Source of the DNA: an uncultured SAR86 cluster bacterium
GTDB taxonomy: Bacteria > Pseudomonadota > Gammaproteobacteria > Magnimaribacterales > D2472
Direction of reading: 5' to 3'
Length of the DNA stretch: 64,000 nucleotides
Assembly (NCBI GenBank): GCA_964276145.1
Contig: CAXYDN010000007.1
Span: 74,411-138,410, forward strand
Of the stretch, positions 1 through 64,000 are shown one piece after another. How positions within the stretch are numbered: position 1 is the first letter of the stretch; every line of letters begins with the position of its first letter. The position numbers and the translations under genes were made by a program. The notes beneath the pieces are model-generated. The model had not been told where the DNA came from. It ran no database searches and worked only from the letters and a program-made list of their open reading frames with translations.

Positions 1-587
1 TTTTGGTTGATGACATAAATATTAATAACATAATGCTATATCAGACAGATCAGTCATTTTATCAACCAAATCACTTCCATATGCCAGAAATGGTTAAGAA
101 AACATTATCCTTTATTAATGAACCAGAGGATCTATTAGAGTTGTATTGCGGCTCAGGTACATTCACCCTTCCCTTGTCATATAAATTTAATAGAGTATTT
201 GCAACTGAAAATAATAGACAGTCTATAAAATGTCTTAAAAAATCAATTGATAAGCTTTCTATAAATAATATTAATTTTGCTAGGCTTTCAGCGGAAGAAG
301 TCTCAGAAGCATTTAATGGAAGAGTATTTAGAAGAATGAATAAAAATAATATTAATACTTATAAATTTTCACATGTTCTAGTGGATCCCCCAAGGTCTGG
401 TTTAAATGATGAAGTAATAGAAATTATTAAAAAATTTAAAAATATTATTTACGTTTCATGTAACTATGAAACATATATAAGAGATATTAAAAAGCTAAAT
501 AAATTTTATTTAAAACATATAGAAATATATGACCAATTTCCAAATACAAAACACCTTGAAATAGTTTCATTACTATCAAAACTATAA
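1..587 (+). CDS. trmA: tRNA (uracil54-C5)-methyltransferase TrmA, C-terminal part (5' end lies outside the window; reading frame starts at nt 3)
   Basis: The translation carries the SAM-methyltransferase motifs ELYCGSGTF and VDPPRSGL. Its C-terminus YVSCN..DQFPNTKHLE aligns with the E. coli TrmA C-terminus (ISCNPETL..DQFPYTHHME). Confidence 0.85.
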   Translation, partial: LVDDININNIMLYQTDQSFYQPNHFHMPEMVKKTLSFINEPEDLLELYCGSGTFTLPLSYKFNRVFATENNRQSIKCLKKSIDKLSINNINFARLSAEEVSEAFNGRVFRRMNKNNINTYKFSHVLVDPPRSGLNDEVIEIIKKFKNIIYVSCNYETYIRDIKKLNKFYLKHIEIYDQFPNTKHLEIVSLLSKL

Positions 588-678
588 ATATATGTAAATT
601 TTATATATTAATCTTTGATAACTTAAATTAAATGTATGTATTAATAGTTTTTTAACTAGTTTTCTTAGGAGAGGAATT

Positions 679-1107
679 ATGGATATTATAACAAGTGTTA
701 CTACAGAAATAGCCTTATGGGAATTATTTCAATCTACTAGAGGAGCCAATACTACGGCATTTCTGTCTGGAATCATAGCAATATGGGTTGCAGCAAGATT
801 TTCCAGTGTATCAGTAGATAAAGGTGTGAATACATTGGCAAAAATAATCGTGTCTGTTTTTGCATTAGGCGTTTTTGCTATGTGGTTAAATTTAGGTGGT
901 GTTATAGGTAATACATTTGCTGGACATGCTGAAGCTTTAAGCGCTTTAGATGCTGCTAATGGTGATATTGATATAGGACCAGGTTCACAAGCATTTATAC
1001 AAAGTGTTAATGAGGGAAATCCTGTTGGAATGTTTGGATTCTGGGCTGTCTCTTTAGGTGGTCTTTTGATAGCAATATTACCTTTATGGGTTAATAGCTC
1101 TAAATAA
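679..1107 (+). CDS. hypothetical small membrane protein (about 3-4 hydrophobic segments)
   Basis: 142-aa ORF preceded by the SD-like AGGAGAGG at 667-674 and followed by a terminator hairpin. I recognise no family. Confidence 0.5.
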   Translation: MDIITSVTTEIALWELFQSTRGANTTAFLSGIIAIWVAARFSSVSVDKGVNTLAKIIVSVFALGVFAMWLNLGGVIGNTFAGHAEALSALDAANGDIDIGPGSQAFIQSVNEGNPVGMFGFWAVSLGGLLIAILPLWVNSSK

Positions 1108-1122
1108 TCTAGACATTAAATA

Positions 1123-1149
1123 AAGGGCACTTTTTAAGTGCCTTTTTTT
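1123..1149 (+). terminator. rho-independent terminator after the 679-1107 ORF
   Basis: Stem AAGGGCAC / GTGCCTTT (one G-U pair) with loop TTTTTAA, followed by a T-run (1143-1149). Confidence 0.6.
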
Positions 1150-1159
1150 GCTTTACTTT

Positions 1160-1177
1160 GTATTAGCATAGTAATAC
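1160..1177. promoter_or_regulatory. inverted repeat GTATTA-N6-TAATAC, candidate operator/promoter element upstream of the yerC-like/his operon
   Basis: Perfect 6-bp arms sit 11 nt upstream of the ATG at 1188, inside the only space available for the operon promoter. The role as an operator is inferred. Confidence 0.35.
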
Positions 1178-1187
1178 ACTAGCACGC

Positions 1188-1451
1188 ATGAAAAAACTAA
1201 ATGAAGTAATCTTATTATTAAAAGATAAAAAAGAAGTTGAGGAGTTCTTTAATGATCTTTGTACGCCGACTGAATTAAAGGCCTTGAATGAGAGATGGGC
1301 CGTTGCACAACTTCTTTATCAAGATACATTATCTTATAGAGAAATTGCAGCGCAACTGAAAACAAGCACGACTACAGTAACTAGGGTTGCCCGTTTTTTG
1401 TCTAGTGAGCCATATCAAGGTTATAAAAAAATACTTCAAAGGATTACATAA
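1188..1451 (+). CDS. TrpR-like DNA-binding protein, YerC/YecD family
   Basis: 87 aa. The pattern TPTELKALNERWAVAQLL....SYREIA...KTSTTTVTRVARFL is the Trp-repressor-fold HTH of the YerC/YecD family. Its stop overlaps the hisG ATG (TAATG). Confidence 0.7.
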   Translation: MKKLNEVILLLKDKKEVEEFFNDLCTPTELKALNERWAVAQLLYQDTLSYREIAAQLKTSTTTVTRVARFLSSEPYQGYKKILQRIT

Positions 1452-2314
1452 TGAAAAATCGATTAACTATTGCCATTCAAAAGAAAGGCAGACTTTTTGA
1501 TCAAAGCGCTGACTTAATTAGAAAATCTGGCATTAACTTTTCAACCAAGGGTGATAATCTTTTAGCAAAATCTAATAATCTACCAATAGATATTTTATTT
1601 GTAAGAAGTGATGATATTCCCTCCTTAGTTTCAAATGGCGATGCTGATTTAGCAATTGTTGGAGAAAACGTACTTATTGAAAAATCCTTGTTTAAAAGAA
1701 CTTTTATCGAAAAAATTATTAATCTAGGTTTTTCTAAATGCAGGCTTTCTTTTGCTGCCCCTAAAAATAATAAAATTAATACTTTTAACAATATGAAAAT
1801 TGCTACCTCTTACCCAAATACTGTTAAAAAGTATTTAAAAGATAATAGAATAACTGCATCTGTTATAAACATACATGGCTCAGTAGAGCTTACTCCTTAC
1901 ATAGGTATGTCTGATATGATTTGTGATTTGGTTTCATCTGGTGCAACTTTAGAAGCAAATAATTTAAAAGAAATAGAAGTTATCTTAGAGTCTCAAGCAG
2001 TATTAATTAAGAATAAAAACTTAAGCAAAGATAAGGAAAAAATAGCAGATAAAGTAATAAACAGAATGCAAGGCGTCGTTAATGCAATTGAAAGTAAGTA
2101 TGTTATGTTAAATGCTGATGCGTCAAAGGTTAAAGAAATATGCAAACTTCTACCTGGATCTGAATCACCAACAATAATTCCTCTTGAAGACAGTAAAAAA
2201 GTAGCAATTCATGCTTTATGTCAAGAACCAATTTTTTGGGAAACAATGGAAAAACTCAAAATAAAAGGAGCTTCCTCTATATTGGTAATGCCTGTAGAAA
2301 AAATACTTAATTAA
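1451..2314 (+). CDS. hisG: ATP phosphoribosyltransferase, long form
   Basis: 287 aa. It has an N-terminal RLTIAIQKKGRL, the DLVSSGATL PRPP-binding loop and a C-terminal regulatory domain. It is the first enzyme gene of the his operon. Confidence 0.9.
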   Translation: MKNRLTIAIQKKGRLFDQSADLIRKSGINFSTKGDNLLAKSNNLPIDILFVRSDDIPSLVSNGDADLAIVGENVLIEKSLFKRTFIEKIINLGFSKCRLSFAAPKNNKINTFNNMKIATSYPNTVKKYLKDNRITASVINIHGSVELTPYIGMSDMICDLVSSGATLEANNLKEIEVILESQAVLIKNKNLSKDKEKIADKVINRMQGVVNAIESKYVMLNADASKVKEICKLLPGSESPTIIPLEDSKKVAIHALCQEPIFWETMEKLKIKGASSILVMPVEKILN

Positions 2315-2315
2315 A

Positions 2316-4190
2316 ATGAAAAATCTAACTCTTAAAAAAAATATTCCTACTCTAGATTTTAAAGAATCTAAGCTCTCTAGAAAGGATATTAATACTATTA
2401 ATAAATTTAAATCATTAGTTATAAATGATGGAGATAATGGTCTAAGAGAAATCTCAAAAATATTAAAGGAGAAATCTCTAAATAGTTTTAAAGTTACAAA
2501 ATCTGAATTTAAAAAAGCTGATAAATTGCTAAATGATGATATAAAAAATGCAATATTAATTGCTTATGCAAATATTAAAAAATATCATGAAAAACAACTT
2601 GAAGGACTATCAATTAAAGATATCGAGACAACAAAAGGTGTTAAATTGTGGTCTGAATTTAAACCTATTGATGTTATAGGTCTGTATATACCAGGAGGAA
2701 CTGCTCCTCTATTTAGTTCTTTTTTAATGCAAGCTATCCCAGCTATTATTGCTGGATGTAATAACATTGTTGTATGTACCCCTCCCAATAAGAATGGAAA
2801 TATAGATCCAGCGATATTATGGGTAGCAAATTTATTAAATATTAAAAATATCTTTAAGGTTGGTGGCTCTCAAGCAGTCTTTGCAATGGCTTATGGAACA
2901 AAATCAATACCAAAGTGTTTAAAAATATTTGGACCTGGAAACCAATATGTAACTGAGGCAAAGATGCTTGTCAGTAAAGATATTTCTATTGACATGCCTG
3001 CTGGACCAAGCGAAGTTTATGTTGTCTCAAATGACGAAAATAAACTAGACATCATTGCTTCTGATTTATTGTCTCAGCTTGAACATAGCAAAGATGCAAA
3101 AGCAGTTCTTATCTCTCAAAATAAATCTTTGATTAAGAATATTTCAAATGAAATAAATATACAAAATAACGCATTAAATAGACAAGAAATTTTAAAATCT
3201 AGCATTAATAATATTTATCTAGTTAATGCATCTAGTGACCAACAGATCATTGATTTTATAAATATTAATGCGCCAGAGCACCTAATTCTTTTAGATAATG
3301 ATTTCTCAAAGATTGCACCATATATAAACAACGCAGGTTCAGTTTTTTGTGGCAATTATTCACCTGAATCTTTTGGTGATTATGCATCAGGATCAAATCA
3401 CACACTGCCAACGTCGGGAGCTGCAAAAACATACTCAGGATTGTCGGTAAAAGACTTTGGGAAAATAATTACCTTTCAAACTGCCACAGCTGAAGGTTTT
3501 ATGAATTTGGGTCCTGTAGTCAAAATCTTAGCTGAAGCTGAGAACCTGGATGCCCATGCTAAAGCAGTAGATATTAGAGAAAGCTATGCCCTACAAGATA
3601 CATATCAAAAACCAAGAACATCATTCATTAAAAGAACTACGAATGAGACAAGTATATTTATAAACTTAAATATTGATGGGACTGGAAATTATAATGTTGA
3701 TACTGGTTTAAAATATTTTGATCATATGCTTGAACAATTTGCCAAGCATGGAAATTTTGATATTACTATAAATTCTATTGGAGACCTCGAAATAGATGAG
3801 CATCACACAATTGAAGATGTCGCAATTGCTCTTGGTGATGCTTTTAAACAAGCTCTTGGAGAAAGGAAAAATATAGAGAGGTATTCTTCAAATGAATCAT
3901 TGGTTATGGACGAGACTATATCTAATGTAAGTATTGATATGTCATCAAGAAATCTTCTTAAAATGAAAACTTCCAAGTTAAGAGAATATGTAGGAGATTT
4001 CCCAACAGAAATGCTTGAACATTTTTTTATATCATTCGTAAACACTCTGAGTTTTACCTGTCACATTGATACAAGAGGTACAAATAGTCACCACATTGTT
4101 GAAGCAACCTTTAAAAGCTTTACAAGAGCTTTAAGTGGAGCCCTTATTCATAATAATAAAAATATTGCATCCACGAAAGGCATGTTATGA
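2316..4190 (+). CDS. hisD/hisB: fusion protein: histidinol dehydrogenase (aa 1-421) + imidazoleglycerol-phosphate dehydratase (aa 434-624)
   Basis: The N-terminal part has the HisD motifs (GGTAPL, GPGNQYV, AGPSEV, SQLEH, YASG.NHTLPT). After the linker ESYALQDTYQKP (3579-3614) comes an IGPD domain (RTTNETSIFINLNIDGTG, DEHHTIEDVAIALG, SHHIVEA.FK). It is one uninterrupted reading frame. Confidence 0.85.
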   Translation: MKNLTLKKNIPTLDFKESKLSRKDINTINKFKSLVINDGDNGLREISKILKEKSLNSFKVTKSEFKKADKLLNDDIKNAILIAYANIKKYHEKQLEGLSIKDIETTKGVKLWSEFKPIDVIGLYIPGGTAPLFSSFLMQAIPAIIAGCNNIVVCTPPNKNGNIDPAILWVANLLNIKNIFKVGGSQAVFAMAYGTKSIPKCLKIFGPGNQYVTEAKMLVSKDISIDMPAGPSEVYVVSNDENKLDIIASDLLSQLEHSKDAKAVLISQNKSLIKNISNEINIQNNALNRQEILKSSINNIYLVNASSDQQIIDFININAPEHLILLDNDFSKIAPYINNAGSVFCGNYSPESFGDYASGSNHTLPTSGAAKTYSGLSVKDFGKIITFQTATAEGFMNLGPVVKILAEAENLDAHAKAVDIRESYALQDTYQKPRTSFIKRTTNETSIFINLNIDGTGNYNVDTGLKYFDHMLEQFAKHGNFDITINSIGDLEIDEHHTIEDVAIALGDAFKQALGERKNIERYSSNESLVMDETISNVSIDMSSRNLLKMKTSKLREYVGDFPTEMLEHFFISFVNTLSFTCHIDTRGTNSHHIVEATFKSFTRALSGALIHNNKNIASTKGML

Positions 4191-4759
4191 ATATTGGCAT
4201 TATTGACTGCGGAGGTGCTAACTTGAATTCAATTTATTATTCTTTTAAAAGAATTAATATTAATGCATTTATATCAAGTTCACCATCAGAGCTAGATGGC
4301 ATGGATGCATACATATTACCTGGAGTTGGTTCTGCTGGAATAGTTATGAATAAATTAAAAGAAAATAATTTAATTAATTTGATTAAGGAAACCAAAAAAC
4401 CAACACTAGGCATATGTATAGGTATGCAAATACTATTTGATTACTCTGAAGAGGATAATACCCAATGTCTTGGGCTGATTAACGGAAGTGTTAAAAAATT
4501 TCAACCTAATAATGACATTAAAGTCCCTCAAATGGGTTGGAATCATGTTAGTTCAGATATTGATAGTCTCAATGGATATTACTATTTTGCTAATAGCTAT
4601 TTTACCAATAACAATGATTACGCAATTGGTCATAGTTACTATGGTCAAAAATTTAATTCAATCGTCAAGAAAGATAACTTTCTTGGATGCCAGTTTCATC
4701 CCGAAAAGTCATCAGATATTGGTGAAAAATTTATAAAGAATTTTATCAATACAATATGA
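4187..4759 (+). CDS. hisH: imidazole glycerol phosphate synthase, glutamine amidotransferase subunit
   Basis: Has the class-I GATase motifs LPGVGS, GICIGMQ (catalytic Cys) and CQFHPEKS. Its ATG overlaps the upstream stop (ATGA). Confidence 0.9.
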   Translation: MNIGIIDCGGANLNSIYYSFKRININAFISSSPSELDGMDAYILPGVGSAGIVMNKLKENNLINLIKETKKPTLGICIGMQILFDYSEEDNTQCLGLINGSVKKFQPNNDIKVPQMGWNHVSSDIDSLNGYYYFANSYFTNNNDYAIGHSYYGQKFNSIVKKDNFLGCQFHPEKSSDIGEKFIKNFINTI

Positions 4760-5475
4760 AAATAATGCCAGCTATCGATCTACTGGATGGTAAATGCGTT
4801 AGGTTACTAAAGGGAGATTATTCAAAGGTCTCTACTTACAATGATAATCCTATTGAACAAGTTGAAGAATTTGAAAAAGCAGGCTTTACCTATATTCATT
4901 TAATAGATCTTAATGCTGCTAAATCTGGTGGTAATGAAAATATAGAGATCATTAAAGAAATCGCAAGTATAAAAAATATAAAGGTTCAGGTTGGTGGCGG
5001 AATTCGAGATATAAATAAAATTAAGAGATTATTTTCCTACAACGTTGATAGAGTAATTGTTGGTACAGCTGCTATTACTAATAATATTTTTAAGTTGCAA
5101 CTTAAAAATAATTTTCCAATAGAAAAAGTAATATATGGATTAGATTTTAAGATTATTGATGGGGCCCCTCTCCTATCAGTTAACGGTTGGACAGAAAATA
5201 CAAATATAAATTTATTTGATTATATTAAAGAAAATTATTGGATAAAAAATATTTTAGCAACTGATATTTCTCTGGATGGAACTCTTAATGGACCAAACAT
5301 TGATATATATAAACAAATTTTAACTAATAAAAATTTGAACTTAATTGCCTCGGGGGGTATAGGCTCTATTAATGATATAAGCAAACTTCAATTAATTAAA
5401 AGTCAAGAATGTGTTGTAGGTAAAGCAATATATGAAGGTAAAATTTCTTTATTGGAGCTTGGAAATGCTAACTAA
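4756..5475 (+). CDS. hisA: ProFAR isomerase
   Basis: Motifs [22 protein letters not shown] and ASGGI; position in the his operon. Confidence 0.9.
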
Positions 5476-6232
5476 GAGAATAATTCCATGTCTGGATGTA
5501 AAAAATGGCTCAGTGGTTAAAGGTGTAAGATTTAAAAATCATGAGGTTGTGGGATCTATATTAGATCTAGCTAAAAAGTATAACGATGAAGGGGCTGATG
5601 AATTGGTTTTTTACGATATTGGTGCTAGTACATATGATGGAACTGTATCGAAGGAATGGGTTAAGTTAATTGCTGAAGTTATCAATATTCCTTTTTGTGT
5701 TGCTGGTGGAATTAAAAGTATAGATGATGCAAAGGAAATTCTAAATTCAGGCGCTGACAAAATATCAATAAATAGTCCTGCCATTCAAAGGCCTAATCTT
5801 ATAAGAGAGCTTGCTGATGAATTTGGAAGTCAATGTGTAGTTGTTGGTATTGATTCAAAAACTGTAAAAGACAAATTTATAGTCTTTTCAAACACCGGTG
5901 ACGAGAATACGATCATTAATACAGAATTAGAAACAAAGGAGTGGATAGATACAATTCAAGAATTAGGGGCTGGTGAAATTGTACTGAATTGCATGAATCA
6001 AGATGGCGTAAGGAACGGATATGACATTAATCAATTAAATTTAATGTTGAGTGATTGTGATGTTCCATTAATTGCATCTGGAGGAGCGGGAAATCTATCA
6101 CACTTTAAAGAAGTCTTGAGCGAAACAAATTCAAGTGGAGCATTGGCTGCGAGTGTATTTCATAAAAATCTAATAAATATAAATAACTTAAAAGAATATT
6201 TAAAAAATAAATCAATTAATATCAGGTGTTAA
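5465..6232 (+). CDS. hisF: imidazole glycerol phosphate synthase, cyclase subunit
   Basis: Motifs [28 protein letters not shown] place the start at the ATG at 5465, where the conserved N-terminus begins, rather than at the ORF-track start 5432. Confidence 0.9.
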
Positions 6233-6234
6233 AT

Positions 6235-6837
6235 ATGGATATAAATAATATTAAATGGAATGATAATGCCCTTATACCAGCAGTTATTCAAGATGCATCA
6301 TCTTTAAATGTATTAATGCTTGGATATATGAGCAATGAATCTCTTGAAAAAACAATTGAGACTAATGAGGTTACTTTTTTTAGTAGATCAAAACAAAGAC
6401 TTTGGACCAAAGGTGAAACTTCAGGAAATAAACTAATAGTTAAATCAATAGAATTAGACTGCGATAGAGATACACTCTTGATAAAGGCAGAACCATTGGG
6501 ACCGACATGTCATAAAGGTAATTATTCATGTTTCGCATCTGAATCTAAAAACCCTCTATCAATGATTTATATTCTTGAGAACCTGATAGATAAGAGAAAA
6601 AAAGAAAATAATAAAAATTCTTATATTAATTCCTTGTTAGAAAAAGGCGTTAAAGAGATCTCAAAAAAAGTTACAGAAGAAGCAGGTGAAACAGCGATTG
6701 CTGCAGTTACTAATGATGGTAGATTAATTGATGAATCAGCCGATTTATTATTTCATTTGATTGTTTTACTTAAATCTCAAGAGCTTTCTTTTGATAATGT
6801 TTTAAAAGAACTGGAGACAAGAAATACTAATCAATAG
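6235..6837 (+). CDS. hisI: bifunctional phosphoribosyl-AMP cyclohydrolase / phosphoribosyl-ATP pyrophosphatase
   Basis: The HisI part has [22 protein letters not shown] and DCD.D.L. The HisE part has [14 protein letters not shown] and ADLLFHL. The ATG at 6235 is preferred over the GTG at 6226. Confidence 0.9.
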
Positions 6838-8158
6838 ATTTAATCTCTATAAAATCTATAAGCATTCGGCCTTTATCTTTATCATCTAGGTTGCTGCATT
6901 CTGCATTATGACAGTATCTAGATCTATCTGGCGTTCCACCAGCATTGCCCCCAGATGCTACATTTATTATTAGATAAAAATTCTCATTAAATGGCCAAGA
7001 ATTATTATTAAATGCTGTTTCATTATTCTTGTCTATTGACAAATATGGCTCTGTTTGAGTATCTAAATAATATTCTATTTTATCTGTTTGCCATCTCATG
7101 GTTACAGAATGAAATTTATCATAAAAGTTTACATCTGCAGGAACTGATTCAATTTTGTATAGATTATTAGCATTTCCTGAGGAACCAAAATGAATAGTAG
7201 ATTGTGTCTCAAATGCTTGATGATTTTGCATATGCTCGACAAGATCATTTTCACCATCATTTGGCCATGTTTTTTGACCTTCTACAAATCCTTGTGGCAG
7301 CAACCAAATAGCAGGCCAATGACCAGATCCATCAGGATGTTTAAAGCACACGGTCACTTCAGAACCTGGAGATATAATCTTTTTGCTAGATGTCATTATT
7401 CTTGCAGAAGTAAAATCCCATGTATAAGAACAACTTCCATCTGAACAATATGGATCTTCAAATGGTTCAGCATTATTAAATATAGGTTGAATTTTAAGAT
7501 AACCCTCTTCAATAAATGCATTTTCAGTAGTATTTTTATTTACATCGCAATTCTTTGAATAGCCTTCTCTACAGCTTGTATAGTATTGTGCTTCATTATT
7601 GCCCCAACCTTGAACAAAATCAGAATCTCCATTAGGACATCCAGGGTTGGCACAAAAACCATTTGACTCTTGGTAAGTAAAAACTTCATCGCTTAACGTA
7701 TCGGACATGAAATCCTCTAAAAAATATGAAGAGGAGTCATTTAGAGGAGAAGAACAATATGAGTCTTTATTTTCACTATAAATATTTGATGAAGAATTAT
7801 TAGATTCAGAAACATTAACAGTAACAGCCTTGGAAACTGTATTTTGAGGGTTCTCACCGATGCAAGTTAGAATAAAAGAGTAAGTTTTTATCTCTGATAG
7901 GGTTCGAGATTCTGATCCTGATTGAATTTTATTCCCATCCCAATCTCCACTTCCACTACAGGAAATTGTGTTAGTAGTGCTCCATGATAAGGTAATGGAA
8001 TCGCCTTCTGAAATTGAAGATGCTGAAGAGGTAAAAGTATCAATTACAGGATTAATAGATATTATTGGATCTTGAGAGGACGAGCCTCCACCGCCACCAC
8101 CGCCGCAAGACGTAATTATAATTAATAAGGTAAGGACATAAAAAAATTTATTTTTCAT
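6827..8158 (-). CDS. secreted lipoprotein with Ig-like N-terminal domain and GH16 (laminarinase-type) beta-glucanase domain
   Basis: Lipobox LIIITS-C followed by a Gly7-Ser linker. GH16 signatures are [19 protein letters not shown] and the catalytic ExDxxE as E-N-D-L-V-E (7235-7252). Confidence 0.7.
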
Positions 8159-8186
8159 TACATATAAATTTAAGAATTCAGATATA

Positions 8187-9857
8187 TTAGTTTTTGATTA
8201 TAAATTCTTTCGTTAGATCTTTCATTTCATTTCTTAGAACAAATAAAGCAATTAAATTAGGAATTGAGACCAGTGCTACTACCACATATGCTATGTTCCA
8301 AACAATTGTTGTATCAATAACAGCTGCTAAAATAAAACATAAAACATAAAAATTTCTGTACCAAAAAACCCCTCTTTCACCAAAGATATATGCTGTTGAT
8401 CTATCACCGTAATAGCACCAAGTTATTGCAGTAGAAAATGCAAATAAAAGTAATGCTATTGCAACTAACTTACCGCCATACTGACCGAATATACCTTGTG
8501 AAAAGGCTTTTGCAGTAAGCTCTGCTGAGCTAACTAATGATTTTCCTTCAAATATCACTGGTTCTTTTACCTTTCCATCGATAACAGTCACAGATCCTGT
8601 ATAAAGAATTTTTTCAACATTATCCTTAACAAGGATATTCTCAGCAATTGATCTTGAATGGAGTACAGTAATATCAGAACTCATTAATTGTCCTTCTTGA
8701 ATTTCTAATACACCTGAAAACTCGCTAACATCAGAATCAATAGATTGAACATATCTTGTTAACTGATTCATATCATTAGGATAAAGATAAGTTCCATCAA
8801 CATTCTCTGTATCACTATAAGTTCCATCAAGAATAACCATGTCAGTTTTAGAGAAAGTAGTATCAAATTTTTCAGTCCAAACACCACTTGATAAGATTAC
8901 CAAAGCAGTTACGCTACAAACAACAATCGTATCAATAAATGGCTCTAATATTGAGACAACACCTTGGTCAATAGATGTGTTCTTTGAAGAAGCATGAGCA
9001 ATTGGAGAAGAGCCTTGACCAGCTTCATTTGAATATAGACCTCTTGCAACACCATATTTTAAACTCATTGCAAAACTTGCACCCAGAAATCCTCCAACTG
9101 CAGCTGATCCAGTAAAGACTTGAGCAAAAATGGCGTTAAATGATGGAATAATATTTTGATAATTTTCTACAAGGATAACTAATGCGCCACCAAAATATAT
9201 TAAGCCCATTATTGGAATAATCTTACTTGCAACAGAGGCAATTCTCTTAATTCCTCCAATAATAATGATCCAAAGCAAGACTCCCAAAAATAGTCCTGTA
9301 AACAATTTAGGTACTGAGAATTCTGTATTCATTACTAGAGCTATATTATTGATTTGCGGCATATTTCCTGAGCCAATAGCTGTAATCATCATTAAAAATG
9401 CAAAGAGAATTCCAGCCCATTTCATATTCAAGGCATGCTCTATATAATACATAGGCCCACCTGATATTGAACCATCTTCAAGTTTAGTTCTATATTTATG
9501 ACCCATAGTCACTTCAACAAATTTTGTTGTCATTCCAAAAATTGCTGTTATCCACATCCAAAAGATCGCGGCTGGCCCACCTGTCCATATAGCAAGTGCT
9601 ACACCACCAATATTGCCTGTGCCAACTGCACCTGACATTGCTGTTGTAAGTGCCTCAAAGGCAGTTGTTTCACCCTCGGCATCAGATTTGGTATTTTTAC
9701 CAGAAACCAACTTCCATGCCTTACCAAAAAATCTGAATTGAGGAAAGCCTAAATATATCGTAAAAAATATACCAGTTCCGACAAGTAAAATTGGAAACCA
9801 CCATGATCCACTTAAATTGCTATCTAGAAGTAATAAAAATTCATTAAATTGATTCAT
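8187..9857 (-). CDS. alanine/glycine:cation symporter (AGCS family) with a roughly 110-aa soluble insertion
   Basis: AGCS hallmarks are GGPMYYIE, SNEAGQGSSPIAHA and FAFST.I.W.YYG. At 556 aa it is longer than the roughly 450-480 aa typical of the family. The extra non-hydrophobic segment is aa ~328-440. Confidence 0.85.
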   Translation of the reverse strand: MNQFNEFLLLLDSNLSGSWWFPILLVGTGIFFTIYLGFPQFRFFGKAWKLVSGKNTKSDAEGETTAFEALTTAMSGAVGTGNIGGVALAIWTGGPAAIFWMWITAIFGMTTKFVEVTMGHKYRTKLEDGSISGGPMYYIEHALNMKWAGILFAFLMMITAIGSGNMPQINNIALVMNTEFSVPKLFTGLFLGVLLWIIIIGGIKRIASVASKIIPIMGLIYFGGALVILVENYQNIIPSFNAIFAQVFTGSAAVGGFLGASFAMSLKYGVARGLYSNEAGQGSSPIAHASSKNTSIDQGVVSILEPFIDTIVVCSVTALVILSSGVWTEKFDTTFSKTDMVILDGTYSDTENVDGTYLYPNDMNQLTRYVQSIDSDVSEFSGVLEIQEGQLMSSDITVLHSRSIAENILVKDNVEKILYTGSVTVIDGKVKEPVIFEGKSLVSSAELTAKAFSQGIFGQYGGKLVAIALLLFAFSTAITWCYYGDRSTAYIFGERGVFWYRNFYVLCFILAAVIDTTIVWNIAYVVVALVSIPNLIALFVLRNEMKDLTKEFIIKN

Positions 9858-9859
9858 AA

Positions 9860-10090
9860 CTATCCTTTATTTTGTGACCAAACTTCTAGCTCTGTATAAC
9901 CACCCACATCATTACCATCTATTTTAATTTGGGGAAAAGTTCTAGCTGTAGGAAAGATATCAAAAAATTCATCTCTAGAAAAATCTTTATCTAGCTCCTT
10001 GTATGAATATTCATAACCCTCTCTTTCGCACAGAGCTTTTGCTTTATCGCAATATGGACAAAAAGTTTTTCCGTATATTTCAATCATCAT
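9860..10090 (-). CDS. glutaredoxin (dithiol, CPYC)
   Basis: 76 aa with the active site FCPYCDKAK, TFPQI and GG motifs of the glutaredoxin fold. Confidence 0.75.
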   Translation of the reverse strand: MMIEIYGKTFCPYCDKAKALCEREGYEYSYKELDKDFSRDEFFDIFPTARTFPQIKIDGNDVGGYTELEVWSQNKG

Positions 10091-10130
10091 GATAATATTC
10101 CTTCTATTGTTAAATCATTATAAACAAAAA

Positions 10131-10898
10131 ATGTCATTATTTAGTCTTAAAAATAAATCAATTCTAATTACAGGTAGTTCTAAAGGTATTGGTAAATCAA
10201 TAGCTCATCAGTCTGCACTTATGGGTGCTAATGTCATTATATCATCAAGAAAGATGGATGCTTGTGAAGAGACTGCAAAAGAAATAAATGACGATATTGG
10301 TAAGCAGGTGGCATTTCCTATTGCATGTAATATTGCAGATGATGATCAACTTAAAAATTTAGTAGATAAGACAATAGAAACTTTGGGTGGAATAGATTCT
10401 CTGATTTGTAATGCTGCTACAAACACTTTTATGGGTTCAATGCTTGATATGGATATAGAGCAATTTGATAAAGTAATGCATAACAACATTAGATCTAACC
10501 AACTTTTATGCAATCTTTGTCTACCATATATGATTAAAAAGAGAGATGGTTCAATAATTATCATATCGAGTATTGCAGCAATTAAAGGAAGTGCCTTTCT
10601 TGGTGCATATAATATAAGTAAAGCTGCTGACGTTATGATTGTAAAAAATATTGCTGCAGAATTTGGCAATAAAAATATTAGAGCAAATTCTATTGCGCCT
10701 GGGTTGATAAAAACTGATTTTGCAAAAGGCTTATGGGAAAATCCTGATATATTGAATACAGTACTCCAATCAAATCCAATGAAGAGAATTGGTGAGCCAG
10801 ATGAGATTGCAGGTGCAGCAATTATGCTATCGTCAAATGCTGGAAGCTATATTAATGGACAAACAATAGTTATAGATGGAGGAACAACTATTGTTTAA
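10131..10898 (+). CDS. short-chain dehydrogenase/reductase (SDR family oxidoreductase)
   Basis: TGSSKGIGKS cofactor loop, NAA, catalytic S...YxxxK (YNISK) and PGLIKT. The start is placed at the ATG at 10131 (MSLFSLKNK). Confidence 0.8.
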   Translation: MSLFSLKNKSILITGSSKGIGKSIAHQSALMGANVIISSRKMDACEETAKEINDDIGKQVAFPIACNIADDDQLKNLVDKTIETLGGIDSLICNAATNTFMGSMLDMDIEQFDKVMHNNIRSNQLLCNLCLPYMIKKRDGSIIIISSIAAIKGSAFLGAYNISKAADVMIVKNIAAEFGNKNIRANSIAPGLIKTDFAKGLWENPDILNTVLQSNPMKRIGEPDEIAGAAIMLSSNAGSYINGQTIVIDGGTTIV

Positions 10899-11871
10899 CA
10901 GACAATTTTAGCTCACTAAAAAAGTAGTTTAAAACATGAGTTTCGTTTATAGATGTAACATCGAACAGGTCATCTCTCAAATCATTTATATCATTTATTA
11001 AATTTGAAATTTTTAGTTTATTAAACTTGGTGGAATTAAAGATTTTATAAGTACCGCTTAACTCTTCATCTGTTATTCTTGCTTTAAGTATGATTTTATA
11101 AAACTCTACAAAATAATTCATTTTCGAGATAAAGTTAATATCAATGTCATTTAATAATTTTATTGCTTGATTTTGATCTATTTTTTGTGAAATAAAATCA
11201 ACTAATATTGAAATAAATTCCTTATAACAATTTTGTCTATTGCTTTGAATATCATCTAATATTGAAAAAGGTGTAGCAAAGCTTGGAAAGTCAATTGATG
11301 AAAAATCATTAATGCCGTTATCCTGAAGCCAATCATTAATTTTACTTGAGGAAAGGTATGGTATATTGATGACTTGGCATCTGCTATAAATTGTTTGATT
11401 TAAAGCCTTAGATCTACTGGTAGTCATAATAATATAAGAAAAAGATGCTGGTTCTTCCAGTGACTTTAGTAATGCATTTTGAGCTATATTATTCATTGTG
11501 TCTGCATTAATCATGCAAACTACTTTATTTTTTGATATAGATGGAGTTAGAGTTAAAAAAGATACTACATCATTAAAACCTTTTTCTTCATCCCAGTTTT
11601 TAGAGTCTTTCTTCTGTCGTCTGATATCTTTTAGTAAGTATTTATCTTTATCTAACAGGTATAGATCAGGATGATTATTTTTATCTAATAAATTTTGATG
11701 ATCATTATTTAAATTTTCTTTAAAATTAGAAATGATTTTTTCAGATATTTTTTTTGCAAGCAATTTCTTGCCAACACCTCTTGGGCCATTAATGATAATA
11801 CCATGCGGAAGGTTGTTAAAATTTATTGAATTATATGGATTAACTAACCAGTCACACTTATCAAAAATCAT
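10888..11871 (-). CDS. holB: DNA polymerase III delta-prime subunit
   Basis: GPRGVGKK P-loop-like motif, ALLKSLEEP, SRC motif, and the conserved position after tmk. Confidence 0.75.
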   Translation of the reverse strand: MIFDKCDWLVNPYNSINFNNLPHGIIINGPRGVGKKLLAKKISEKIISNFKENLNNDHQNLLDKNNHPDLYLLDKDKYLLKDIRRQKKDSKNWDEEKGFNDVVSFLTLTPSISKNKVVCMINADTMNNIAQNALLKSLEEPASFSYIIMTTSRSKALNQTIYSRCQVINIPYLSSSKINDWLQDNGINDFSSIDFPSFATPFSILDDIQSNRQNCYKEFISILVDFISQKIDQNQAIKLLNDIDINFISKMNYFVEFYKIILKARITDEELSGTYKIFNSTKFNKLKISNLINDINDLRDDLFDVTSINETHVLNYFFSELKLSVKQ

Positions 11872-12461
11872 ATATGTTGACTTGTGATATTAATAACTTC
11901 TTGATGCAAATCGTTTATTGGCTTTTGAGCATTAAGAACTTTAATTCTATTATTATTTTTACTTAAATCTAAATAGCCTTGTCTAACATTCTCAAAAAAA
12001 GTATTGCCAGATGATTCTATTCTATCTTTAGTATCATTAGTTTTTCTTTTAAAACCCTCATCAACAGAAATATCAAGTAAAAATGTAATATCAGGAATTG
12101 GGCATTTAGTGAATTCAATAAGATTATTAATTAACTCTAATGAAAGGCCTCTTCCATATCCCTGATATGCAGATGATGCATCAAAAAATCTATCAAACAA
12201 GATAAAATCATTACTGGAATTTATAATTTTTTCTTTAATAAGTTGAGCTCTTGCCGAAAACATTAAAAGAAGCTCGGTTTCAGATGAAAGATCTTCATCA
12301 GAATTTAAAAGAATATCACGTATTTTTTCACCAGTAACTGTTGATCCAGGTTCTCTTAATATTTCAGTTGCAAGACCTTTTGATTTTAGATGTTCATCAA
12401 GCATTTTTATTTGCGTTGATTTACCAACACCTTCAATACCTTCAAAACTAATTATCTTCAT
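11868..12461 (-). CDS. tmk: thymidylate kinase
   Basis: FEGIEGVGKSTQ P-loop, DRF..SS.AYQG, and synteny mltG-tmk-holB. Confidence 0.9.
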   Translation of the reverse strand: MKIISFEGIEGVGKSTQIKMLDEHLKSKGLATEILREPGSTVTGEKIRDILLNSDEDLSSETELLLMFSARAQLIKEKIINSSNDFILFDRFFDASSAYQGYGRGLSLELINNLIEFTKCPIPDITFLLDISVDEGFKRKTNDTKDRIESSGNTFFENVRQGYLDLSKNNNRIKVLNAQKPINDLHQEVINITSQHI

Positions 12462-13408
12462 TTATCTAGACCTATCTTACTAATCATTTGCTTATGTTCT
12501 TCATATGTTTTAGAAAAATAATGAGAGGTTGGTGAGTTAGCTACAAAAAATAAATAATCGCCAGGGAAGCTTGTGATAGCTGCTTCAAGTGATGATATAG
12601 AAACTATAGAAATCGGTGTTGGGGGTAAGCCTTTAATCATATATGTATTGTATCTATTATTATTATCAAGAATATCAGATTTTTTAATATCTCCATCAAA
12701 ATCTGGTAATAAACCATAAATAATGGTTGGGTCTGCTTGAAGTTTCATACCAAGACTGATTCTTTTTAAAAAAACACTTGCTATATCTTTTTTTTCAAAA
12801 TGATTACCAGCTTCCTTTTCAATAATAGAAGCTAATATTAAAGCCTCATATTTATTTTTTAATAAATTTAATTCAGGTTTTTTATTCCATAATTCTGTTA
12901 ACTTTAGATCAAGGCTTTTATGACTAGCTTTAAGAATATCTGATGCTTTCATGCCCTTTTTATAAAAATAAGTATCCGGGTATAGAATGCCTTCATTAAA
13001 AGGATAACTAGTTGTTAAACAACTTAAGTTTAAACAATCATTTATGAGATAACTTTTATCTATAATTTTATTAAGATCGAATATATTCATTCCTTCATTA
13101 ATTATTATGAAGCGAGTGAAGGTGTTACCTTTGTTGAAAGAATTTATTGCAGTTGCAATGTTCATTTTTGAGATATTGTATTCACCGACTTGAAAAGAAT
13201 TGATATTATTTTTATTAGCATAAATTTTAAAAAATAATTTATTAAGTAAACTGTCTGAAGCTAATTTTGAAATTACAGCATACATGCTATCGCCAGGCAT
13301 AATTTCTATAAAAGATTCAGAGTGTTCTGAATTAAAGAAAGCCTTGTAGGGACCTACAAATGAGATAATAAAAATTAATATTATAAATATGTTTCTAAGT
13401 AATAACAT
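12458..13408 (-). CDS. mltG: endolytic murein transglycosylase MltG (YceG family)
   Basis: N-terminal anchor plus the YceG motifs ASIIEKEA, NTY...GLPP.PI and HYFS.T..EH. Confidence 0.85.
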   Translation of the reverse strand: MLLLRNIFIILIFIISFVGPYKAFFNSEHSESFIEIMPGDSMYAVISKLASDSLLNKLFFKIYANKNNINSFQVGEYNISKMNIATAINSFNKGNTFTRFIIINEGMNIFDLNKIIDKSYLINDCLNLSCLTTSYPFNEGILYPDTYFYKKGMKASDILKASHKSLDLKLTELWNKKPELNLLKNKYEALILASIIEKEAGNHFEKKDIASVFLKRISLGMKLQADPTIIYGLLPDFDGDIKKSDILDNNNRYNTYMIKGLPPTPISIVSISSLEAAITSFPGDYLFFVANSPTSHYFSKTYEEHKQMISKIGLDK

Positions 13409-13423
13409 TTATATGTTTATCAT

Positions 13424-13460
13424 AAAAAAACGAGATTCCATATTACTACGGAATCTCGTT
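13424..13460 (-). terminator. rho-independent terminator downstream of acpP
   Basis: On the minus strand the stem is ACGAGATTCC / GGAATCTCGT with a 10-nt loop, followed by T7. Confidence 0.7.
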
Positions 13461-13524
13461 AAAATAATTCTAATAAAAACTGTTATCGAATACAGTTTAA
13501 GAGTAACTATATTAAAAATACTTT

Positions 13525-13755
13525 TTATGAATTTGTATTAATATAATCCACTGCTTCGTTAACAGTTGAAATTTTTTCAGCATCTTCGTCTGCAATTTCT
13601 AGATCAAATTCTTCTTCTAAAGCCATAACTAATTCAACCGTATCTAGAGAATCAGCTCCAAGGTCATCTACAAATGATGAATCACTCTGAATTTCATCAA
13701 CAGATTTGCCAAGCTGATCACTAACGATTTTTTTAACTCTATCTTCAATACTCAT
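13525..13755 (-). CDS. acpP: acyl carrier protein
   Basis: 76 aa with the [19 protein letters not shown] phosphopantetheine-attachment motif. Confidence 0.95.
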
Positions 13756-13828
13756 AATTACTCCAAAGTAAAAAACAGCATTTTACATCTATTCATAAAA
13801 AGATGCACATTTATTTAAAAAGTGGTAT

Positions 13829-14545
13829 TTAATACATAAACAAGCCACCATCAACAGAAATGGTTTGACCAGTAATGTAAGAAGCATCTTCACTTGCTAA
13901 AAAAATAGCTAACTCAGCTATATCATTAACAGAGCCGAGTCTTTTTAAAGGAATATCTTGTGTTAATTTTTCCTTAGCATTTTCATCGAGATATGATGTC
14001 ATATCCGTCTCAATAAAACCTGGGGCTATTGAATTTACAGTGATTCCTCTAGAGCCAACCTCTTTTGCTAAAGATTTAGTAAAGCCGCTAAGCCCTGCTT
14101 TGGCTGATGAATAATTAACCTGACCTGGGTTTCCCATTAAACCTGAAACTGATGAGATATTTATAATCCTTCCGTGTCTATTTTTAATCATACCTTTAAT
14201 TAGGGCTTTTGTTAGATTGAAGGTGCCAGTTAAATTAGTAGCGATAACATTATCCCAATCTTCGTCTTTCATTCTTAAAAATAATTGATCAGAAGTTATA
14301 CCAGCATTATTTATTAAAATTGATGGTGTTAAATTATTTTCTTTTAGATAATTCATACACTCATTAACAGAGTCCCTATTTGTGATATCTAAGGACAACG
14401 GAATTAAATTTGAGTTATCTGAATCAAATGTAAAATTATTTCTTGATGTTCCAATAACTTTATGACCTTTATTTGCAAAATGTCCTGCAATAGCAGTTCC
14501 TATTCCGCGAGAGGCTCCAGATATAAATACTACTTCTTCACTCAT
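13829..14545 (-). CDS. fabG: 3-oxoacyl-ACP reductase
   Basis: SDR motifs GASRGIG, NNAG and YSSAKAG; located between fabD and acpP. Confidence 0.9.
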   Translation of the reverse strand: MSEEVVFISGASRGIGTAIAGHFANKGHKVIGTSRNNFTFDSDNSNLIPLSLDITNRDSVNECMNYLKENNLTPSILINNAGITSDQLFLRMKDEDWDNVIATNLTGTFNLTKALIKGMIKNRHGRIINISSVSGLMGNPGQVNYSSAKAGLSGFTKSLAKEVGSRGITVNSIAPGFIETDMTSYLDENAKEKLTQDIPLKRLGSVNDIAELAIFLASEDASYITGQTISVDGGLFMY

Positions 14546-15459
14546 AATAATTGTTGTAACTCATCATTAAATGTTGGAGACATCATTGATAATATATTAT
14601 TTAATCCATTTGTTTTTGCAAGACCTGTGAGTACTCTACCTGGTCCGCATTCAATCACAATTCCATCATAATTCTTAATATGATTCATAGTATCGACCCA
14701 TTGGACTGGTTTAAATAGCTGGTTCTTTAATTTTGATTTAATTTCTAATGAATCAATTGAAGGTAAAGCATCGAAATTATGAAGGATTGGAATATCTGGC
14801 TCAGTAAATGAAATATTGTTTAGTTCCCCCTCTAATTGATCAGCTGCATCTTTCATCAAGGCGCAATGAGAGGCAACGCTTACTTTAAGTTGAATACATC
14901 TTTTTGCACCTGCCTCTTTACACTTTTCAGCCACCAGTATTGTAGAATCGTTATCCCCTGCTACAACGATCTGGTTTTGAGAGTTGATATTTGCGGCGCT
15001 AACTATTTTTCCAGTTGCTTCTTCAACTTCTTTGCAAATATTTTGAATTGAAATAAGGTCTAGGTTTAATATGGCAAACATAGATCCAGGCTTTGCATTC
15101 TCCATAAAAACACCCCTTTTATGAACTAAAGATACAGCTGTCGATAGATCTATAGAATTAGATGCCAATAATGCTGAATACTCTCCAAGTGAATGCCCGG
15201 CAAATAAATCAGGGACTAATCCAGTATCAGTAATAAATTTTTGATAGTAAAGATAAGAAGTTATTAGAATAGCCGGTTGGGTGATTGATGTTTTATTTAA
15301 AACCTCTTCTGGACCATTAGTGATGCAATCTACGATGTTAATATCAAGGATATTACTAGTTATATCTAAAATGTTATTTAATTCATCGCTAAATGGATTA
15401 AGCATCCCCAATGACTGGGATCCCTGACCTGGAAAAATTAAACTTATATGCCTAGGCAT
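14542..15459 (-). CDS. fabD: malonyl-CoA:ACP transacylase
   Basis: FPGQGSQ, the GHSLGEYSAL active-site serine motif, and synteny. Confidence 0.9.
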   Translation of the reverse strand: MPRHISLIFPGQGSQSLGMLNPFSDELNNILDITSNILDINIVDCITNGPEEVLNKTSITQPAILITSYLYYQKFITDTGLVPDLFAGHSLGEYSALLASNSIDLSTAVSLVHKRGVFMENAKPGSMFAILNLDLISIQNICKEVEEATGKIVSAANINSQNQIVVAGDNDSTILVAEKCKEAGAKRCIQLKVSVASHCALMKDAADQLEGELNNISFTEPDIPILHNFDALPSIDSLEIKSKLKNQLFKPVQWVDTMNHIKNYDGIVIECGPGRVLTGLAKTNGLNNILSMMSPTFNDELQQLL

Positions 15460-15462
15460 TAG

Positions 15463-15672
15463 TTAGACTGTTGTATCTTCAGCCTCTTCTTTCTCAACTT
15501 TTCTTAAATCTTTTACAAGTCTGCCTTTGTAGAATCCATCCTTAGTCATTTGATGACGAGCATGTTTTTCACCAGATACAGGATCAATTGATAGTGTTGA
15601 TGCATTTAGTGAATCATGAGATCTTCTTTGACCTCTTCTTGATCGTGTTACTTTACTTTTTTGAACTGCCAT
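15463..15672 (-). CDS. rpmF: 50S ribosomal protein L32
   Basis: The N-terminus [20 protein letters not shown] is diagnostic of L32. Confidence 0.9.
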
Positions 15673-15729
15673 ACTTACCCTTAAAAAAAATGTATCCTAT
15701 CAAAATTATACTATGAATGGTAGAAAAAC

Positions 15730-16641
15730 TTACTTTAATCCTTCGATGAGATTTAAAAATGAATCATCTAATTCTGCTTTAATTGATATTAGTTTATTTT
15801 CCATATCATAAAATTCTATTAGCATTGAGTGAAGTGCCATTCTTTTTATATTTTTATGAGATATTTGATTATTAAACTCTATATCCCCATACTTATTATC
15901 ATTTAACACTGGATGGCCAATATGATTGCTTTGAACTCTAATCTGATGTGTTCTGCCAGTAAAAATTTCAATTTCTACTAGACAAGAAGAGTTTAATTTT
16001 AATTTTGGTATAAATATAGATACAGACTCTTTGCCATCATCTGAAATATAAGATTTTTTATTAGATGTCTCAGACTTATTAATTAAAGATTTAATTTCTT
16101 TTTTGCTATTTAAATGGCCCTTAAGAATTGCTGTGTATTTTTTCTTAATTTTTTTATCCAGAAGTAATTTATTAAACCATTTATTTGATTTCTTGTTTTT
16201 AGATAGCACAAGACATCCAGATGTTTCCTTATCTATTCGATGGCATAAATCAATAGAATCATCATATATTGATCTTACAACGTCTATAATTCCGATATTG
16301 TTCTTTGTACCCCCATGAACTGCTATGCCATAAGGCTTGTTGATGATAATAAAATTATTATCTTCGAATATAATATTGTCAGTTATTAAAGTTTTTAAGC
16401 TTATGTTAACTTTATGTTTAGGGCCATTTCTATCTTCGTTTAAGTATGGAGGGATTCTTATTAAATCACCAGAAGAGATCTTAGTGTTAGGCTTAACTCT
16501 TCCAGAATTAACCCTGACCTCACCCTTTCTAATAATGCTATATATTTTAGATTTAGGAATTTCTTTATAGATAGACATCAAGTAATTGTCTAATCTTCTT
16601 CCATCATTATCATCGTTAACTTCTAATATTTTGACAGGCAT
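15730..16641 (-). CDS. rluC: 23S rRNA pseudouridine synthase, RluC-like (RluA family)
   Basis: N-terminal S4 domain (RLD.YL), catalytic HRIDKETSG and TGRTHQIR. It is divergent from rne, as in E. coli. Confidence 0.8.
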   Translation of the reverse strand: MPVKILEVNDDNDGRRLDNYLMSIYKEIPKSKIYSIIRKGEVRVNSGRVKPNTKISSGDLIRIPPYLNEDRNGPKHKVNISLKTLITDNIIFEDNNFIIINKPYGIAVHGGTKNNIGIIDVVRSIYDDSIDLCHRIDKETSGCLVLSKNKKSNKWFNKLLLDKKIKKKYTAILKGHLNSKKEIKSLINKSETSNKKSYISDDGKESVSIFIPKLKLNSSCLVEIEIFTGRTHQIRVQSNHIGHPVLNDNKYGDIEFNNQISHKNIKRMALHSMLIEFYDMENKLISIKAELDDSFLNLIEGLK

Positions 16642-16836
16642 GGGACAAATCTATAGGATATACGAGTAAATGACTACTTAAATTAGTCAATTTTTAATTA
16701 AAAGAAAGATATATACAACAGTTTAAATACAACTCCTAACCGAGTTAATCACGTAAGCAACAGATAGTAAGACTTACTGATAGAAGCTTAATCAAGCACA
16801 CTGCTGCATTATCTTCCTATATTTAGGGAGAATAAT

Positions 16837-18918
16837 ATGAAGAGAATATTAATTAATTCATCATTTGGTGATGAATTGCGCGTTGCTCTAGTTGATGGTG
16901 CAAAGCTTTATGATTTTGATACCGAATCACCAGACAAAGTACTTCTAAAAGGTAGTATTTTTAAAGCTACAGTATCGAGGGTTGAATCAAGTCTTGATGC
17001 AGCATTTGTAAATTTTGGTTCAGAAAGACATGGTTTCTTGCCATTAAAAGATCTATCTAGTGATTTTTATAAGAAAAATTCAAATGGCAAAAGCGAATGC
17101 ACACTAAAAGAAGGTCAAGAAATAATCGTTCAGGTTACAAAAGAAGAAAGAGGAACTAAAGGAGCGGCTCTAACGACACAAATAGGACTTGCGGGACGTT
17201 TTATTGTTTTAATTCCTAATTCATCTAGATCTGGCGGTATATCCAGGAGAATTAGTGGAGAAGAAAGAGACCAAATCAAAGAAGCATTAGACTCTCTAAA
17301 TATTCCAGACAATATGAGTGCGATAGTTAGAACTAATGGTCTTGGAAGAACTTCTGAAGAACTTAGCCTAGATTTAGCATATTTATTAGCACTATGGGAC
17401 GAAATTAATAACAATATACCAAACGCTAAAAGTCCAGCCCTCATTTATAGAGATGACAAGTTAATTGTTAGAGTTGTAAAAGATTACTTTAAAGATGATA
17501 TCGAAGAAATTCTTATTGATGATAAGGACACTTACGAGGAAGCTAAAGAATTTATAGATGCAGTTTTACCTGATCATTCGGATAAAGTCATGCTTTATCA
17601 AGAAGAGATACCGCTCTTTAATAGATATCAAATAGAGTCACAGATTGAGCTAGCCTTTCAACGAGAAATATCACTAACTTCTGGTGGTTCTATTGTTATA
17701 GATCCTACTGAGGCCATGACTGCTGTTGACGTTAACTCCGCTCGTTCTACTAAAGGCAAAGATATAGAAGATACTGCTTATAAAACAAATCTTGAGGCTG
17801 CTAAAGAGGTTGCAAGACAACTTAGGCTCAGAGATGTTGGTGGATTAGTTGTAATTGACTTTATTGATATGTTAGATACAAGACATCAAGAAAAGGTCGA
17901 AGCTGCATTCAGGAAAGCTGTGTATTCAGATAGAGCAAGAGTTCAAATTTCAGGCATATCAAAGTTCGGTTTACTTGAAGTTTCAAGACAAAGATTAAGA
18001 CCTTCACTAAATGAATCATATGATATCGAACATGTGCTTGTTCGAGGTCCAAGATCATTAGGTCAGTCAATTCTAAGAATTATTGGTGAGGATTCAGCTA
18101 AAGATAATACTGGTGAAATACAGGTCTTCGTCCCTGCAGATGTTGCAAGTTATCTTTTAAATGAAAAAAGAAAAGATATCATTAATATAGAAAAAACAAA
18201 TAACATTAGAGTTCTTGTTATTGCAGACCCTTATAAATCAAGGCCATATTATAAAGTTGTTAGAGTTAAGGCTTCAGATATTAAACCTGTTGATTCATAC
18301 AATCTAACACCTAATAGCCCAGAGCCAGATACTAGCTGGAGAGATGATAAAAACCAATCCAAGGCTATGAAGCCACTGGTTGATGGAATCAAGCCTCCTA
18401 AAATGCCTAAAAAGAAAAAAGAAGGATTAGTCGGCTGGATTAAAAGCATTGCTGGCATAGACAAAGAGGAGAAGCCTAAGGCGAAACCTAGAAAAAATAA
18501 CCAAAACAGAAAAAGGAAGCCTAGAAACAACAACCCTCAGCAAAATCAAAATAGAAATACTGCTAAAAAAAATACAAACCAAAATAAAAAACCTGCTCAG
18601 AATAAAAAACCTGCTCAGAATAAAAAACCTGTACAAAATAAAAAACCACTTCAGGATAATAAAAAACAATCATTGGAAACAAAAACAAGTAGCACGCATG
18701 ATAATGCAAACAAAAATGCTAATAAAAGTGAAGTAAAAAATCAAAGTCCTAAAAAAGAAATTTCAAAAAATACTAAGCCTAAATCTGATTCAAAAAAAGT
18801 TGAAAAGAAAGTTCCGCCTATGAAAAAAGAGCCTGCTATTAAAGAAATTGTAAAAGAGCCAAAGGTTAAGAAAGAAATGCCAACAAGGGCTGCTAATGAT
18901 CCAAGGTACAAGAGTTAA
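16837..18918 (+). CDS. rne: ribonuclease E (catalytic N-terminal half plus short, highly basic repetitive tail)
   Basis: The N-terminus MKRILINSS..ELRVALVDG..LYDFD and the S1 domain match Rne, as do AMTAVDVNS and GGLVVIDFIDM. The C-terminal ~190 aa are Lys/Asn/Pro/Gln-rich. Confidence 0.85.
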   Translation: MKRILINSSFGDELRVALVDGAKLYDFDTESPDKVLLKGSIFKATVSRVESSLDAAFVNFGSERHGFLPLKDLSSDFYKKNSNGKSECTLKEGQEIIVQVTKEERGTKGAALTTQIGLAGRFIVLIPNSSRSGGISRRISGEERDQIKEALDSLNIPDNMSAIVRTNGLGRTSEELSLDLAYLLALWDEINNNIPNAKSPALIYRDDKLIVRVVKDYFKDDIEEILIDDKDTYEEAKEFIDAVLPDHSDKVMLYQEEIPLFNRYQIESQIELAFQREISLTSGGSIVIDPTEAMTAVDVNSARSTKGKDIEDTAYKTNLEAAKEVARQLRLRDVGGLVVIDFIDMLDTRHQEKVEAAFRKAVYSDRARVQISGISKFGLLEVSRQRLRPSLNESYDIEHVLVRGPRSLGQSILRIIGEDSAKDNTGEIQVFVPADVASYLLNEKRKDIINIEKTNNIRVLVIADPYKSRPYYKVVRVKASDIKPVDSYNLTPNSPEPDTSWRDDKNQSKAMKPLVDGIKPPKMPKKKKEGLVGWIKSIAGIDKEEKPKAKPRKNNQNRKRKPRNNNPQQNQNRNTAKKNTNQNKKPAQNKKPAQNKKPVQNKKPLQDNKKQSLETKTSSTHDNANKNANKSEVKNQSPKKEISKNTKPKSDSKKVEKKVPPMKKEPAIKEIVKEPKVKKEMPTRAANDPRYKS
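18583..18654 (+). repeat. four tandem 18-bp coding repeats (AATAAAAAACCTGCTCAG and variants) inside the rne tail
   Basis: Read directly from the sequence. It encodes NKKPAQ-NKKPAQ-NKKPVQ-NKKPLQ. Confidence 0.85.
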
Positions 18919-19708
18919 TTAATCTTCCTGATAAGGTTGAGTTTGGTGGTGTATTTGGAAGGTTGTCCAAGTCAAACCAATTAGCTTCAACTATTTCTTG
19001 ACCATCTACTTCTATAGTACCTGAATCATATTCGCAGGTATAGGCAAGCATAAGCTGGCTTGGAAATGGCCATGATTGACTTCCAAAATATTTAATATTT
19101 TTAACCTTTAAACTAACTTCTTCATATATTTCACGCTCTACTGTCTCCTCTGCAGTCTCAGACACTTCAATAAAACCTGCCAAAGCGCTATACAAACCTT
19201 GAGGAAAAAGTGCATTTCTTGCAAGAAGAATCTGATTATCTTTTTTTATTAAAGCGAGAACACACGGAGAAATAGTTGGGTAAGTCATTATACTGTTGCA
19301 TGAGCAAAACATAGCTTCCTCTTTTTCATCAAACTTTTTTTCCAATCCACAATAACCGCAATGCTTATTGCTTTTTAGCCAATGTAGTAACTGATTAGCT
19401 CTTCCAACAAGATTCATCTCATTTTCATCTAATGTTGTCATTAAATGTCTTAAATCATATTCAACAAGCGATTTGTAACCCTGTTCTGCCAGGTTAAATA
19501 ATTGATCGGAAATATCAGCAGCATAAATATTTACACCACCATCTTCTGCAATACCAATTTTTTTGAAGTTATAATTGGTAAAATTTAAAAAAGATGAATT
19601 TAGAAGGAATGTTTTATCATTTAAATCAAAAATAACTTTGTTATTATTAAAGATAATAAATAGATTAGTATTTTCGGGTTTAATGTTAAAAAATCTTTTA
19701 AAATGCAT
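18893..19708 (-). CDS. nudC: NAD+ diphosphatase / NADH pyrophosphatase (Nudix)
   Basis: Zinc-ribbon Cys cluster (CGYCG ... CSC) followed by the Nudix box GFIEVSETAEETVEREIYEEVSL. The 3' end overlaps rne by 26 nt. Confidence 0.8.
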   Translation of the reverse strand: MHFKRFFNIKPENTNLFIIFNNNKVIFDLNDKTFLLNSSFLNFTNYNFKKIGIAEDGGVNIYAADISDQLFNLAEQGYKSLVEYDLRHLMTTLDENEMNLVGRANQLLHWLKSNKHCGYCGLEKKFDEKEEAMFCSCNSIMTYPTISPCVLALIKKDNQILLARNALFPQGLYSALAGFIEVSETAEETVEREIYEEVSLKVKNIKYFGSQSWPFPSQLMLAYTCEYDSGTIEVDGQEIVEANWFDLDNLPNTPPNSTLSGRLINSCTLDH

Positions 19709-19732
19709 ATAACTTATTAATTAAACTTATTT

Positions 19733-21244
19733 ATGATCAGCGTAATTCAAAATCTATTTCTAGGTAATTCACCAATATGGTATAAGAAAACTATTGTAAC
19801 TTTCTTAATAATTAATCCAATAGCTTTATTAGTATTAAATTCATTAGGAATGAATGGTAATTTTATTGTTGGCTGGATGTTCTTACTTGAGTTTATATTT
19901 ACTCTTGCTTTGGCTCTAAAATGTTATCCTCTTCAACCTGGAGGTCTATTGGCAATTCAAGCTATTGTATTAGGCCTTACTTCTACCAAAGCAATATATT
20001 ATGAGATAGAACATAATCTTGAAGTAATTTTATTGTTAGTATTTATGGTTGCTGGTATTTATTTTATGAAAAATTTAATGCTAGCAATATTTACTAAACT
20101 GCTTCTAAAGGTTGATTCAAAAATTTATCTATCATTAATGTTTTGCTTTTCTGCGGCAATCCTATCTGCCTTCCTAGACGCATTGACTGTTACTGCAGTT
20201 TTGATAGGAGTAACTATAGGTTTTTATAGAATCTATCATACAGTTTCGTCTGGAAAAGATTTTACCGATATATCCCATAACTATAATGATAACTCCTCAT
20301 TGAGCTCAGTAAGTTTAGATGATCTAGAAAAATTTAAAGCTTTCTTAAGAGATTTAGTTATGCATGGCGCTGTTGGAACTGCTTTAGGCGGTGTTTGTAC
20401 TATCGTTGGAGAACCTCAAAATCTTCTAATAGCAAAAGTTGCTGAATGGGAGTTTATAGAGTTTTTTATAAGAATGGCTCCAGTCACAATGCCAGTTTTT
20501 ATAGCAGGTTTAATAACATGTTATTGCATAGAAAGATTTTCACTTGCAGGTTTCGGTAGCCAACTACCTAAAAGTGTTAGAAATGTCTTTAATGATTTTG
20601 ATACATACGAAAGAGAAAATACTACTTTAGAGCAAAAAACAGAACTCTATATTGAAATGTGTGTTGCCCTTTTCTTAGTGCTTGCACTTGCATTTCATGT
20701 TGCTGCTGTTGGGCTAATAGGTTTGGCTGTAATAATTCTTTTAACAGCATTTAAAGGTATCACTGAAGAACATAACTTAGGAGAAGCATTCCATGAAGCA
20801 CTACCTTTTACAGCTCTTTTAGCCGTATTCTTTGCAATAGTCAGCGTAATTAATGATCAACAACTATTTTTACCTGTTATAACTTATGTTCTTTCGCAAC
20901 CACCAGAGGTTCAACCGCCTCTATTTTTTGTTGCCAATGGTTTTCTATCAGCAATAAGTGACAATGTTTTTGTTGCAACAATTTATATAAATGAAGTGAA
21001 AGCTGCTTTTGACAATGGTGTTATAACTAGAGAACAATTTGATCTTTTGGCTGTATCAATTAATACAGGTACTAATATTCCAAGTATAGCAACGCCTAAT
21101 GGTCAAGCGGCATTTTTGTTCTTATTAACATCATCACTGGCTCCACTAATAAATCTATCCTATATGAGAATGGTTTTAATGGCCCTGCCCTATACAATAG
21201 TGCTTTCAATAGTAGGCTTTATTTCTATAATTTATTTCTTATAA
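19733..21244 (+). CDS. nhaB: Na+/H+ antiporter NhaB
   Basis: 503-aa polytopic protein. The N-terminus [21 protein letters not shown] resembles the NhaB N-terminus, and the length fits the family. Confidence 0.8.
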
Positions 21245-21246
21245 AA

Positions 21247-22218
21247 ATGTCTTATTCAGACTCGCATAAAGCAGCAATTGCTCCAATGATGCAATATACA
21301 GATATGCATGATAGATATTTACTTAGATTGATTTCAAAAAAAGTTTTCCTTTATACAGAAATGGTAACAACCGGAGCTATTTTATATGGCAAATGTTTTC
21401 ACCAATTAGAATTTAACAAAGAAGAGCACCCTGTGGCGATTCAGCTAGGTGGATCTGATATTAAAGATCTTGTTGAGTTATCTAAAATTGCTGAAGATTA
21501 TGGTTATGATGAAATAAATCTAAATGTTGGCTGTCCCTCTGATAGAGTGCAAAAAGGCAGATTTGGTGCATGTTTGATGCTTGAGCCACATCATGTGGCG
21601 GAATGTTTAAGTGCGATGCAAAAAAATGTTTCTTTGCCCGTATCAATAAAATGTAGACTTGGAATTGATGATCATGAGGACTATGAATTTTTATATAATT
21701 TTGTTGAGATAGTTAAAAATTCTGGGATCAATCATTTTATTATCCATGCTAGAAATGGGATTTTAAAAGGTCTAAGCCCAAGACAAAATAGACATATACC
21801 TCCATTGAAATATGAATATGTTTATCAACTTAAAAGAGATTTCCCTGAACTAGACATAATTATTAACGGAGGTATCAAAACTATTAATGATTGTCATGAA
21901 CATTTAAAGCAAGTAGATGGGGTTATGATAGGAAGAGCAGCATATGAGAACCCATTTTTAATTAAAGATATAGATAGTCAAATTTATGGCGAGTCAAAAG
22001 ATTCTAAATCAAAAAAAATAATACTAAATAAGTATTTGGATTATGTGGAGGAAAAGCTCGAACAAGGCCATGACTTGTCAAGAATGATGAAGCACCTCTT
22101 TGGGCTATCTAGAGGAGATAAGTTCGCTAAGACTTTTAGAATTAAGATCTTAGAAGTAATTAAAAAAGAGTCAATTAAGCCACACAGAAAAGAACTTGAA
22201 GATTTATTATTCTATTAA
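21247..22218 (+). CDS. dusA: tRNA-dihydrouridine synthase A
   Basis: IAPMMQYTDMHDRYLLRL....LYTEMVTTGAI, NLNVGCP, IHAR. Confidence 0.85.
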   Translation: MSYSDSHKAAIAPMMQYTDMHDRYLLRLISKKVFLYTEMVTTGAILYGKCFHQLEFNKEEHPVAIQLGGSDIKDLVELSKIAEDYGYDEINLNVGCPSDRVQKGRFGACLMLEPHHVAECLSAMQKNVSLPVSIKCRLGIDDHEDYEFLYNFVEIVKNSGINHFIIHARNGILKGLSPRQNRHIPPLKYEYVYQLKRDFPELDIIINGGIKTINDCHEHLKQVDGVMIGRAAYENPFLIKDIDSQIYGESKDSKSKKIILNKYLDYVEEKLEQGHDLSRMMKHLFGLSRGDKFAKTFRIKILEVIKKESIKPHRKELEDLLFY

Positions 22219-22902
22219 TAAGTCGTCCATATCATCCAAAAACTCATCCTCAACATTAACACCATCATTAATTTCATAATCTAAATATTGAACATAAGAG
22301 TCTTTTACAAAGTCATATCTATCTCCATAAATTAGAGATTCAATTTCTAAGAGCCTCTCCCTCGTTTCAAGTGCGTCAATGCTTTTTAAGGCTATATTTA
22401 CATCTGCTTCAGTCATATGAAATGTTACAGAAAGAAATGATGAGAAAGGTCTAGCTAGAACATCTCTTAAGCTAGACGGGCCAAGAGCAGGCAGCATTAT
22501 ATATGGACCAGATGGTACTCCCCATAAAGCAAGTGTTTGATCAAAATCTTCTTCATGTCTCAGAAGCCCCATTTTTGTTGCAACATCAAAAAGACCACCA
22601 ATACCAATAGTAGTATTTATTATAAATCTAGAAAAATCATTAATTGCTAATTTTGGTTTACCTTGCAGAACCTGATTAACAGAAGTTTCAATTTCTTCTA
22701 AATTATTAAAAATATTAGTAACACCTTTTTTTATTGGCTTTGGTGCTTTTGAATATGTAACAGCAATAGGTTTTAAGAAATATTTATCCATAGACTCATT
22801 AAACTCAAAAGAAATTCTATTTAATTCTTCAAAAGGATCATTTATCTCTTCTGCAAAAACAAAAGGAGCACTTAGAAATAAGATTAATAAAATGCGTAAC
22901 AT
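22207..22902 (-). CDS. mlaA: MlaA/VacJ family outer-membrane lipoprotein
   Basis: Signal sequence plus DPFE..NR..F.FN...D....KP.A..Y and the GLFD motifs typical of VacJ. Confidence 0.8.
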   Translation of the reverse strand: MLRILLILFLSAPFVFAEEINDPFEELNRISFEFNESMDKYFLKPIAVTYSKAPKPIKKGVTNIFNNLEEIETSVNQVLQGKPKLAINDFSRFIINTTIGIGGLFDVATKMGLLRHEEDFDQTLALWGVPSGPYIMLPALGPSSLRDVLARPFSSFLSVTFHMTEADVNIALKSIDALETRERLLEIESLIYGDRYDFVKDSYVQYLDYEINDGVNVEDEFLDDMDDLLIE

Positions 22903-22921
22903 TTTTTAATTATACTTCTGA

Positions 22922-23602
22922 TTAGATAAGTGCAGATAAATCTTTAATAGAATTATGTATTTTTTTTGGATTAAATTCATATATTTCGTCACTAAAATCA
23001 ATAGAGGCTAATTTTTTTAAATTCAGATTATTAAGAAGCTTAAATTCATAAGAGATTTTTTGATTTGAAATATTGTTTTCTATATAACCTAAAATATTAA
23101 TATCTAACTTCTTAAAAACTTCAATTGATTTTACTAGATCATGTTCAGCTAATTTATTAGGAGTTGTTATCAATATAGAGTGATCTGGTTTGATTTCACT
23201 ATTAATAGTTAAATAAGGATCTCCAGTACCTGGAGGCATATCTATAAATAGATAATCTAAATCACCCCATTCTGTTGAATGAATTAATTGTTTAATTGCA
23301 CCACTTAGCATTGGACCTCTCCATAATGCAGCTTTATCTGAGTCTAAAATTAAACCCATTGAATTAACTTTTACATTGTGAGAAATTATTGGTTTAAAGT
23401 ACTTTTTATCTCCAATAGTAATAATTTCTGGTTTTTTGTGCTCTATATCAAATAGTAGATGTTGATTAGGGCCATATATATCAGCATCGAGAACAGCTAC
23501 TTTACAGTTATTTGCTTTTTCAATTGCAAGTGATGCAGTTACTGAGCTTTTACCAACCCCTCCTTTGGCAGAGGCGATAGCGATTATTTTCTTTATAGCC
23601 AT
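22922..23602 (-). CDS. apbC: Mrp/ApbC/NBP35-family P-loop ATPase, short form lacking the C-terminal CxxC
   Basis: IAIASAKGGVGKSS deviant Walker A, DADIYGP, WRGPM, DMPPGTGD. It is divergent from metG, as in E. coli mrp. The start is set at the ATG at 23602 (MAIKK). Confidence 0.8.
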   Translation of the reverse strand: MAIKKIIAIASAKGGVGKSSVTASLAIEKANNCKVAVLDADIYGPNQHLLFDIEHKKPEIITIGDKKYFKPIISHNVKVNSMGLILDSDKAALWRGPMLSGAIKQLIHSTEWGDLDYLFIDMPPGTGDPYLTINSEIKPDHSILITTPNKLAEHDLVKSIEVFKKLDINILGYIENNISNQKISYEFKLLNNLNLKKLASIDFSDEIYEFNPKKIHNSIKDLSALI

Positions 23603-23637
23603 ATGAAATGTTTTTTCACATATAATACAGGTTATAT

Positions 23638-25596
23638 ATGAGCTCAACTACAGATAACGCAAGAAAAATTATAGTGACACAAGCATTGCCTTATGCAAAT
23701 GCTTCGCTTCATCTTGGTCATATTTTAGAAGCAGTCCAAACTGATATATGGTCAAGATTTCAAAATAAATCTGGTAATGAATGTTTGTTTTTCTGTGCAG
23801 ATGATACTCACGGCACACCTGTTATGTTGAAAGCTAAAGAGCTAGGTAAATCTCCAGAGGACTTAATAAAAGAGGTTCAAAGAGATCATGAAGAAACCTA
23901 CAAACTTTATGATATTAATTTTACAAATTATCACACAACTCACTCAGATGAGAATAAAAAATACTCTGAACAAATATACTTAAAAGCTAAAGAGAGCGAT
24001 TTGATTACCAGAAAAACTATTAATCAACTATACGATGAATCAGAGTCTATGTTTCTGTCTGATAGATTCGTTAAAGGTACTTGCCCCAAATGTGGAGCTA
24101 CTGATCAATATGGGGATGGGTGCACTAAATGTGGAGCTACATACGATGTTAGTGAGCTTAAAAATCCAGTATCAGCAATATCAGGAACAAAACCTGTAAA
24201 TAAAGAGAGTGAGCATATATTTTTTGATTTACCAAAAAAATTAGACACTTTGAAAGAATTTTTGGCTACAGCTAACCTTCAGAAACCTATTACTAATAAA
24301 CTAAGTGAATGGGTTAACGACGACCTTCAGCAATGGGATATATCAAGAGATGCTCCCTATTTTGGTTTTAAGATTCCAGAAGAAGATAATAAATACTTTT
24401 ATGTATGGCTTGATGCTCCAATTGGCTACATAGCATCCATAGATAATTGGGCAACAAGAAATAATAAAAATATGGATTTATTATGGTCTGCCAATTCAAA
24501 CTATGAGATATATCATTTTATTGGAAAAGATATCTCTTATTTTCATGGTTTATTTTGGCCTGCTTTATTAAGTGCTTCAGACTTGAGATTGCCCGATGGA
24601 ATCTTTGTTCACGGTTTTTTAACTATTAACGGTGAAAAAATGTCTAAATCAAAAGGCACAGGAATATTAGCAAAAGAATTTGCTGAACTTTGTGATCCTG
24701 AGACATTAAGGTATTACTTTGCAGCTAAATTGAATGATAAGGTTGAAGATATAGATTTAAACTTTGAAGACTATGTTCAAAGAATAAATTCAGACCTAGT
24801 AGGTAAATATTTAAATATTGCTAGTCGTTGTTCCTCATTTATTGAAAAGAATTCAAATGAACTTTCAGATACCTTTGATAACGACCTTTTAGAAGAGGCA
24901 ATTAAGCAAAAAGAAAATATAAAAGAGTGTTTTGAATCAAGAAATTACTCTAAGGCTATTAGATTAATAATGGATATTGCTGATTTAACTAATAAATATA
25001 TAAACGATAATACCCCGTGGAAAAAAGATACTAAAGAGGCTGCTCATATAGCCACTACCGCTTTAAATGTTTTTAATATTTTAACGATTTATTTAAGTCC
25101 TATTATTCCCAATATAACTAAAGGAGCTTTTAAATTTTTAAATCAAGATAGCCAATCATTTAATGACGTTGAATTGCTATTAAAAAATAAAATTAATAAG
25201 TACAAACCATTATTAAAAAGACTTGAACCTATAATAATCCCTGAGGAAAAACCAATGAGTGATGAAGAGAATTATATAAATATTGATCAGTTTGCTGAAA
25301 TTGATTTAAGGGTTGCAGAAATTAAAGCTGCTTCTCATGTTGATGGTGCTGATAAACTTTTACAGCTTACTTTGGATGTTGGAGATCTTGGTGAAAGAAA
25401 TGTCTTTGCAGGCATTAAGAAAGCTTATGATCCAGAGAGTCTTGTAGGTAAAATGGTTATATTGGTTAGTAATTTAGCGCCAAGAAAGATGAAATTTGGT
25501 CTATCAGAGGGCATGGTTTTAGCATCTAGCGATGATGAAGGAATATATCTTATCTCACCCGATTCTGGTGCAACACCTGGTTTGAGAGTTAAGTAA
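23638..25596 (+). CDS. metG: methionyl-tRNA synthetase (with C-terminal tRNA-binding/EMAP domain)
   Basis: HLGH (HIGH) motif, two zinc knuckles (CPKCG, CTKCG), KMSKS, and the C-terminal DLRVAEI..A OB-fold. Confidence 0.95.
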
Positions 25597-26639
25597 TGGC
25601 AAAAGAAGTAGATATAGTAGTAATTGGCGCAGGACCTGTAGGTCTTTTTACAGTTTTTGAAGCAGGTTTATTGGGATTGAATTGTGTCCTTATAGATAAT
25701 TTAGATAAACCTGGGGGTCAATGCGCTGAACTTTATCCAGAAAAACCAATTTATGATATACCTGGTGTTCCTTTTCAAACAGCTCAAGAGCATGTTGATG
25801 CCCTACTCAAACAAATCGAGCCATTTAATTATGAGCTCGTATTAAATGAAAGGGTTGAGCTAATAAATGAAATTGATCATGAAGAAGGTAAATTTTGGGA
25901 AATAGAGACAAATGAATCTACTAAATTTATTACCAAGAATATTTTTATAGCAGCCGGTGCTGGTTCTTTTGAGCCAAGAAGACCTGCAAATATTAGTGAT
26001 CCTGATAAGTTTTTAAATCATGGTGTTACGTATGCAGTTAGATCAAAAGCATTATACGAAGATAAAGATATTTTTATATTTGGTGGTGGTGATTCAGCTT
26101 TGGATTGGACAATAGATCTAGCAGAAAAAGCTAAAAGCCTCTCACTTGTTCATAGAAGAGATGCATTTAGAGGTGCCCTACACTCTGAAGAAAAAATGAG
26201 AGAGTTAGTAGCTTCTGGAAAAGTTAAACTCTTAACTCCTTACCTTATTGACGATATTCAAGGTTCGGATAAGGTTGATGGGGTCACACTTAAAAATTTT
26301 GATACCAATGAGATTGAGCGCCATGATGCAGATGAATTACTCTTCTTATTTGGTCTAAATAAAAAACTAGGCCCTATTCTTGAATGGGATCTTGATTTAA
26401 GTGGTAAGAAAATATCTGTCAATACAGAAAATTATCAAACATCTGTAGAAGGCATTTTTGCTGTTGGTGACATAAATGATTATCCAGGAAAATTAGATCT
26501 TATTTTATCTGGTTTTCATGAAACTACTCTGGCAGTTCAAGAGGCCTATAAAAGAATCTATCCAGGTGAGAGAGTTCCATTTGGCTACACTACTTCCAAT
26601 TCTAAACTACAAGAAAAATTAGGTGTAAAAGAAAAATAA
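25596..26639 (+). CDS. ferredoxin-NADP+ reductase, thioredoxin-reductase-like type
   Basis: GAGPVGLF FAD motif, GGQCAELYPEK.IYD.PG, GGGDSALDW. Length and pattern match the TrxR-like FNR class. Confidence 0.8.
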   Translation: MAKEVDIVVIGAGPVGLFTVFEAGLLGLNCVLIDNLDKPGGQCAELYPEKPIYDIPGVPFQTAQEHVDALLKQIEPFNYELVLNERVELINEIDHEEGKFWEIETNESTKFITKNIFIAAGAGSFEPRRPANISDPDKFLNHGVTYAVRSKALYEDKDIFIFGGGDSALDWTIDLAEKAKSLSLVHRRDAFRGALHSEEKMRELVASGKVKLLTPYLIDDIQGSDKVDGVTLKNFDTNEIERHDADELLFLFGLNKKLGPILEWDLDLSGKKISVNTENYQTSVEGIFAVGDINDYPGKLDLILSGFHETTLAVQEAYKRIYPGERVPFGYTTSNSKLQEKLGVKEK

Positions 26640-26641
26640 AA

Positions 26642-27313
26642 TTGGAATTAATTAATCTTATACATAAAGAGCTTCCTCAAATTCAATGTGGTAGATGTGA
26701 TACTCCAGGGTGTATGCAGTATGCGCAAGCAATAGTTGATGGTGATCCACATGATAGATGTGTTCCTGGAGGCCAAGAAACTTTAGATAAATTAAATTCA
26801 ATACTGGATAAAAAAATCTCTAAAGTTAATTTAGACTATGGACCTACCATTGATAATCAAAAAGTTTCTATTGTCGAAAGTGAATGTATTGGATGCAAAA
26901 AATGCATAGATGCATGTCCAGTTGATGCAATTGTGGGATCGGCAAATATGATGCATTCGATTATTGATGATCTTTGTACAGGCTGTGAATTATGTATTGA
27001 GCCCTGTCCAGTTGACTGCATAGAAATAGTTTCTGTATCAAATGATGAGATAAAAGCACCTAGGGATATATCGCAGTCTGCTTATGATATTAAAGAATCA
27101 TTAAGTAATAATAAAAGATCTAAGATCAAAAATTTCTCAGATATAAATTTAAATATAAGCAGTGATATAAATACTCAAATAACAAATCGAGCTATAAATA
27201 AAGCGAAAAAACTTGAAGATATGCAAATTACAATTACTAAAAGTGATCTAAAAAGCCTTCATGATTTTGATGAAAGCTTGATTGGTGACTTCATTAAAGA
27301 TAGATCTGATTGA
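26642..27313 (+). CDS. RnfB/RsxB-like iron-sulfur protein (no membrane anchor), TTG start
   Basis: LPQIQCGRCDTPGC..YA.AI Cys cluster plus two 4Fe-4S ferredoxin motifs (CIGCKKCIDACP, CTGCELCIEPCP). The low-complexity C-terminal tail has no family I recognise. Confidence 0.7.
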   Translation: MELINLIHKELPQIQCGRCDTPGCMQYAQAIVDGDPHDRCVPGGQETLDKLNSILDKKISKVNLDYGPTIDNQKVSIVESECIGCKKCIDACPVDAIVGSANMMHSIIDDLCTGCELCIEPCPVDCIEIVSVSNDEIKAPRDISQSAYDIKESLSNNKRSKIKNFSDINLNISSDINTQITNRAINKAKKLEDMQITITKSDLKSLHDFDESLIGDFIKDRSD

Positions 27314-27900
27314 TGTTAAAAGATAGATTTAGAAAATACCTTCCAGTTGTTGTTGACCTTGAGACTGGTGGTTTTGATTCAAATTCTAATGCAATTTTAG
27401 AAATAGCTATAACTTTGATAGAGGAAGAAAATGATGAGCTATTAGTTGGAGAAACCTTTAGACATCACCTTAATCCTTTTAAAGGAACTATCGTTGAAGA
27501 TGAGTCCTTGGAATTTACTAAAATTAAGCTAGGTCACCCTTTAAGAAACGCTGTAGAAGAAGAATATGCCTTAAAAGATTTATTTAAAATTATAAATAAA
27601 GCTAAAAATAAATATGAATGCTCAAGAGCAATATTGGTGGGTCATAATGCTCATTTCGATAATTCATTTTTAAATGCAGCAATAGAAAGAAATAATATTA
27701 AACGATCGCCTTTTCATCCATTTTCTGTTCTTGACACAGTTAGCCTGGGTGCGCTAGTAACAAATCAAACAGTATTAGCTAGGATATGTGAATCTTTAGA
27801 TATTGATTATGACTCAAAAGAAGCTCACTCTGCAGCATATGATTCAGATGTCACTGCAAAAGTTTTTTGTAAAATAATAAACGATTTTAATCAGAACTAG
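27310..27900 (+). CDS. rnt: ribonuclease T
   Basis: DEDDh exonuclease motifs VVVDLETGG, HNAHFD and AHSAAYD, with RNase T-like length and N-terminus (RFR.YLPVV.D). Confidence 0.85.
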   Translation: MMLKDRFRKYLPVVVDLETGGFDSNSNAILEIAITLIEEENDELLVGETFRHHLNPFKGTIVEDESLEFTKIKLGHPLRNAVEEEYALKDLFKIINKAKNKYECSRAILVGHNAHFDNSFLNAAIERNNIKRSPFHPFSVLDTVSLGALVTNQTVLARICESLDIDYDSKEAHSAAYDSDVTAKVFCKIINDFNQN

Positions 27901-28208
27901 CTGGCATCATTAATTGCTTTCTGTAAATCACCAGACTCATGCATTTGGGCAACAATGTCTGCACCGCCAATTAACTCACCTTTAATAAATACTTGAGGAA
28001 ATGTTGGCCAATCCGATACAGAGGGTAAAGTTGCTCTAACATCATTATTTTCTATAACATCAACATATGAAAATTTTGCATCACATTCTATCAATGCTTG
28101 AACTGTTTTAGCAGAAAAACCACATTGAGGCTCATAAGGAGTTCCTTTCATATAAATCAAAATATCGTTTTCTTTAATCTGTTGTTTCAATTTCTCTTCG
28201 ATTGTCAT
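27897..28208 (-). CDS. grxD: monothiol glutaredoxin (Grx4 family)
   Basis: The CGFS active site within P.CGFS, and WPT.PQ..I.GE.IGG.DI. Confidence 0.9.
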   Translation of the reverse strand: MTIEEKLKQQIKENDILIYMKGTPYEPQCGFSAKTVQALIECDAKFSYVDVIENNDVRATLPSVSDWPTFPQVFIKGELIGGADIVAQMHESGDLQKAINDAS

Positions 28209-28210
28209 GT

Positions 28211-28975
28211 TTATCCCTTAATAACTTCTATATACCTCTTTATAGTGTCTTCAAAGCCATAATTCAAGGCATCAACTACAATTGCATGACCAATTGATAC
28301 TTCATTTACACCACCAATTTTTGCCAAATGAGGTAAATTAATTAAATTCAAATCATGCCCTGCATTAACTAAAAGATTTTTATCTTTTGCTTTATAAATT
28401 AACTCTTTTAAATGATCGTTAATTGCAAAATCGTGATTATCAATTTGTTTTGAAAATTCGCCTGTATGAATCTCAATTGTATTAGCCTTAACTTTTAGAG
28501 CGTAATCTATAGAATCTAAATTTGTGTTTTGATTTTTTAAATTATCTACAAAAAGACTAATAGATGTTTTTTTGCAGAGAATATTTATATTAGCTATAAC
28601 ATTAATCAAACCATCATCATGATCACCACTTTCCCAACCATGATCTGAGGTAATCTGATTTGGCAGATCTGGAACTAGAGTTGCTTGGTCTGGTTGACAA
28701 ATATCTACTAAATTAACATAACCCTTGAAAGGCTCTGAAGGCTCTGAGAATGGATTACCCTCAATATTAAACTCCACATCTCTATCTTTACAAATTCTAC
28801 CCAAAGAAATTACATCATTGCTTGTTGCATGCCTGTGGTCTGGCCTGGGATGTAAAGTAAGACCATCAACACCTAAGTCAATTGCTTTGTGTGCATAGTC
28901 CTCTAATGAAGGATTATTTTCTCCCCTGGCATTTCTTAGTAAGGCTATTTTATTAAGATTAAGGCTAAATTTCAT
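28211..28975 (-). CDS. pdxJ: pyridoxine 5'-phosphate synthase
   Basis: LNLNKIALLRNARG, HPRPD.RH, EGNP, HTG and NAGH motifs. The start is set at the ATG at 28975 (MKFSLNLNK), which removes the overlap with the upstream gene. Confidence 0.85.
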   Translation of the reverse strand: MKFSLNLNKIALLRNARGENNPSLEDYAHKAIDLGVDGLTLHPRPDHRHATSNDVISLGRICKDRDVEFNIEGNPFSEPSEPFKGYVNLVDICQPDQATLVPDLPNQITSDHGWESGDHDDGLINVIANINILCKKTSISLFVDNLKNQNTNLDSIDYALKVKANTIEIHTGEFSKQIDNHDFAINDHLKELIYKAKDKNLLVNAGHDLNLINLPHLAKIGGVNEVSIGHAIVVDALNYGFEDTIKRYIEVIKG

Positions 28976-29003
28976 ACAATGATTATAAATTATAAGTAAA
29001 TGA

Positions 29004-29765
29004 CTAACGGTATAAATCGTCTTCTTTTTTGACAATTAAATCGAATGCATCATTTTTTGAATATTGTGTTCTATCAAAACCCCTAATAATGACTATTGGT
29101 ATGCCGTCACTGCCTTGACCCATTAATAGACCTGCTGCAGCAGCTAGCTCATCAGCAATAGCAATCTCAGTTGCTTGAAGGATATTTCCATATATATCTT
29201 TTTCACCCTTTAGATCTATAAGACTTTGAATATTTGCACTGGCTAATGCAAAATTAGTAACTCCAGATCTATATGGCCTAGTCATAGAGTCTGTAATAAT
29301 TACAGAAATATTTTTATTAGTCTTTGATGATATATCTTCATAAATTTTTTGTGAGCTTAACGATGGATCTTCTGGAAGCAAAAGAACTAAATTTTTATTT
29401 TCTGGAATATTAGAACGATCAATACCGGCATTAATATTTATAAATCCAAGTTTATGCTCAACAATAATTACATTTTTTTCTGTACTAATAATTTCATTAG
29501 ATTCATTTAATATTAATTCAATAAATGCTGGTTCTCTGTTTAAACTTTTTCCCAAATCAAAAGCCTTTTGAGATGGTTTGATTTCTAATAAATTTTCATA
29601 CCTACCTTCAGACTTTGAAACCACTTTTTGAGCAATTGCTATAATATCTCCATCCTGTAATTTAAATTGATTATGTTTACAGGATTCTAAAATAATTGAA
29701 CTTAAGTTATCTCCTGGCTGAATAAGAGGAAATTCGTTTAGTGCTTGTAAGCTAAGATTATCCAT
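29004..29765 (-). CDS. CofE-like protein (F420-0:gamma-glutamyl ligase family fold)
   Basis: GDIIAIAQKVVSKSEGR, GFININAGIDRSN, ITDS..R..R.G, DELAAAAGLLMG and IPIVIIRG match the CofE/FbiB-N family pattern. Confidence 0.7.
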   Translation of the reverse strand: MDNLSLQALNEFPLIQPGDNLSSIILESCKHNQFKLQDGDIIAIAQKVVSKSEGRYENLLEIKPSQKAFDLGKSLNREPAFIELILNESNEIISTEKNVIIVEHKLGFININAGIDRSNIPENKNLVLLLPEDPSLSSQKIYEDISSKTNKNISVIITDSMTRPYRSGVTNFALASANIQSLIDLKGEKDIYGNILQATEIAIADELAAAAGLLMGQGSDGIPIVIIRGFDRTQYSKNDAFDLIVKKEDDLYR

Positions 29766-29841
29766 TGATTAATTGGGTTGCTTATGTGCGATAACAATAA
29801 CATATATAATCTAAATAAATCCTAATGTATACTTCAAAAAT

Positions 29842-30012
29842 ATGACAATTTTAGATCAAAAATTACTAGATATTTTAGTATGTCCTGTTTCAAAAAAACC
29901 TCTTGAGTATGATAAAGAGGCTAATGAACTGATTTCAACTGAAGCTGGTCTTGCTTATCCCGTCAAAGATGGAATACCTGTAATGCTTCCAGAAGAAGCT
30001 CGCAAACTTTAA
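29842..30012 (+). CDS. ycaR: Trm112/YcaR-family small protein (56 aa; below the ORF-track size cut-off)
   Basis: My own translation is [56 protein letters not shown]. It is collinear with E. coli YcaR (LLEIIACPVC...LAFPLRDGIPVLLETEAR). Confidence 0.7.
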
Positions 30013-30017
30013 AAAAA

Positions 30018-30094
30018 GCGCCCGTAGCTCAGCTGGATAGAGTACTTGGCTACGAACCAAGGGGTCGGGAGTTCGAATCTCTCCGGGCGCGCCA
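30018..30094 (+). tRNA. tRNA-Arg (anticodon ACG), CCA encoded
   Basis: Manual cloverleaf: acceptor GCGCCCG/CGGGCGC, anticodon stem CTTGG/CCAAG, loop CT-ACG-AA, T-loop TTCGAAT. It starts 5 nt after the ycaR-like stop. Confidence 0.9.
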
Positions 30095-30100
30095 TTCTCT

Positions 30101-31966
30101 TTAAGATAAAGATTCTAATTGTGTTACTTTATCCATCCATTGTTGATCAGCAAGCTCAACCTCATTAGATAACTCTAATTGATTTCTAATCAAGTCCTGT
30201 AAATTATCTGCTGAGTCATCTTTATATAAATTAGGATCAGCAAGCTTTAAGTTTGCCTCTTCTAATTTAGCATTCAGTCTTAGTAATCTTTTTTCTAATT
30301 TAGATATATCTGTGCTTAAGGACTTAAGTAATTTGGTATTATCATCTCTATCTTCTTTTGAAGTTTTAGATTTTTTCTTTGTTTCTTTTATACCAGTTGA
30401 TTTAATATCTAAAATATAATTTTTGTAATCATCTAGATCGCCATTAAATAGATCTACCCCACCATTATCAACTAAATAAAAATGATCAACCGAGCTGTTT
30501 AACAGATGCCTGTCGTGAGATATAAGCAAGATAGCACCCTTGAAGGCCTGAAGTGCAATTGTTAAAGCATGCCTCATCTCCATATCTAAATGGTTTGTTG
30601 GCTCATCCATTAGTAGAATATTAGGTTTTTGATAAGAAATAATTGCAAAAGCTAGTCTGGCCTTTTCTCCTCCAGAAAAAAGATGAATAGGATCTTTAAC
30701 CTTATCTCCTTTAAAATTAAAGCCACCGAGATATGTTCTGATCTGTTTCTCTGTTTTTGTTTCATCAAGTCTTTGAATGTGAGTAAATGCTGATATTGAT
30801 AAATCTAAATCATCGACCTGGTGTTGTGAAAAATAACCAACCCTAAAATTAGATCCAATTTCTCTATCACCATCTAAAACAGGGATACTGCCTACAATGC
30901 TTTTTATTAAAGTAGATTTACCAGCTCCATTAGGTCCCAATAAACCAATCCTATCTCCAGGAGCAATTGTTAGATTAATCTTTGAGAGTATTGGATTATC
31001 ATAACCAAGATTACTTTCAGATAATGAAATTAAAGGATTTGAAATTTTTTCTGTTTCAGAAATAGTAAAATTAAATGGCGAATCAATATGAGCAGGAGCA
31101 ATTAACTCCATTTTTTCTAGTGCTTTAACTCTACTTTGTGCTTGTCTTGCTTTTGTAGCCTTAGCTTTAAACCTATTAATAAAACTTTGCATATGAGCAA
31201 CTTCTTTTTGCTGTTTTATAAAATTACTTTGAATCTCTGCTAGCTTTGCAGCTCTTAAAATCTCAAATTGAGTGAAATTACCAGAATATAGTTCTATTGA
31301 TTGACGATATAAATGAGCTATTGATGATACGCAATCATCTAAAAAATCTCTATCGTGTGAAATTAATATTAATGCGCCTGGAAATGATTTAATCCAATTA
31401 GACAACCAAAGAATTGCATCTAAATCTAAATGGTTTGTTGGCTCATCAAGCAACATAAGATCAGAAGGTTGCATCAACGTCTTAGCTAAATTAAGTCTTA
31501 CCCTCCAACCACCTGAGAAGTCTTTTAAAGATTTGCTAAAGTCTTCAGACTTGAACCCCAAACCAGCCATTAATTGTTCTGCTTTTGATTTTGCAGAATA
31601 ACCATCTAAGGCACTATAAGTCTCATAAAGCTCTGCGAGAAGTTCAAATTTTTCTTCTTTTTCAGCCAATTCAATTTCATGTTGAATCTCAATTAATCTG
31701 TAATCACCTGACAACACATATTGAAGTGCAATTTCATCTGATGCTGGTACCTCTTGAGCAAGATAGGATATTCTTAGATCATTTGGAAAACTGACAGTAC
31801 TTTGATCAACCTCAATCTCTTTTTTTATAACTTTAAATAGACTAGTTTTACCAGTTCCATTTGCCCCAACAAGACCAACTTTCTGATGATGATGAATGGT
31901 TAATGAAACATCATCAAATAATGTTTTACCGCCAAGAACTAGTTCTAAATTATTAAATGAAAGCAT
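30101..31966 (-). CDS. yheS: ABC-F family ATPase (YheS-like, two ABC domains plus C-terminal coiled coil)
   Basis: Two Walker A motifs (GANGTGKTS, GPNGAGKST), two LSGG signatures (FSGGWRVR, FSGGEKAR) and no transmembrane domain. Confidence 0.85.
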   Translation of the reverse strand: MLSFNNLELVLGGKTLFDDVSLTIHHHQKVGLVGANGTGKTSLFKVIKKEIEVDQSTVSFPNDLRISYLAQEVPASDEIALQYVLSGDYRLIEIQHEIELAEKEEKFELLAELYETYSALDGYSAKSKAEQLMAGLGFKSEDFSKSLKDFSGGWRVRLNLAKTLMQPSDLMLLDEPTNHLDLDAILWLSNWIKSFPGALILISHDRDFLDDCVSSIAHLYRQSIELYSGNFTQFEILRAAKLAEIQSNFIKQQKEVAHMQSFINRFKAKATKARQAQSRVKALEKMELIAPAHIDSPFNFTISETEKISNPLISLSESNLGYDNPILSKINLTIAPGDRIGLLGPNGAGKSTLIKSIVGSIPVLDGDREIGSNFRVGYFSQHQVDDLDLSISAFTHIQRLDETKTEKQIRTYLGGFNFKGDKVKDPIHLFSGGEKARLAFAIISYQKPNILLMDEPTNHLDMEMRHALTIALQAFKGAILLISHDRHLLNSSVDHFYLVDNGGVDLFNGDLDDYKNYILDIKSTGIKETKKKSKTSKEDRDDNTKLLKSLSTDISKLEKRLLRLNAKLEEANLKLADPNLYKDDSADNLQDLIRNQLELSNEVELADQQWMDKVTQLESLS

Positions 31967-32012
31967 TTTGAGATCTTAAAAAATGCCAGTGTATCAGAAG
32001 ATAAACGAAGTG

Positions 32013-33242
32013 CTAGATATCATTTCCAGCAACATATGCAGAGGCCCAAGCCCATTGAAAATTAAAACCACCTAGATGACCTGTTACATCAAGAACCTCA
32101 CCAATAAAATATAGACCTTTTTGATGTTTAACTTCCATGGTTTTTGAGCTTACAAAGTCAGTATTAACTCCACCCAAAGTGACTTCAGCTGTTCTATACC
32201 CCTCTGTAGCTGCTGGTTTAAGAATCCAATTATTAAGAAGATTACCAATTTTTTCAATTTGAATATTAGACCATTCACCAATAGGTTTAGATCTAAGATC
32301 ATTCCATAAAAGTATCTCTAATTCTGTAACTAATGCCCTTGGCATTAAAGGAGCTAAGATAGATTTAAGTAATTGCTTAGGACTATTAATTTTAATTTCC
32401 TTAATAAAATCAGATGCAATTTTTTGTGGTAAAAGGTTTATTTTTACTGAATCACCAAGTCGCCAATAGTTAGATATTTGTAATATTACTGGTCCGCTTA
32501 AACCTCTGTGAGTAAATAAGATATCCTCACTGAAAGTTTTTTCATTGCAGGTTACATCTACTTCATGTGACACTCCTGATAATGATGCACAAAAATCCTT
32601 CATAGAATCACTAAACATAAATGGAACCAGTCCTGCCTGAAGTTCTGTAACTTCTAGTTTAAACTGCTTAGCAATATCATAACCAAAACCACTTCCGCCA
32701 AGGGTTGGCACTGATAGAGCTCCAGTTGCTACAATCAAGGAAGATGATCTCAGTTCAAGTGAATAGCTATCTTTTTTAGTTTCAATATTAGTGTTTAATT
32801 TATAGACTTTTTTATCTTCAAGATAATCAATTGTTGAGGTGGAAGCATGAGTTAAAATTTTAACTCTATAGCTCTCACATTCATTAACCAACATCTCAAC
32901 AATATCCTTAGCTGAATTAATACAAAAAAGTTGTCCATGCTTTCTTGTTTCATAATCAATGTCATGGCTTTGGACCATATTGATAAAATCTTCAGCTGTA
33001 TATTGAGATAAAGCTGATTTACAGAAATGGCTATTTTTAGATAAGAAATTTTTAGGAGCAGTGAATTGATTTGTGAAATTACATCTGCCACCACCAGACA
33101 TTAAAATCTTTTTTCCAACTTTGTTAGATTTTTCTAAGACTAAAACCTTTTTACCTTTTTTAGCTGCTACGATTGCAGCAAACATTCCACCAGCTCCTCC
33201 ACCCAAGATAATTACATCATAAGTCTGATTTGTTTTACCCAT
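32013..33242 (-). CDS. HI0933/YhiN-family NAD(P)/FAD-dependent flavoprotein
   Basis: GGGAGGMFAA dinucleotide motif, GGGRCNFTN, THRGLSGP, and the C-terminal GE.LDV.G..GG.N.Q.A..SG. Confidence 0.8.
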   Translation of the reverse strand: MGKTNQTYDVIILGGGAGGMFAAIVAAKKGKKVLVLEKSNKVGKKILMSGGGRCNFTNQFTAPKNFLSKNSHFCKSALSQYTAEDFINMVQSHDIDYETRKHGQLFCINSAKDIVEMLVNECESYRVKILTHASTSTIDYLEDKKVYKLNTNIETKKDSYSLELRSSSLIVATGALSVPTLGGSGFGYDIAKQFKLEVTELQAGLVPFMFSDSMKDFCASLSGVSHEVDVTCNEKTFSEDILFTHRGLSGPVILQISNYWRLGDSVKINLLPQKIASDFIKEIKINSPKQLLKSILAPLMPRALVTELEILLWNDLRSKPIGEWSNIQIEKIGNLLNNWILKPAATEGYRTAEVTLGGVNTDFVSSKTMEVKHQKGLYFIGEVLDVTGHLGGFNFQWAWASAYVAGNDI

Positions 33243-33255
33243 GTTCTTTTTTTAA

Positions 33256-34479
33256 CTACCCCTTTCTGCTTCTTTTCCTTTTTCTAAATCCAGCCTTATT
33301 ATTAAATTTCTTTTTTGGTGCTTTTTCTTTTGTTGGAACAACATGTTCAGGCTCAAATCCATCGATTTCAACTCTTTCTAGTTTCTGATTTAATAATTTT
33401 TCAATATCCCTTAAAAGTTTAAATTCATCTGCACTTACCAATGTAATTGCTTTACCTTTATCACCACCCCTACCAGTTCTTCCAATTCTATGAATATAAT
33501 CTTTGGCGACGGTAGGTACATCAAAATTTATAACTTGAGACATTTTTTTTATATCAATTCCCCTAGCAGCAACATCTGTAGCGACTAGAATTTTAATTCT
33601 GTTATTTTTAAATGCATCTAAAGCTTTCATTCTATTGTTTTGAGTCTTATTACCATGAATTGCTTTTGATTTAATATCAACTTTATCAAGTTGTTTCTGC
33701 AACCTATCAGCTCCATGCTTAGTTCTTGTAAATACTAGGGCTTGATCCCATTTTTGAGTCTCGATAAGCTCAATTAATAATTCTGCTTTTCTAGATTTAT
33801 CAACTGGATGAACATAATGCTCAATATTCTCGCCAGCCTCATTGTCATTAGTGACAGAAACCTCAATAGCTTTATCTGCCATATCCCTTGCCAATGATCT
33901 AAAGGAGTTTGAAAATGTAGCTGTAAACATTAAATTTTGTCTTCTCTCAGGAAGTAAAGCAGCTATTTTCTTTATATCGTGAATGAAACCCATATCAAGC
34001 ATTTGATCAGCCTCATCTAGAACTAAAATTTCAATATTCTTAAAATTTACAGATTTCTGATTATATAAATCTAATAATCTTCCTGGTGTAGCAACCAGGA
34101 CATCTATTCCTTTTCTTAACTTTAATTTTTGATTATGAATTCTTGCGCCGCCATATACAGCTGTTGATCTTATGCTTAAGTATTTACTGTATGTGTTAAC
34201 ACTTTCTCTTACTTGTGCTGCTAGTTCTCTTGTTGGTGTTACTATCAAAGCCCTTAGTTGATGACCTTTATAGTTATTTTTTGGATTAGAAAGAATACTA
34301 AGGATTGGCAGAACAAATGCAGCTGTTTTACCTGTACCTGTTTGAGCAGCAGCCATGATATCACTCTTATTTAAAATCGCTGGAATAACTTCTGCCTGAA
34401 TTGGTGTCGGTTCTTTGTAGTTTTGATCTTTTAATGATCTTAGAATTGGGTCTGATAAATTCAGATCATTAAATTTCAT
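33256..34479 (-). CDS. rhlE: ATP-dependent DEAD-box RNA helicase (RhlE-like) with basic tail
   Basis: Q-motif region, AQTGTGKT, PTRELA, DEAD, TAT (SAT-type motif III), HRIGRTGR. Confidence 0.85.
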   Translation of the reverse strand: MKFNDLNLSDPILRSLKDQNYKEPTPIQAEVIPAILNKSDIMAAAQTGTGKTAAFVLPILSILSNPKNNYKGHQLRALIVTPTRELAAQVRESVNTYSKYLSIRSTAVYGGARIHNQKLKLRKGIDVLVATPGRLLDLYNQKSVNFKNIEILVLDEADQMLDMGFIHDIKKIAALLPERRQNLMFTATFSNSFRSLARDMADKAIEVSVTNDNEAGENIEHYVHPVDKSRKAELLIELIETQKWDQALVFTRTKHGADRLQKQLDKVDIKSKAIHGNKTQNNRMKALDAFKNNRIKILVATDVAARGIDIKKMSQVINFDVPTVAKDYIHRIGRTGRGGDKGKAITLVSADEFKLLRDIEKLLNQKLERVEIDGFEPEHVVPTKEKAPKKKFNNKAGFRKRKRSRKG

Positions 34480-34545
34480 TTAATCCTTTGTTATAGTTTG
34501 GGCGAAGATTACAGACAAGAATGACTATGGTCAATGCTTATTTAG

Positions 34546-34935
34546 CTATACAGAATGTAGTTTTTGCTCTGGAATAGAGTTTTTAATATCAGTAATATTA
34601 TTATCTATATCAAAATATACTAGTGTTGGCTGATGGCTAGCTGCTTCTGCCTGATTAAACTCACCATAAGTACAAATAATAACTATATCGTTTAAAGACA
34701 CTTTGTGCGCTGCAGCTCCATTTACTGACAGGGTCTTAGAACCACTTTCTGCGAGAATAAGATAGGTAGAAAACCTTTCTCCATTAGTAACATTATAAAC
34801 ATCAACCCTTTCATACTCTTGCATGCCGGCTGCATCTAGAAAGTCTTGATCAACAGCGCAAGAGCCCTCGTAGTCAAGTTCGACTTGAGTAACATTAATT
34901 CTATGAAGCTTTGATTTTAGTAATGTTTTTAGCAT
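34546..34935 (-). CDS. panD: aspartate 1-decarboxylase
   Basis: MLKSKLHR..VT...L.YEGSC self-processing Gly-Ser site region; 129 aa. Confidence 0.9.
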   Translation of the reverse strand: MLKTLLKSKLHRINVTQVELDYEGSCAVDQDFLDAAGMQEYERVDVYNVTNGERFSTYLILAESGSKTLSVNGAAAHKVSLNDIVIICTYGEFNQAEAASHQPTLVYFDIDNNITDIKNSIPEQKLHSV

Positions 34936-34982
34936 AACGATGGGAAGTATAAGTAATTCCTTTGATTTTTTAAAGTTATTGG

Positions 34983-35792
34983 TTATGTAATTATTATGTT
35001 ATCGATGAGGCGAATACCACTAATAGAAGCTGCAATAGCTACAACCATTGGTCTTTCATTAAAATCTGAAGCTATTTCAAGAGTATTTGGGTTACAAGGA
35101 GATAGATAATCTACAGTAAAACCTTGTTGTTCTAATATTTTTTTTTGAGACTGTATAAAGTTAGAGGATATATATTTTTCATTTTTTATTGCGCATAGTG
35201 CTCTATAAAGGCTAGATGCTTTATTTCTATCATCTTGAGATAAACGAATATTTCTAGAAGATAATGCAAGTCCATCATTCTCTCTGACTGTATCAACACT
35301 AATTATGGTAATTGGAAGATTTTTTTCTTTTACATAATCAGATATAAGCAATAGCTGTTGGTAATCCTTATTACCAAAAAAAGAATAAGTTGGTTTAACT
35401 ATTTCAAAAAGTCTATTTACGATAGTTAAGACTCCATCAAAATGGCCTGGTCTATTAGCACCGCATAGAAACGAAGATTTAATTGGAGCTTTAATTTTAT
35501 TTATACCCTCTAAAATTGTTGCATCTGGGATGAAAACTGAATCACATCCATGCTCATTTAAAAGCTCAAGGTCTGAATCAAGTGTTTTTGGATAATTTAT
35601 ATAATCATCTTTATCGTTGAATTGCAGTGGATTTATAAATATGGAAACTGATATATGATTATTATAAGTTTTAGCTCTCTCTAACAATGACATATGACCT
35701 GCATGAAGGTTGCCCATTGTTGGTATAAAGGAAACTTCAGAGAGCTCTGCTCTCATATCTTTAAATTCCTGATATCCGGTTATAATTTTCAA
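34983..35792 (-). CDS. panC: pantoate-beta-alanine ligase
   Basis: PTMGNLHAGH, SIF.NP.QF and GEKD-like (GNKDYQQ) motifs. Confidence 0.9.
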   Translation of the reverse strand: MKIITGYQEFKDMRAELSEVSFIPTMGNLHAGHMSLLERAKTYNNHISVSIFINPLQFNDKDDYINYPKTLDSDLELLNEHGCDSVFIPDATILEGINKIKAPIKSSFLCGANRPGHFDGVLTIVNRLFEIVKPTYSFFGNKDYQQLLLISDYVKEKNLPITIISVDTVRENDGLALSSRNIRLSQDDRNKASSLYRALCAIKNEKYISSNFIQSQKKILEQQGFTVDYLSPCNPNTLEIASDFNERPMVVAIAASISGIRLIDNIIIT

Positions 35793-35798
35793 TAGAAA

Positions 35799-36614
35799 TT
35801 AGAAAAAAGTATGATCTTGTGATGGGAAAGAACCATCTTTTACATCTTTAACATAATTACTTAGAGCTTCTTGAATTGATGAAGCATCATCCATAAAATT
35901 CTTAACGAATTTAGGTAATTTATCTAAACATGAAATACCTAGTAAATCATGAACAACCATGACCTGACCATCAGTAGATGGACCAGCACCTATACCTATA
36001 ACAGGTATTGATAATTCAGACATGATGAGTTTGGTTAGCGTATCAGGGACGCATTCTAATAACAGCATAGAAGCACCAGCTTCCTCAAGAGACTTGGCTT
36101 CGTTTATTATTAACTCATGTTTTTCCGGATCTCTTCCTTGAACATAATTACCACCTATTCTATTTATGGCTTGAGGGGTTAACCCCATATGTGCACAAAC
36201 TGGAATACCTCTATCAGCTAACATAGTTGCCATTTTTGCAATCCATTCTCCACCTTCTATTTTGATTGAGTTAGCTCCAGCTTGCATAAGTCTCTTTGCA
36301 TTCTCAAGACCCATATCATCTGTTGCATAACTCATAAAAGGCATATCAGCCATTATGTGAGCTCCTTTATTTCCTTTTACCACACATTCCAAATGATAAA
36401 TCAGTTGTTCCATGGAGACAGGTAAGGTGCTGTCATGGCCCTGAATAACCATTCCTAAGCTATCTCCTACCAAAATCACATCAACGCCAGCATTGCATAT
36501 ATATGAGGTCAAAGTAGATTCATATGATGTTAAGCATGTGAATTTTTCTCCTTGCTCCTTCATTTTCTTTAAAGAAGATAAAGTTACTTGTTTTCTTTCT
36601 GAATGAACTGACAT
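35799..36614 (-). CDS. panB: 3-methyl-2-oxobutanoate hydroxymethyltransferase
   Basis: LVGDSLGMV, DMPF.SY, KIEGG, HMGLTPQ, LECVP. Confidence 0.9.
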   Translation of the reverse strand: MSVHSERKQVTLSSLKKMKEQGEKFTCLTSYESTLTSYICNAGVDVILVGDSLGMVIQGHDSTLPVSMEQLIYHLECVVKGNKGAHIMADMPFMSYATDDMGLENAKRLMQAGANSIKIEGGEWIAKMATMLADRGIPVCAHMGLTPQAINRIGGNYVQGRDPEKHELIINEAKSLEEAGASMLLLECVPDTLTKLIMSELSIPVIGIGAGPSTDGQVMVVHDLLGISCLDKLPKFVKNFMDDASSIQEALSNYVKDVKDGSFPSQDHTFF

Positions 36615-36616
36615 AG

Positions 36617-37816
36617 CTAGGAATTAATATTTGTTGAGATTATATTTAATATTTCACGTGCTATTCTAATTTTTTTATCTTTTTTAATAAAGATAGTTTC
36701 ACTGCCTGTAATAACATGAACTTCATTTTCATCAGAATCAAACCCTATTGATGTATCAGATACGTCATTAGAAATAATCATATTTAAATTTTTTGAATCT
36801 AACTTCTTCTTTGCGTTTGAATTAACATTGGATGTTTCAGCAGCAAACCCCACGATATATGCGGAAGAAAATTGTTCAGCAACCTCAGATAAAATATCAT
36901 GATTTTTTTCAAGATTGATCTCAAGGTTATCTAGATTTTCTTTTTTAATTTTAGTATCTGAATAATTTGAAGGCTTGTAATCTGCAACAGCTGCGCATGA
37001 TATAAAGATATCTGAAGACTTCATACAGGTATTTACAGCCTCAAGCATCTCGCTGGCTGAATTAATTTTAAATAAGTTAATAGACTTATCTGCTGCTAAT
37101 ACAACTGGTCCGCTAACTAAATTTACTATAGCGCCCTCTTGCACTGCAGCTTCTGCTAAGGCATAGCCCATTTTTCCTGAACTGTTATTTGAGATGTATC
37201 TTACTGGGTCAATTTGTTCTCTTGTAGGGCCTGCTGTAATTGTTACTGTCTTACCAGACAAGGGACCTTTATTTAAATGAGATTTAATTAGATTAATAAT
37301 TTTATCTGGCTCAACAAGCCTGCCAGGTCCTATGTCACCACAAGCCTGTTCACCTTTATCGGGGCCAATAAGATTGATACCTCTAGATAAAAGTGTTTGA
37401 TAGTTGGCTTGAGTGCCCTTATCAAGCCACATTGTCGTATTCATTGCTGGAGCAATATATATAGAAGCTTTGGATGCAAGTATCACAGCTCCCATTAAAT
37501 CATCAGCCCTGCCGTGAACAATTTTTGCCATTGATTCTGCTGTACATGGTGCTATTAAAATAATATCTGCCCATTTAGCTAATTCTATATGTCCCATTGC
37601 TGATTCAGCCTTTAGATCTAAAAGTGAATCATGTATTTCATTTCCTGATACTGCTTGTAAGGTTAATGGGGTTATAAATTCTTTAGCAGATTCAGTCATA
37701 ATTACTCTAACATCTGCACCATCTTTTTTAAAAAGACGAATAATTTCCGCTGCTTTATAAGCAGCTATACCTCCAGTCACGCATAGTAGAATATTTTTAT
37801 TTGAAAAATTGAGCAT
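36617..37816 (-). CDS. coaBC: bifunctional phosphopantothenoylcysteine decarboxylase / synthetase
   Basis: N-terminal flavoprotein domain (GGIAAYK, PAMN..M) and a C-terminal CoaB domain (ITAGPT.E.IDPVR.I.N.SSGKMG, AAVADY). Confidence 0.9.
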   Translation of the reverse strand: MLNFSNKNILLCVTGGIAAYKAAEIIRLFKKDGADVRVIMTESAKEFITPLTLQAVSGNEIHDSLLDLKAESAMGHIELAKWADIILIAPCTAESMAKIVHGRADDLMGAVILASKASIYIAPAMNTTMWLDKGTQANYQTLLSRGINLIGPDKGEQACGDIGPGRLVEPDKIINLIKSHLNKGPLSGKTVTITAGPTREQIDPVRYISNNSSGKMGYALAEAAVQEGAIVNLVSGPVVLAADKSINLFKINSASEMLEAVNTCMKSSDIFISCAAVADYKPSNYSDTKIKKENLDNLEINLEKNHDILSEVAEQFSSAYIVGFAAETSNVNSNAKKKLDSKNLNMIISNDVSDTSIGFDSDENEVHVITGSETIFIKKDKKIRIAREILNIISTNINS

Positions 37817-37838
37817 TGTCTCAGTTATTCAGTAATAG

Positions 37839-38789
37839 TTAGAGAATGATACCAATTACACGGTCTATAAACCAATAAAAACCCATTCCACCAATACATA
37901 GACTTGCAGTTATTTGTAAATAATTTTGAAAATTAATCTTAGAAGCAAGATAAATTAACAATAAGGGTAATGGTATTAAAGCTATCTGTGCTAATTCAAT
38001 ACCAATATTAAAAAACAGTAATGACAATAACATTTGATCATTTGCAATACCTATATCGCTTAAAGCTCCTGCAAAACCTAATCCATGCAACAAGCCAAAA
38101 CTAAATGCCATTAACCAGGGTGTTTTAAGCTGTTTATCACTATCATTAATTTCTAAGGCTAAATAGACTATTGTAAGTGCAATAAGAGCCTCTACTGTGC
38201 CTTGCGGTAGATAAATGATGTCATAGACAGAAAGACCTAAAGTAATGCTGTGAGCGACAGTAAATGCAGTTATAGTTTTTATAATATTTACTAGACCGCT
38301 AATACAAAATAATAAACCAAATATAAATAAAATATGATCAAGCCCATCAAATAAATGACCAACACCAAGGTATAAATATGCAGTTGGATAATATTGATCA
38401 ACTAACGGGATTTCTAATTTATTTTTTTGGACATTGATCAACCCTTCAAAAGTATCTTCTTTAAAATTTATAGTTACTAACGCATCTGTTAAGACACTAA
38501 GATTAATAATTTCTATAAATTTACCTTTAATTGATTCATTACATTCAAGACTAATTTTTTCAATAATATATTTCCCTTGAACAAAAGGATCTGACCCGTT
38601 TGAATTGCATATATCTGGGAATATTACATCGGCTCTTTTACCAATATTTTTAACCGGATACATCCAAGTGGCATCATATCTATTTTGATTATCATCAGAC
38701 TGATCAATAATTAAATGAGCCGGATTAAACTCATGCGATGTAAGGTTGAATGATAAAATTAAAAGAAAAAAAGATGAAAATTTTTTCAT
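37839..38789 (-). CDS. HupE/UreJ-type putative metal (Ni/Co) permease with ~140-aa N-terminal periplasmic extension
   Basis: Signal peptide, then His-rich mature start (SHEFNPAH). Membrane core with G.GH...G.DH (GVGHLFDGLDHILF) and LLHGLGFAG, as in the HupE/UreJ family. Its ATG overlaps the upstream stop by 1 nt. Confidence 0.65.
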   Translation of the reverse strand: MKKFSSFFLLILSFNLTSHEFNPAHLIIDQSDDNQNRYDATWMYPVKNIGKRADVIFPDICNSNGSDPFVQGKYIIEKISLECNESIKGKFIEIINLSVLTDALVTINFKEDTFEGLINVQKNKLEIPLVDQYYPTAYLYLGVGHLFDGLDHILFIFGLLFCISGLVNIIKTITAFTVAHSITLGLSVYDIIYLPQGTVEALIALTIVYLALEINDSDKQLKTPWLMAFSFGLLHGLGFAGALSDIGIANDQMLLSLLFFNIGIELAQIALIPLPLLLIYLASKINFQNYLQITASLCIGGMGFYWFIDRVIGIIL

Positions 38790-39583
38790 TAAAACTTAAG
38801 ATCTGGATTAATAAAGATAGTATATTCAGATCTAATATCACTTAAGAACCCTCTTACAGCATCCTCTCTTTTCATTTGCAAGAAATCAACTTCTACCTGT
38901 CTTAATACTTCCTCTATCTCAGGGATGTATCCTGGATTGGTAGAATTTAGATAGACAATATGGTGCCCATAGGTGGATTCAAATGGACCATTCCATTGGT
39001 TTAGATTAGCTTCCATGAGTTCTTTGCTAAAAGCCTTACCAAAATTAGTGTTTATATTTCTCAATGGTTCATTTGCAAAAGCTTTACCTAAATAAAACGG
39101 ATCAGATTTTACAGCACTCTTTTCTTGAAGAGTTTTCAAGGCTTGCTGGGATCTAGCAAGGGAGTTGTTATTTTCTGAAAAATAATAATGTGTGAATGTA
39201 AATGAAGATTCAATAAAGTACTTTTCTTTGTTATTTTCAAAATACTCCCTTAGTTCTTTAGCAGATGGAATCTCAGGGATAGATTCTTCTTTTAAAAAGG
39301 TTATTTTTTGCGCGAGCCTTCTTTTAATAATCGTATCTTCTTGATCTAATCCTAAAAGAAGTGCTTCTCTATAGAGAATTTCCTCATCAATTAAGTTGTT
39401 AATTATTCTTACTAGCTCATCATCTGTTGGATCTCTGCCAACTTGTGATTTCCATGCACTTATTAAACTAAGGATTTCTTGGTCTGAGACAAATATATTT
39501 TTATCTTCATCAGCACTCATTACTGTATCAACTAGATACAAACAAATTCCAATAACAAAAAATATTAAAACTTTGTATTTCAA
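38789..39583 (-). CDS. anchored parvulin-like / Rotamase_2-type peptidyl-prolyl isomerase family protein (TTG start)
   Basis: N-terminal anchor; the SurA-N-like helical region (EE.LYREAL.LGLD..D..I.RRL.QK) and the C-terminal S.YG.H.V pattern resemble PpiD/parvulin-like chaperones. The assignment is by pattern only. Confidence 0.5.
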   Translation of the reverse strand: MKYKVLIFFVIGICLYLVDTVMSADEDKNIFVSDQEILSLISAWKSQVGRDPTDDELVRIINNLIDEEILYREALLLGLDQEDTIIKRRLAQKITFLKEESIPEIPSAKELREYFENNKEKYFIESSFTFTHYYFSENNNSLARSQQALKTLQEKSAVKSDPFYLGKAFANEPLRNINTNFGKAFSKELMEANLNQWNGPFESTYGHHIVYLNSTNPGYIPEIEEVLRQVEVDFLQMKREDAVRGFLSDIRSEYTIFINPDLKF

Positions 39584-39606
39584 TTTATCGTCTAAGATTA
39601 TTAAAT

Positions 39607-41757
39607 TTAAGTACTTAAATTAATCATTCTTACTGTTCCTCCAAGAGGAACGACATCAACATCACTTGCTGGTGGAATGTACCATATAGGTGATGACCAA
39701 GCTCTTTCTTGAATAGTATCATGCAAATCTTCACGTGGCTTGAAGCCTCTACTTATTGCATCCCATGTACTCCACCTACAGGTAGGATTTTCCAACACTC
39801 TTGCATAATAGAAAGATTTAGTTTCGTTATCAAATTCTGGATCTATCCAATTTGCTTTCAATTCTGCTGAACCAACATTTTTAGTTATAGAGCAATCATC
39901 GATATTAACTTTAGCTCCATTATCTGGACATCTATTTGTTACGGGATCAACTTGAAGACCATCAGAACACACAACATCAAAAACTTTTTCATGCCCTCTT
40001 CCTGAAGCATCAGACCAACCCTTTATAATCTGGACTCTTTGAAGCGGTGCACCATTTTTGTCTCTTTGCGCCCAAACAATAAACTCAGGTGCTTTATCCC
40101 CATCACCAAGGAGATCAGAACCCATAGTGACTCCGTTTTGATAAGCATTACTTACGAGCATCTCAGAATTTAAATCAATGCTAGATAAGTTATAACCTCC
40201 AAAGAAACGCACAGCAATTCGAGTTCCTGTTGTTGCAAAAGTTTCTTTTCTTTTAAAAGCTTTAAATATTGAATCTCTGGTATTTTCTTCAGCCCAAACA
40301 GCAGCCAAACCTGATGCACCCCATTGAGTGAAACCAGTATTTGCATATTCACCTTGATCTAATGAAATAGTGCTTCTTGGTTGATTAAATGATCTCATGT
40401 AGTCATCCATTCTTTGAAGATTCTCTTGGGATAGAGGTGCGGATCCTCTATTTTCAGGATCACCATCTAAAATACCAACCTTAGACCAATAATTTGATTC
40501 ATCAAAGGCACCGGCACCAGTATGAGTATCAGAGGAACCAATAAGACCAAATTTATATGGATTGCCTTGATTGGTGAATTCTAGCGTCAATCCATTTAAA
40601 TAAGCTTCTCTAACATAACTACCAGATGGTTTGCTAAAAGTTGGTGGCCTACTCCCTACTCTTATATCCATTATTTCAAAGTCAGCCCATTCATCATCTG
40701 GTGAAAGTAAAGGATGAGTCTCTGAAGTACCTTTAACTTGCGTAATTTCAACGAGAGGCTCATTTCGCATTCTTTTTTCAGCATATTCTCTATTAATTGG
40801 GTAAGAATAAAATGTCTCCATTTCAAACATCTGGCCATTTGATCCATTAGGATTATGAGGTATTGAAACAGTATCGACACCCTTATCACGTAATTTATCT
40901 TGCCATGTCCATAAATCTTCTGGGTTTATTGAATCTATTCTTGTCCATGGCCTAATGGGAGCCTTTGATGAATTAAAGATAACATTTCTATGTAAATTAC
41001 CGCCCTCAACATTTGTTGAGGTTGTGAATTCATACCCAATAAAAGTTGTGAAATGACCAGGATCATTATGCTCATTAGCTGCTCTAGCAACGTCTTCCCA
41101 AGCAGACTTATGAATTTCATAGTCAAAAGATTTTAAAGCTGTTTGAGTATTTTTTGTAAGCCAAGCTTTTAATACATTAGGACTCATGTCTGAATAAGTT
41201 TGGGTAACAGTTCCACCAAGAATTTGGCTAAATAATGCAGATCTTGGTCCAGCAGATTCAGCTGTCAAATTCTCTACTCTGTTTAAATCATGAAAAGGTT
41301 TGGCAAAATCTTTTTGAGAGATGTCGGTTGAAGTATCTGACCAAGCATTCAACATACCCATAAAAAAACCATGATCAGTAACTGAATAAAAATCTAATGG
41401 TTCTTGTAATTTCATCTCATATCCCATGGGATGCATAATGCCATCTCCTTTAGCGTATCTGTATGCATCATTTGGAGTTGCTGTAATACCAAATATATAG
41501 GCATCAAAAGAATGTTTGGTATGAACGTGAAGATCGCCATAATAGGGATTTCTATCTTTGTTTGGTTTTGGTTTTGGCTTAGATGATTTTTCTTTATCAG
41601 ATGAAAAATCTATAATTTCAGTAGCACTATCTGACCTCATCATATCTATGAGACTGATTAAGGGTCTATTATCAGTTACTGATGACCATAAACTGATAAA
41701 TAAAGCTAAATAGATTACTGGTATGGCTATTAAAAGCTTTACAAAAATTGATTTCAT
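39607..41757 (-). CDS. exported DUF3604-like protein with PHP-type metal-binding motifs (paralog 1)
   Basis: Membrane anchor, then YYGDLHVHT.HSFDAY, VTDHGFF, GYEFT, NLHRNVIF, IPHNPN, EITQVKGTSETHP and GSSDTH, and a 4-Cys C-terminal module. The start is set at the ATG at 41757, which has the SD GGGGAGA. Confidence 0.7.
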   Translation of the reverse strand: MKSIFVKLLIAIPVIYLALFISLWSSVTDNRPLISLIDMMRSDSATEIIDFSSDKEKSSKPKPKPNKDRNPYYGDLHVHTKHSFDAYIFGITATPNDAYRYAKGDGIMHPMGYEMKLQEPLDFYSVTDHGFFMGMLNAWSDTSTDISQKDFAKPFHDLNRVENLTAESAGPRSALFSQILGGTVTQTYSDMSPNVLKAWLTKNTQTALKSFDYEIHKSAWEDVARAANEHNDPGHFTTFIGYEFTTSTNVEGGNLHRNVIFNSSKAPIRPWTRIDSINPEDLWTWQDKLRDKGVDTVSIPHNPNGSNGQMFEMETFYSYPINREYAEKRMRNEPLVEITQVKGTSETHPLLSPDDEWADFEIMDIRVGSRPPTFSKPSGSYVREAYLNGLTLEFTNQGNPYKFGLIGSSDTHTGAGAFDESNYWSKVGILDGDPENRGSAPLSQENLQRMDDYMRSFNQPRSTISLDQGEYANTGFTQWGASGLAAVWAEENTRDSIFKAFKRKETFATTGTRIAVRFFGGYNLSSIDLNSEMLVSNAYQNGVTMGSDLLGDGDKAPEFIVWAQRDKNGAPLQRVQIIKGWSDASGRGHEKVFDVVCSDGLQVDPVTNRCPDNGAKVNIDDCSITKNVGSAELKANWIDPEFDNETKSFYYARVLENPTCRWSTWDAISRGFKPREDLHDTIQERAWSSPIWYIPPASDVDVVPLGGTVRMINLST

Positions 41758-41857
41758 TCTAATTCTCCCCAAATATATATAAATTTATTAAATCAACTCA
41801 AACAACTATAGTCAATCAATATAAGTGCAGATTGGTTATGCTAAAATAAACAAAATA

Positions 41858-43903
41858 CTAATCTGATTTAACCCATATTGGCGATGACCAAGCCCTTTCT
41901 TGAATAACTGAATCGATATCAGATCTTGGTTTCTCTCCGTTTCTAACAGCATCCCAAGTTGACCATCTACATGATGGATTTTCTATAACACGAACATAAT
42001 AAAAAGCATTCATATCAGAATTAAATTCTGGATCTTTCCAGAAGGTTTTAAGCTCTGATGCGCCTATGTTTGCTGTGGTTGAACAGTCATTAAGATTAAC
42101 TTCTGCTCCATTGTCTGGGCAACGATGAGTTTTTGAATCAACCTTTAAACCATCTGAACATGCTACATCAAAAACCTTTTCATTATGGACTCCGTTTTCG
42201 ACCCATCCTTTAACCACTTGGGATCTTTGTAATTTATTACTAAGTGGATCTGAAACTGCCCAAATTAAAAATGTTGGGCTGATTTGATTATCTGCAATAA
42301 GATCACCACCCATAGGTATGCTCAATGAATAAGCTTTTCTAATAAGATTTTCATCTGAAAGATTATATTTCTCTAATTCATAGCCACCAAAAAATCTTAC
42401 CTTGATTCTAGGGCCTGATGTTGCAAAGGTTTCTTTTTTTCTAAAAGCAGCAAAAATTGATTCCCTTGTATTCTCTTCAGCCCAAACACCTGCAAGTCCA
42501 GAGGCGCCAAAATGTATAACGCGGTCTCCTGCATTGAGATAATAATTATTATCAACATATTTCATAAGACTTGCCCTTCCTCGAGAAACTTCTTCTGATT
42601 CAGAACCGGGAATCTTGCTCATGATATAACCAAAAGTTTTATTAAAAGGTACTGAGCCCCTCAGCTTAGGAGTGCCATCAACCATGCCGATTTTAGAAAA
42701 ATGTGTTTCTTCATTATATGATCCGCCAGCTACATGACTATCGCTAGAACCAATAAGACCAAATTTATATGGATTAACAATTCCTTTTTCTTCAAATCCA
42801 AGACCTCTCAAGTATGCATTTCTTACATATGAACCCTTAATATTTTTTATTTCATTTGATGGATACCTGGGTGGTGTAGCGGTTTCAAATGAGGCCCATT
42901 CATCATTTTTTGAAATTAATGGATGAGTTTCAGAGGTTCCTTTGGCTTGAGTTATTTCAACCAATGGTTCATTTAGCAACCTATTAGATGCATAAGCATC
43001 ATCAATTGGTCCGCCATTAAAATCATTATTAGAAAAGGCAGAGCCGCCAGAAATATTTGAGTTATGAGGAATAGCTAAACTATCAACACCATTTTCTCTA
43101 AGACCATTCATCCATTCCCATAATGGCTCAGGGTTCATGCTATCAAGTCTAGAAAAAATTTTATCGGGAAGATTTTTAGTGTCCTCAAATATCACATTAC
43201 GATGAAGATAATTATTGTATAAGTCTTCAGACGAAGTATATTCGTAACCTGCAAAGGTTGTAAAAATACCAGGCTTATATGCATCATCAGCAGCTTTTAT
43301 TGTTTCTTGCCAAACACTTTTTTGAACATTATCTATGAGGTCAATATCAATTGTGCCATTTCTGATTCCTTCAATGGTTGTTCTAGCAAAATTTGTAAAC
43401 AATCCACCTCTTTTAAAAACTTCTAAAAACCCATCAGGTCGAGATTCATTTAAATTGTGAACTGGCTTTGTATACTCATACTTAGAAAACAAAGAGTTAG
43501 TGTCTGCAGCGGTTGGTAGAAGTCCTAGAAAAAAACCATGGTCAGTTACCGCATAAAAATCTAGCGGCCTTCTCAGCTTTATATCATAGCCTGTTGGATG
43601 AGGAATTGACTCTCCTTGAGCAAATTTATAAGCCATGTCAGGATCACTTAAAGATCCAAATGTGTATGCATCAAATGAATTTGAAGTATGTATGTGCAGA
43701 TCACCGAAATATGCATTTTTATTTGGATTAGGCGAAGATAAAGAGTCCGTGCCCAATAAATCAGCTACTTGATAATAAGAATCATCTAATGAGGTTTGGA
43801 CTTGTTGTTTTTTATCTATGTCAAGAATAAACAAGCCATAGAAAATAAAACCACCAAGGATAAGTATTAATATTAATACAACTCCGCCAATTTTTTTTAT
43901 CAT
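41858..43903 (-). CDS. exported DUF3604-like protein with PHP-type metal-binding motifs (paralog 2)
   Basis: It has the same motif set as paralog 1 (YFGDLHIHT.NSFDAY, VTDHGFF, GYEYT, YLHRNVIF, IPHNSN, EITQAKGTSETHP, GSSDSH) and the same 4-Cys C-terminus. By eye, roughly half of the aligned residues are identical to paralog 1. Confidence 0.7.
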   Translation of the reverse strand: MIKKIGGVVLILILILGGFIFYGLFILDIDKKQQVQTSLDDSYYQVADLLGTDSLSSPNPNKNAYFGDLHIHTSNSFDAYTFGSLSDPDMAYKFAQGESIPHPTGYDIKLRRPLDFYAVTDHGFFLGLLPTAADTNSLFSKYEYTKPVHNLNESRPDGFLEVFKRGGLFTNFARTTIEGIRNGTIDIDLIDNVQKSVWQETIKAADDAYKPGIFTTFAGYEYTSSEDLYNNYLHRNVIFEDTKNLPDKIFSRLDSMNPEPLWEWMNGLRENGVDSLAIPHNSNISGGSAFSNNDFNGGPIDDAYASNRLLNEPLVEITQAKGTSETHPLISKNDEWASFETATPPRYPSNEIKNIKGSYVRNAYLRGLGFEEKGIVNPYKFGLIGSSDSHVAGGSYNEETHFSKIGMVDGTPKLRGSVPFNKTFGYIMSKIPGSESEEVSRGRASLMKYVDNNYYLNAGDRVIHFGASGLAGVWAEENTRESIFAAFRKKETFATSGPRIKVRFFGGYELEKYNLSDENLIRKAYSLSIPMGGDLIADNQISPTFLIWAVSDPLSNKLQRSQVVKGWVENGVHNEKVFDVACSDGLKVDSKTHRCPDNGAEVNLNDCSTTANIGASELKTFWKDPEFNSDMNAFYYVRVIENPSCRWSTWDAVRNGEKPRSDIDSVIQERAWSSPIWVKSD

Positions 43904-43940
43904 TAAATTATCCTAACACAGTGTTGAAAACAGATATTTT

Positions 43941-44747
43941 TTAAACAAACTGATTGGTACTAAACTTTTCTTTCCATGGAGTTAGGTCCAAATCACTACC
44001 GTGTGTTTCAGGGTTAAAATCTTTATCAAAAAATGATTTATAGTCTGCGTAATTAACTCTTAGTGCCCCTTTTTTAGAAAAGAAGAATTTGAACATGCTT
44101 TTAAATGTAGATAGTTTCCAAAATTGCTTATCATGTTTTAACATCTTGATTGCAATTCTTGTGATTACAAAAATTAAATCAATCAATGCCAATTTCATTA
44201 CAATCCTCAAAACTTTATTTGAGCCATTGATTGTTTTATAAACATCGTGTGATACTGATTTGTGCTCAACCTCTTCTAAGCTATGCCACTTCCACATATC
44301 TACTACTGGATTATCTGATTTAAGAATTTTACCTTTTAAGATATTGGTACCCATTGTTGCTGTGATATGTTCTATTGCAGTTGTTATAGCTAATCGTGTT
44401 TTGTTGTCTACTTTATCTGTATGGGATTTTTCTAAACTTTTTACAAATATGCTTTCTAACTTTTCTAAGTCATATCCCTTAAGTTCACATAATAGTTGGT
44501 TGTATTTAATGTGCTCTCTTGTATGTGTTGCCTCTTGTATGCAGAACATACGAATCTCTTCTGACATATCTTTTAATCTAACGTCATCTTTGAATGCACG
44601 AACACTTTTCATAAAAAACTTCTCACCTTTAGGAAAACAAAAACTTAAAGCATTTAAAACTGCAGTTAGGAATGCATCATCGTTAGCCCAATTTGAAGAT
44701 AAATGTTTCTTCAGTTCGAACGAAGGGTCTCTCTTTATCATTGTCAT
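43941..44747 (-). CDS. putative metalloprotein of the 'predicted metal-dependent hydrolase' (PF10118-like) type
   Basis: Two E..H-type motifs (QEATHTREH and EEVEHKSVSHD) and an FP.GE.FF segment. The ATG at 44747 has the SD GAGGA 7 nt upstream, so it is preferred over the TTG at 44783. The family call is from memory of the pattern. Confidence 0.5.
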   Translation of the reverse strand: MTMIKRDPSFELKKHLSSNWANDDAFLTAVLNALSFCFPKGEKFFMKSVRAFKDDVRLKDMSEEIRMFCIQEATHTREHIKYNQLLCELKGYDLEKLESIFVKSLEKSHTDKVDNKTRLAITTAIEHITATMGTNILKGKILKSDNPVVDMWKWHSLEEVEHKSVSHDVYKTINGSNKVLRIVMKLALIDLIFVITRIAIKMLKHDKQFWKLSTFKSMFKFFFSKKGALRVNYADYKSFFDKDFNPETHGSDLDLTPWKEKFSTNQFV

Positions 44748-44800
44748 ATTATGTTCCTCATAATTTGCAACAAAGAATAGCAATAATGATCATATATAAG

Positions 44801-44841
44801 AGAGATATTTTAAGTCATAATAGAGATGTTTTAATTCATAA
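44801..44841. promoter_or_regulatory. two 20-bp direct repeats phased 21 bp apart in the divergent AraC / operon control region (candidate AraC-family binding sites)
   Basis: AGAGATATTTTAAGTCATAA (44801-44820) and AGAGATGTTTTAATTCATAA (44822-44841) are identical at 18 of 20 positions. They lie between the starts at 44747 (-) and 44866 (+). Confidence 0.5.
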
Positions 44842-44865
44842 ATATTTTAATTTTTATCTTTGCAA

Positions 44866-45864
44866 ATGTTCAATACAGCTAATAGAAACTTAAATTTACT
44901 AGTAGACACACTATTAGATATATCCAGAGAGTCAGGTTTCTCAACTGAAGATATTATCAAGCACGCAAAAATAGATTTAAATAAACCAATACAAGAAATT
45001 GATATACCTAGAATTATTGACAATGTCTATAACTATATCAAAGACGAGGCTTTAATGGTAAAGCTAGGTCAAAGAGTAGATGTAACCTATTTTGGATCTT
45101 TTGGTTTTGCACTCATGAGCTGTTCAAGTTTTTCAGAAGCTATCAAATTGATTAATAGATATCAGTTATTGCTTGGAACTGGGATTAATTTGAATGTTTT
45201 ATCTGACTCTCATAACTCTCAATATACGCTAAGAGTTTCAATAAGTATTTTAAACAATCTGCAAAAAAAATTATTAACTGAGCTAATAATATCTCAATCA
45301 ATTTATCTTCTTAGAATTATTACAAATAATGATAAATTAAAATTTACAATAAGTTTTCAACATGAGGGAATAAATAACAAAGAGCTTTATGAATCGATAC
45401 TAAAGTCTAATGTGAAATTTAATCAACTACATAATGAAATATCTGTTCCAATTGATTTAAGTAAAGAAAAGCTAGTTTCTGCAAACTCTGCAGTTCATAT
45501 TATTTATGAAGAGCAATGCGAAAGACTTCTACGAGATCTGAATAAAGTAGAAAACTTCTCCGCTGCTACAAGAAGAATACTACTTCAAGCTGGGGATGAT
45601 TTACCTGATATAAAAGAAGTTGCCTTCAAACTTCATATGAGTGAAAGCACACTGAGAAGAAGATTAAAAGAGGAATCTTCAAGTTACAGAATTATTTGCG
45701 ATGAAGTTAGAGATGTTTTAGCAAAAAAATATCTTACTTCAACCAATTTAACTATTTCAGATATAGCCATGTTACTAAATTATAGTGAAGCAGCTAGTTT
45801 TAGAAGAGCTTTTATAAGATGGAATAAAGTTACTCCAAACGATTATCGTCATTCTAATAGCTAA
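44866..45864 (+). CDS. AraC/XylS-family transcriptional regulator with N-terminal ligand/effector domain
   Basis: C-terminal double HTH (ESTLRRRLKEE.SSY, ISDIAMLLNYSEAASFRRAF.RW....P..YR). The ATG at 44866 is preferred over the TTG at 44860. Confidence 0.85.
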   Translation: MFNTANRNLNLLVDTLLDISRESGFSTEDIIKHAKIDLNKPIQEIDIPRIIDNVYNYIKDEALMVKLGQRVDVTYFGSFGFALMSCSSFSEAIKLINRYQLLLGTGINLNVLSDSHNSQYTLRVSISILNNLQKKLLTELIISQSIYLLRIITNNDKLKFTISFQHEGINNKELYESILKSNVKFNQLHNEISVPIDLSKEKLVSANSAVHIIYEEQCERLLRDLNKVENFSAATRRILLQAGDDLPDIKEVAFKLHMSESTLRRRLKEESSSYRIICDEVRDVLAKKYLTSTNLTISDIAMLLNYSEAASFRRAFIRWNKVTPNDYRHSNS

Positions 45865-45884
45865 AAGAATATAATAGTGTTTAT

Positions 45885-45961
45885 GCGCCTGTAGCTCAGT
45901 TGGATAGAGTACTTGGCTTCGAACCAAGGGGTCGGGAGTTCGAATCTTCCCGGGCGCACCA
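45885..45961 (+). tRNA. tRNA-Arg (anticodon UCG), CCA encoded
   Basis: Manual cloverleaf: acceptor GCGCCTG/CGGGCGC (one G-U pair), anticodon loop CT-TCG-AA, T-loop TTCGAAT. It differs from the tRNA at 30018 at 6 of 77 positions. Confidence 0.85.
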
Positions 45962-45971
45962 TTTCAATAAA

Positions 45972-45994
45972 AAACCCCTCTCTAGGAGGGGTTT
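45972..45994. terminator. hairpin between tRNA-Arg(UCG) and the convergent TonB-dependent receptor gene (possible bidirectional terminator)
   Basis: AAACCCCTC / GAGGGGTTT stem with a 5-nt loop, A-run on one side and T-run on the other. Confidence 0.55.
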
Positions 45995-46039
45995 AGATTT
46001 TGCAATTAGATTCACCGGGGAGTAAAACTCTAATTGAAA

Positions 46040-48583
46040 TTAATAATTAACTGTAAAGCTAATACCAGCTGTTCTTGGTGGTCCGCTAAACCATGATATG
46101 GTTCCAAGGGTTGTTGTTATATCACCAAAAGAACCATATCTGTATTCTTCATCAGTGAGGTTATCAATGAAGAAGCTTACCTGCGCTTTCTCGCTTATCA
46201 TTAAGTTTATATTTAAATTAGCAAGTGTGTATTCAGGATTTGTAATTTGATTAGGTCCACCATTGGCAGCACAACCTTCATATAATGGTATAGGACCACA
46301 ATTCAAAGGGTTCTCTGACATAATGTCATCGCCGACTGTATTAGTCCTTAATACTGTAACTGCAGGTATTTTTCCAATCATACCCTTATGTGTAAGAGAT
46401 ATATTACTAGAATCATTTTGGCCGCTGACATTATATTCTAGATCCGATGCAGGATTATCACCCTCAACATGGCCAACTGAAACGGCTAAAACTAATGATT
46501 CAGTCAAGTCATATGAAATATCAAATTCATATCCTGACATCTCTACGGTAGGTTGTATGGTATTTATAACAGTTGATTGTCCATTTGCATCAATAGCTGA
46601 TGAGGCTACTGATTTATTAGAAAAATCTTGATCGAATACAGCAGCACTCAATCTTAGCCTTCCATCCATAAATGAAGATTTGGTACCAAATTCAACTACT
46701 TCGGTTGTTTCAGCTTCAAGAGTTATTGCACCAACTCCTAAAACTGAATTATTAGTATTTCCTGGCATATAGCCCTCACTATATGAGGCATAAATCATAT
46801 TCCCATTATCAAATGTATAGTCAGCAATAAATCTCATTGAGTCATTTTCATAGGTTCTATCGATTGAACAGTATCCTGTTCCTCCGGTAAGAGGATTTGA
46901 GAATGAGCCATAGATAGGATCACATTTTGATGCATGATATCTTGCTCCAGGAGCTGGGGCAAAAGAAATTTCCCAAGCATCCTTTCCAGCATCCATATAT
47001 GGAGCTGTTAGATTTGCAAGTCCTAGTAATGCAGGATTTATACTTGTTAAAGCAAATGCATGATAAACAGGATTTAAATTCATTCCGCCTTCAGGATAAA
47101 CAGCTCTGATATCAATACCTTTAATGTCTTCAGAAGATCTATAACCTAAAGTAAGGTTAACACTATCAGTTAAAGAATATACAACTTCTCCATATACAGC
47201 TTCAGATATCGCACTTGAATGAACATATTCAACACCACTTGAGTTTTGAAATAGAGCTACCTTTGCAATATCCATTATATTTATAGGAAGTCCAACCAGC
47301 GGGGCTGGTGCCTGGCCTGGGCCAATTAGTTGCGATGAAGCCTCAAAACCAGCTGCACGAATAGTTGGGCTGACCATATTCCCATCAACATCAGATTCAA
47401 AGTAACCAAAAGCATATTGGAGTTTACCTTCCATAGTCAGTCCATTAAATCTAATCTCTGTAGTTGAGCCGTCTGTATCCTGAACTCTTGGACCTACAAG
47501 AGTTATATCAGGAAAGTCATATCTACTAGCTCCAGTTACCCAACCTGTTTCCTGATCATCATGTTTTGCAGTTGCATGGATAAATGTAAGAGTGCTATCA
47601 GATCCAAGATCATAAGTAAGTTTTAAAAGAGTCTTATCTAAATCTAAATACGAATCACCAAAAGTGGAATCATGATATGAATCATAATGACCAGTAGCAT
47701 TACAATCCTCAACACCCCTAGTCTTCATATCATTTGGTACAGAGTTTAATGCCGGTCCACCAGCTAACATTGGGGAAGTTGTATAAACTTCACAGTTAGC
47801 ATAAACAGGCGTTCCAGATGAATCAAACATAGAATATGTATATAGGAGATTTAGATCCTCAGTAATATCTACTGAGAGCATTGCTCTGAATGTCTCATTA
47901 TCAATAATGCCACCATCTTCACCAAAACCATCAAGGTTGTTTATATAGCCGTCTTGTTTTTTTGTAATTCCAACAACTCTTAAGGCTGCATTTGAAGAAA
48001 GAGGTATATTAACCATCGCTGAAACAGAGTTAAGATTTCTTTGCCCCATTGAGACTTTAACAGAACTATCAAATCCTCCAATGACTGGTAAATTATTATT
48101 AACTAAAACTGCACCAGAGGAAGTATTTTTTCCAAAAAGCGTTCCTTGTGGGCCTTTTAAAACTTGAAGATTATTTACATCAAAAAGATCAAACAGCGAT
48201 CCTTGTGGTCTAATCATATATGCATCATCGACATATATAGCAATTTTGTTATCCCATTGAGTTGCACCTCGTCCTGAGCCCATTCCTCTAACACTTACAT
48301 TAGCAACACTTTGATTATTTGAAGATTTTTGAAAATTAATATTAGAAACAATGCTTGGAAGGTTTTCCATATTGGTTATACCTTTCTCTTCTAGGTCTAA
48401 TCCAGTAAAAGCACTAATTGCTATTGGAACATCAGTTACAGATTCTTCCGTTCTTCTTGCTGTAGTAATCACTTCTTCTATTGCATCAACTGATTCGGAT
48501 GATGAATCTTGTGCTTGAATTGTAAATGCCGATAGTGAAAGAACTACAAAAAATAGTCTATTAAGTTTAAATTTGAACATCAT
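46040..48583 (-). CDS. TonB-dependent outer-membrane receptor
   Basis: Signal peptide (MMFKFKLNRLFFVVLSLSAFTIQA); plug-domain motifs (V.VLKGPQGTLFGKNT.SG); long beta-barrel ending in an aromatic residue (..FTVNY). The SD GGGGGA supports the start at 48583. Confidence 0.85.
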   Translation of the reverse strand: MMFKFKLNRLFFVVLSLSAFTIQAQDSSSESVDAIEEVITTARRTEESVTDVPIAISAFTGLDLEEKGITNMENLPSIVSNINFQKSSNNQSVANVSVRGMGSGRGATQWDNKIAIYVDDAYMIRPQGSLFDLFDVNNLQVLKGPQGTLFGKNTSSGAVLVNNNLPVIGGFDSSVKVSMGQRNLNSVSAMVNIPLSSNAALRVVGITKKQDGYINNLDGFGEDGGIIDNETFRAMLSVDITEDLNLLYTYSMFDSSGTPVYANCEVYTTSPMLAGGPALNSVPNDMKTRGVEDCNATGHYDSYHDSTFGDSYLDLDKTLLKLTYDLGSDSTLTFIHATAKHDDQETGWVTGASRYDFPDITLVGPRVQDTDGSTTEIRFNGLTMEGKLQYAFGYFESDVDGNMVSPTIRAAGFEASSQLIGPGQAPAPLVGLPINIMDIAKVALFQNSSGVEYVHSSAISEAVYGEVVYSLTDSVNLTLGYRSSEDIKGIDIRAVYPEGGMNLNPVYHAFALTSINPALLGLANLTAPYMDAGKDAWEISFAPAPGARYHASKCDPIYGSFSNPLTGGTGYCSIDRTYENDSMRFIADYTFDNGNMIYASYSEGYMPGNTNNSVLGVGAITLEAETTEVVEFGTKSSFMDGRLRLSAAVFDQDFSNKSVASSAIDANGQSTVINTIQPTVEMSGYEFDISYDLTESLVLAVSVGHVEGDNPASDLEYNVSGQNDSSNISLTHKGMIGKIPAVTVLRTNTVGDDIMSENPLNCGPIPLYEGCAANGGPNQITNPEYTLANLNINLMISEKAQVSFFIDNLTDEEYRYGSFGDITTTLGTISWFSGPPRTAGISFTVNY

Positions 48584-48716
48584 TAAATTCCCCCAAATGA
48601 ATAACACTATAAACTTATCACTTATCAGTCTTTTAATAGGGATATAAACATTCATATATAGGGATTTTTAAGTTCAATATTTATTAGAAATATATATATA
48701 TAAATATATATAGTTT

Positions 48717-49103
48717 TTAATTGATAGGTTCTATTGGACCATTGAATGAAGCCCATTCTGCAAAACCACCAAGGTTTAGAACTTTTTTATAACCATTTTT
48801 AATTAGCTTATGTCCAACAAGGGCTGATCTTACCCCTACTGCACAATAAACTAAAATAGTTATATCTTCATTGTCATTCAGATGATTCTTAATTAGAGAA
48901 TGATCAAAATTAGCATCAATGATGCTTTTGGGTATATTGACTGCATTTTTAATTAATCCTGTTGCTTCTATTTCACAAGTCTCTCGAACATCTATTATTA
49001 AAGTATTTGTAGTGGTGATAAGATTATTTGCTTCTTCAAAAGATAGTCTTGGAACGCAGTCATTGGCCTCTTGAAGCAACTTAGTCATCTCTATTTCATT
49101 CAT
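48717..49103 (-). CDS. single-domain rhodanese (sulfurtransferase)
   Basis: 128 aa; IDVRE..E, the active-site loop YCAVGVRS (Cys-X5-Arg type), and GG...W. Confidence 0.8.
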   Translation of the reverse strand: MNEIEMTKLLQEANDCVPRLSFEEANNLITTTNTLIIDVRETCEIEATGLIKNAVNIPKSIIDANFDHSLIKNHLNDNEDITILVYCAVGVRSALVGHKLIKNGYKKVLNLGGFAEWASFNGPIEPIN

Positions 49104-49105
49104 AT

Positions 49106-49987
49106 CTATGCTTTGGTGTTTACAGAATTAACATAACCTTTTTTATTTGAATTAGAAAGATAAATACCTAATAAAACAACGAAGCAACCAATAACAATTG
49201 TTGATGTAATAATCTCACCTAAAAATATCGCACCCCAAATAATTCCAAAAACAGGAAGAAAATATGCAACTGTTGAAGTTCTAACTGCGCCAATCTTATC
49301 TATCAATCTCACATAACCAATGAAACCAATTCCTGTAGATACTGCTCCTAACCAAATTGCTGAAGTTATTGCTTGGATAGAGGGCATAACTTCTGGCAGA
49401 TAGAAAACACTTACAGGCAGCATGAGAATAGCGCTAAATATAATAGACCATCCTATCAAAACCATTTTATTTGTTTTAACAGAATTTCTTTGTATATAAA
49501 CAGTTGAAAAAGAATAGAAAAAAGCAGCAAGCAAAGCTGAAAGACTAGATATTAATGATGTTTCTGAATTTTGAGGATTAACTAGAATAAATACTCCTAT
49601 AAAACCAATTAATAGACCGCATAACTGCTTTAAAGTGACATCTTCTCCTATCCATATATATGCAATCATCATTGTATTAAAAGCTGTGGTTGCATTTAAT
49701 ATAGCCAGAACATTTGAATCAGCTCCATAACTAGCAAATGAAAATAGTGTAAACGGGATAGCATTATTCATTACGGCAAGTACCAAAACCTGTTTCCATA
49801 TTGGTTTTAACAAATGAATATATTTATTTCTTAATAGAATTGGTAAAAAGATACATGAGGCAATTATTAATCTGGTATTAACTAGAGCAATTGGACCAAA
49901 TTCTGGAGTTGCAACTTTTATAAACATAAAGGCACTGCCCCAAAGGGCACCTAAAAAAGTTAATAAAATCCAGTATCTAATTTCCAT
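49106..49987 (-). CDS. EamA/DMT-superfamily transporter (10 TM)
   Basis: 293-aa polytopic protein with the duplicated EamA-domain architecture. It lies 2 nt upstream of the rhodanese gene. Confidence 0.8.
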   Translation of the reverse strand: MEIRYWILLTFLGALWGSAFMFIKVATPEFGPIALVNTRLIIASCIFLPILLRNKYIHLLKPIWKQVLVLAVMNNAIPFTLFSFASYGADSNVLAILNATTAFNTMMIAYIWIGEDVTLKQLCGLLIGFIGVFILVNPQNSETSLISSLSALLAAFFYSFSTVYIQRNSVKTNKMVLIGWSIIFSAILMLPVSVFYLPEVMPSIQAITSAIWLGAVSTGIGFIGYVRLIDKIGAVRTSTVAYFLPVFGIIWGAIFLGEIITSTIVIGCFVVLLGIYLSNSNKKGYVNSVNTKA

Positions 49988-49998
49988 ATTAATAAGAT

Positions 49999-50028
49999 AA
50001 AAAAACCCCCAAGTAAACTTGGGGGTTT
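49999..50028 (-). terminator. strong rho-independent terminator (or attenuator) about 10 nt upstream of the eamA start
   Basis: The minus strand reads AAACCCCCAAG-TTTA-CTTGGGGGTTT followed by further T residues (TTTTTTTATC in total after the G-run). Confidence 0.75.
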
Positions 50029-50271
50029 AAGAAATCTAGTTTAATTGCAGTAGCAACTCTGAACTAGTCGAAAACTTAAAACTTACCTCTTGTCAAAAGG
50101 TAGATCCTCCGTTTCCTGTTATTAAATAAATACTAATAGGATCACCTCCATTGTTCAGGGTAATAATAAAATGAATGCCAGTCCCCTTAAAAAACTTGCA
50201 AACAAGACATCTTCATAAATTATATACACTCTATAAATGAAATAAAGTATTTTTTTGGGATAAAAAAATAA
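50029..50271 (-). ncRNA. structured non-coding segment: 3' UTR of the SOS-controlled ORF, a leader of eamA, or an sRNA (undetermined)
   Basis: No ORF longer than 15 aa on either strand. There is an imperfect ~10-bp long-range hairpin GGAGGTGATCC (rc of 50139-50149) / GGATCTACCTT (rc of 50097-50107). A second hairpin is CTAGTT..AACTAG (50044-50075). The terminator follows. Confidence 0.35.
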
Positions 50272-50481
50272 TTAAAAACTAAATTCTAATTGAGCCTTTG
50301 GTTCTATAAAATTTATGGATTTCGAGTTAAATGTATACTTATTAATATAAGTGTTTAATGCATCTATATCGTTATTGAAGTATTCAAAGGCAAGAGTTTT
50401 TTTAATTGAGGGTTTGTCATGCGATGATATAAATCTCTCTATCACAGGATCAAATTTATTTATTTTTTTTAGATTATTCAT
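50272..50481 (-). CDS. orphan 69-aa protein under a LexA-box promoter
   Basis: ORF with near-leaderless geometry relative to a TTTACA-18-TATAAT promoter. I recognise no family, and the coding status is unproven. Confidence 0.45.
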   Translation of the reverse strand: MNNLKKINKFDPVIERFISSHDKPSIKKTLAFEYFNNDIDALNTYINKYTFNSKSINFIEPKAQLEFSF

Positions 50482-50490
50482 AATGAAGTA

Positions 50491-50520
50491 ATTATACTGT
50501 ATGTATATACAGTATGTAAA
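50491..50520 (-). promoter_or_regulatory. sigma70-type promoter: -35 TTTACA (50520-50515), 18-bp spacer, -10 TATAAT (50496-50491)
   Basis: Read on the minus strand. The -10 ends 9 nt before the ATG at 50481, which implies a very short leader or none. Confidence 0.6.
50495..50514. promoter_or_regulatory. LexA (SOS) box, TACTGTATGTATATACAGTA
   Basis: Matches the gammaproteobacterial consensus TACTG(TA)5CAGTA (CTGT-N8-ACAG) at 19 of 20 positions. It fills the promoter spacer and overlaps the -10. Confidence 0.8.
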
Positions 50521-50530
50521 TACTTATGAA

Positions 50531-51106
50531 TTAATCGTCATGAACGGGATAAAACCTTCTATCTTTAAGCATATTGAACATAATCATTAACCATATTACA
50601 AATGTCATTGCACCGAATACATCTCCTATGAAAAATCTAGCTATAACAATTGCATTGATATCAACATTATTCATTAAACCCAATACAAGATTAGTGAAAA
50701 TAGCATTGAATAATGCTGATATTATTATCACTAATATAAGAAATTTATAATTAGCAAAATTAATTTTCTTCAGGATTGAATAAGAGAAACTAGAAGCTCG
50801 TGACCATTTCAAGATTTCTACAGCAACCACAACTGAGGCTAACGAAAAAATGCTAGCAAAACCCCAGTACTGAAGATATTGATCACCGTATATCAAAGTT
50901 GGGCCAGTTATTTCAGCTAAATATAATGCTGGAAGAGATCGCGTGCCAAAAAAGCAATAAAAAACAACCCTACAACCATGTGGCAAGTAGACAAGACTAC
51001 CAACCCAACCCTTATCAAGGGTTTGAAACGTTATATAAGACCATAAAGCATATACAAGCATTGCAGCAACATAAGTAGTTAGAGTTACTTGCATGAAGTA
51101 TTTCAT
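50531..51106 (-). CDS. orphan integral membrane protein (about 5-6 TM)
   Basis: 191-aa hydrophobic ORF lying 21 nt downstream of the wHTH gene. I recognise no family. Confidence 0.55.
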   Translation of the reverse strand: MKYFMQVTLTTYVAAMLVYALWSYITFQTLDKGWVGSLVYLPHGCRVVFYCFFGTRSLPALYLAEITGPTLIYGDQYLQYWGFASIFSLASVVVAVEILKWSRASSFSYSILKKINFANYKFLILVIIISALFNAIFTNLVLGLMNNVDINAIVIARFFIGDVFGAMTFVIWLMIMFNMLKDRRFYPVHDD

Positions 51107-51127
51107 AAATTTGATTTAGATAAAGTG

Positions 51128-51421
51128 CTAAACAGCAATCAAGTCTAAAAATACCTCTCTTCTATCTGCGTTAGATTGAATAAGTTTGACCATATGATCA
51201 TCTTCAAAGTTTTTAATTGCCTTGTAAACAGTGGATCTAGAAAAACCAGAAGATGCGATCACATCAGTAATATTACATTTACCACATGAATGAATTTTTG
51301 AGGCAATTGTATAATAAATTTTTTTCTCAGTTTCATTGTATGAGACAAGATTTAAATCTTTATCGATGTTATTAAGCATTTCTAATATGCTTGCTAATTG
51401 TTGTAAGTATTTTTTAGACAT
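51128..51421 (-). CDS. small winged-helix (MarR-like) DNA-binding protein, 97 aa
   Basis: The ITDVIASSGFSRSTVYKAIKNFEDDHMVKL..S..DRRE pattern resembles the recognition helix plus wing of MarR-type wHTH. It is shorter than canonical MarR. Confidence 0.5.
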   Translation of the reverse strand: MSKKYLQQLASILEMLNNIDKDLNLVSYNETEKKIYYTIASKIHSCGKCNITDVIASSGFSRSTVYKAIKNFEDDHMVKLIQSNADRREVFLDLIAV

Positions 51422-51427
51422 AAAATA

Positions 51428-51456
51428 ATTCTAGCTATGTATACTAAATCTTGCAA
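51428..51456 (-). promoter_or_regulatory. putative promoter TTGCAA-17 bp-TAGAAT for the wHTH gene; geometry predicts a leaderless mRNA
   Basis: -35 at 51456-51451 and -10 at 51433-51428. Only 6 nt separate the -10 from the ATG at 51421. The spacer contains the palindrome GTATAC. Confidence 0.45.
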
Positions 51457-51478
51457 GAGCTAAAAATAATTGAAATAT

Positions 51479-51568
51479 TGGCGGAGAGACGGGGATTCGA
51501 ACCCCGGAACCAGTTACCCAGTTACTACCTTTCCAAGGTAGCGCAATCGACCACTCTGCCATCTCTCC
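51479..51568 (-). tRNA. tRNA-Ser (anticodon GGA), long variable arm, CCA encoded
   Basis: The reverse complement folds with acceptor GGAGAGA/TCTCTCC, anticodon stem CTACC/GGTAG, loop TT-GGA-AA and T-loop TTCGAAT. Length is 90 nt. Confidence 0.9.
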
Positions 51569-51602
51569 AGATGAAGCATTTTACATGATTCTATAAATTT
51601 AA

Positions 51603-52322
51603 TTATTGATTAAATACCCTAAAGTTTTTAAAAAAGAATGTTCTCATTGATGACCTAATTGGATTAATATCAATACCTCCTCTTCTTAAAAACCTTCCAC
51701 AGACTTCTATATCAAAACCGAAATATTTTTTTTCTATGTTAAGAAATATCTCTTCAATACATTGTTCATGGAATTCTCCCTTATCTTTAAAAGATTTTAG
51801 ATACCTCTGTAGCCATTTAAGATCAATTTTTGCATTTGTATAAACATAAATCATTGCGAAATCAGGCTGAGATGTGACCGGACAGATTGATCTAAAACCA
51901 TCAAAGCGAATAGGATGATTTGGTTTGGAAAACTCTCTTGATGTTTTATTTAGATTTAATGAATTTGGTTCGCAGTAGAATTTTTTAACAAACTTAATAC
52001 TTACTGAAGACTTTGTTACTTTATTGATATCTTTTTGAATTTTTAAAAGTACATCTTTTTCGTTTGCAAAAGTTTTTTTATAGTAAGAGTTTAAATAAAG
52101 CTTTAAGGATTTTGATTCAACAATATTTATAGATGATGATGGTATCTTAATCTCCATCACTTTTAACATAGGATTTTTGTTTGAATCAAGATAACTAAAC
52201 TCATAAGCGTTCCAAAAATCAACACCGAAACTTTTTGAAATTTTGTTTCTTGGTATTGGATCAAGTATCTTAAAACCTGTTGGTTTATTAGTATTAGTTT
52301 TGCCAAGATATTTTGTTTTCAT
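51603..52322 (-). CDS. queF: NADPH-dependent 7-cyano-7-deazaguanine (preQ0) reductase, bimodular type
   Basis: QueF motif ESKSLKLYLNSY, catalytic-Cys region ICPVTSQPD, FHEQC and RRGGIDINP. Confidence 0.85.
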   Translation of the reverse strand: MKTKYLGKTNTNKPTGFKILDPIPRNKISKSFGVDFWNAYEFSYLDSNKNPMLKVMEIKIPSSSINIVESKSLKLYLNSYYKKTFANEKDVLLKIQKDINKVTKSSVSIKFVKKFYCEPNSLNLNKTSREFSKPNHPIRFDGFRSICPVTSQPDFAMIYVYTNAKIDLKWLQRYLKSFKDKGEFHEQCIEEIFLNIEKKYFGFDIEVCGRFLRRGGIDINPIRSSMRTFFFKNFRVFNQ

Positions 52323-53098
52323 TGCCTTATTCCTGTTCCTTTTTTAAGAAAATACAAACAAGCTCCAGCAAGAATACCAATAAATGCAAAAATCATTCCA
52401 AGCGAAAATGAAATAGATACGTCACTTACGCCCAACATTCCTTCTCTAAAAGTATTTACAACATAAAGCATTGGATTAAACATAGAGATTGATCTCCATA
52501 TATCAGGAAGAATATTTATAGAATAAAAAACACCACCTAGATAAATTAAAGGAGTTAAAATAAAGGTTGGGATAATAGAAATATCATCAAAACTATCAGC
52601 AAATACAGCATTTATAAACCCCATTAAAGAGAATAATATTGCAGTTAAAAGAAGAACGGTAACTGTAAGTAGTGGATTAACAACAGTGAATTCTGGATAA
52701 AAAATTAGACTTACACCAAATACTATAAAACCAATTAATACACCTCTTGCAACACCTCCTAAGACAAAACCTAATAATATTGCCCAATTTGGCATTGGAG
52801 ATATTAAAAGTTCCTCTATAGATTTTTGGAACTTTACAGAATAAAAAGATGAAACAACATTATTGTAAGAATTTGTAATAACAGAAAGCATAATCAATCC
52901 AGGTATCATATATTGAATATAATCAAAACCATCCATTGACCCAATCCTAGGTCCAATAAGTGAGCCAAAAATAACAAAATATAAAGACATGGTTACTGCA
53001 GGCGGAACAAGAGTTTGAACCCATATTCTTAAAAATCTTCTAATCTCCTTTACAGTTAAAGTCCATAAAGAGATAGACACTTTATAATTATTTTTCAT
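52319..53098 (-). CDS. ABC-2 type transporter permease (YadH-like)
   Basis: 259 aa, 6 TM, N-terminal EIRRFLRIW.QTL..P pattern typical of ABC-2 permeases. It overlaps the ATPase gene by 11 nt. Confidence 0.8.
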   Translation of the reverse strand: MKNNYKVSISLWTLTVKEIRRFLRIWVQTLVPPAVTMSLYFVIFGSLIGPRIGSMDGFDYIQYMIPGLIMLSVITNSYNNVVSSFYSVKFQKSIEELLISPMPNWAILLGFVLGGVARGVLIGFIVFGVSLIFYPEFTVVNPLLTVTVLLLTAILFSLMGFINAVFADSFDDISIIPTFILTPLIYLGGVFYSINILPDIWRSISMFNPMLYVVNTFREGMLGVSDVSISFSLGMIFAFIGILAGACLYFLKKGTGIRQ

Positions 53099-54008
53099 TA
53101 GAATTTACCATTTCTATAAATAATTCTTCTAATCTATTGGATTCGTTTCTCATAGATTTGATTTTAATATTTAATTTTGACAGTTCTGCAAAAAGTGCAT
53201 TAATTGATCTATCTTTATTAACAGCTGCCACCAATGTAAGTGGATCTTCAAGTTTAAGTGGGAAGCCTTCAACTGATGGAGCCTCGTCTAGTGGTTCTGT
53301 AAGGTCAAATACAAAACCTTGAACATTAAGCGTTCCTAGTAGATCTTTCATACCAGTATCAGCGACCATCGTTCCATGATCAATAATTCCAATGTTACGA
53401 CAGAGTTGCTCTGCTTCCTCGAGGTAATGAGTTGTTAAAATAATGGTTGTACCATTTGTATTTATTTCTTTTAAAAAAGTCCACATCTCTCTTCTTAATT
53501 CAATATCGACTCCTGCGGTTGGCTCGTCAAGAATTAATAATTTTGGATCATGCACTAATGCCTTTGCAATCATTAATCTTCTTTTATATCCACCCGATAG
53601 GGTTCTAGCCTGATCATTTCTTTTATCCCACAAGCTTAATCTTTTTAAGATATTTTCAACTTTAGGCATTGCTTCTGATTTAGGAATGCCATAAAAACCA
53701 GCTTGCGTAACAACAATGTCTAATACTTTTTCAAATTGTGAAAAATTAATTTCTTGAGAAACTACACCCAATAATGTCTTAGCTTCAGCCATATTTTTAT
53801 CAACATCTATACCAAAAATTTTTACGTTTCCAGATGATTTGGTAACAAGAGATCCTATTATTCCAATAGTTGATGACTTACCTGCACCATTAGGACCTAA
53901 CAGTGCATAAAAATCTCCCTCTTTGACTGATAAAGAAATACCTTTAAGCGCCTCAGTGCCACCAGGATAAGTTTTTTTAAGATCAGAGATCTCTAGCGCG
54001 TATGTCAT
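53088..54008 (-). CDS. ABC transporter ATP-binding protein (YadG-like)
   Basis: Walker A GPNGAGKSS, signature LSGGYKRR, Walker B LLILDEPT, and a C-terminal accessory domain. Confidence 0.85.
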   Translation of the reverse strand: MTYALEISDLKKTYPGGTEALKGISLSVKEGDFYALLGPNGAGKSSTIGIIGSLVTKSSGNVKIFGIDVDKNMAEAKTLLGVVSQEINFSQFEKVLDIVVTQAGFYGIPKSEAMPKVENILKRLSLWDKRNDQARTLSGGYKRRLMIAKALVHDPKLLILDEPTAGVDIELRREMWTFLKEINTNGTTIILTTHYLEEAEQLCRNIGIIDHGTMVADTGMKDLLGTLNVQGFVFDLTEPLDEAPSVEGFPLKLEDPLTLVAAVNKDRSINALFAELSKLNIKIKSMRNESNRLEELFIEMVNSNEK

Positions 54009-54017
54009 ATATTGAAT

Positions 54018-55350
54018 CTAATTTTTATCTATACCAATTACAAGAATACTTAGAATAATACCAACTAAAAGCCCAACCCATGCACTAAAGAATGTTATAA
54101 AAACAGCTATCAATAATGCTGAGGCCATTTCTGTATTTTTCTTTGGAATTGCCATGGCTACATAAGCGCATGCAAAGCCTGTTAATATTAGCGTTAAAGT
54201 AAGAGCCATCTGCATTAATGGCTTCATTAATGTAATAAAGGGTAATGTGAAATATAAAATTGGTAGTCCCATAAGATAGTAAGAGCCAAGACCATCAAAA
54301 ATTGAAGGCATTTCCTTTGGACCCTTTTTCCACCTTTCAACAACAACAACATGTACACCTGTCCATAAAGCTCCTTGAGTTGGAAAGAAAGGGTTTACCA
54401 ATAAGCCTAAAAAGTTTCTTACAGCAATAGAAAGATGAGATCTATCTAAATTAATATCAAGAGGTTCGTCAGGTCTAGATTTCTGACCATCGTTTAATAC
54501 TTCGGTTGCTGTTATTAGGTCGCCAAAAAGAAGTGTGTATCCTATGATTACTAATGGTAGAGCTTCTAGATACATTGGTAAGGATGGAAAACCTATTACT
54601 AATGGTGAAGTCTTATTAAATAGTGAGACAACATCAGGAACTTGGAAGCCCCATTGAATATCAAAAGTAACTTCTTTTAATAAAAAAGCTACCAATCCTG
54701 CAAGAATAAACCCTGGAAGAAGACCAAGTGAACCTAATCTTTTTAAAGAAGATGTTTTTCTCAGCTAACTTTTTAAAAGGATCTGAGAAGGTTGTTATCA
54801 CACACAAGATAATTGCAACTGCCATGGATACTGGTTGAAGCATTAATTTATCCATATCAGTAACAAAAACCTGATAAAAAGCAGCCAAGGCTGCACCTAA
54901 AATAATCCCAGCCTTTAATCCATTAGGAATAATTTGTATTAATTTTTTTCCCCATCCAGTGCTTCCTAGTATAAATACCAGTAATGTGAATTCAATGCAC
55001 ATTGCAGCCATGAATTGGAATGTGGCTGGATCGTATACCCCGTTAAATTGACCTTTTGTTGCAAAAGCAGCAATAACAATTGGTAATGCGGGTGTAATCC
55101 AACCAGGAGCCATGGGCTCACCAAAAAATATTGGTCCAGAGGCTATTAAGGAACCAGCAACAAAACTTAAAGCAACACCCTCTTCAAATGATAAACCTAA
55201 GCCCATTGCCACTGGCACAGCAGCGAATGCAGTCGCTCCAGATATTACCATTCCTTGAAAAAACTCTCCTGCCCTAAATTTAATATGTATGAATGGAATC
55301 CTTAGTGTAAATGGTCCCCATGATATGCCTTTATTTGTTGTAGTGTTCAT
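54018..55350 (-). pseudogene. polytopic permease of uncertain family, split by a 1-nt frameshift (ORFs 54661-55350 and 54018-54695)
   Basis: The hydrophobic reading continues seamlessly in the +1 frame (..KRLGSLGLLPGFILAGLVAFLLKEV..), which is open from about 54771. The tail of the upstream ORF (RFTWSSSRVYSCRIGSFFIKRSYF) looks out of frame. The switch region 54739-54770 contains two A5 runs. Confidence 0.55.
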
Positions 55351-56522
55351 TTTGATAACTCCGACATTCCGTCTTCTAATCCCTTAAGTGTTAAAGGATA
55401 CATTCTATTATCAAATAAGTCTCTAAGAATACAAACTGATGAAGTATAGTCCCAGTGATCATCAGGCACTGGATTTAACCATGCCATATTATTAAAATGA
55501 TCTGATAACCTTTTAATCCAAACATGGCCAGGCTCTTCGTTCCAATGCTCAATACTGCCACCAGGATTAGTAATCTCATATGGAGCCATAGTTGCATCTC
55601 CAACCACAATGACTTTGTAATCAGATGAGTACTTATTAATCATATCTTGAACAAGGAATCTTTCTTGAGATCTTCTTAGATTATCTTTCCAAACAGACTC
55701 ATAAATACAATTATGAAAATAATAATATTCTAGATGCTTAAACTCAGTTTTAATTGCTGAAAAAAGCTCCTCACATAACTTTATATATGGATCCATAGAA
55801 CCGCCAACATCAAATAAAACAATAACTTTTACTGTATTGGATCTTTCTGGAACCATGTGAATATCTAGATATCCAGCATTTTTTGCAGTCGATTTGATTG
55901 TTCCATCCATATCAAGTTCTAAATCATTACCTTGTCGTGCAAATTTTCTAAGCCTTCTAAGGGCCATTTTGATATCTCTAATACCAATAATTACAGAGTC
56001 ATCTAGGTTGCTAAATTGTCGCTGTTCCCAAACTTTTACTGCGCTTTTTTGACCGCCTTCTCCACCAACTCTGATACCTTCAGGATTTTGTCCACCATGA
56101 CCAAAGGGTGATGTTCCATTAGTGCCAACCCATTTATTGCCACCCTCATGCCTATCTTTCTGTTCTTCTAATCTTTTTTTAAATTCCTCAAGTAATTTTT
56201 CAAGGCCACCAAGAGATTGAATTTTTTTTAACTCCTCAGGATCTAGCTCTTTTTCAAAAGCTTTTCTTAGCCAGTCTTCAGGAATAAGAGCTTGAAAAAT
56301 ATCTTCAAGTTTTTCAATACCTTTAAAATATATATCAAATGCTTTATCAAACTTGTCATAATGTTTTTCATCTTTAACTAAAATTGCTCTAGAAAGATAA
56401 TAAAAATCATCAATGTTGGAATAAGCTAATTGTTTTTCTAAAGCTCCTAACAAATCTAATAGCTCCCTTAGAGTGCATGGAACACCGGAAGATCTAACAG
56501 TTTGAAAAAGATTTATCAGCAT
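55347..56522 (-). CDS. VWA-domain protein of the CoxE-like type (partner of MoxR-class ATPase)
   Basis: C-terminal VWA/MIDAS-like segment (VIVLFDVGGSM, VIVVGDA) and a glycine-rich middle region. It is immediately downstream of the AAA+ gene (0-nt gap). Confidence 0.7.
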   Translation of the reverse strand: MLINLFQTVRSSGVPCTLRELLDLLGALEKQLAYSNIDDFYYLSRAILVKDEKHYDKFDKAFDIYFKGIEKLEDIFQALIPEDWLRKAFEKELDPEELKKIQSLGGLEKLLEEFKKRLEEQKDRHEGGNKWVGTNGTSPFGHGGQNPEGIRVGGEGGQKSAVKVWEQRQFSNLDDSVIIGIRDIKMALRRLRKFARQGNDLELDMDGTIKSTAKNAGYLDIHMVPERSNTVKVIVLFDVGGSMDPYIKLCEELFSAIKTEFKHLEYYYFHNCIYESVWKDNLRRSQERFLVQDMINKYSSDYKVIVVGDATMAPYEITNPGGSIEHWNEEPGHVWIKRLSDHFNNMAWLNPVPDDHWDYTSSVCILRDLFDNRMYPLTLKGLEDGMSELSK

Positions 56523-57377
56523 TTATTTATTTGCTGCTTCTCTTCTAGACATGAATGCAAGACGCTCAAGCAATTGCACATCTTGCTCATTTTTTAATAG
56601 AGCTCCATACAAAGGTGGTATCGCTTTTGATGAGTCTGCATTTTTTAATATTTCATCTGGCATATCATCTGATAAAAGAAGCTTTAACCAGTCTATTAAC
56701 TCAGATGTCGATGGCTTTTTCTTTAATCCAGGAATTTTTCTTAAATCAAAAAATATCTCCAGCGCCTCATTAACTAATTTTTTCTTAATTTTTGGGTAGT
56801 GAACTGAAACAATCTTATTCATAGTTTCTCTATCTGGAAATTGAATGTAATGAAAAAAACATCTTCTTAAAAAAGCATCTGGTAATTCCTTTTCATTGTT
56901 TGAGGTCATTATAATTAATGGTCTATGCTTGGCTTTAATGGTCTCACCTGTTTCGTAACAGAAGAATTCCATTCGATCAATTTCTTGAAGTAAATCATTA
57001 GGAAATTCAATGTCTGCTTTGTCAATTTCATCAATTAAGAGGACGACTTGCTTATCTGAGGTAAAAGCCTCCCAAAGCTTTCCTTTTTTAATATAGTTAC
57101 TTATATCTTTAACTCTTTCATCGCCAAGCTGAGAGTCTCTTAAGCGCGTTACTGCATCATATTCATATAAGCCTTGAGATGCTTTTGTTGTAGACTTGAT
57201 ATGCCACTCTATAAGTTCCATATTTAGAGCTTCAGCTACCTCAATTGCTAATAAAGTTTTACCTGTTCCAGGTTCACCCTTAATAAGCAAAGGCCTTTCA
57301 AGAGCCATAGAAGCATTAACCGCCATACTTAAATCTTCAGTAGCAATATAGTTTTTAGTTCCTTTGAATTGCATCAT
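56523..57377 (-). CDS. MoxR-class AAA+ ATPase (CbbQ/NorQ/CoxD-like)
   Basis: Walker A GEPGTGKT, Walker B LLIDEIDKA, sensor and arginine-finger regions (TSNNEKELPDAFLRRC); 284 aa. Confidence 0.85.
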   Translation of the reverse strand: MMQFKGTKNYIATEDLSMAVNASMALERPLLIKGEPGTGKTLLAIEVAEALNMELIEWHIKSTTKASQGLYEYDAVTRLRDSQLGDERVKDISNYIKKGKLWEAFTSDKQVVLLIDEIDKADIEFPNDLLQEIDRMEFFCYETGETIKAKHRPLIIMTSNNEKELPDAFLRRCFFHYIQFPDRETMNKIVSVHYPKIKKKLVNEALEIFFDLRKIPGLKKKPSTSELIDWLKLLLSDDMPDEILKNADSSKAIPPLYGALLKNEQDVQLLERLAFMSRREAANK

Positions 57378-57395
57378 TATTCCCTTTATATAGTT

Positions 57396-58238
57396 TTAAT
57401 TTGATAGTTTTTCTTCCGACTTTAGTATTCTAGTTAGTTGTCGACTTGAAGCAACTAAATTTTCGTTTAAATCCCAAATATTACAATCTTGCTCAAAATA
57501 TCCCTTATTAATATCCTTGGCTATGAAATCTGCAAATAAGATTTCAGTAGTTGGCATTTGTCTTATGTGAGTGGTTAAGCTGTATGTCGGAATCCATCCC
57601 AAAGGTCCATATTTATTAGATACAACAGGTGGAGCAACATCTACATAAAATGATAAAACAAACTGATCTGGGATGCCTCCATCCATTTGCATATACGAAG
57701 AACATCTTGCTTCGGCTTCATGTATATCTATATCTCTATCCCACCATGCATGTCTTGGGTGAACTGTGCAGCTCAATTGATGGATAAATGAAGGAGTTAA
57801 ACCTGGTGATATTTTGTCATAATTTAAATCTTTATATTTGTTTCTTGGAATCTCTTTCATGATTTCAGGAGAATTCGTCTCTAAACCATCATATCCTTTC
57901 ATGTGTTCAAAATCTGAACATATAGCATTGAATACGGTACATATCTTGTTATCTTGGATAAGCTTAACAGCGCCCGATGAAGTGCCTCTTGATACTTTAA
58001 ATATTTCAACTTCTAAAATAATATCTTTTGCTTCAATTCTATCTAAATATTGTATTGATGAACTTATTGCTACCGAGTGTGGTACCGATGATATTAATGC
58101 TTTATGCATAAGTGCATTCAAATATCCACCATGAGGAGTCTTACCAACAAAATATCTAGAATCAGGATTAATACTGTATGTATTTTTAGAGACAGATTCT
58201 AGTAACAAAGCGTTTTGAAATTGATCAAATTGATTCAT
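57396..58238 (-). CDS. double hot-dog acyl-CoA thioesterase-like protein
   Basis: The N-terminal G.TPHGGYLNALM pattern and the ~280-aa length resemble TesB-like / PF13622-type thioesterases. The evidence is weak and pattern-level only. Confidence 0.5.
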   Translation of the reverse strand: MNQFDQFQNALLLESVSKNTYSINPDSRYFVGKTPHGGYLNALMHKALISSVPHSVAISSSIQYLDRIEAKDIILEVEIFKVSRGTSSGAVKLIQDNKICTVFNAICSDFEHMKGYDGLETNSPEIMKEIPRNKYKDLNYDKISPGLTPSFIHQLSCTVHPRHAWWDRDIDIHEAEARCSSYMQMDGGIPDQFVLSFYVDVAPPVVSNKYGPLGWIPTYSLTTHIRQMPTTEILFADFIAKDINKGYFEQDCNIWDLNENLVASSRQLTRILKSEEKLSN

Positions 58239-58290
58239 GATTCAATAATTTTAGTTCATAATTCATTTTTATAGAAATTATCTGAACCAT

Positions 58291-59076
58291 ATGAATAATT
58301 TATTTGATATAGCTTGTAACTTTTCGAGTGATCGCTTTGAAAAGGATTTAAATGAAGTTATTAAAAGAGCTAAAGATAATAACGTAACAAAATTTTTATT
58401 AGTATCTGCTTCGCTAAAAGATTCAGAAAAAGTTAACAATATATATCAAGATAATAAAGATTCATGCTTTTTGACTATTGGCGCTCACCCTCATCATGCA
58501 AATGAATTTAATTCATCATCTTCTGCAGAGATGAAGCGGCTTATAGAAAAATATAAACCTCATAGCGTTGGAGAGACTGGATTAGATTTTTTCAGAAATA
58601 TATCATCTTACGAGGAACAAGTATTTGCATTTGAAAAACAAATTCAAATAGCAATAGAAACTAACCTTCCTTTATTTCTTCATCAAAGAGATGCTCATGA
58701 TGATTTTTTGAAAATTATTTCAAAATATAAAAATGATATTTCAAAAGCTGTAGTGCATTGTTTTACTGGCACACAAGAGGAGCTAGATGACTATTTAGAG
58801 TTAGGATTTCATATTGGCCTTACTGGATGGATTTGTGATGAAAGAAGAAACGTTGATCTTAGGAAATCATTAAAAAATATACCGTTAGATAAGTTAATGA
58901 TTGAAACGGATTGCCCTTATCTTATTCCAAGGAACTTAAATAATAAGCCAAAAAACAATAGGAATGAGCCTGCCTATCTTCCTCATATAGCAAATGAGAT
59001 TGCATCATTGGTAAATCTTGATAATGATGAGCTGATTGATATAACTTATAAAAATAGTATTAACTTTTTTAGCTAA
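58291..59076 (+). CDS. tatD: TatD-family metal-dependent hydrolase/DNase
   Basis: D..CN start region, GAHPHH, GETGLD, LHQRDAH, VHCFTG and ETDCPYL. Confidence 0.85.
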   Translation: MNNLFDIACNFSSDRFEKDLNEVIKRAKDNNVTKFLLVSASLKDSEKVNNIYQDNKDSCFLTIGAHPHHANEFNSSSSAEMKRLIEKYKPHSVGETGLDFFRNISSYEEQVFAFEKQIQIAIETNLPLFLHQRDAHDDFLKIISKYKNDISKAVVHCFTGTQEELDDYLELGFHIGLTGWICDERRNVDLRKSLKNIPLDKLMIETDCPYLIPRNLNNKPKNNRNEPAYLPHIANEIASLVNLDNDELIDITYKNSINFFS

Positions 59077-60172
59077 AAGCTTCTTTATCTAAATTAAATT
59101 CATCACAGATATTATCTATATCTGATCCAATTTTTTTAGCATTATGCTTAATAGAAAGCGTATCATTTGAAAATCTTGGTGAAGGTGCTGGTTGGTTAAA
59201 TCCTTCTAGATTTACAAAAGACCCCCTAGATATATTATGTTCATGTCTTTGCGCCTCATCCATATTTAATACTGGTGTAACGCAACCATCTGTGTCTGAA
59301 AAGATTTCAACCCAATAGTTTCTTGGTTGAGATTTAATTTTAGTAGCAATAATTTCTTTTAATTCTTTCCACATAGATTGATCCATTTGGTTCTTAAACC
59401 TTGGGTCATTTAACTCTAATTTCTCTAATAAAATATTATAAAATTGAGGCTCGATTGAGCCAACAGCAATATATTTTTTATCTGAACATTGATATGTATC
59501 GTAAAAATGCGCAGCTCCATCTAAGAAATTTGATTTTCTTTCATCTTTCCATATGCCCATTTCCTTAAGTGAATAAAAGAAACTCATTAAAGAGAGGCTT
59601 CCATCTATCATTGCTGAATCGATTACTTGTCCTTTGCCTGTTTTAGAGGAGCTAATGACTCCTGCCAAGATACCCATTGCTAACATCATTCCACCGCCAC
59701 CATAGTCACCAACAAGATTAAGAGGTATTGATGGGTTTGAGTTTTGATCGCCAATTGCATTTAATGCACCTGAAAGACTAATATAATTGATATCATGGCC
59801 TGCTTGGCTGGACATAGGGCCCTCTTGCCCCCAACCTGTCATCCTTCCATAGACTAAAGATTTATTTAACTTTAAGCATTCTTCAGGGCTCAAACCTAAT
59901 TTTTCCATTACACCAGGTCTAAAACCTTCAAAAAGAACATCTACTTCTTGAATTAATTTTTTAATCTCTTTGATTGCTTTGGGATTCTTCAGATCTGCAA
60001 CAATAGTTCTTTTTGATCTATTGTGAATATCGAATTTATTATGGGTCCCTTTTTCGTTAACCCTGCTCAATCTAATAACATCAGCGCCAAGATCAGCTAA
60101 TAACATTCCACAATATGGACCGGGACCAATACCTGAAAATTCTAAGACTTTAATGCCATTTAATGGACCCAT
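59069..60172 (-). CDS. family III CoA-transferase (CaiB/BaiF; alpha-methylacyl-CoA racemase-like)
   Basis: The N-terminus LNGIKVLEFSGIGPGPYCGMLLADLGADVIR, together with GRMTGWGQ.GP and GHD.NY, is typical of this family. Confidence 0.8.
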   Translation of the reverse strand: MGPLNGIKVLEFSGIGPGPYCGMLLADLGADVIRLSRVNEKGTHNKFDIHNRSKRTIVADLKNPKAIKEIKKLIQEVDVLFEGFRPGVMEKLGLSPEECLKLNKSLVYGRMTGWGQEGPMSSQAGHDINYISLSGALNAIGDQNSNPSIPLNLVGDYGGGGMMLAMGILAGVISSSKTGKGQVIDSAMIDGSLSLMSFFYSLKEMGIWKDERKSNFLDGAAHFYDTYQCSDKKYIAVGSIEPQFYNILLEKLELNDPRFKNQMDQSMWKELKEIIATKIKSQPRNYWVEIFSDTDGCVTPVLNMDEAQRHEHNISRGSFVNLEGFNQPAPSPRFSNDTLSIKHNAKKIGSDIDNICDEFNLDKEAFS

Positions 60173-60181
60173 ACTTATATG

Positions 60182-62653
60182 TTATTGGAAAACTCTAAAT
60201 TTAACTAATAAATTTGGTAAAAGGGACAATGAGGAAATAAAAGCTACCAACATTGCTAGAGCTGTAAAGATTCCAAACAATTGTGTTGGAAAGAAATTTG
60301 ATAAAGATAAAATCGAGAAACCAGTTGCTATGGTTGCTGCAGTATAAAAAATTGCCCTTCCTGTTGTTGTGTGAGCATTTAATAAAGCTTGTTCTGGTGA
60401 CTGTGTTGCCTTGATCTCTTTTTTATAGCGATATATATAGTGAATTGTATTATCTACTGCCATACCAACACTAATAGCAGCAACAGTTATTGTCATTATA
60501 TCTAATGGTATCTTTAACAAACCTAAGATACCAACAACAGAAGATGCAACAAATATATTGGGTATTAATCCTATCACCATAATTTTGAAAGATTTAAAAA
60601 TTAAAAGAAGCATTAAAGCGATAACACTAAAAACTAATGTGAGTGATCCTATCTGAGACTTAAACAAAGACTGCAACATATTGTTATATAGAACAGCCAA
60701 ACCAGTCATTTCATATCTGTCTTCAGAGAGATTGAATTTTGTTTGGAGGTCATAATTAATTTTATCTAGTAATTCTTTTCGATTTAAATTATCAGCTGAC
60801 TCATTAACCCTTGTAGAAATTCTTACAATAGAGTCATCTTTATTAATATAAGCATATAAAAGAGTTTCTCTTATATCTTCTGGCAATACTGAGCGCAATA
60901 AGGCTAACTCAAGATCATTTAAATCTTCACCATCATTAATCATCCTTGCTAACTTAATACCACTTGAAACGCTTAAGACTTTTCCAATCTCAGGCAAAGA
61001 ATCAAGATAATCGTGAATTGATTCTAATTCTGCCAAGGAATAGACATTCCACCAATAGCCAGATGCATTACTGTTATCGTCATCAAATAAGCTATCATCA
61101 AAAAAATCATCATCGATTAAATCATCCGATAATTCTTCAAAAGGCTCTCTAATGATAATGTCTAATGTTGCTGTTCCTCCAAGATTTTTATCTATTTCCA
61201 GCATGCCTTGGTGTATTTCGGTTTCTTCATCAAAGTAGTCAATAAATCTATTCTCAACAATTAATTTTGTTGTACCAAAAATTAAAATACAAAAAGTAAA
61301 CGTAAAAATTAAATAAATAGCAAGTGAATTATTTTTTGCTACTAATAAAATCTTATTAGTAATCTTATGCAATGAGAGATAGTCTCTGCTCTTAGATTCT
61401 TTAATTAAAGAAATGGCACTCGGCAAAAAAGAAAAAGTAAAGATAAATGCAATTGAAATTCCAAATGCCATCATTTTTCCAAATTCAATAACAGGTTTTA
61501 GGTCGCCAAGTAGTAATGATAAGAATGCAACAGCAGTTGTTATGGCTGCAAAAAAGCATGGTAAAAACATTTGGTTCACTGAGTCTATAAGAGAATCTTT
61601 ATAATCTATAGATTCATTTTTTAGTTCATTAATCTTCACTAAAACATGAACAGTTAAAGATATTGTTAGGATAAGTAGTAAAGCAATAAAGTTTGAGGAT
61701 ACAACACTAATCTTCCAGTCCATAAAACCCAAGAAACCAGCAGTAACAAAAGTTGTAAAAAAAGCATTAAGAATTGGAAGAAGAACAAACCATATATTTC
61801 CAAAGAATAAATAAAGCATAATTGCAAAAACTAAAGCAACAGCAGAGCCAAAAATAACTAGATCAGATCTTATGTAATCCATCATATCTGAAGTAATCAT
61901 AGCTGGACCACCAAGATATAAAGTAGCATCACTCTTATAAAGATCTAAAATGTTTCTTATTTCTTTAACAAGATTTGAATTAAAAGTAGATTCATCATCA
62001 TTTAAGTCCCCGACTCTTGCATTAATTGATTGAAGCTCTTTTAACAAAGATTGTCTAATTTCATTTGTAATAGGTTCTTTTGAGTCTAAAGTCTCGAGTA
62101 TCTCATATCGTTTATTTATAAGAAGGTCATACTCATCATTACCTCTAAGCACTACCTGCATTGCAGTTATGCTTCCATCAGCACTAATAATTAAATCTTT
62201 ATATATTGGATTATTAATAATTTCATCTTTAGCAAGTTTTAAATTAATGCCTTCTGTAGTGAGATCTTTTAGGTTATCTGAAACCTCTGTAAGACTAACC
62301 TTTGGTTGGAAAAAAATAGGCGCATCAAGTAATGATAAAACAGAGTCAACACCATCAATATCAGATAATTTGTTTTCAATCTCTTGAAGATTTGATAGCG
62401 ATTTCTTTGAAAACAATTCTGAATTAGGTTCATAGGTAACTATAAGAAAGCTTGAATCACCAAATTCTTCTTCATTTTCTCTATATTTTTTTAATGCGGC
62501 GTCTCCTTCTAAAACTAATGCATCAGATGAAGCATCTAATTTAAAGTTAGTTATGCCTTGAAACGCAAGACAGATAATAAAAAAAACTAAAGAAAGAACA
62601 AAAAGCGGATTCCGTATTACAAAATTTGAATATTTGTAGATTAACTCTTTCAT
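60182..62653 (-). CDS. MMPL/RND-superfamily exporter (two 6-TM bundles, two periplasmic loops)
   Basis: 823 aa with duplicated architecture, an SSD-like TM block and conserved GMAVDN / GISIAF-type segments. The substrate is unknown. Confidence 0.75.
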   Translation of the reverse strand: MKELIYKYSNFVIRNPLFVLSLVFFIICLAFQGITNFKLDASSDALVLEGDAALKKYRENEEEFGDSSFLIVTYEPNSELFSKKSLSNLQEIENKLSDIDGVDSVLSLLDAPIFFQPKVSLTEVSDNLKDLTTEGINLKLAKDEIINNPIYKDLIISADGSITAMQVVLRGNDEYDLLINKRYEILETLDSKEPITNEIRQSLLKELQSINARVGDLNDDESTFNSNLVKEIRNILDLYKSDATLYLGGPAMITSDMMDYIRSDLVIFGSAVALVFAIMLYLFFGNIWFVLLPILNAFFTTFVTAGFLGFMDWKISVVSSNFIALLLILTISLTVHVLVKINELKNESIDYKDSLIDSVNQMFLPCFFAAITTAVAFLSLLLGDLKPVIEFGKMMAFGISIAFIFTFSFLPSAISLIKESKSRDYLSLHKITNKILLVAKNNSLAIYLIFTFTFCILIFGTTKLIVENRFIDYFDEETEIHQGMLEIDKNLGGTATLDIIIREPFEELSDDLIDDDFFDDSLFDDDNSNASGYWWNVYSLAELESIHDYLDSLPEIGKVLSVSSGIKLARMINDGEDLNDLELALLRSVLPEDIRETLLYAYINKDDSIVRISTRVNESADNLNRKELLDKINYDLQTKFNLSEDRYEMTGLAVLYNNMLQSLFKSQIGSLTLVFSVIALMLLLIFKSFKIMVIGLIPNIFVASSVVGILGLLKIPLDIMTITVAAISVGMAVDNTIHYIYRYKKEIKATQSPEQALLNAHTTTGRAIFYTAATIATGFSILSLSNFFPTQLFGIFTALAMLVAFISSLSLLPNLLVKFRVFQ

Positions 62654-62654
62654 A

Positions 62655-62963
62655 CTATTTATTTGCGCACTCTGGAGAATCTAATATGATTGGATTTAAT
62701 TTAAACTCTTCTTCATTAAATGCATGAATAGATAAGGCATGAATTTTATTCATTAAATTATCTAGAGTTTTATAAATTAATTTATGTCTTTTGATGATTG
62801 ATAAGTTATTAAAATCATTAGTTACGACAACAATTTTAAAATGGCTTTCTGATCCTTTAGGCACATTATGCATAAAACTCTCGTTAATAATTTTAAGAGA
62901 CGAAAGATTCATGGAGGTGGAAAGAGTATTTATTATTTGAGATTCAATTGGGCCAGTGCTCAT
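62655..62963 (-). CDS. BolA-family protein
   Basis: NES..H......ESHFK..VV...F...S...RH..IY..L.....IHALS pattern; 102 aa. Confidence 0.75.
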   Translation of the reverse strand: MSTGPIESQIINTLSTSMNLSSLKIINESFMHNVPKGSESHFKIVVVTNDFNNLSIIKRHKLIYKTLDNLMNKIHALSIHAFNEEEFKLNPIILDSPECANK

Positions 62964-63009
62964 ATTAGAGCATTATAAATGAATATATCTTATAAAATAA
63001 TTTTTTTAC

Positions 63010-63468
63010 TTATGGGTAATCTCTTTTGAGTAATTTATTGTAAAAAAGAGCAAAAAGTATAATAAATATTGCTCCCAGAGCAACAGGCATCAATACAAAA
63101 GATAAGCTTTTACCTCCAAGAATTGCAATAATAGGATTTGCGCCTGCTGGTGGATGAATTGCATTAAATGATGCCATTACAAACACGGACAAGCCAACAG
63201 CAATTCCAAGGGATATCGCAGAAGCGCCCATTAATGAAAAAATAATAACACCACTTAGAGCAGACAATGTGTGTCCAAGGAATATATTCCTGGGTTCAGC
63301 TAAAGGGCTATTATGAACTGCCATAACCAAAACCATTGTTGCACCAAAAGGAGGTATCAACCAGATCTCTCCATAATCTGAAAAATGCAAATAAGAAAGC
63401 ATGCTTATACATATGCATGCCCCCAATGCTGAAAGAAAATTGTTGAGCAGTATTTTTTTATCAAACAT
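63010..63468 (-). CDS. HPP-family membrane protein
   Basis: Four TM segments and the eponymous HPP motif (AIHPPAGANP). Confidence 0.75.
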   Translation of the reverse strand: MFDKKILLNNFLSALGACICISMLSYLHFSDYGEIWLIPPFGATMVLVMAVHNSPLAEPRNIFLGHTLSALSGVIIFSLMGASAISLGIAVGLSVFVMASFNAIHPPAGANPIIAILGGKSLSFVLMPVALGAIFIILFALFYNKLLKRDYP

Positions 63469-63516
63469 CTATTAACATTAACTCATTTTATATTTTTTAG
63501 AAATACGTAATCATGA

Positions 63517-63699
63517 TCAGCCGTCGAGTGGAAGTTGATCAATATTTTCAATTAATAAAGCAATTTCCTCCCACTTTGCCCACTCAATTGAATTAAGAGA
63601 AGCAGCAAACTCTGCTGCTCTTAACATAGCAATTGTTTGAGCTTCATCACCATATTGTGAAATTAAGGCGATAGCTATTTTTCTAAGATCTTCTTTCAA
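63517..63699 (-). CDS. hypothetical 60-aa helical protein
   Basis: ORF only; the translation is predicted to be helical and acidic. I recognise no family. Confidence 0.3.
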   Translation of the reverse strand: MKEDLRKIAIALISQYGDEAQTIAMLRAAEFAASLNSIEWAKWEEIALLIENIDQLPLDG

Positions 63700-63809
63700 C
63701 TTTAAAAATGAGTTTTTTATAATGTTATAAAACTGTATCCCATGTAAAATCCTTTGTATAGTTAAGAAGAATTAATGAGCAAGCTGAGGTATAAGTAAAT
63801 TAAATTTTT

Positions 63810-64000
63810 ATGAATATTTTGTGGATAAGTGATGGAAAGAAAGGCCATGAAAAACAAGTTGGGATACTATTAAATGAGATATCTAAAACAGAAAATATTG
63901 TCATTAAGAAAGAAATACTTTTGGTTAGCAAACTCTCACAATTAACAGAATTAGTAACATACTCAATCTCACTATTATTTGGAAACTTATTTTTGAATGG
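63810..64000 (+). CDS. ELM1/DUF1022-like putative glycosyltransferase, N-terminal fragment (runs off the window)
   Basis: My own translation MNILWISDGKKGHEKQVGIL resembles the SDGK.GHENQ start of the ELM1-like family. It is partial, so the call is low confidence. Confidence 0.4.
   Translation, partial: MNILWISDGKKGHEKQVGILLNEISKTENIVIKKEILLVSKLSQLTELVTYSISLLFGNLFLN

Follow-up and report, generated by a model that had tools for sequence, protein, structure and literature searches.

A gap on the minus strand of this SAR86 genome, directly upstream of a gene for an EamA transporter, encodes a structured RNA with a predicted promoter and terminator of its own, and we have high confidence that this is a real, conserved and SAR86-specific element that is fixed in position before eamA. 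Judged from the sequence comparisons, it represents a new family, of a general kind already known, that extends across the order and is supported by covariation. The window (that is, the whole 64-kb stretch of DNA that we analysed) carries the RNA in the gap at 49988–50271, which is bounded by an open reading frame (ORF) of 69 amino acids (50481–50272) and by eamA; a single-domain rhodanese gene follows eamA, and a gene for a TonB-dependent receptor comes after it (Table 1). An earlier note on this DNA had recognized that the gap holds a structured RNA with an intrinsic terminator at its end, immediately before eamA, and the three parts that it named (a long-range helix, a hairpin and the terminator) are all kept in relatives. 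Its description of the gap itself needs two amendments. The gap was said to be the largest non-coding one in the window; it is the second-largest ORF-free stretch, although the larger one (29766–30100, 335 nt) carries a tRNA (30018–30091). It was also said to hold no ORF of more than 15 amino acids, and with GTG or TTG starts there is an ORF of 24 amino acids on the minus strand and one of 21 amino acids on the plus strand. A 291-nt stretch folds better than 200 of 200 shuffled sequences (z = -3.4).

Table 1 Features of the RNA and its downstream genes (window coordinates)
Feature	Position	Strand	Basis or remark
-35-region hexamer CTTTAT, 17 nt before the -10 hexamer; matches TTGACA poorly	50242–50247	-	CTTTAT, CTTTAA or CTTTTA in 75 of 139 distinct upstream sequences
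-10 hexamer TATAAT; predicted start near 50212	50219–50224	-	TATAAT in 131 of 139 and TATACT in 8 of 139 distinct upstream sequences
Conserved core (model R1)	50066–50211	-	Covariance-model match
GUC triplet close to the 5' end, invariant; may pair as P0 with GAC at 50094–50092	50206–50208	-	RNAalifold pairing
P1 hairpin; loop with near-invariant AAGGGG (50188–50183)	50172–50204	-	Covariation
Invariant CCCU; candidate pseudoknot partner of the P1-loop GGG	50157–50160	-	Invariance
P2 5' strand GGAGGUGAUCC, 11-nt Shine-Dalgarno-like element	50139–50149	-	Single exact copy in window
Open frame of 14 codons, AUU to UGA inside UUUUGACA; possible mini-ORF	50093–50137	-	Frame comparison
P3, long irregular hairpin with invariant apical UUUUGACA; excludes P2 and P0	50070–50116	-	Covariation, folding
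P2 3' strand (AGGAUCUACCUUU), also the 5' strand of upper P3: switching segment	50096–50108	-	Pairing test, RNAalifold
P4 hairpin CUAGUU...AACUAG with inner UUGC/GCAA	50036–50067	-	Hairpin prediction
Intrinsic terminator AAACCCCCAAG-UUUA-CUUGGGGGUUU plus U run	49999–50028	-	Terminator scan
eamA (EamA/DMT transporter)	49106–49987	-	Pfam EamA, E = 8e-38; ATG 11 nt past the U run; no Shine-Dalgarno sequence
Single-domain rhodanese gene, 2 nt after eamA	48717–49103	-	Pfam Rhodanese, E = 8e-15

The RNA was traced in at least 181 loci, comprising 62 loci from SAR86 genomes and 119 marine metagenome contigs. The genome loci were gathered through eamA, the EamA orthologues having 49–90% identity, and a homologue of the gap lies directly upstream of eamA in 62 of 62 of them; it is absent from 18 non-SAR86 loci that were found through EamA orthologues. 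The metagenome contigs were searched with a pattern taken from the RNA only (GGAGGTGRTCYYATY-N33-39-TTYTGACA), which returned at least 120 marine loci, and among the matches listed for this pattern 119 of 120 carry the element. Across the at least 181 loci there is one copy per locus, the exception being a single locus (L004) in which the whole module is tandemly repeated. A covariance model of 145 positions (R1), built from 32 representatives, matches the window with 139 bits (E = 2e-29); it gives exactly one match in each of 78 non-redundant sources (103–150 bits) and nothing further in 530 kb. The earlier note had called for covariance models of related gaps and for an Rfam scan: the former yielded both conservation and covariation, and it is this combination, in at least 181 related loci, that places the element beyond chance. 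A phage origin was rejected, as the pattern found three chance matches on viral contigs and no true homologue.

The scans against Rfam 15 covered the window at gathering thresholds, the gap region at E values of up to 10 and five diverse homologues, and no family reached its gathering threshold in the gap or in the five homologues. The best sub-threshold scores were those of rimP (26.4 versus 47), GcvB (24 versus 42) and Phe_leader (21.6 and 33.9 versus 55). We rejected the weak matches to GcvB, rimP, rnk and Phe_leader because the terminator or generic hairpins account for them. The RNA does resemble GcvB (RF00022) in its length of about 200 nt, its several hairpins, its terminator and its gammaproteobacterial host; however, it has no G/U-rich region of the kind called R1 in GcvB and does not lie beside gcvA, and the match (24 bits, E = 0.004 in a search of 701 nt) lies below the gathering score of 42. 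The literature that we searched on riboswitches and small RNAs (sRNAs) of SAR86 and on EamA-linked RNA motifs contained nothing on this element.

Conservation across relatives starts at the TATAAT hexamer rather than where the upstream ORF stops. The earlier note had listed this hexamer (50224–50219) as the only promoter-like element in the gap; it is the conserved -10 box of a predicted promoter belonging to the RNA, and in the 139 distinct upstream sequences it always lies 10–12 nt before an invariant GUC. At the other end, the terminator is present as it had been described: its stem (50028–50003) has 11 pairs, 6 of them G-C, and a 4-base loop, and is followed by seven T that end at 49999. 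Between this run and the ATG of eamA lie 11 bases, close to the 10 or so that had been estimated. All relatives have the terminator in the same place, with 16 versions of the stem sequence among them, from which it follows that the terminator is maintained by compensatory change. The two signals point to a discrete transcript with its own promoter and terminator, an RNA of about 215 nt that would run from about 50212 to 49999.

These ends bear directly on one of the readings offered before, in which the gap is a long 3' untranslated region (UTR) of the SOS-controlled transcript of the 69-amino-acid ORF, or the source of an sRNA derived from that region. In 152 of 166 loci the small ORF does have a LexA box upstream of it, and since no terminator separates this ORF from the RNA, SOS-induced transcripts should still run into the element. 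However, the RNA has its own -10 box directly past the stop codon of the ORF (TATAAT or TATACT in 139 of 139 distinct upstream sequences), and the gene upstream varies, being the small ORF in most loci, alanine dehydrogenase (ald) in about 10 and neither in a few, with the RNA keeping its place before eamA where alanine dehydrogenase or another gene stands upstream. The conserved promoter box and the changing neighbour together argue that the RNA is not a 3' UTR of the SOS ORF, and we give that reading hardly any weight.

Within the conserved core, two hairpins covary. Both sides change at 10 of 10 pairs in P1, in which 89.6% of cells are paired, and at 12 of 17 pairs in P3, which folds as a hairpin in 32 of 32 representatives (-9.7 to -21 kcal/mol). 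The observed covariation score of 0.44 compares with 0.22 for shuffles (500) and at most 0.135 for slid registers, and exceeds every value in both sets. The RNA thus has a conserved structured core supported by covariation, as a riboswitch would. Hairpin P4, which like the terminator has covariation in its favour, is predicted in 111 of 111 distinct 3' parts and has 37 versions of its outer stem; it is the second hairpin of the earlier note, which is real and lies at 50067–50036, 8 nt away from the 50044–50075 given there. Other contacts are suggested by invariance. The GUC and GAC triplets of the candidate helix P0 are invariant in 77 distinct sequences, and P0 shows no covariation. The GGG of the P1 loop and the CCC at 50160–50158 are likewise invariant in 77 sequences, with a flanking A-U pair kept in 67; as both triplets are invariant, covariation between them is impossible, and the putative pseudoknot that they may form could add to the second of the two folds described below.

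The core can be drawn in two ways. In fold A, P3 would form as a long hairpin, taking up a CCUUU strand and leaving the Shine-Dalgarno-like element and the 5' end free. In fold B, the same strand would instead help to close a three-way junction of P0 (GUC:GAC), P1 with its GGG loop reaching the invariant CCC, and P2, in which GGAGGUGAUCC pairs with GGAUCUACCUUU. P2 is the long-range helix reported earlier between 50139–50149 and 50097–50107. That helix is conserved: in the window it can form 11 pairs with one bulge against 50107–50096 (the 3' strand of P2 spans 50108–50096), and it can pair in 95% of 847 cells, compared with 38–69% for slid registers. The RNAalifold consensus is P0 plus P1 plus P2, even on the 78-sequence alignment that had been fitted to P3. 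The earlier account had, however, overlooked its competitor: P2 and P0 share the strand 50108–50092 with the 5' half and loop of P3, and the two folds are therefore mutually exclusive.

Support for P2 has to take a different form from that for P1 and P3, because its invariant 5' strand leaves no room for compensatory change; seven pairs vary on the 3' side only, with pairability kept. The shared strand retains the purine or pyrimidine class that suits both of its partners (column 117 is A or G only, and columns 118 and 119 contain hardly anything but C or U) in sequences in which the pairs of P1 flip freely, and we read this contrast as selection on both folds. Fold B is calculated to be less stable than fold A by a mean of 6.4 +/- 4.9 kcal/mol when no pseudoknot term is included, and has the lower energy of the two in 7 of 77 sequences. 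On balance, we consider that the core is probably bistable around the 11-nt element.

That element, GGAGGTGATCC at 50149–50139, has no other exact copy in the window. As the earlier note had observed, it is an 11-nt perfect complement of the 3' tail of 16S rRNA, a statement that here relies on the tail sequence as generally known: we take the conserved bacterial GGAUCACCUCC to be that of SAR86 as well, and a search of the fetched loci for the 3' end of 16S met no rRNA. Across relatives, GGAGGUG and the U and C that follow at positions 9 and 10 are invariant, position 8 is A or G only and position 11 is C or U only. All of these substitutions keep pairing with U and G, the pattern to be expected if the partner, for example the 16S tail, does not vary in sequence. 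Use of Shine-Dalgarno sequences is otherwise low in the window, with even a 4-mer before only 10 of 55 long ORFs and none before eamA, and against this rarity the perfect 11-mer stands out. Its distance of about 150 nt from the start of eamA means that it is not the ribosome-binding site of that gene.

Among the at least 181 loci, 158 have flanking sequence of sufficient length, and in 158 of 158 of these eamA follows the RNA in the same orientation; the rhodanese gene accompanies eamA in most loci. The terminator lies 0–30 nt from the eamA ATG in 105 of 166 loci, the window included, which leaves no room for an eamA promoter; at 11 nt in the window genome, the RNA would form a leader that transcription of eamA and the rhodanese gene has to pass. 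The spacer is 70–110 nt in 60 of 166 loci, and there a TAAAAT or TATAAT box is found about 30 nt before the ATG, conserved in position between diverged flanks, so that in this clade eamA probably has a separate promoter; the RNA is equally conserved in these loci. The earlier claim that the transporter and rhodanese genes are expressed by read-through only thus fits the window genome and about 64% of relatives but does not extend to the approximately 36% that have a spacer with a -10-like box.

We tentatively favour an orphan leader of the riboswitch or attenuator type that mostly terminates and allows some read-through; it is our best reading, held at slightly less than even confidence. Most transcripts would end at the terminator and yield a discrete short RNA, and a fraction would read through into eamA, where the U run would provide an A/U-rich landing site for ribosomes. 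The balance between folds A and B would be shifted by a signal, which may be a metabolite linked to the transporter and rhodanese, temperature or the 30S subunit itself. A precedent for the genetic context is subtype 2d of ykkC, an orphan riboswitch class that is linked to EamA and TauE transporters (PMC7266159). Like terminating and orphan riboswitches of this kind, the SAR86 RNA has its own promoter, a multi-helix core with invariant junction bases, a possible pseudoknot, an alternative pairing of the switching strand, a terminator directly before a transporter gene and a strict linkage to one gene family. It differs from ykkC in having no similarity to that class or to any Rfam family, and from terminating riboswitches in that P3 is neither terminator nor antiterminator, P4 is placed between the switch and the terminator, and a promoter-like box lies past the terminator in a third of the SAR86 relatives.

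A search for an antiterminator gave negative results throughout. With fold B forced, the terminator remained intact in 14 of 14 representatives. Relay duplexes between the P3 3' and P4 5' strands, the P4 3' strand and the terminator 5' arm, and the P3 3' strand and the terminator 5' arm had z values near 0 in most lineages, and pairing of the P1-loop GGGG with the C-rich arm of the terminator reached only -6 to -11 kcal/mol (z = -0.7 to -2.4). The region around the eamA start formed no significant duplex with the conserved single-stranded stretch or with the 3' strand of P3 (z = -2.0 to +1.9). For want of an antiterminator, we do not file the RNA as a terminator-type riboswitch, despite the similar architecture.

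The same negative result counts in favour of the main rival, a trans-acting sRNA, which we regard as rather unlikely. The unit from promoter to terminator would then be the product, with the invariant and potentially single-stranded GGAGGUGRUCYUAUUAGUAUUUAU as its business end, pairing either with the 16S 3' tail (in 30S docking or titration) or with mRNAs elsewhere in the genome. The linkage to eamA would be inherited synteny, and the terminator would simply be leaky where eamA has no promoter. Both the promoter and the terminator of the RNA are strong, the RNA is unchanged in the 60 loci in which eamA appears to have its own -10 box, the 11-mer changes only in ways that preserve pairing with an invariant partner such as GGAUCACCUCC, and so perfect a complement is conspicuous in a genome with so few Shine-Dalgarno sequences. 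Inherited synteny, however, sits poorly with a linkage and orientation to eamA that are absolute while the upstream neighbour changes. Furthermore, neither the 64-kb window beyond the RNA itself nor the eamA start region holds a complement, in fold B the 11-mer is predicted to lie in a helix, and the sequence of the SAR86 16S tail is an assumption of ours. A CsrA/Rsm-type sponge was rejected from the alignment, in which there are only three to four GGA motifs, all outside hairpin loops and one of them variable.

If the 16S tail is the partner, docking could be gated by the fold. The 11-mer would be masked in the three-way junction and exposed when P3 forms, and in the exposed state it would capture 30S subunits with no productive initiation; the next triplet in frame is AUU, and no canonical start codon follows. 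Such capture could protect the leader and the eamA transcript, or could titrate or park small subunits. We hold gated docking to be improbable, and we know of no description of a chromosomal bacterial RNA that uses the anti-Shine-Dalgarno tail in this way. The nearest parallel is STAB-SD in the 5' UTR of cryIIIA of Bacillus thuringiensis, described by Agaisse and Lereclus in 1996, which reportedly binds the 30S subunit and stabilizes the mRNA with no start of translation. As in STAB-SD, a perfect Shine-Dalgarno-like sequence lies far upstream of the true start and has no canonical start codon after it, whereas the SAR86 element is 11 nt long and lies inside a predicted bistable structure, a terminator stands between the element and the gene, and the host, which is Gram-negative, makes little use of Shine-Dalgarno sequences. 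The masking itself recalls fourU- and ROSE-type thermometers and translational riboswitches, as GGAGG is covered by CCUUUU through G-U and A-U pairs and the alternative fold uncovers it. Unlike the element in fourU and ROSE thermometers, the one masked here is not the ribosome-binding site of eamA and at most serves a 14-codon frame that begins with AUU.

That frame raises the question of a leader peptide. It is open and constant in length in 38 of 38 distinct variants, with the other two frames carrying stops in 38 and 26 of them, and its first codon (AUU, or AUC in some lineages) lies 5 nt past GGAGGUG. A ribosome recruited by GGAGGUG could in principle translate it to the invariant UGA-C, and its position on the 5' strand of P3 would set the downstream fold and the extent of read-through. 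The spacing from the Shine-Dalgarno-like element to AUU is ideal, the frame is kept as a constant 50 nt from GGAGGUG through UGA with the other frames closed, and several changes are synonymous (AUU/AUC, UAU/UAC, GGA/GGG/GGU and UUU/UUC). There is, however, no AUG, GUG or UUG start. The frame also shows no 3-base periodicity, as entropies of 3.28, 4.69 and 3.05 at codon positions 1, 2 and 3 make the second positions the most variable, and some lineages have GGAGG displaced by one base, with Trp-Arg in place of Gly-Gly. The shift indicates that it is the RNA motif, not the peptide, that is conserved; taken with the missing periodicity, it implies that if the frame is translated at all, only the act of translation could matter.

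A small protein beginning at AUU was rejected on these grounds, even though the frame is open. The 9-codon MEVILLVFI, which the earlier note had itself doubted as a leader peptide, has a non-conserved ATG, in place of which relatives carry CAGGAGG, AAGGAGG or ACGGAGG. Read-through of the UGA that would bring a ribosome to the terminator was likewise rejected, the frame downstream being 2–26 codons long and not conserved, as was a prfB-like +1 frameshift at UUU-UGA-C, for which the sequence gives a GGAGG spacing of 7 nt instead of 3 and a +1 frame that stops within four codons. The arrangement does have features in common with the pheA and trp attenuators and the mgtL and tnaC leaders: a short frame lies behind a strong Shine-Dalgarno-like sequence and extends over one strand of a hairpin, and a terminator precedes the gene. 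In contrast to these systems, it has no canonical start, no run of regulatory codons and no antiterminator of the 2:3 type, and the sub-threshold Phe_leader matches (only 21.6 and 33.9 bits versus 55) are driven by the terminator; a translated short ORF with regulatory codons, the hallmark of such leaders, was not found. With the frame past the UGA not conserved either, we give a leader-peptide attenuator very little credence.

Few heterotrophic bacteria of the surface ocean are as abundant as SAR86, which has resisted routine cultivation. Its genomes are small, and in such genomes regulators are few. What is new here is an RNA family tied to a transporter–rhodanese pair and found neither in Rfam nor in the literature searched, and its interest rests on the abundance of the organism and on the unusual 11-mer. 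Whichever reading is right, the alignment and the model allow direct tests, both in vitro and against ocean metatranscriptomes that already exist. If the RNA is a riboswitch, its ligand would point to the metabolite that is exported or imported and to the role of the EamA–rhodanese cassette. Should the 11-nt complement of the anti-Shine-Dalgarno tail prove functional, it would be informative about the recruitment or retention of ribosomes in bacteria whose genes largely lack a leading Shine-Dalgarno sequence.

The gene next upstream of the conserved structured RNA in the window is a 69-aa ORF whose –10 element is overlapped by a perfect LexA box (TACTGTATATACATACAGTA) on the minus strand. The –10 lies only 9 nt upstream of the ATG, so the mRNA of this small ORF would be nearly leaderless. 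Searches of Pfam and NCBIfam with the 69-aa protein returned no match; the ORF is kept across SAR86, with the motifs KTLAFxYF and YYQPELLH, and 152 of the 166 related loci carry CTGT-N8-ACAG on the upstream side of the RNA. Judged from these sequence features, the 69-aa ORF looks like an uncharacterised SOS gene. Shine–Dalgarno sequences are rare in the window: among the 55 ORFs with a length of 150 aa or more, only 10 carry GGAG, GAGG or AGGA within 20 nt upstream of the start, and GGAGG is not enriched (39 observed versus 42 expected).

Coordinates of features in the window and in locus L004
Feature	Position	Strand	Remark
tRNA	30018-30091		inside the largest ORF-free gap
Small ORF, 69 aa	50481-50272	minus	
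–10 of small ORF	50496-50491	minus	
LexA box	50514-50495	minus	perfect match
Predicted membrane protein, 191 aa	50531-51106	minus	upstream of small ORF
Winged-helix protein, 97 aa	51128-51421	minus	weak TrmB/MarR matches
tRNA	51482-51568		beyond the 97-aa winged-helix gene
ORF, 239 aa	51603-52322		beyond the tRNA at 51482-51568
Sites of the two module copies in L004	L004:2709-2997 and L004:4680-4965		at contig end

Of the genes farther upstream, the predicted membrane protein had no match in a family search, and the 239-aa ORF is putatively queF-like from its sequence. The largest ORF-free gap of the window (335 nt, 29766-30100) is elsewhere; its tRNA accounts for part of it and leaves about 250 nt (29766-30017).

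The small ORF is not the only upstream neighbour of the RNA. Five loci from deeper-branching SAR86 lineages (L020, L022, L023, L029 and L045) have alanine dehydrogenase in this place, ending 19–55 nt upstream of the –10 of the RNA, and the SOS-boxed small ORF is absent upstream of the RNA. The whole module of small ORF, RNA, eamA and rhodanese gene occurs in two copies, ~1971 nt apart, in L004, a MAG contig of 1.39 Mb that is labelled Alphaproteobacteria yet encodes an EamA 88% identical to that of the window; the two copies could be a genuine tandem duplication or could stem from an overlap in the assembly.

On the downstream side, the distance from the RNA terminator to eamA reaches 70–110 nt in loci such as L030, L044, L050, L039 and L073. 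About 36% of SAR86 loci have such an inserted spacer before eamA, with TAAAAT or TATAAT at a conserved position ~30 nt upstream of the ATG, which points to a lineage-specific eamA promoter in the spacer.

Follow-up and report, generated by a model that had tools for sequence, protein, structure and literature searches.

A candidate LexA operator in the promoter of a conserved, undescribed small-protein gene of SAR86 bacteria

Organization of the locus

The stretch of DNA considered here (the window) is 64 kb long, has a G+C content of about 32% and derives from a genome of SAR86 (Magnimaribacterales). On its minus strand lies a short gene for a protein of 69 amino acids, preceded by a promoter into which a palindrome of the LexA type is set and followed by a conserved structured RNA; the coordinates of these and of the neighbouring features are collected in Table 1. 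Across the related loci, which come from single-cell and metagenome-assembled genomes of SAR86, the usual order is queF, tRNA-Ser, a 97-aa winged-helix gene, a 191-aa multi-pass membrane protein gene, the box with the 69-aa gene, the conserved RNA, and the EamA and rhodanese genes.

The winged-helix and membrane genes constitute a variable cassette between tRNA-Ser and the 69-aa gene, which is found in most SAR86 loci and places the winged-helix gene two genes upstream of the 69-aa gene. For the membrane protein, no match was found in Pfam, NCBIfam, PADLOC or PHROGs. In one locus (L067) the cassette is absent and the box and small gene follow directly on tRNA-Ser, in another (L081) both cassette genes are deleted down to a 3' remnant with the box and small gene intact, and in a third (L071) the membrane gene is duplicated with the box and small gene unchanged. 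It is evident that the box and the small gene form an autonomous unit.

Two other features of the window deserve mention. A 10-bp perfect palindrome (TCTTGCAAGA; within 51421-51479, minus strand) overlaps the predicted -35 element of the winged-helix gene just after tRNA-Ser, and may be that regulator's own operator. Further away, two tandem DUF3604 proteins of ~700 aa each are encoded on the minus strand (39607-43903) with a TonB-dependent receptor nearby, and are syntenic with the locus of the small gene in many SAR86 genomes.

Table 1. Coordinates of the small-protein locus within the window and the evidence for each feature
Feature	Position	Strand	Evidence or remarks
Conserved structured RNA, about 215 nt	49999..50213	minus	17-locus alignment, RNAalifold, terminator
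Intrinsic terminator ending the RNA	50003-50028	minus	just before the EamA ATG (49987)
Promoter of the RNA: CTTTAT(TT), about 17 nt, TATAAT	50219..50247	minus	invariant upstream blocks
69-aa protein gene (MNNLKKINKFDPVIERF...EPKAQLEFSF)	50272..50481	minus	ORF, homologues, dN/dS, -10-to-ATG spacing, AF2
Codons of the C-terminal hexapeptide QLEFSF-COOH, candidate beta-clamp-binding motif (QLxLxL type)	50275..50292	minus	invariance and family counts
-10 hexamer TATAAT	50491..50496	minus	promoter scan and conservation; shares its first two bases with the end of the box
LexA-type operator (SOS box), 20-bp palindrome	50495..50514	plus TACTGTATGTATATACAGTA; minus TACTGTATATACATACAGTA	unique in window, weight matrix, conservation
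-35 hexamer TTTACA (or TTACAT, 1 nt shifted, 17-nt spacer)	50515..50520	minus	promoter scan and conserved TTG column 5' of the box
191-aa multi-pass membrane protein gene	50531-51106	minus	
97-aa winged-helix gene (weak TrmB/MarR)	51128-51421	minus	

A LexA-type box inside the promoter

Read along the minus strand, positions 50480-50525 take the form TTTACA-TACTGTATATACATACAG-TATAAT-tacttcatt-ATG, in which the box fills the promoter spacer, abutting the -35 hexamer and overlapping the -10 hexamer by 2 nt. This is the geometry given in the original prediction, and a promoter scan reproduces it as the top promoter-like site of the region (TTTACA-18 nt-TATAAT, 11/12 positions); the distance of 9 nt from the end of the -10 element to the ATG (50481) of the 69-aa ORF was likewise correctly given. 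The box itself, TACTGTATGTATATACAGTA, agrees with the gammaproteobacterial LexA consensus TACTG(TA)5CAGTA at 19 of 20 positions, with a single central mismatch and an intact CTGT-N8-ACAG core, as had been claimed. It is, moreover, the sole match to that consensus in the window at up to three mismatches, and 100 dinucleotide-preserving shuffles of the window contained none at the same tolerance.

Scoring with a LexA weight matrix, as proposed with the original prediction, gives the box 25.9 bits on a matrix built from about 21 E. coli LexA operators, all of which it exceeds (best 22.8). The next-best site in the window reaches 13.0 bits. The observation of the box and its promoter is correct throughout and lies far beyond chance.

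The bare core CTGT-N8-ACAG occurs twice in the window, against 0.48 expected. Its second occurrence (AACTGTTATCGAATACAGTT, 13478-13497) is intergenic, between fabG (13829-14545) and mltG (12458-13408), and was dropped as a candidate LexA operator on account of its weight-matrix score of 13 bits, which is background level; this site, at 13480, is probably a chance occurrence or a small hairpin.

Conservation of the box across SAR86

The pattern [TC]ACTGTAT-N4-ATACAGTA stands immediately upstream of the small gene in all of the more than 70 fetched loci with upstream DNA, and was found nowhere else in 440 kb of fetched SAR86 loci. When 54 distinct upstream sequences are aligned on the box, each of the 16 arm positions reaches about 2 bits, and the four central bases and the flanks are lower or variable; in matrix form the arms read TACTGTAT-N4-ATACAGTA, and every one of these 16 specified positions equals the gammaproteobacterial LexA consensus. 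The promoter elements vary more freely around this fixed core. In the same 54 unique upstream sequences, the -35 element appears as TTGTAT, TTGAAT, TTGCAT or TTACAT in different clades, with a conserved TTG column just 5' of the box, and the -10 element of the loci is TATAAT, TAAAAT, TACAAT or TATTAT, the register of both being constant and the box always lying in the spacer. The box, whose presence at homologues the original prediction had proposed to test, is thus retained in all orthologues with upstream DNA, and it is retained also in a divergent 72-aa subfamily with the same layout of box and promoter (for example TACTGTATAAATATACAGTA and TACTGTATACATATACAGTA), whose members were found by profile searches only and are more diverged than all members of the first search (56-96% identity).

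Given that synonymous sites in the adjoining gene are saturated between clades (pS about 0.7), the identity of the box between the same clades argues that it is not neutral DNA. The arms show neither changes nor compensatory pairs, and drift is confined to the centre, which points to binding by a protein and speaks against an RNA hairpin. A hairpin or terminator was accordingly rejected as an explanation of the palindrome: the arms are without covariation, a T-run is absent, and the box is kept where it directly follows a tRNA gene.

A transcript predicted to be leaderless

The spacing between promoter and start codon is narrowly set across the family: of 67 loci, 42 have 9 nt between the -10 element and the ATG, 18 have 6 nt and 6 have 7-8 nt, so that 66 fall within 6-9 nt. 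As RNA polymerase commonly initiates some 7 nt past the -10 element, a gap of this size predicts a 5' untranslated region of 0-3 nt and hence a leaderless mRNA. With the start site placed by this spacing, it is likely that the mRNA of the small gene is leaderless.

The original prediction had also singled out the ORF for having no Shine-Dalgarno sequence. The absence stands; its distinctiveness does not, for a search within 20 nt of the start codon finds a Shine-Dalgarno-like motif, even loosely defined, in only 11 of 50 genes in the window. For the most part, this SAR86 genome seems to initiate translation independently of such motifs.

A small-protein family of the SAR86 lineage

Described at first as an orphan, the ORF turned out to have a substantial family. 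A first homologue search with the 69-aa ORF yielded 50 clusters at 56-96% identity, and a profile of distant members retrieved 631 clusters (90% identity clusters), all database copies bearing the name 'hypothetical protein'. An exhaustive HMM scan of 1.84 billion representatives returned 37 members only. The gene is conserved across the SAR86 order, and the family appears, on these searches, to be narrow and specific to the SAR86 lineage.

Selection on the gene acts at the level of the protein. Over 943 pairs among 50 distinct alleles, the median Nei-Gojobori dN/dS is 0.19, which is not near the value of 1 that had been named as pointing to a fortuitous site or an RNA product; conservation of the family begins at M1, and length and termini are conserved. 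The 69-aa ORF is almost certainly a real protein gene. Its product is hydrophilic (GRAVY -0.53, pI 9.0, no TM segment), and the analysis shows a soluble protein, about 8 kDa in mass, on which purifying selection acts; being hydrophilic, it is neither a membrane toxin nor a division-inhibitor peptide.

The statement that the protein resembles no SOS protein also survives closer scrutiny. There is no match in Pfam at E<=1, in NCBIfam at E<=0.1, in PADLOC or in PHROGs, which excludes the DinI and YebG models present there, and a sequence profile search of the PDB likewise gave no match. Membership in DinI, YebG, SulA, UmuD or TisB-like families was therefore rejected, since neither Pfam, NCBIfam and PDB sequences nor fold comparison offered a match. 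Nor was the gene found in phage and plasmid collections (tblastn) or in viral contigs (scan), which argues that it is not a gene of mobile elements. As far as sequences can be compared, the reading as an undescribed, DNA-damage-inducible small protein is supported by strong evidence: a dN/dS of 0.19, a SAR86-wide distribution and a retained box. The gene family is new and undescribed; the kind of gene, an SOS gene under LexA control, is already known.

Some database homologues call for caution. Several of them (P0008, P0080 and P0066) end in ...CLLYTSPSPRD... or ...SVSYTHLTLP..., which we take to be translated read-through of Nextera sequencing adapters; these ends are assembly artefacts and not variants. 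In two others (P0063 and P0067), the family domain is fused to pieces of unrelated upstream genes.

Predicted structure and the C-terminal motif

An AF2 model based on an alignment of 46 sequences is of moderate confidence (pLDDT 71.5, pTM 0.47) and assigns residues 12-19, 23-34 and 39-56 to helices, with a disordered tail of low confidence beyond them; Foldseek searches of PDB and BFVD with this model gave no significant structural neighbour. Two regions of the protein are strongly constrained. One is the block K28-D38, which reads KxLAFEYFxND in alignment A2, with T29 and N36 nearly invariant, and the other is the C-terminus, where P61, Q64, E66, F67 and F69 are invariant in the same alignment. 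The linker at residues 47-59 is variable in sequence and length and has a pLDDT around 50.

The C-terminus conforms to Q[LM]x[LFMI]x[FL] or Q[LM]x[LMF]F in 173 of 199 family members, 131 of which end in QLEFSF, and the exceptions are mostly chimeras, adapter read-throughs or sequences with frameshifts. In remote members the C-terminus is QLELSF or QLAMF, or else QPEL[LMF] occurs close to it. Judged by the amino-acid composition of the genome, such an ending has a chance expectation of 1.3e-4 per protein, and none of the 55 long ORFs of the window has a clamp-like C-terminus. Motifs of the form QLxLF (pentamer) or QLxLxL (hexamer) mediate binding to the beta clamp and are used by all E. coli polymerases (PMC4564189). 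QLEFSF keeps the spacing of QLxLxL and sits at the extreme C-terminus of a disordered tail, with Phe in place of Leu at positions 4 and 6. Going by this pattern, binding of the tail to the beta clamp is a tentative proposal, of somewhat less than even probability.

Such a pattern match admits other readings, and conserved hydrophobic residues at the C-terminus might just as well serve as a degron or as a docking peptide of another kind. The gene may be LexA-regulated and the tail a signal for degradation by Lon, ClpXP or a tail-specific protease, providing rapid removal after the SOS response, or else a peptide that docks elsewhere (RecA, SSB partners, FtsZ), with the activity residing in the helical domain. 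SulA and UmuD are rapidly removed after the SOS response, and a hydrophobic C-terminus behind a disordered linker is also typical of degrons and of other short linear motifs. Moreover, the helix-2 block KKTLAFEYFNND is invariant too, which suggests a domain with a binding surface of its own, and the contact with DnaN is predicted from the motif pattern. Against this, the invariant Gln lies five residues from the C-terminus and is followed by [LM] and by hydrophobic residues at motif positions 4 and 6, precisely the QLxLxL spacing, and the divergent members drift toward the pentameric clamp form (QLAMF-COOH) and not toward known degron forms. A Gln residue is not known to characterize ssrA-like or SulA-type degrons, from which the tail differs in this respect. 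A degron or a different docking site is therefore considered a rather unlikely explanation of the tail, albeit one of appreciable weight.

A conserved structured RNA downstream of the gene

Between the small gene and EamA lies a conserved RNA, with a mean column identity of 85% over 17 diverse SAR86 loci, exceeding the conservation of the ORF. RNAalifold predicts 41 pairs, of which 11 show compensatory changes. Upstream of the RNA, the blocks ctttattt and tatataat are invariant in 32 unique sequences, and at its 3' end a strong terminator closes with a T-run that ends about 10 nt before the EamA start codon. No Rfam family was found for the RNA, and identities as 6S, SRP, tmRNA or TPP were judged by eye and rejected. 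It is a candidate leader or riboswitch for EamA-rhodanese, or a candidate sRNA. The RNA contains GGAGGTGATCC, the complement of the 3' tail of 16S rRNA. As an unannotated structured RNA, it is independently worth following up.

No terminator was found between the ORF and the RNA, so that the latter is probably also the 3' part of the SOS-induced transcript. This touches on the alternative raised in the original prediction, in which the functional part of the transcript is RNA downstream. In its present form, it would make this RNA, or read-through into EamA-rhodanese, the relevant product of the LexA-controlled promoter, with the ORF secondary. The structured RNA does exist, it is more conserved than the ORF, and the way from the ORF to it is free of terminators. 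However, the RNA has invariant promoter elements of its own and hence no need for the LexA-controlled promoter, and the ORF, conserved in length and termini, clearly evolves under purifying selection on its protein product and is plainly coding. The existence of a downstream RNA was thus well foreseen, whereas its being the point of the LexA-type promoter is most improbable.

The question of the regulator

The assignment of the box to LexA follows from the identity of the motif with the gammaproteobacterial LexA consensus and from the conservation of its position. The regulator itself was sought in several ways. By tblastn with E. coli LexA and RecA as queries, neither lexA nor recA was found in the window, nor in 586 kb of fetched SAR86 loci, and extensions of 10 kb on both sides of the window revealed mfd, with no SOS gene and no box. 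When E. coli LexA was compared with a set of 5.8 billion proteins, only enterobacterial sequences were among the matches listed, and the SAR86 genome papers examined make no mention of LexA. Besides the box of the small gene, no further SOS-type box occurs in the approximately 586 kb of SAR86 DNA, which therefore offers no in-genome operator for comparison.

These results lend some substance to a different view, namely that the palindrome is the operator of a non-LexA regulator, whether the 97-aa winged-helix protein or another SAR86 factor, and that the gene stands outside the damage response, its likeness to LexA sites being a coincidence. Such a view would account for the absence of lexA from the sequences searched and for the lack of a second LexA-type box in 586 kb, and the winged-helix gene, two genes upstream in most loci, is a ready candidate. 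On the other hand, all 16 arm positions equal the gammaproteobacterial LexA consensus and the host is a gammaproteobacterium; the box and gene are unchanged where the winged-helix gene is absent (L067) or deleted (L081); and the region upstream of the winged-helix gene has no such box, and instead the unrelated palindrome TCTTGCAAGA. The local winged-helix protein was rejected as the binder of the box on the latter two grounds, and a non-LexA regulator of any kind is considered improbable. LexA-type regulation of the small gene, as read from motif and position, is held with good though not full confidence. The core claim, that of a conserved small-protein gene repressed by LexA, receives a more guarded assessment once the uncertainty of the effector mechanism is discounted, and is regarded as somewhat favoured.

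Comparison with known SOS systems

In its layout, the SAR86 promoter is reminiscent of those of E. coli sulA, umuDC, recN and the colicin genes, which likewise have a 20-bp palindrome of the TACTG(TA)5CAGTA type inside the promoter, overlapping the -35 and -10 elements; compared with the near-consensus SOS operators of E. coli, its strength by weight matrix is equal or higher. It differs from them in that the product is unrelated, the mRNA apparently leaderless and the host a streamlined marine lineage in which LexA is putative. DinI (81 aa) and YebG (96 aa) are also small, soluble, cytoplasmic proteins controlled by a LexA box, whereas the SAR86 protein, lacking a Pfam or NCBIfam match, is predicted to consist of three helices and a C-terminal linear motif.

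Short lineage-specific ORFs under a LexA box are also known in the SOS-induced division inhibitors SidA, DidA, YneA and SosA and in the type I toxins TisB and DinQ. These are membrane peptides; in contrast, the SAR86 protein is hydrophilic and has no TM segment. A type I toxin-antitoxin system of the tisB/istR kind was rejected on similar grounds, since the protein is hydrophilic and the RNA lies downstream on the same strand without overlap and is not an antisense antitoxin.

With respect to the tail, the closest parallels are Pol IV and Pol II, with QLVLGL and QLGLF at their respective C-termini, and Hda, with QLSLPL; Pol II and Pol IV are themselves SOS-induced. What these proteins share with the SAR86 protein is a terminal Q-L-x-hydrophobic-x-hydrophobic peptide on a flexible tail. 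The SAR86 protein differs in its size of 8 kDa, in the lack of a catalytic domain and in having Phe for Leu at positions 4 and 6, and its clamp binding is predicted. SocB of Caulobacter and small DnaN binders of phages are proposed to act on the beta clamp, occupying it and halting the elongation of replication, and resemble the SAR86 protein in small size and proposed clamp occupancy. Unlike these, the SAR86 gene has no homology to them and no adjacent antitoxin or adaptor gene, and it is absent from phage and plasmid collections.

Proposed mechanism and outlook

The geometry of the locus suggests how the gene might be controlled. A LexA dimer on the 20-bp palindrome would span the spacer and reach both hexamers, excluding RNA polymerase, until DNA damage led to a RecA filament, self-cleavage of LexA and firing of the promoter. 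As the operator is essentially consensus, the parallel with sulA and umuDC of E. coli would lead one to expect tight repression, and induction at a late stage or under heavy damage alone. Transcription would begin at the ATG or at most 3 nt away, and the leaderless mRNA would be translated directly into a product predicted to have three helices in its N-terminal domain (residues 12-56), then a linker that is disordered and variable, and the invariant ending Q-[LM]-E-F-x-F-COOH. The tail could then enter the hydrophobic cleft of the beta sliding clamp (DnaN), as does the hexameric QLxLxL at the C-terminus of Pol IV, and the small protein may, after damage, compete with polymerases on the clamp or re-order them, acting as a replication brake or checkpoint or, through its helical domain, as a clamp-tethered adaptor.

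Carried to its end, this line of thought envisages an SOS effector of a new class, an 8-kDa protein made from a leaderless mRNA under tight LexA repression, in which a clamp-binding C-terminal peptide would be the sole conserved 'business end'. It would plug the beta-clamp cleft after damage so as to pause or re-program replication and, in a streamlined genome, take on the checkpoint role of E. coli SulA and UmuD2C. Read-through may also link its induction to the downstream RNA and to the EamA-rhodanese operon. In this full form the proposal is speculative, and we regard it as possible but on the unlikely side.

A SAR86 isolate with a closed genome exists (PMC11582366), which makes these predictions directly testable. 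Should the clamp-binding tail prove real, it would set the gene apart from the ordinary run of SOS genes and would represent a minimal, protein-only means of modulating the replisome during the SOS response, and at the same time a natural ligand of the clamp cleft, of interest for the design of replication inhibitors. To our knowledge, almost nothing is known of stress regulation in SAR86, and a clean LexA-type operator over a lineage-wide gene of unassigned function would provide a concrete handle on it.
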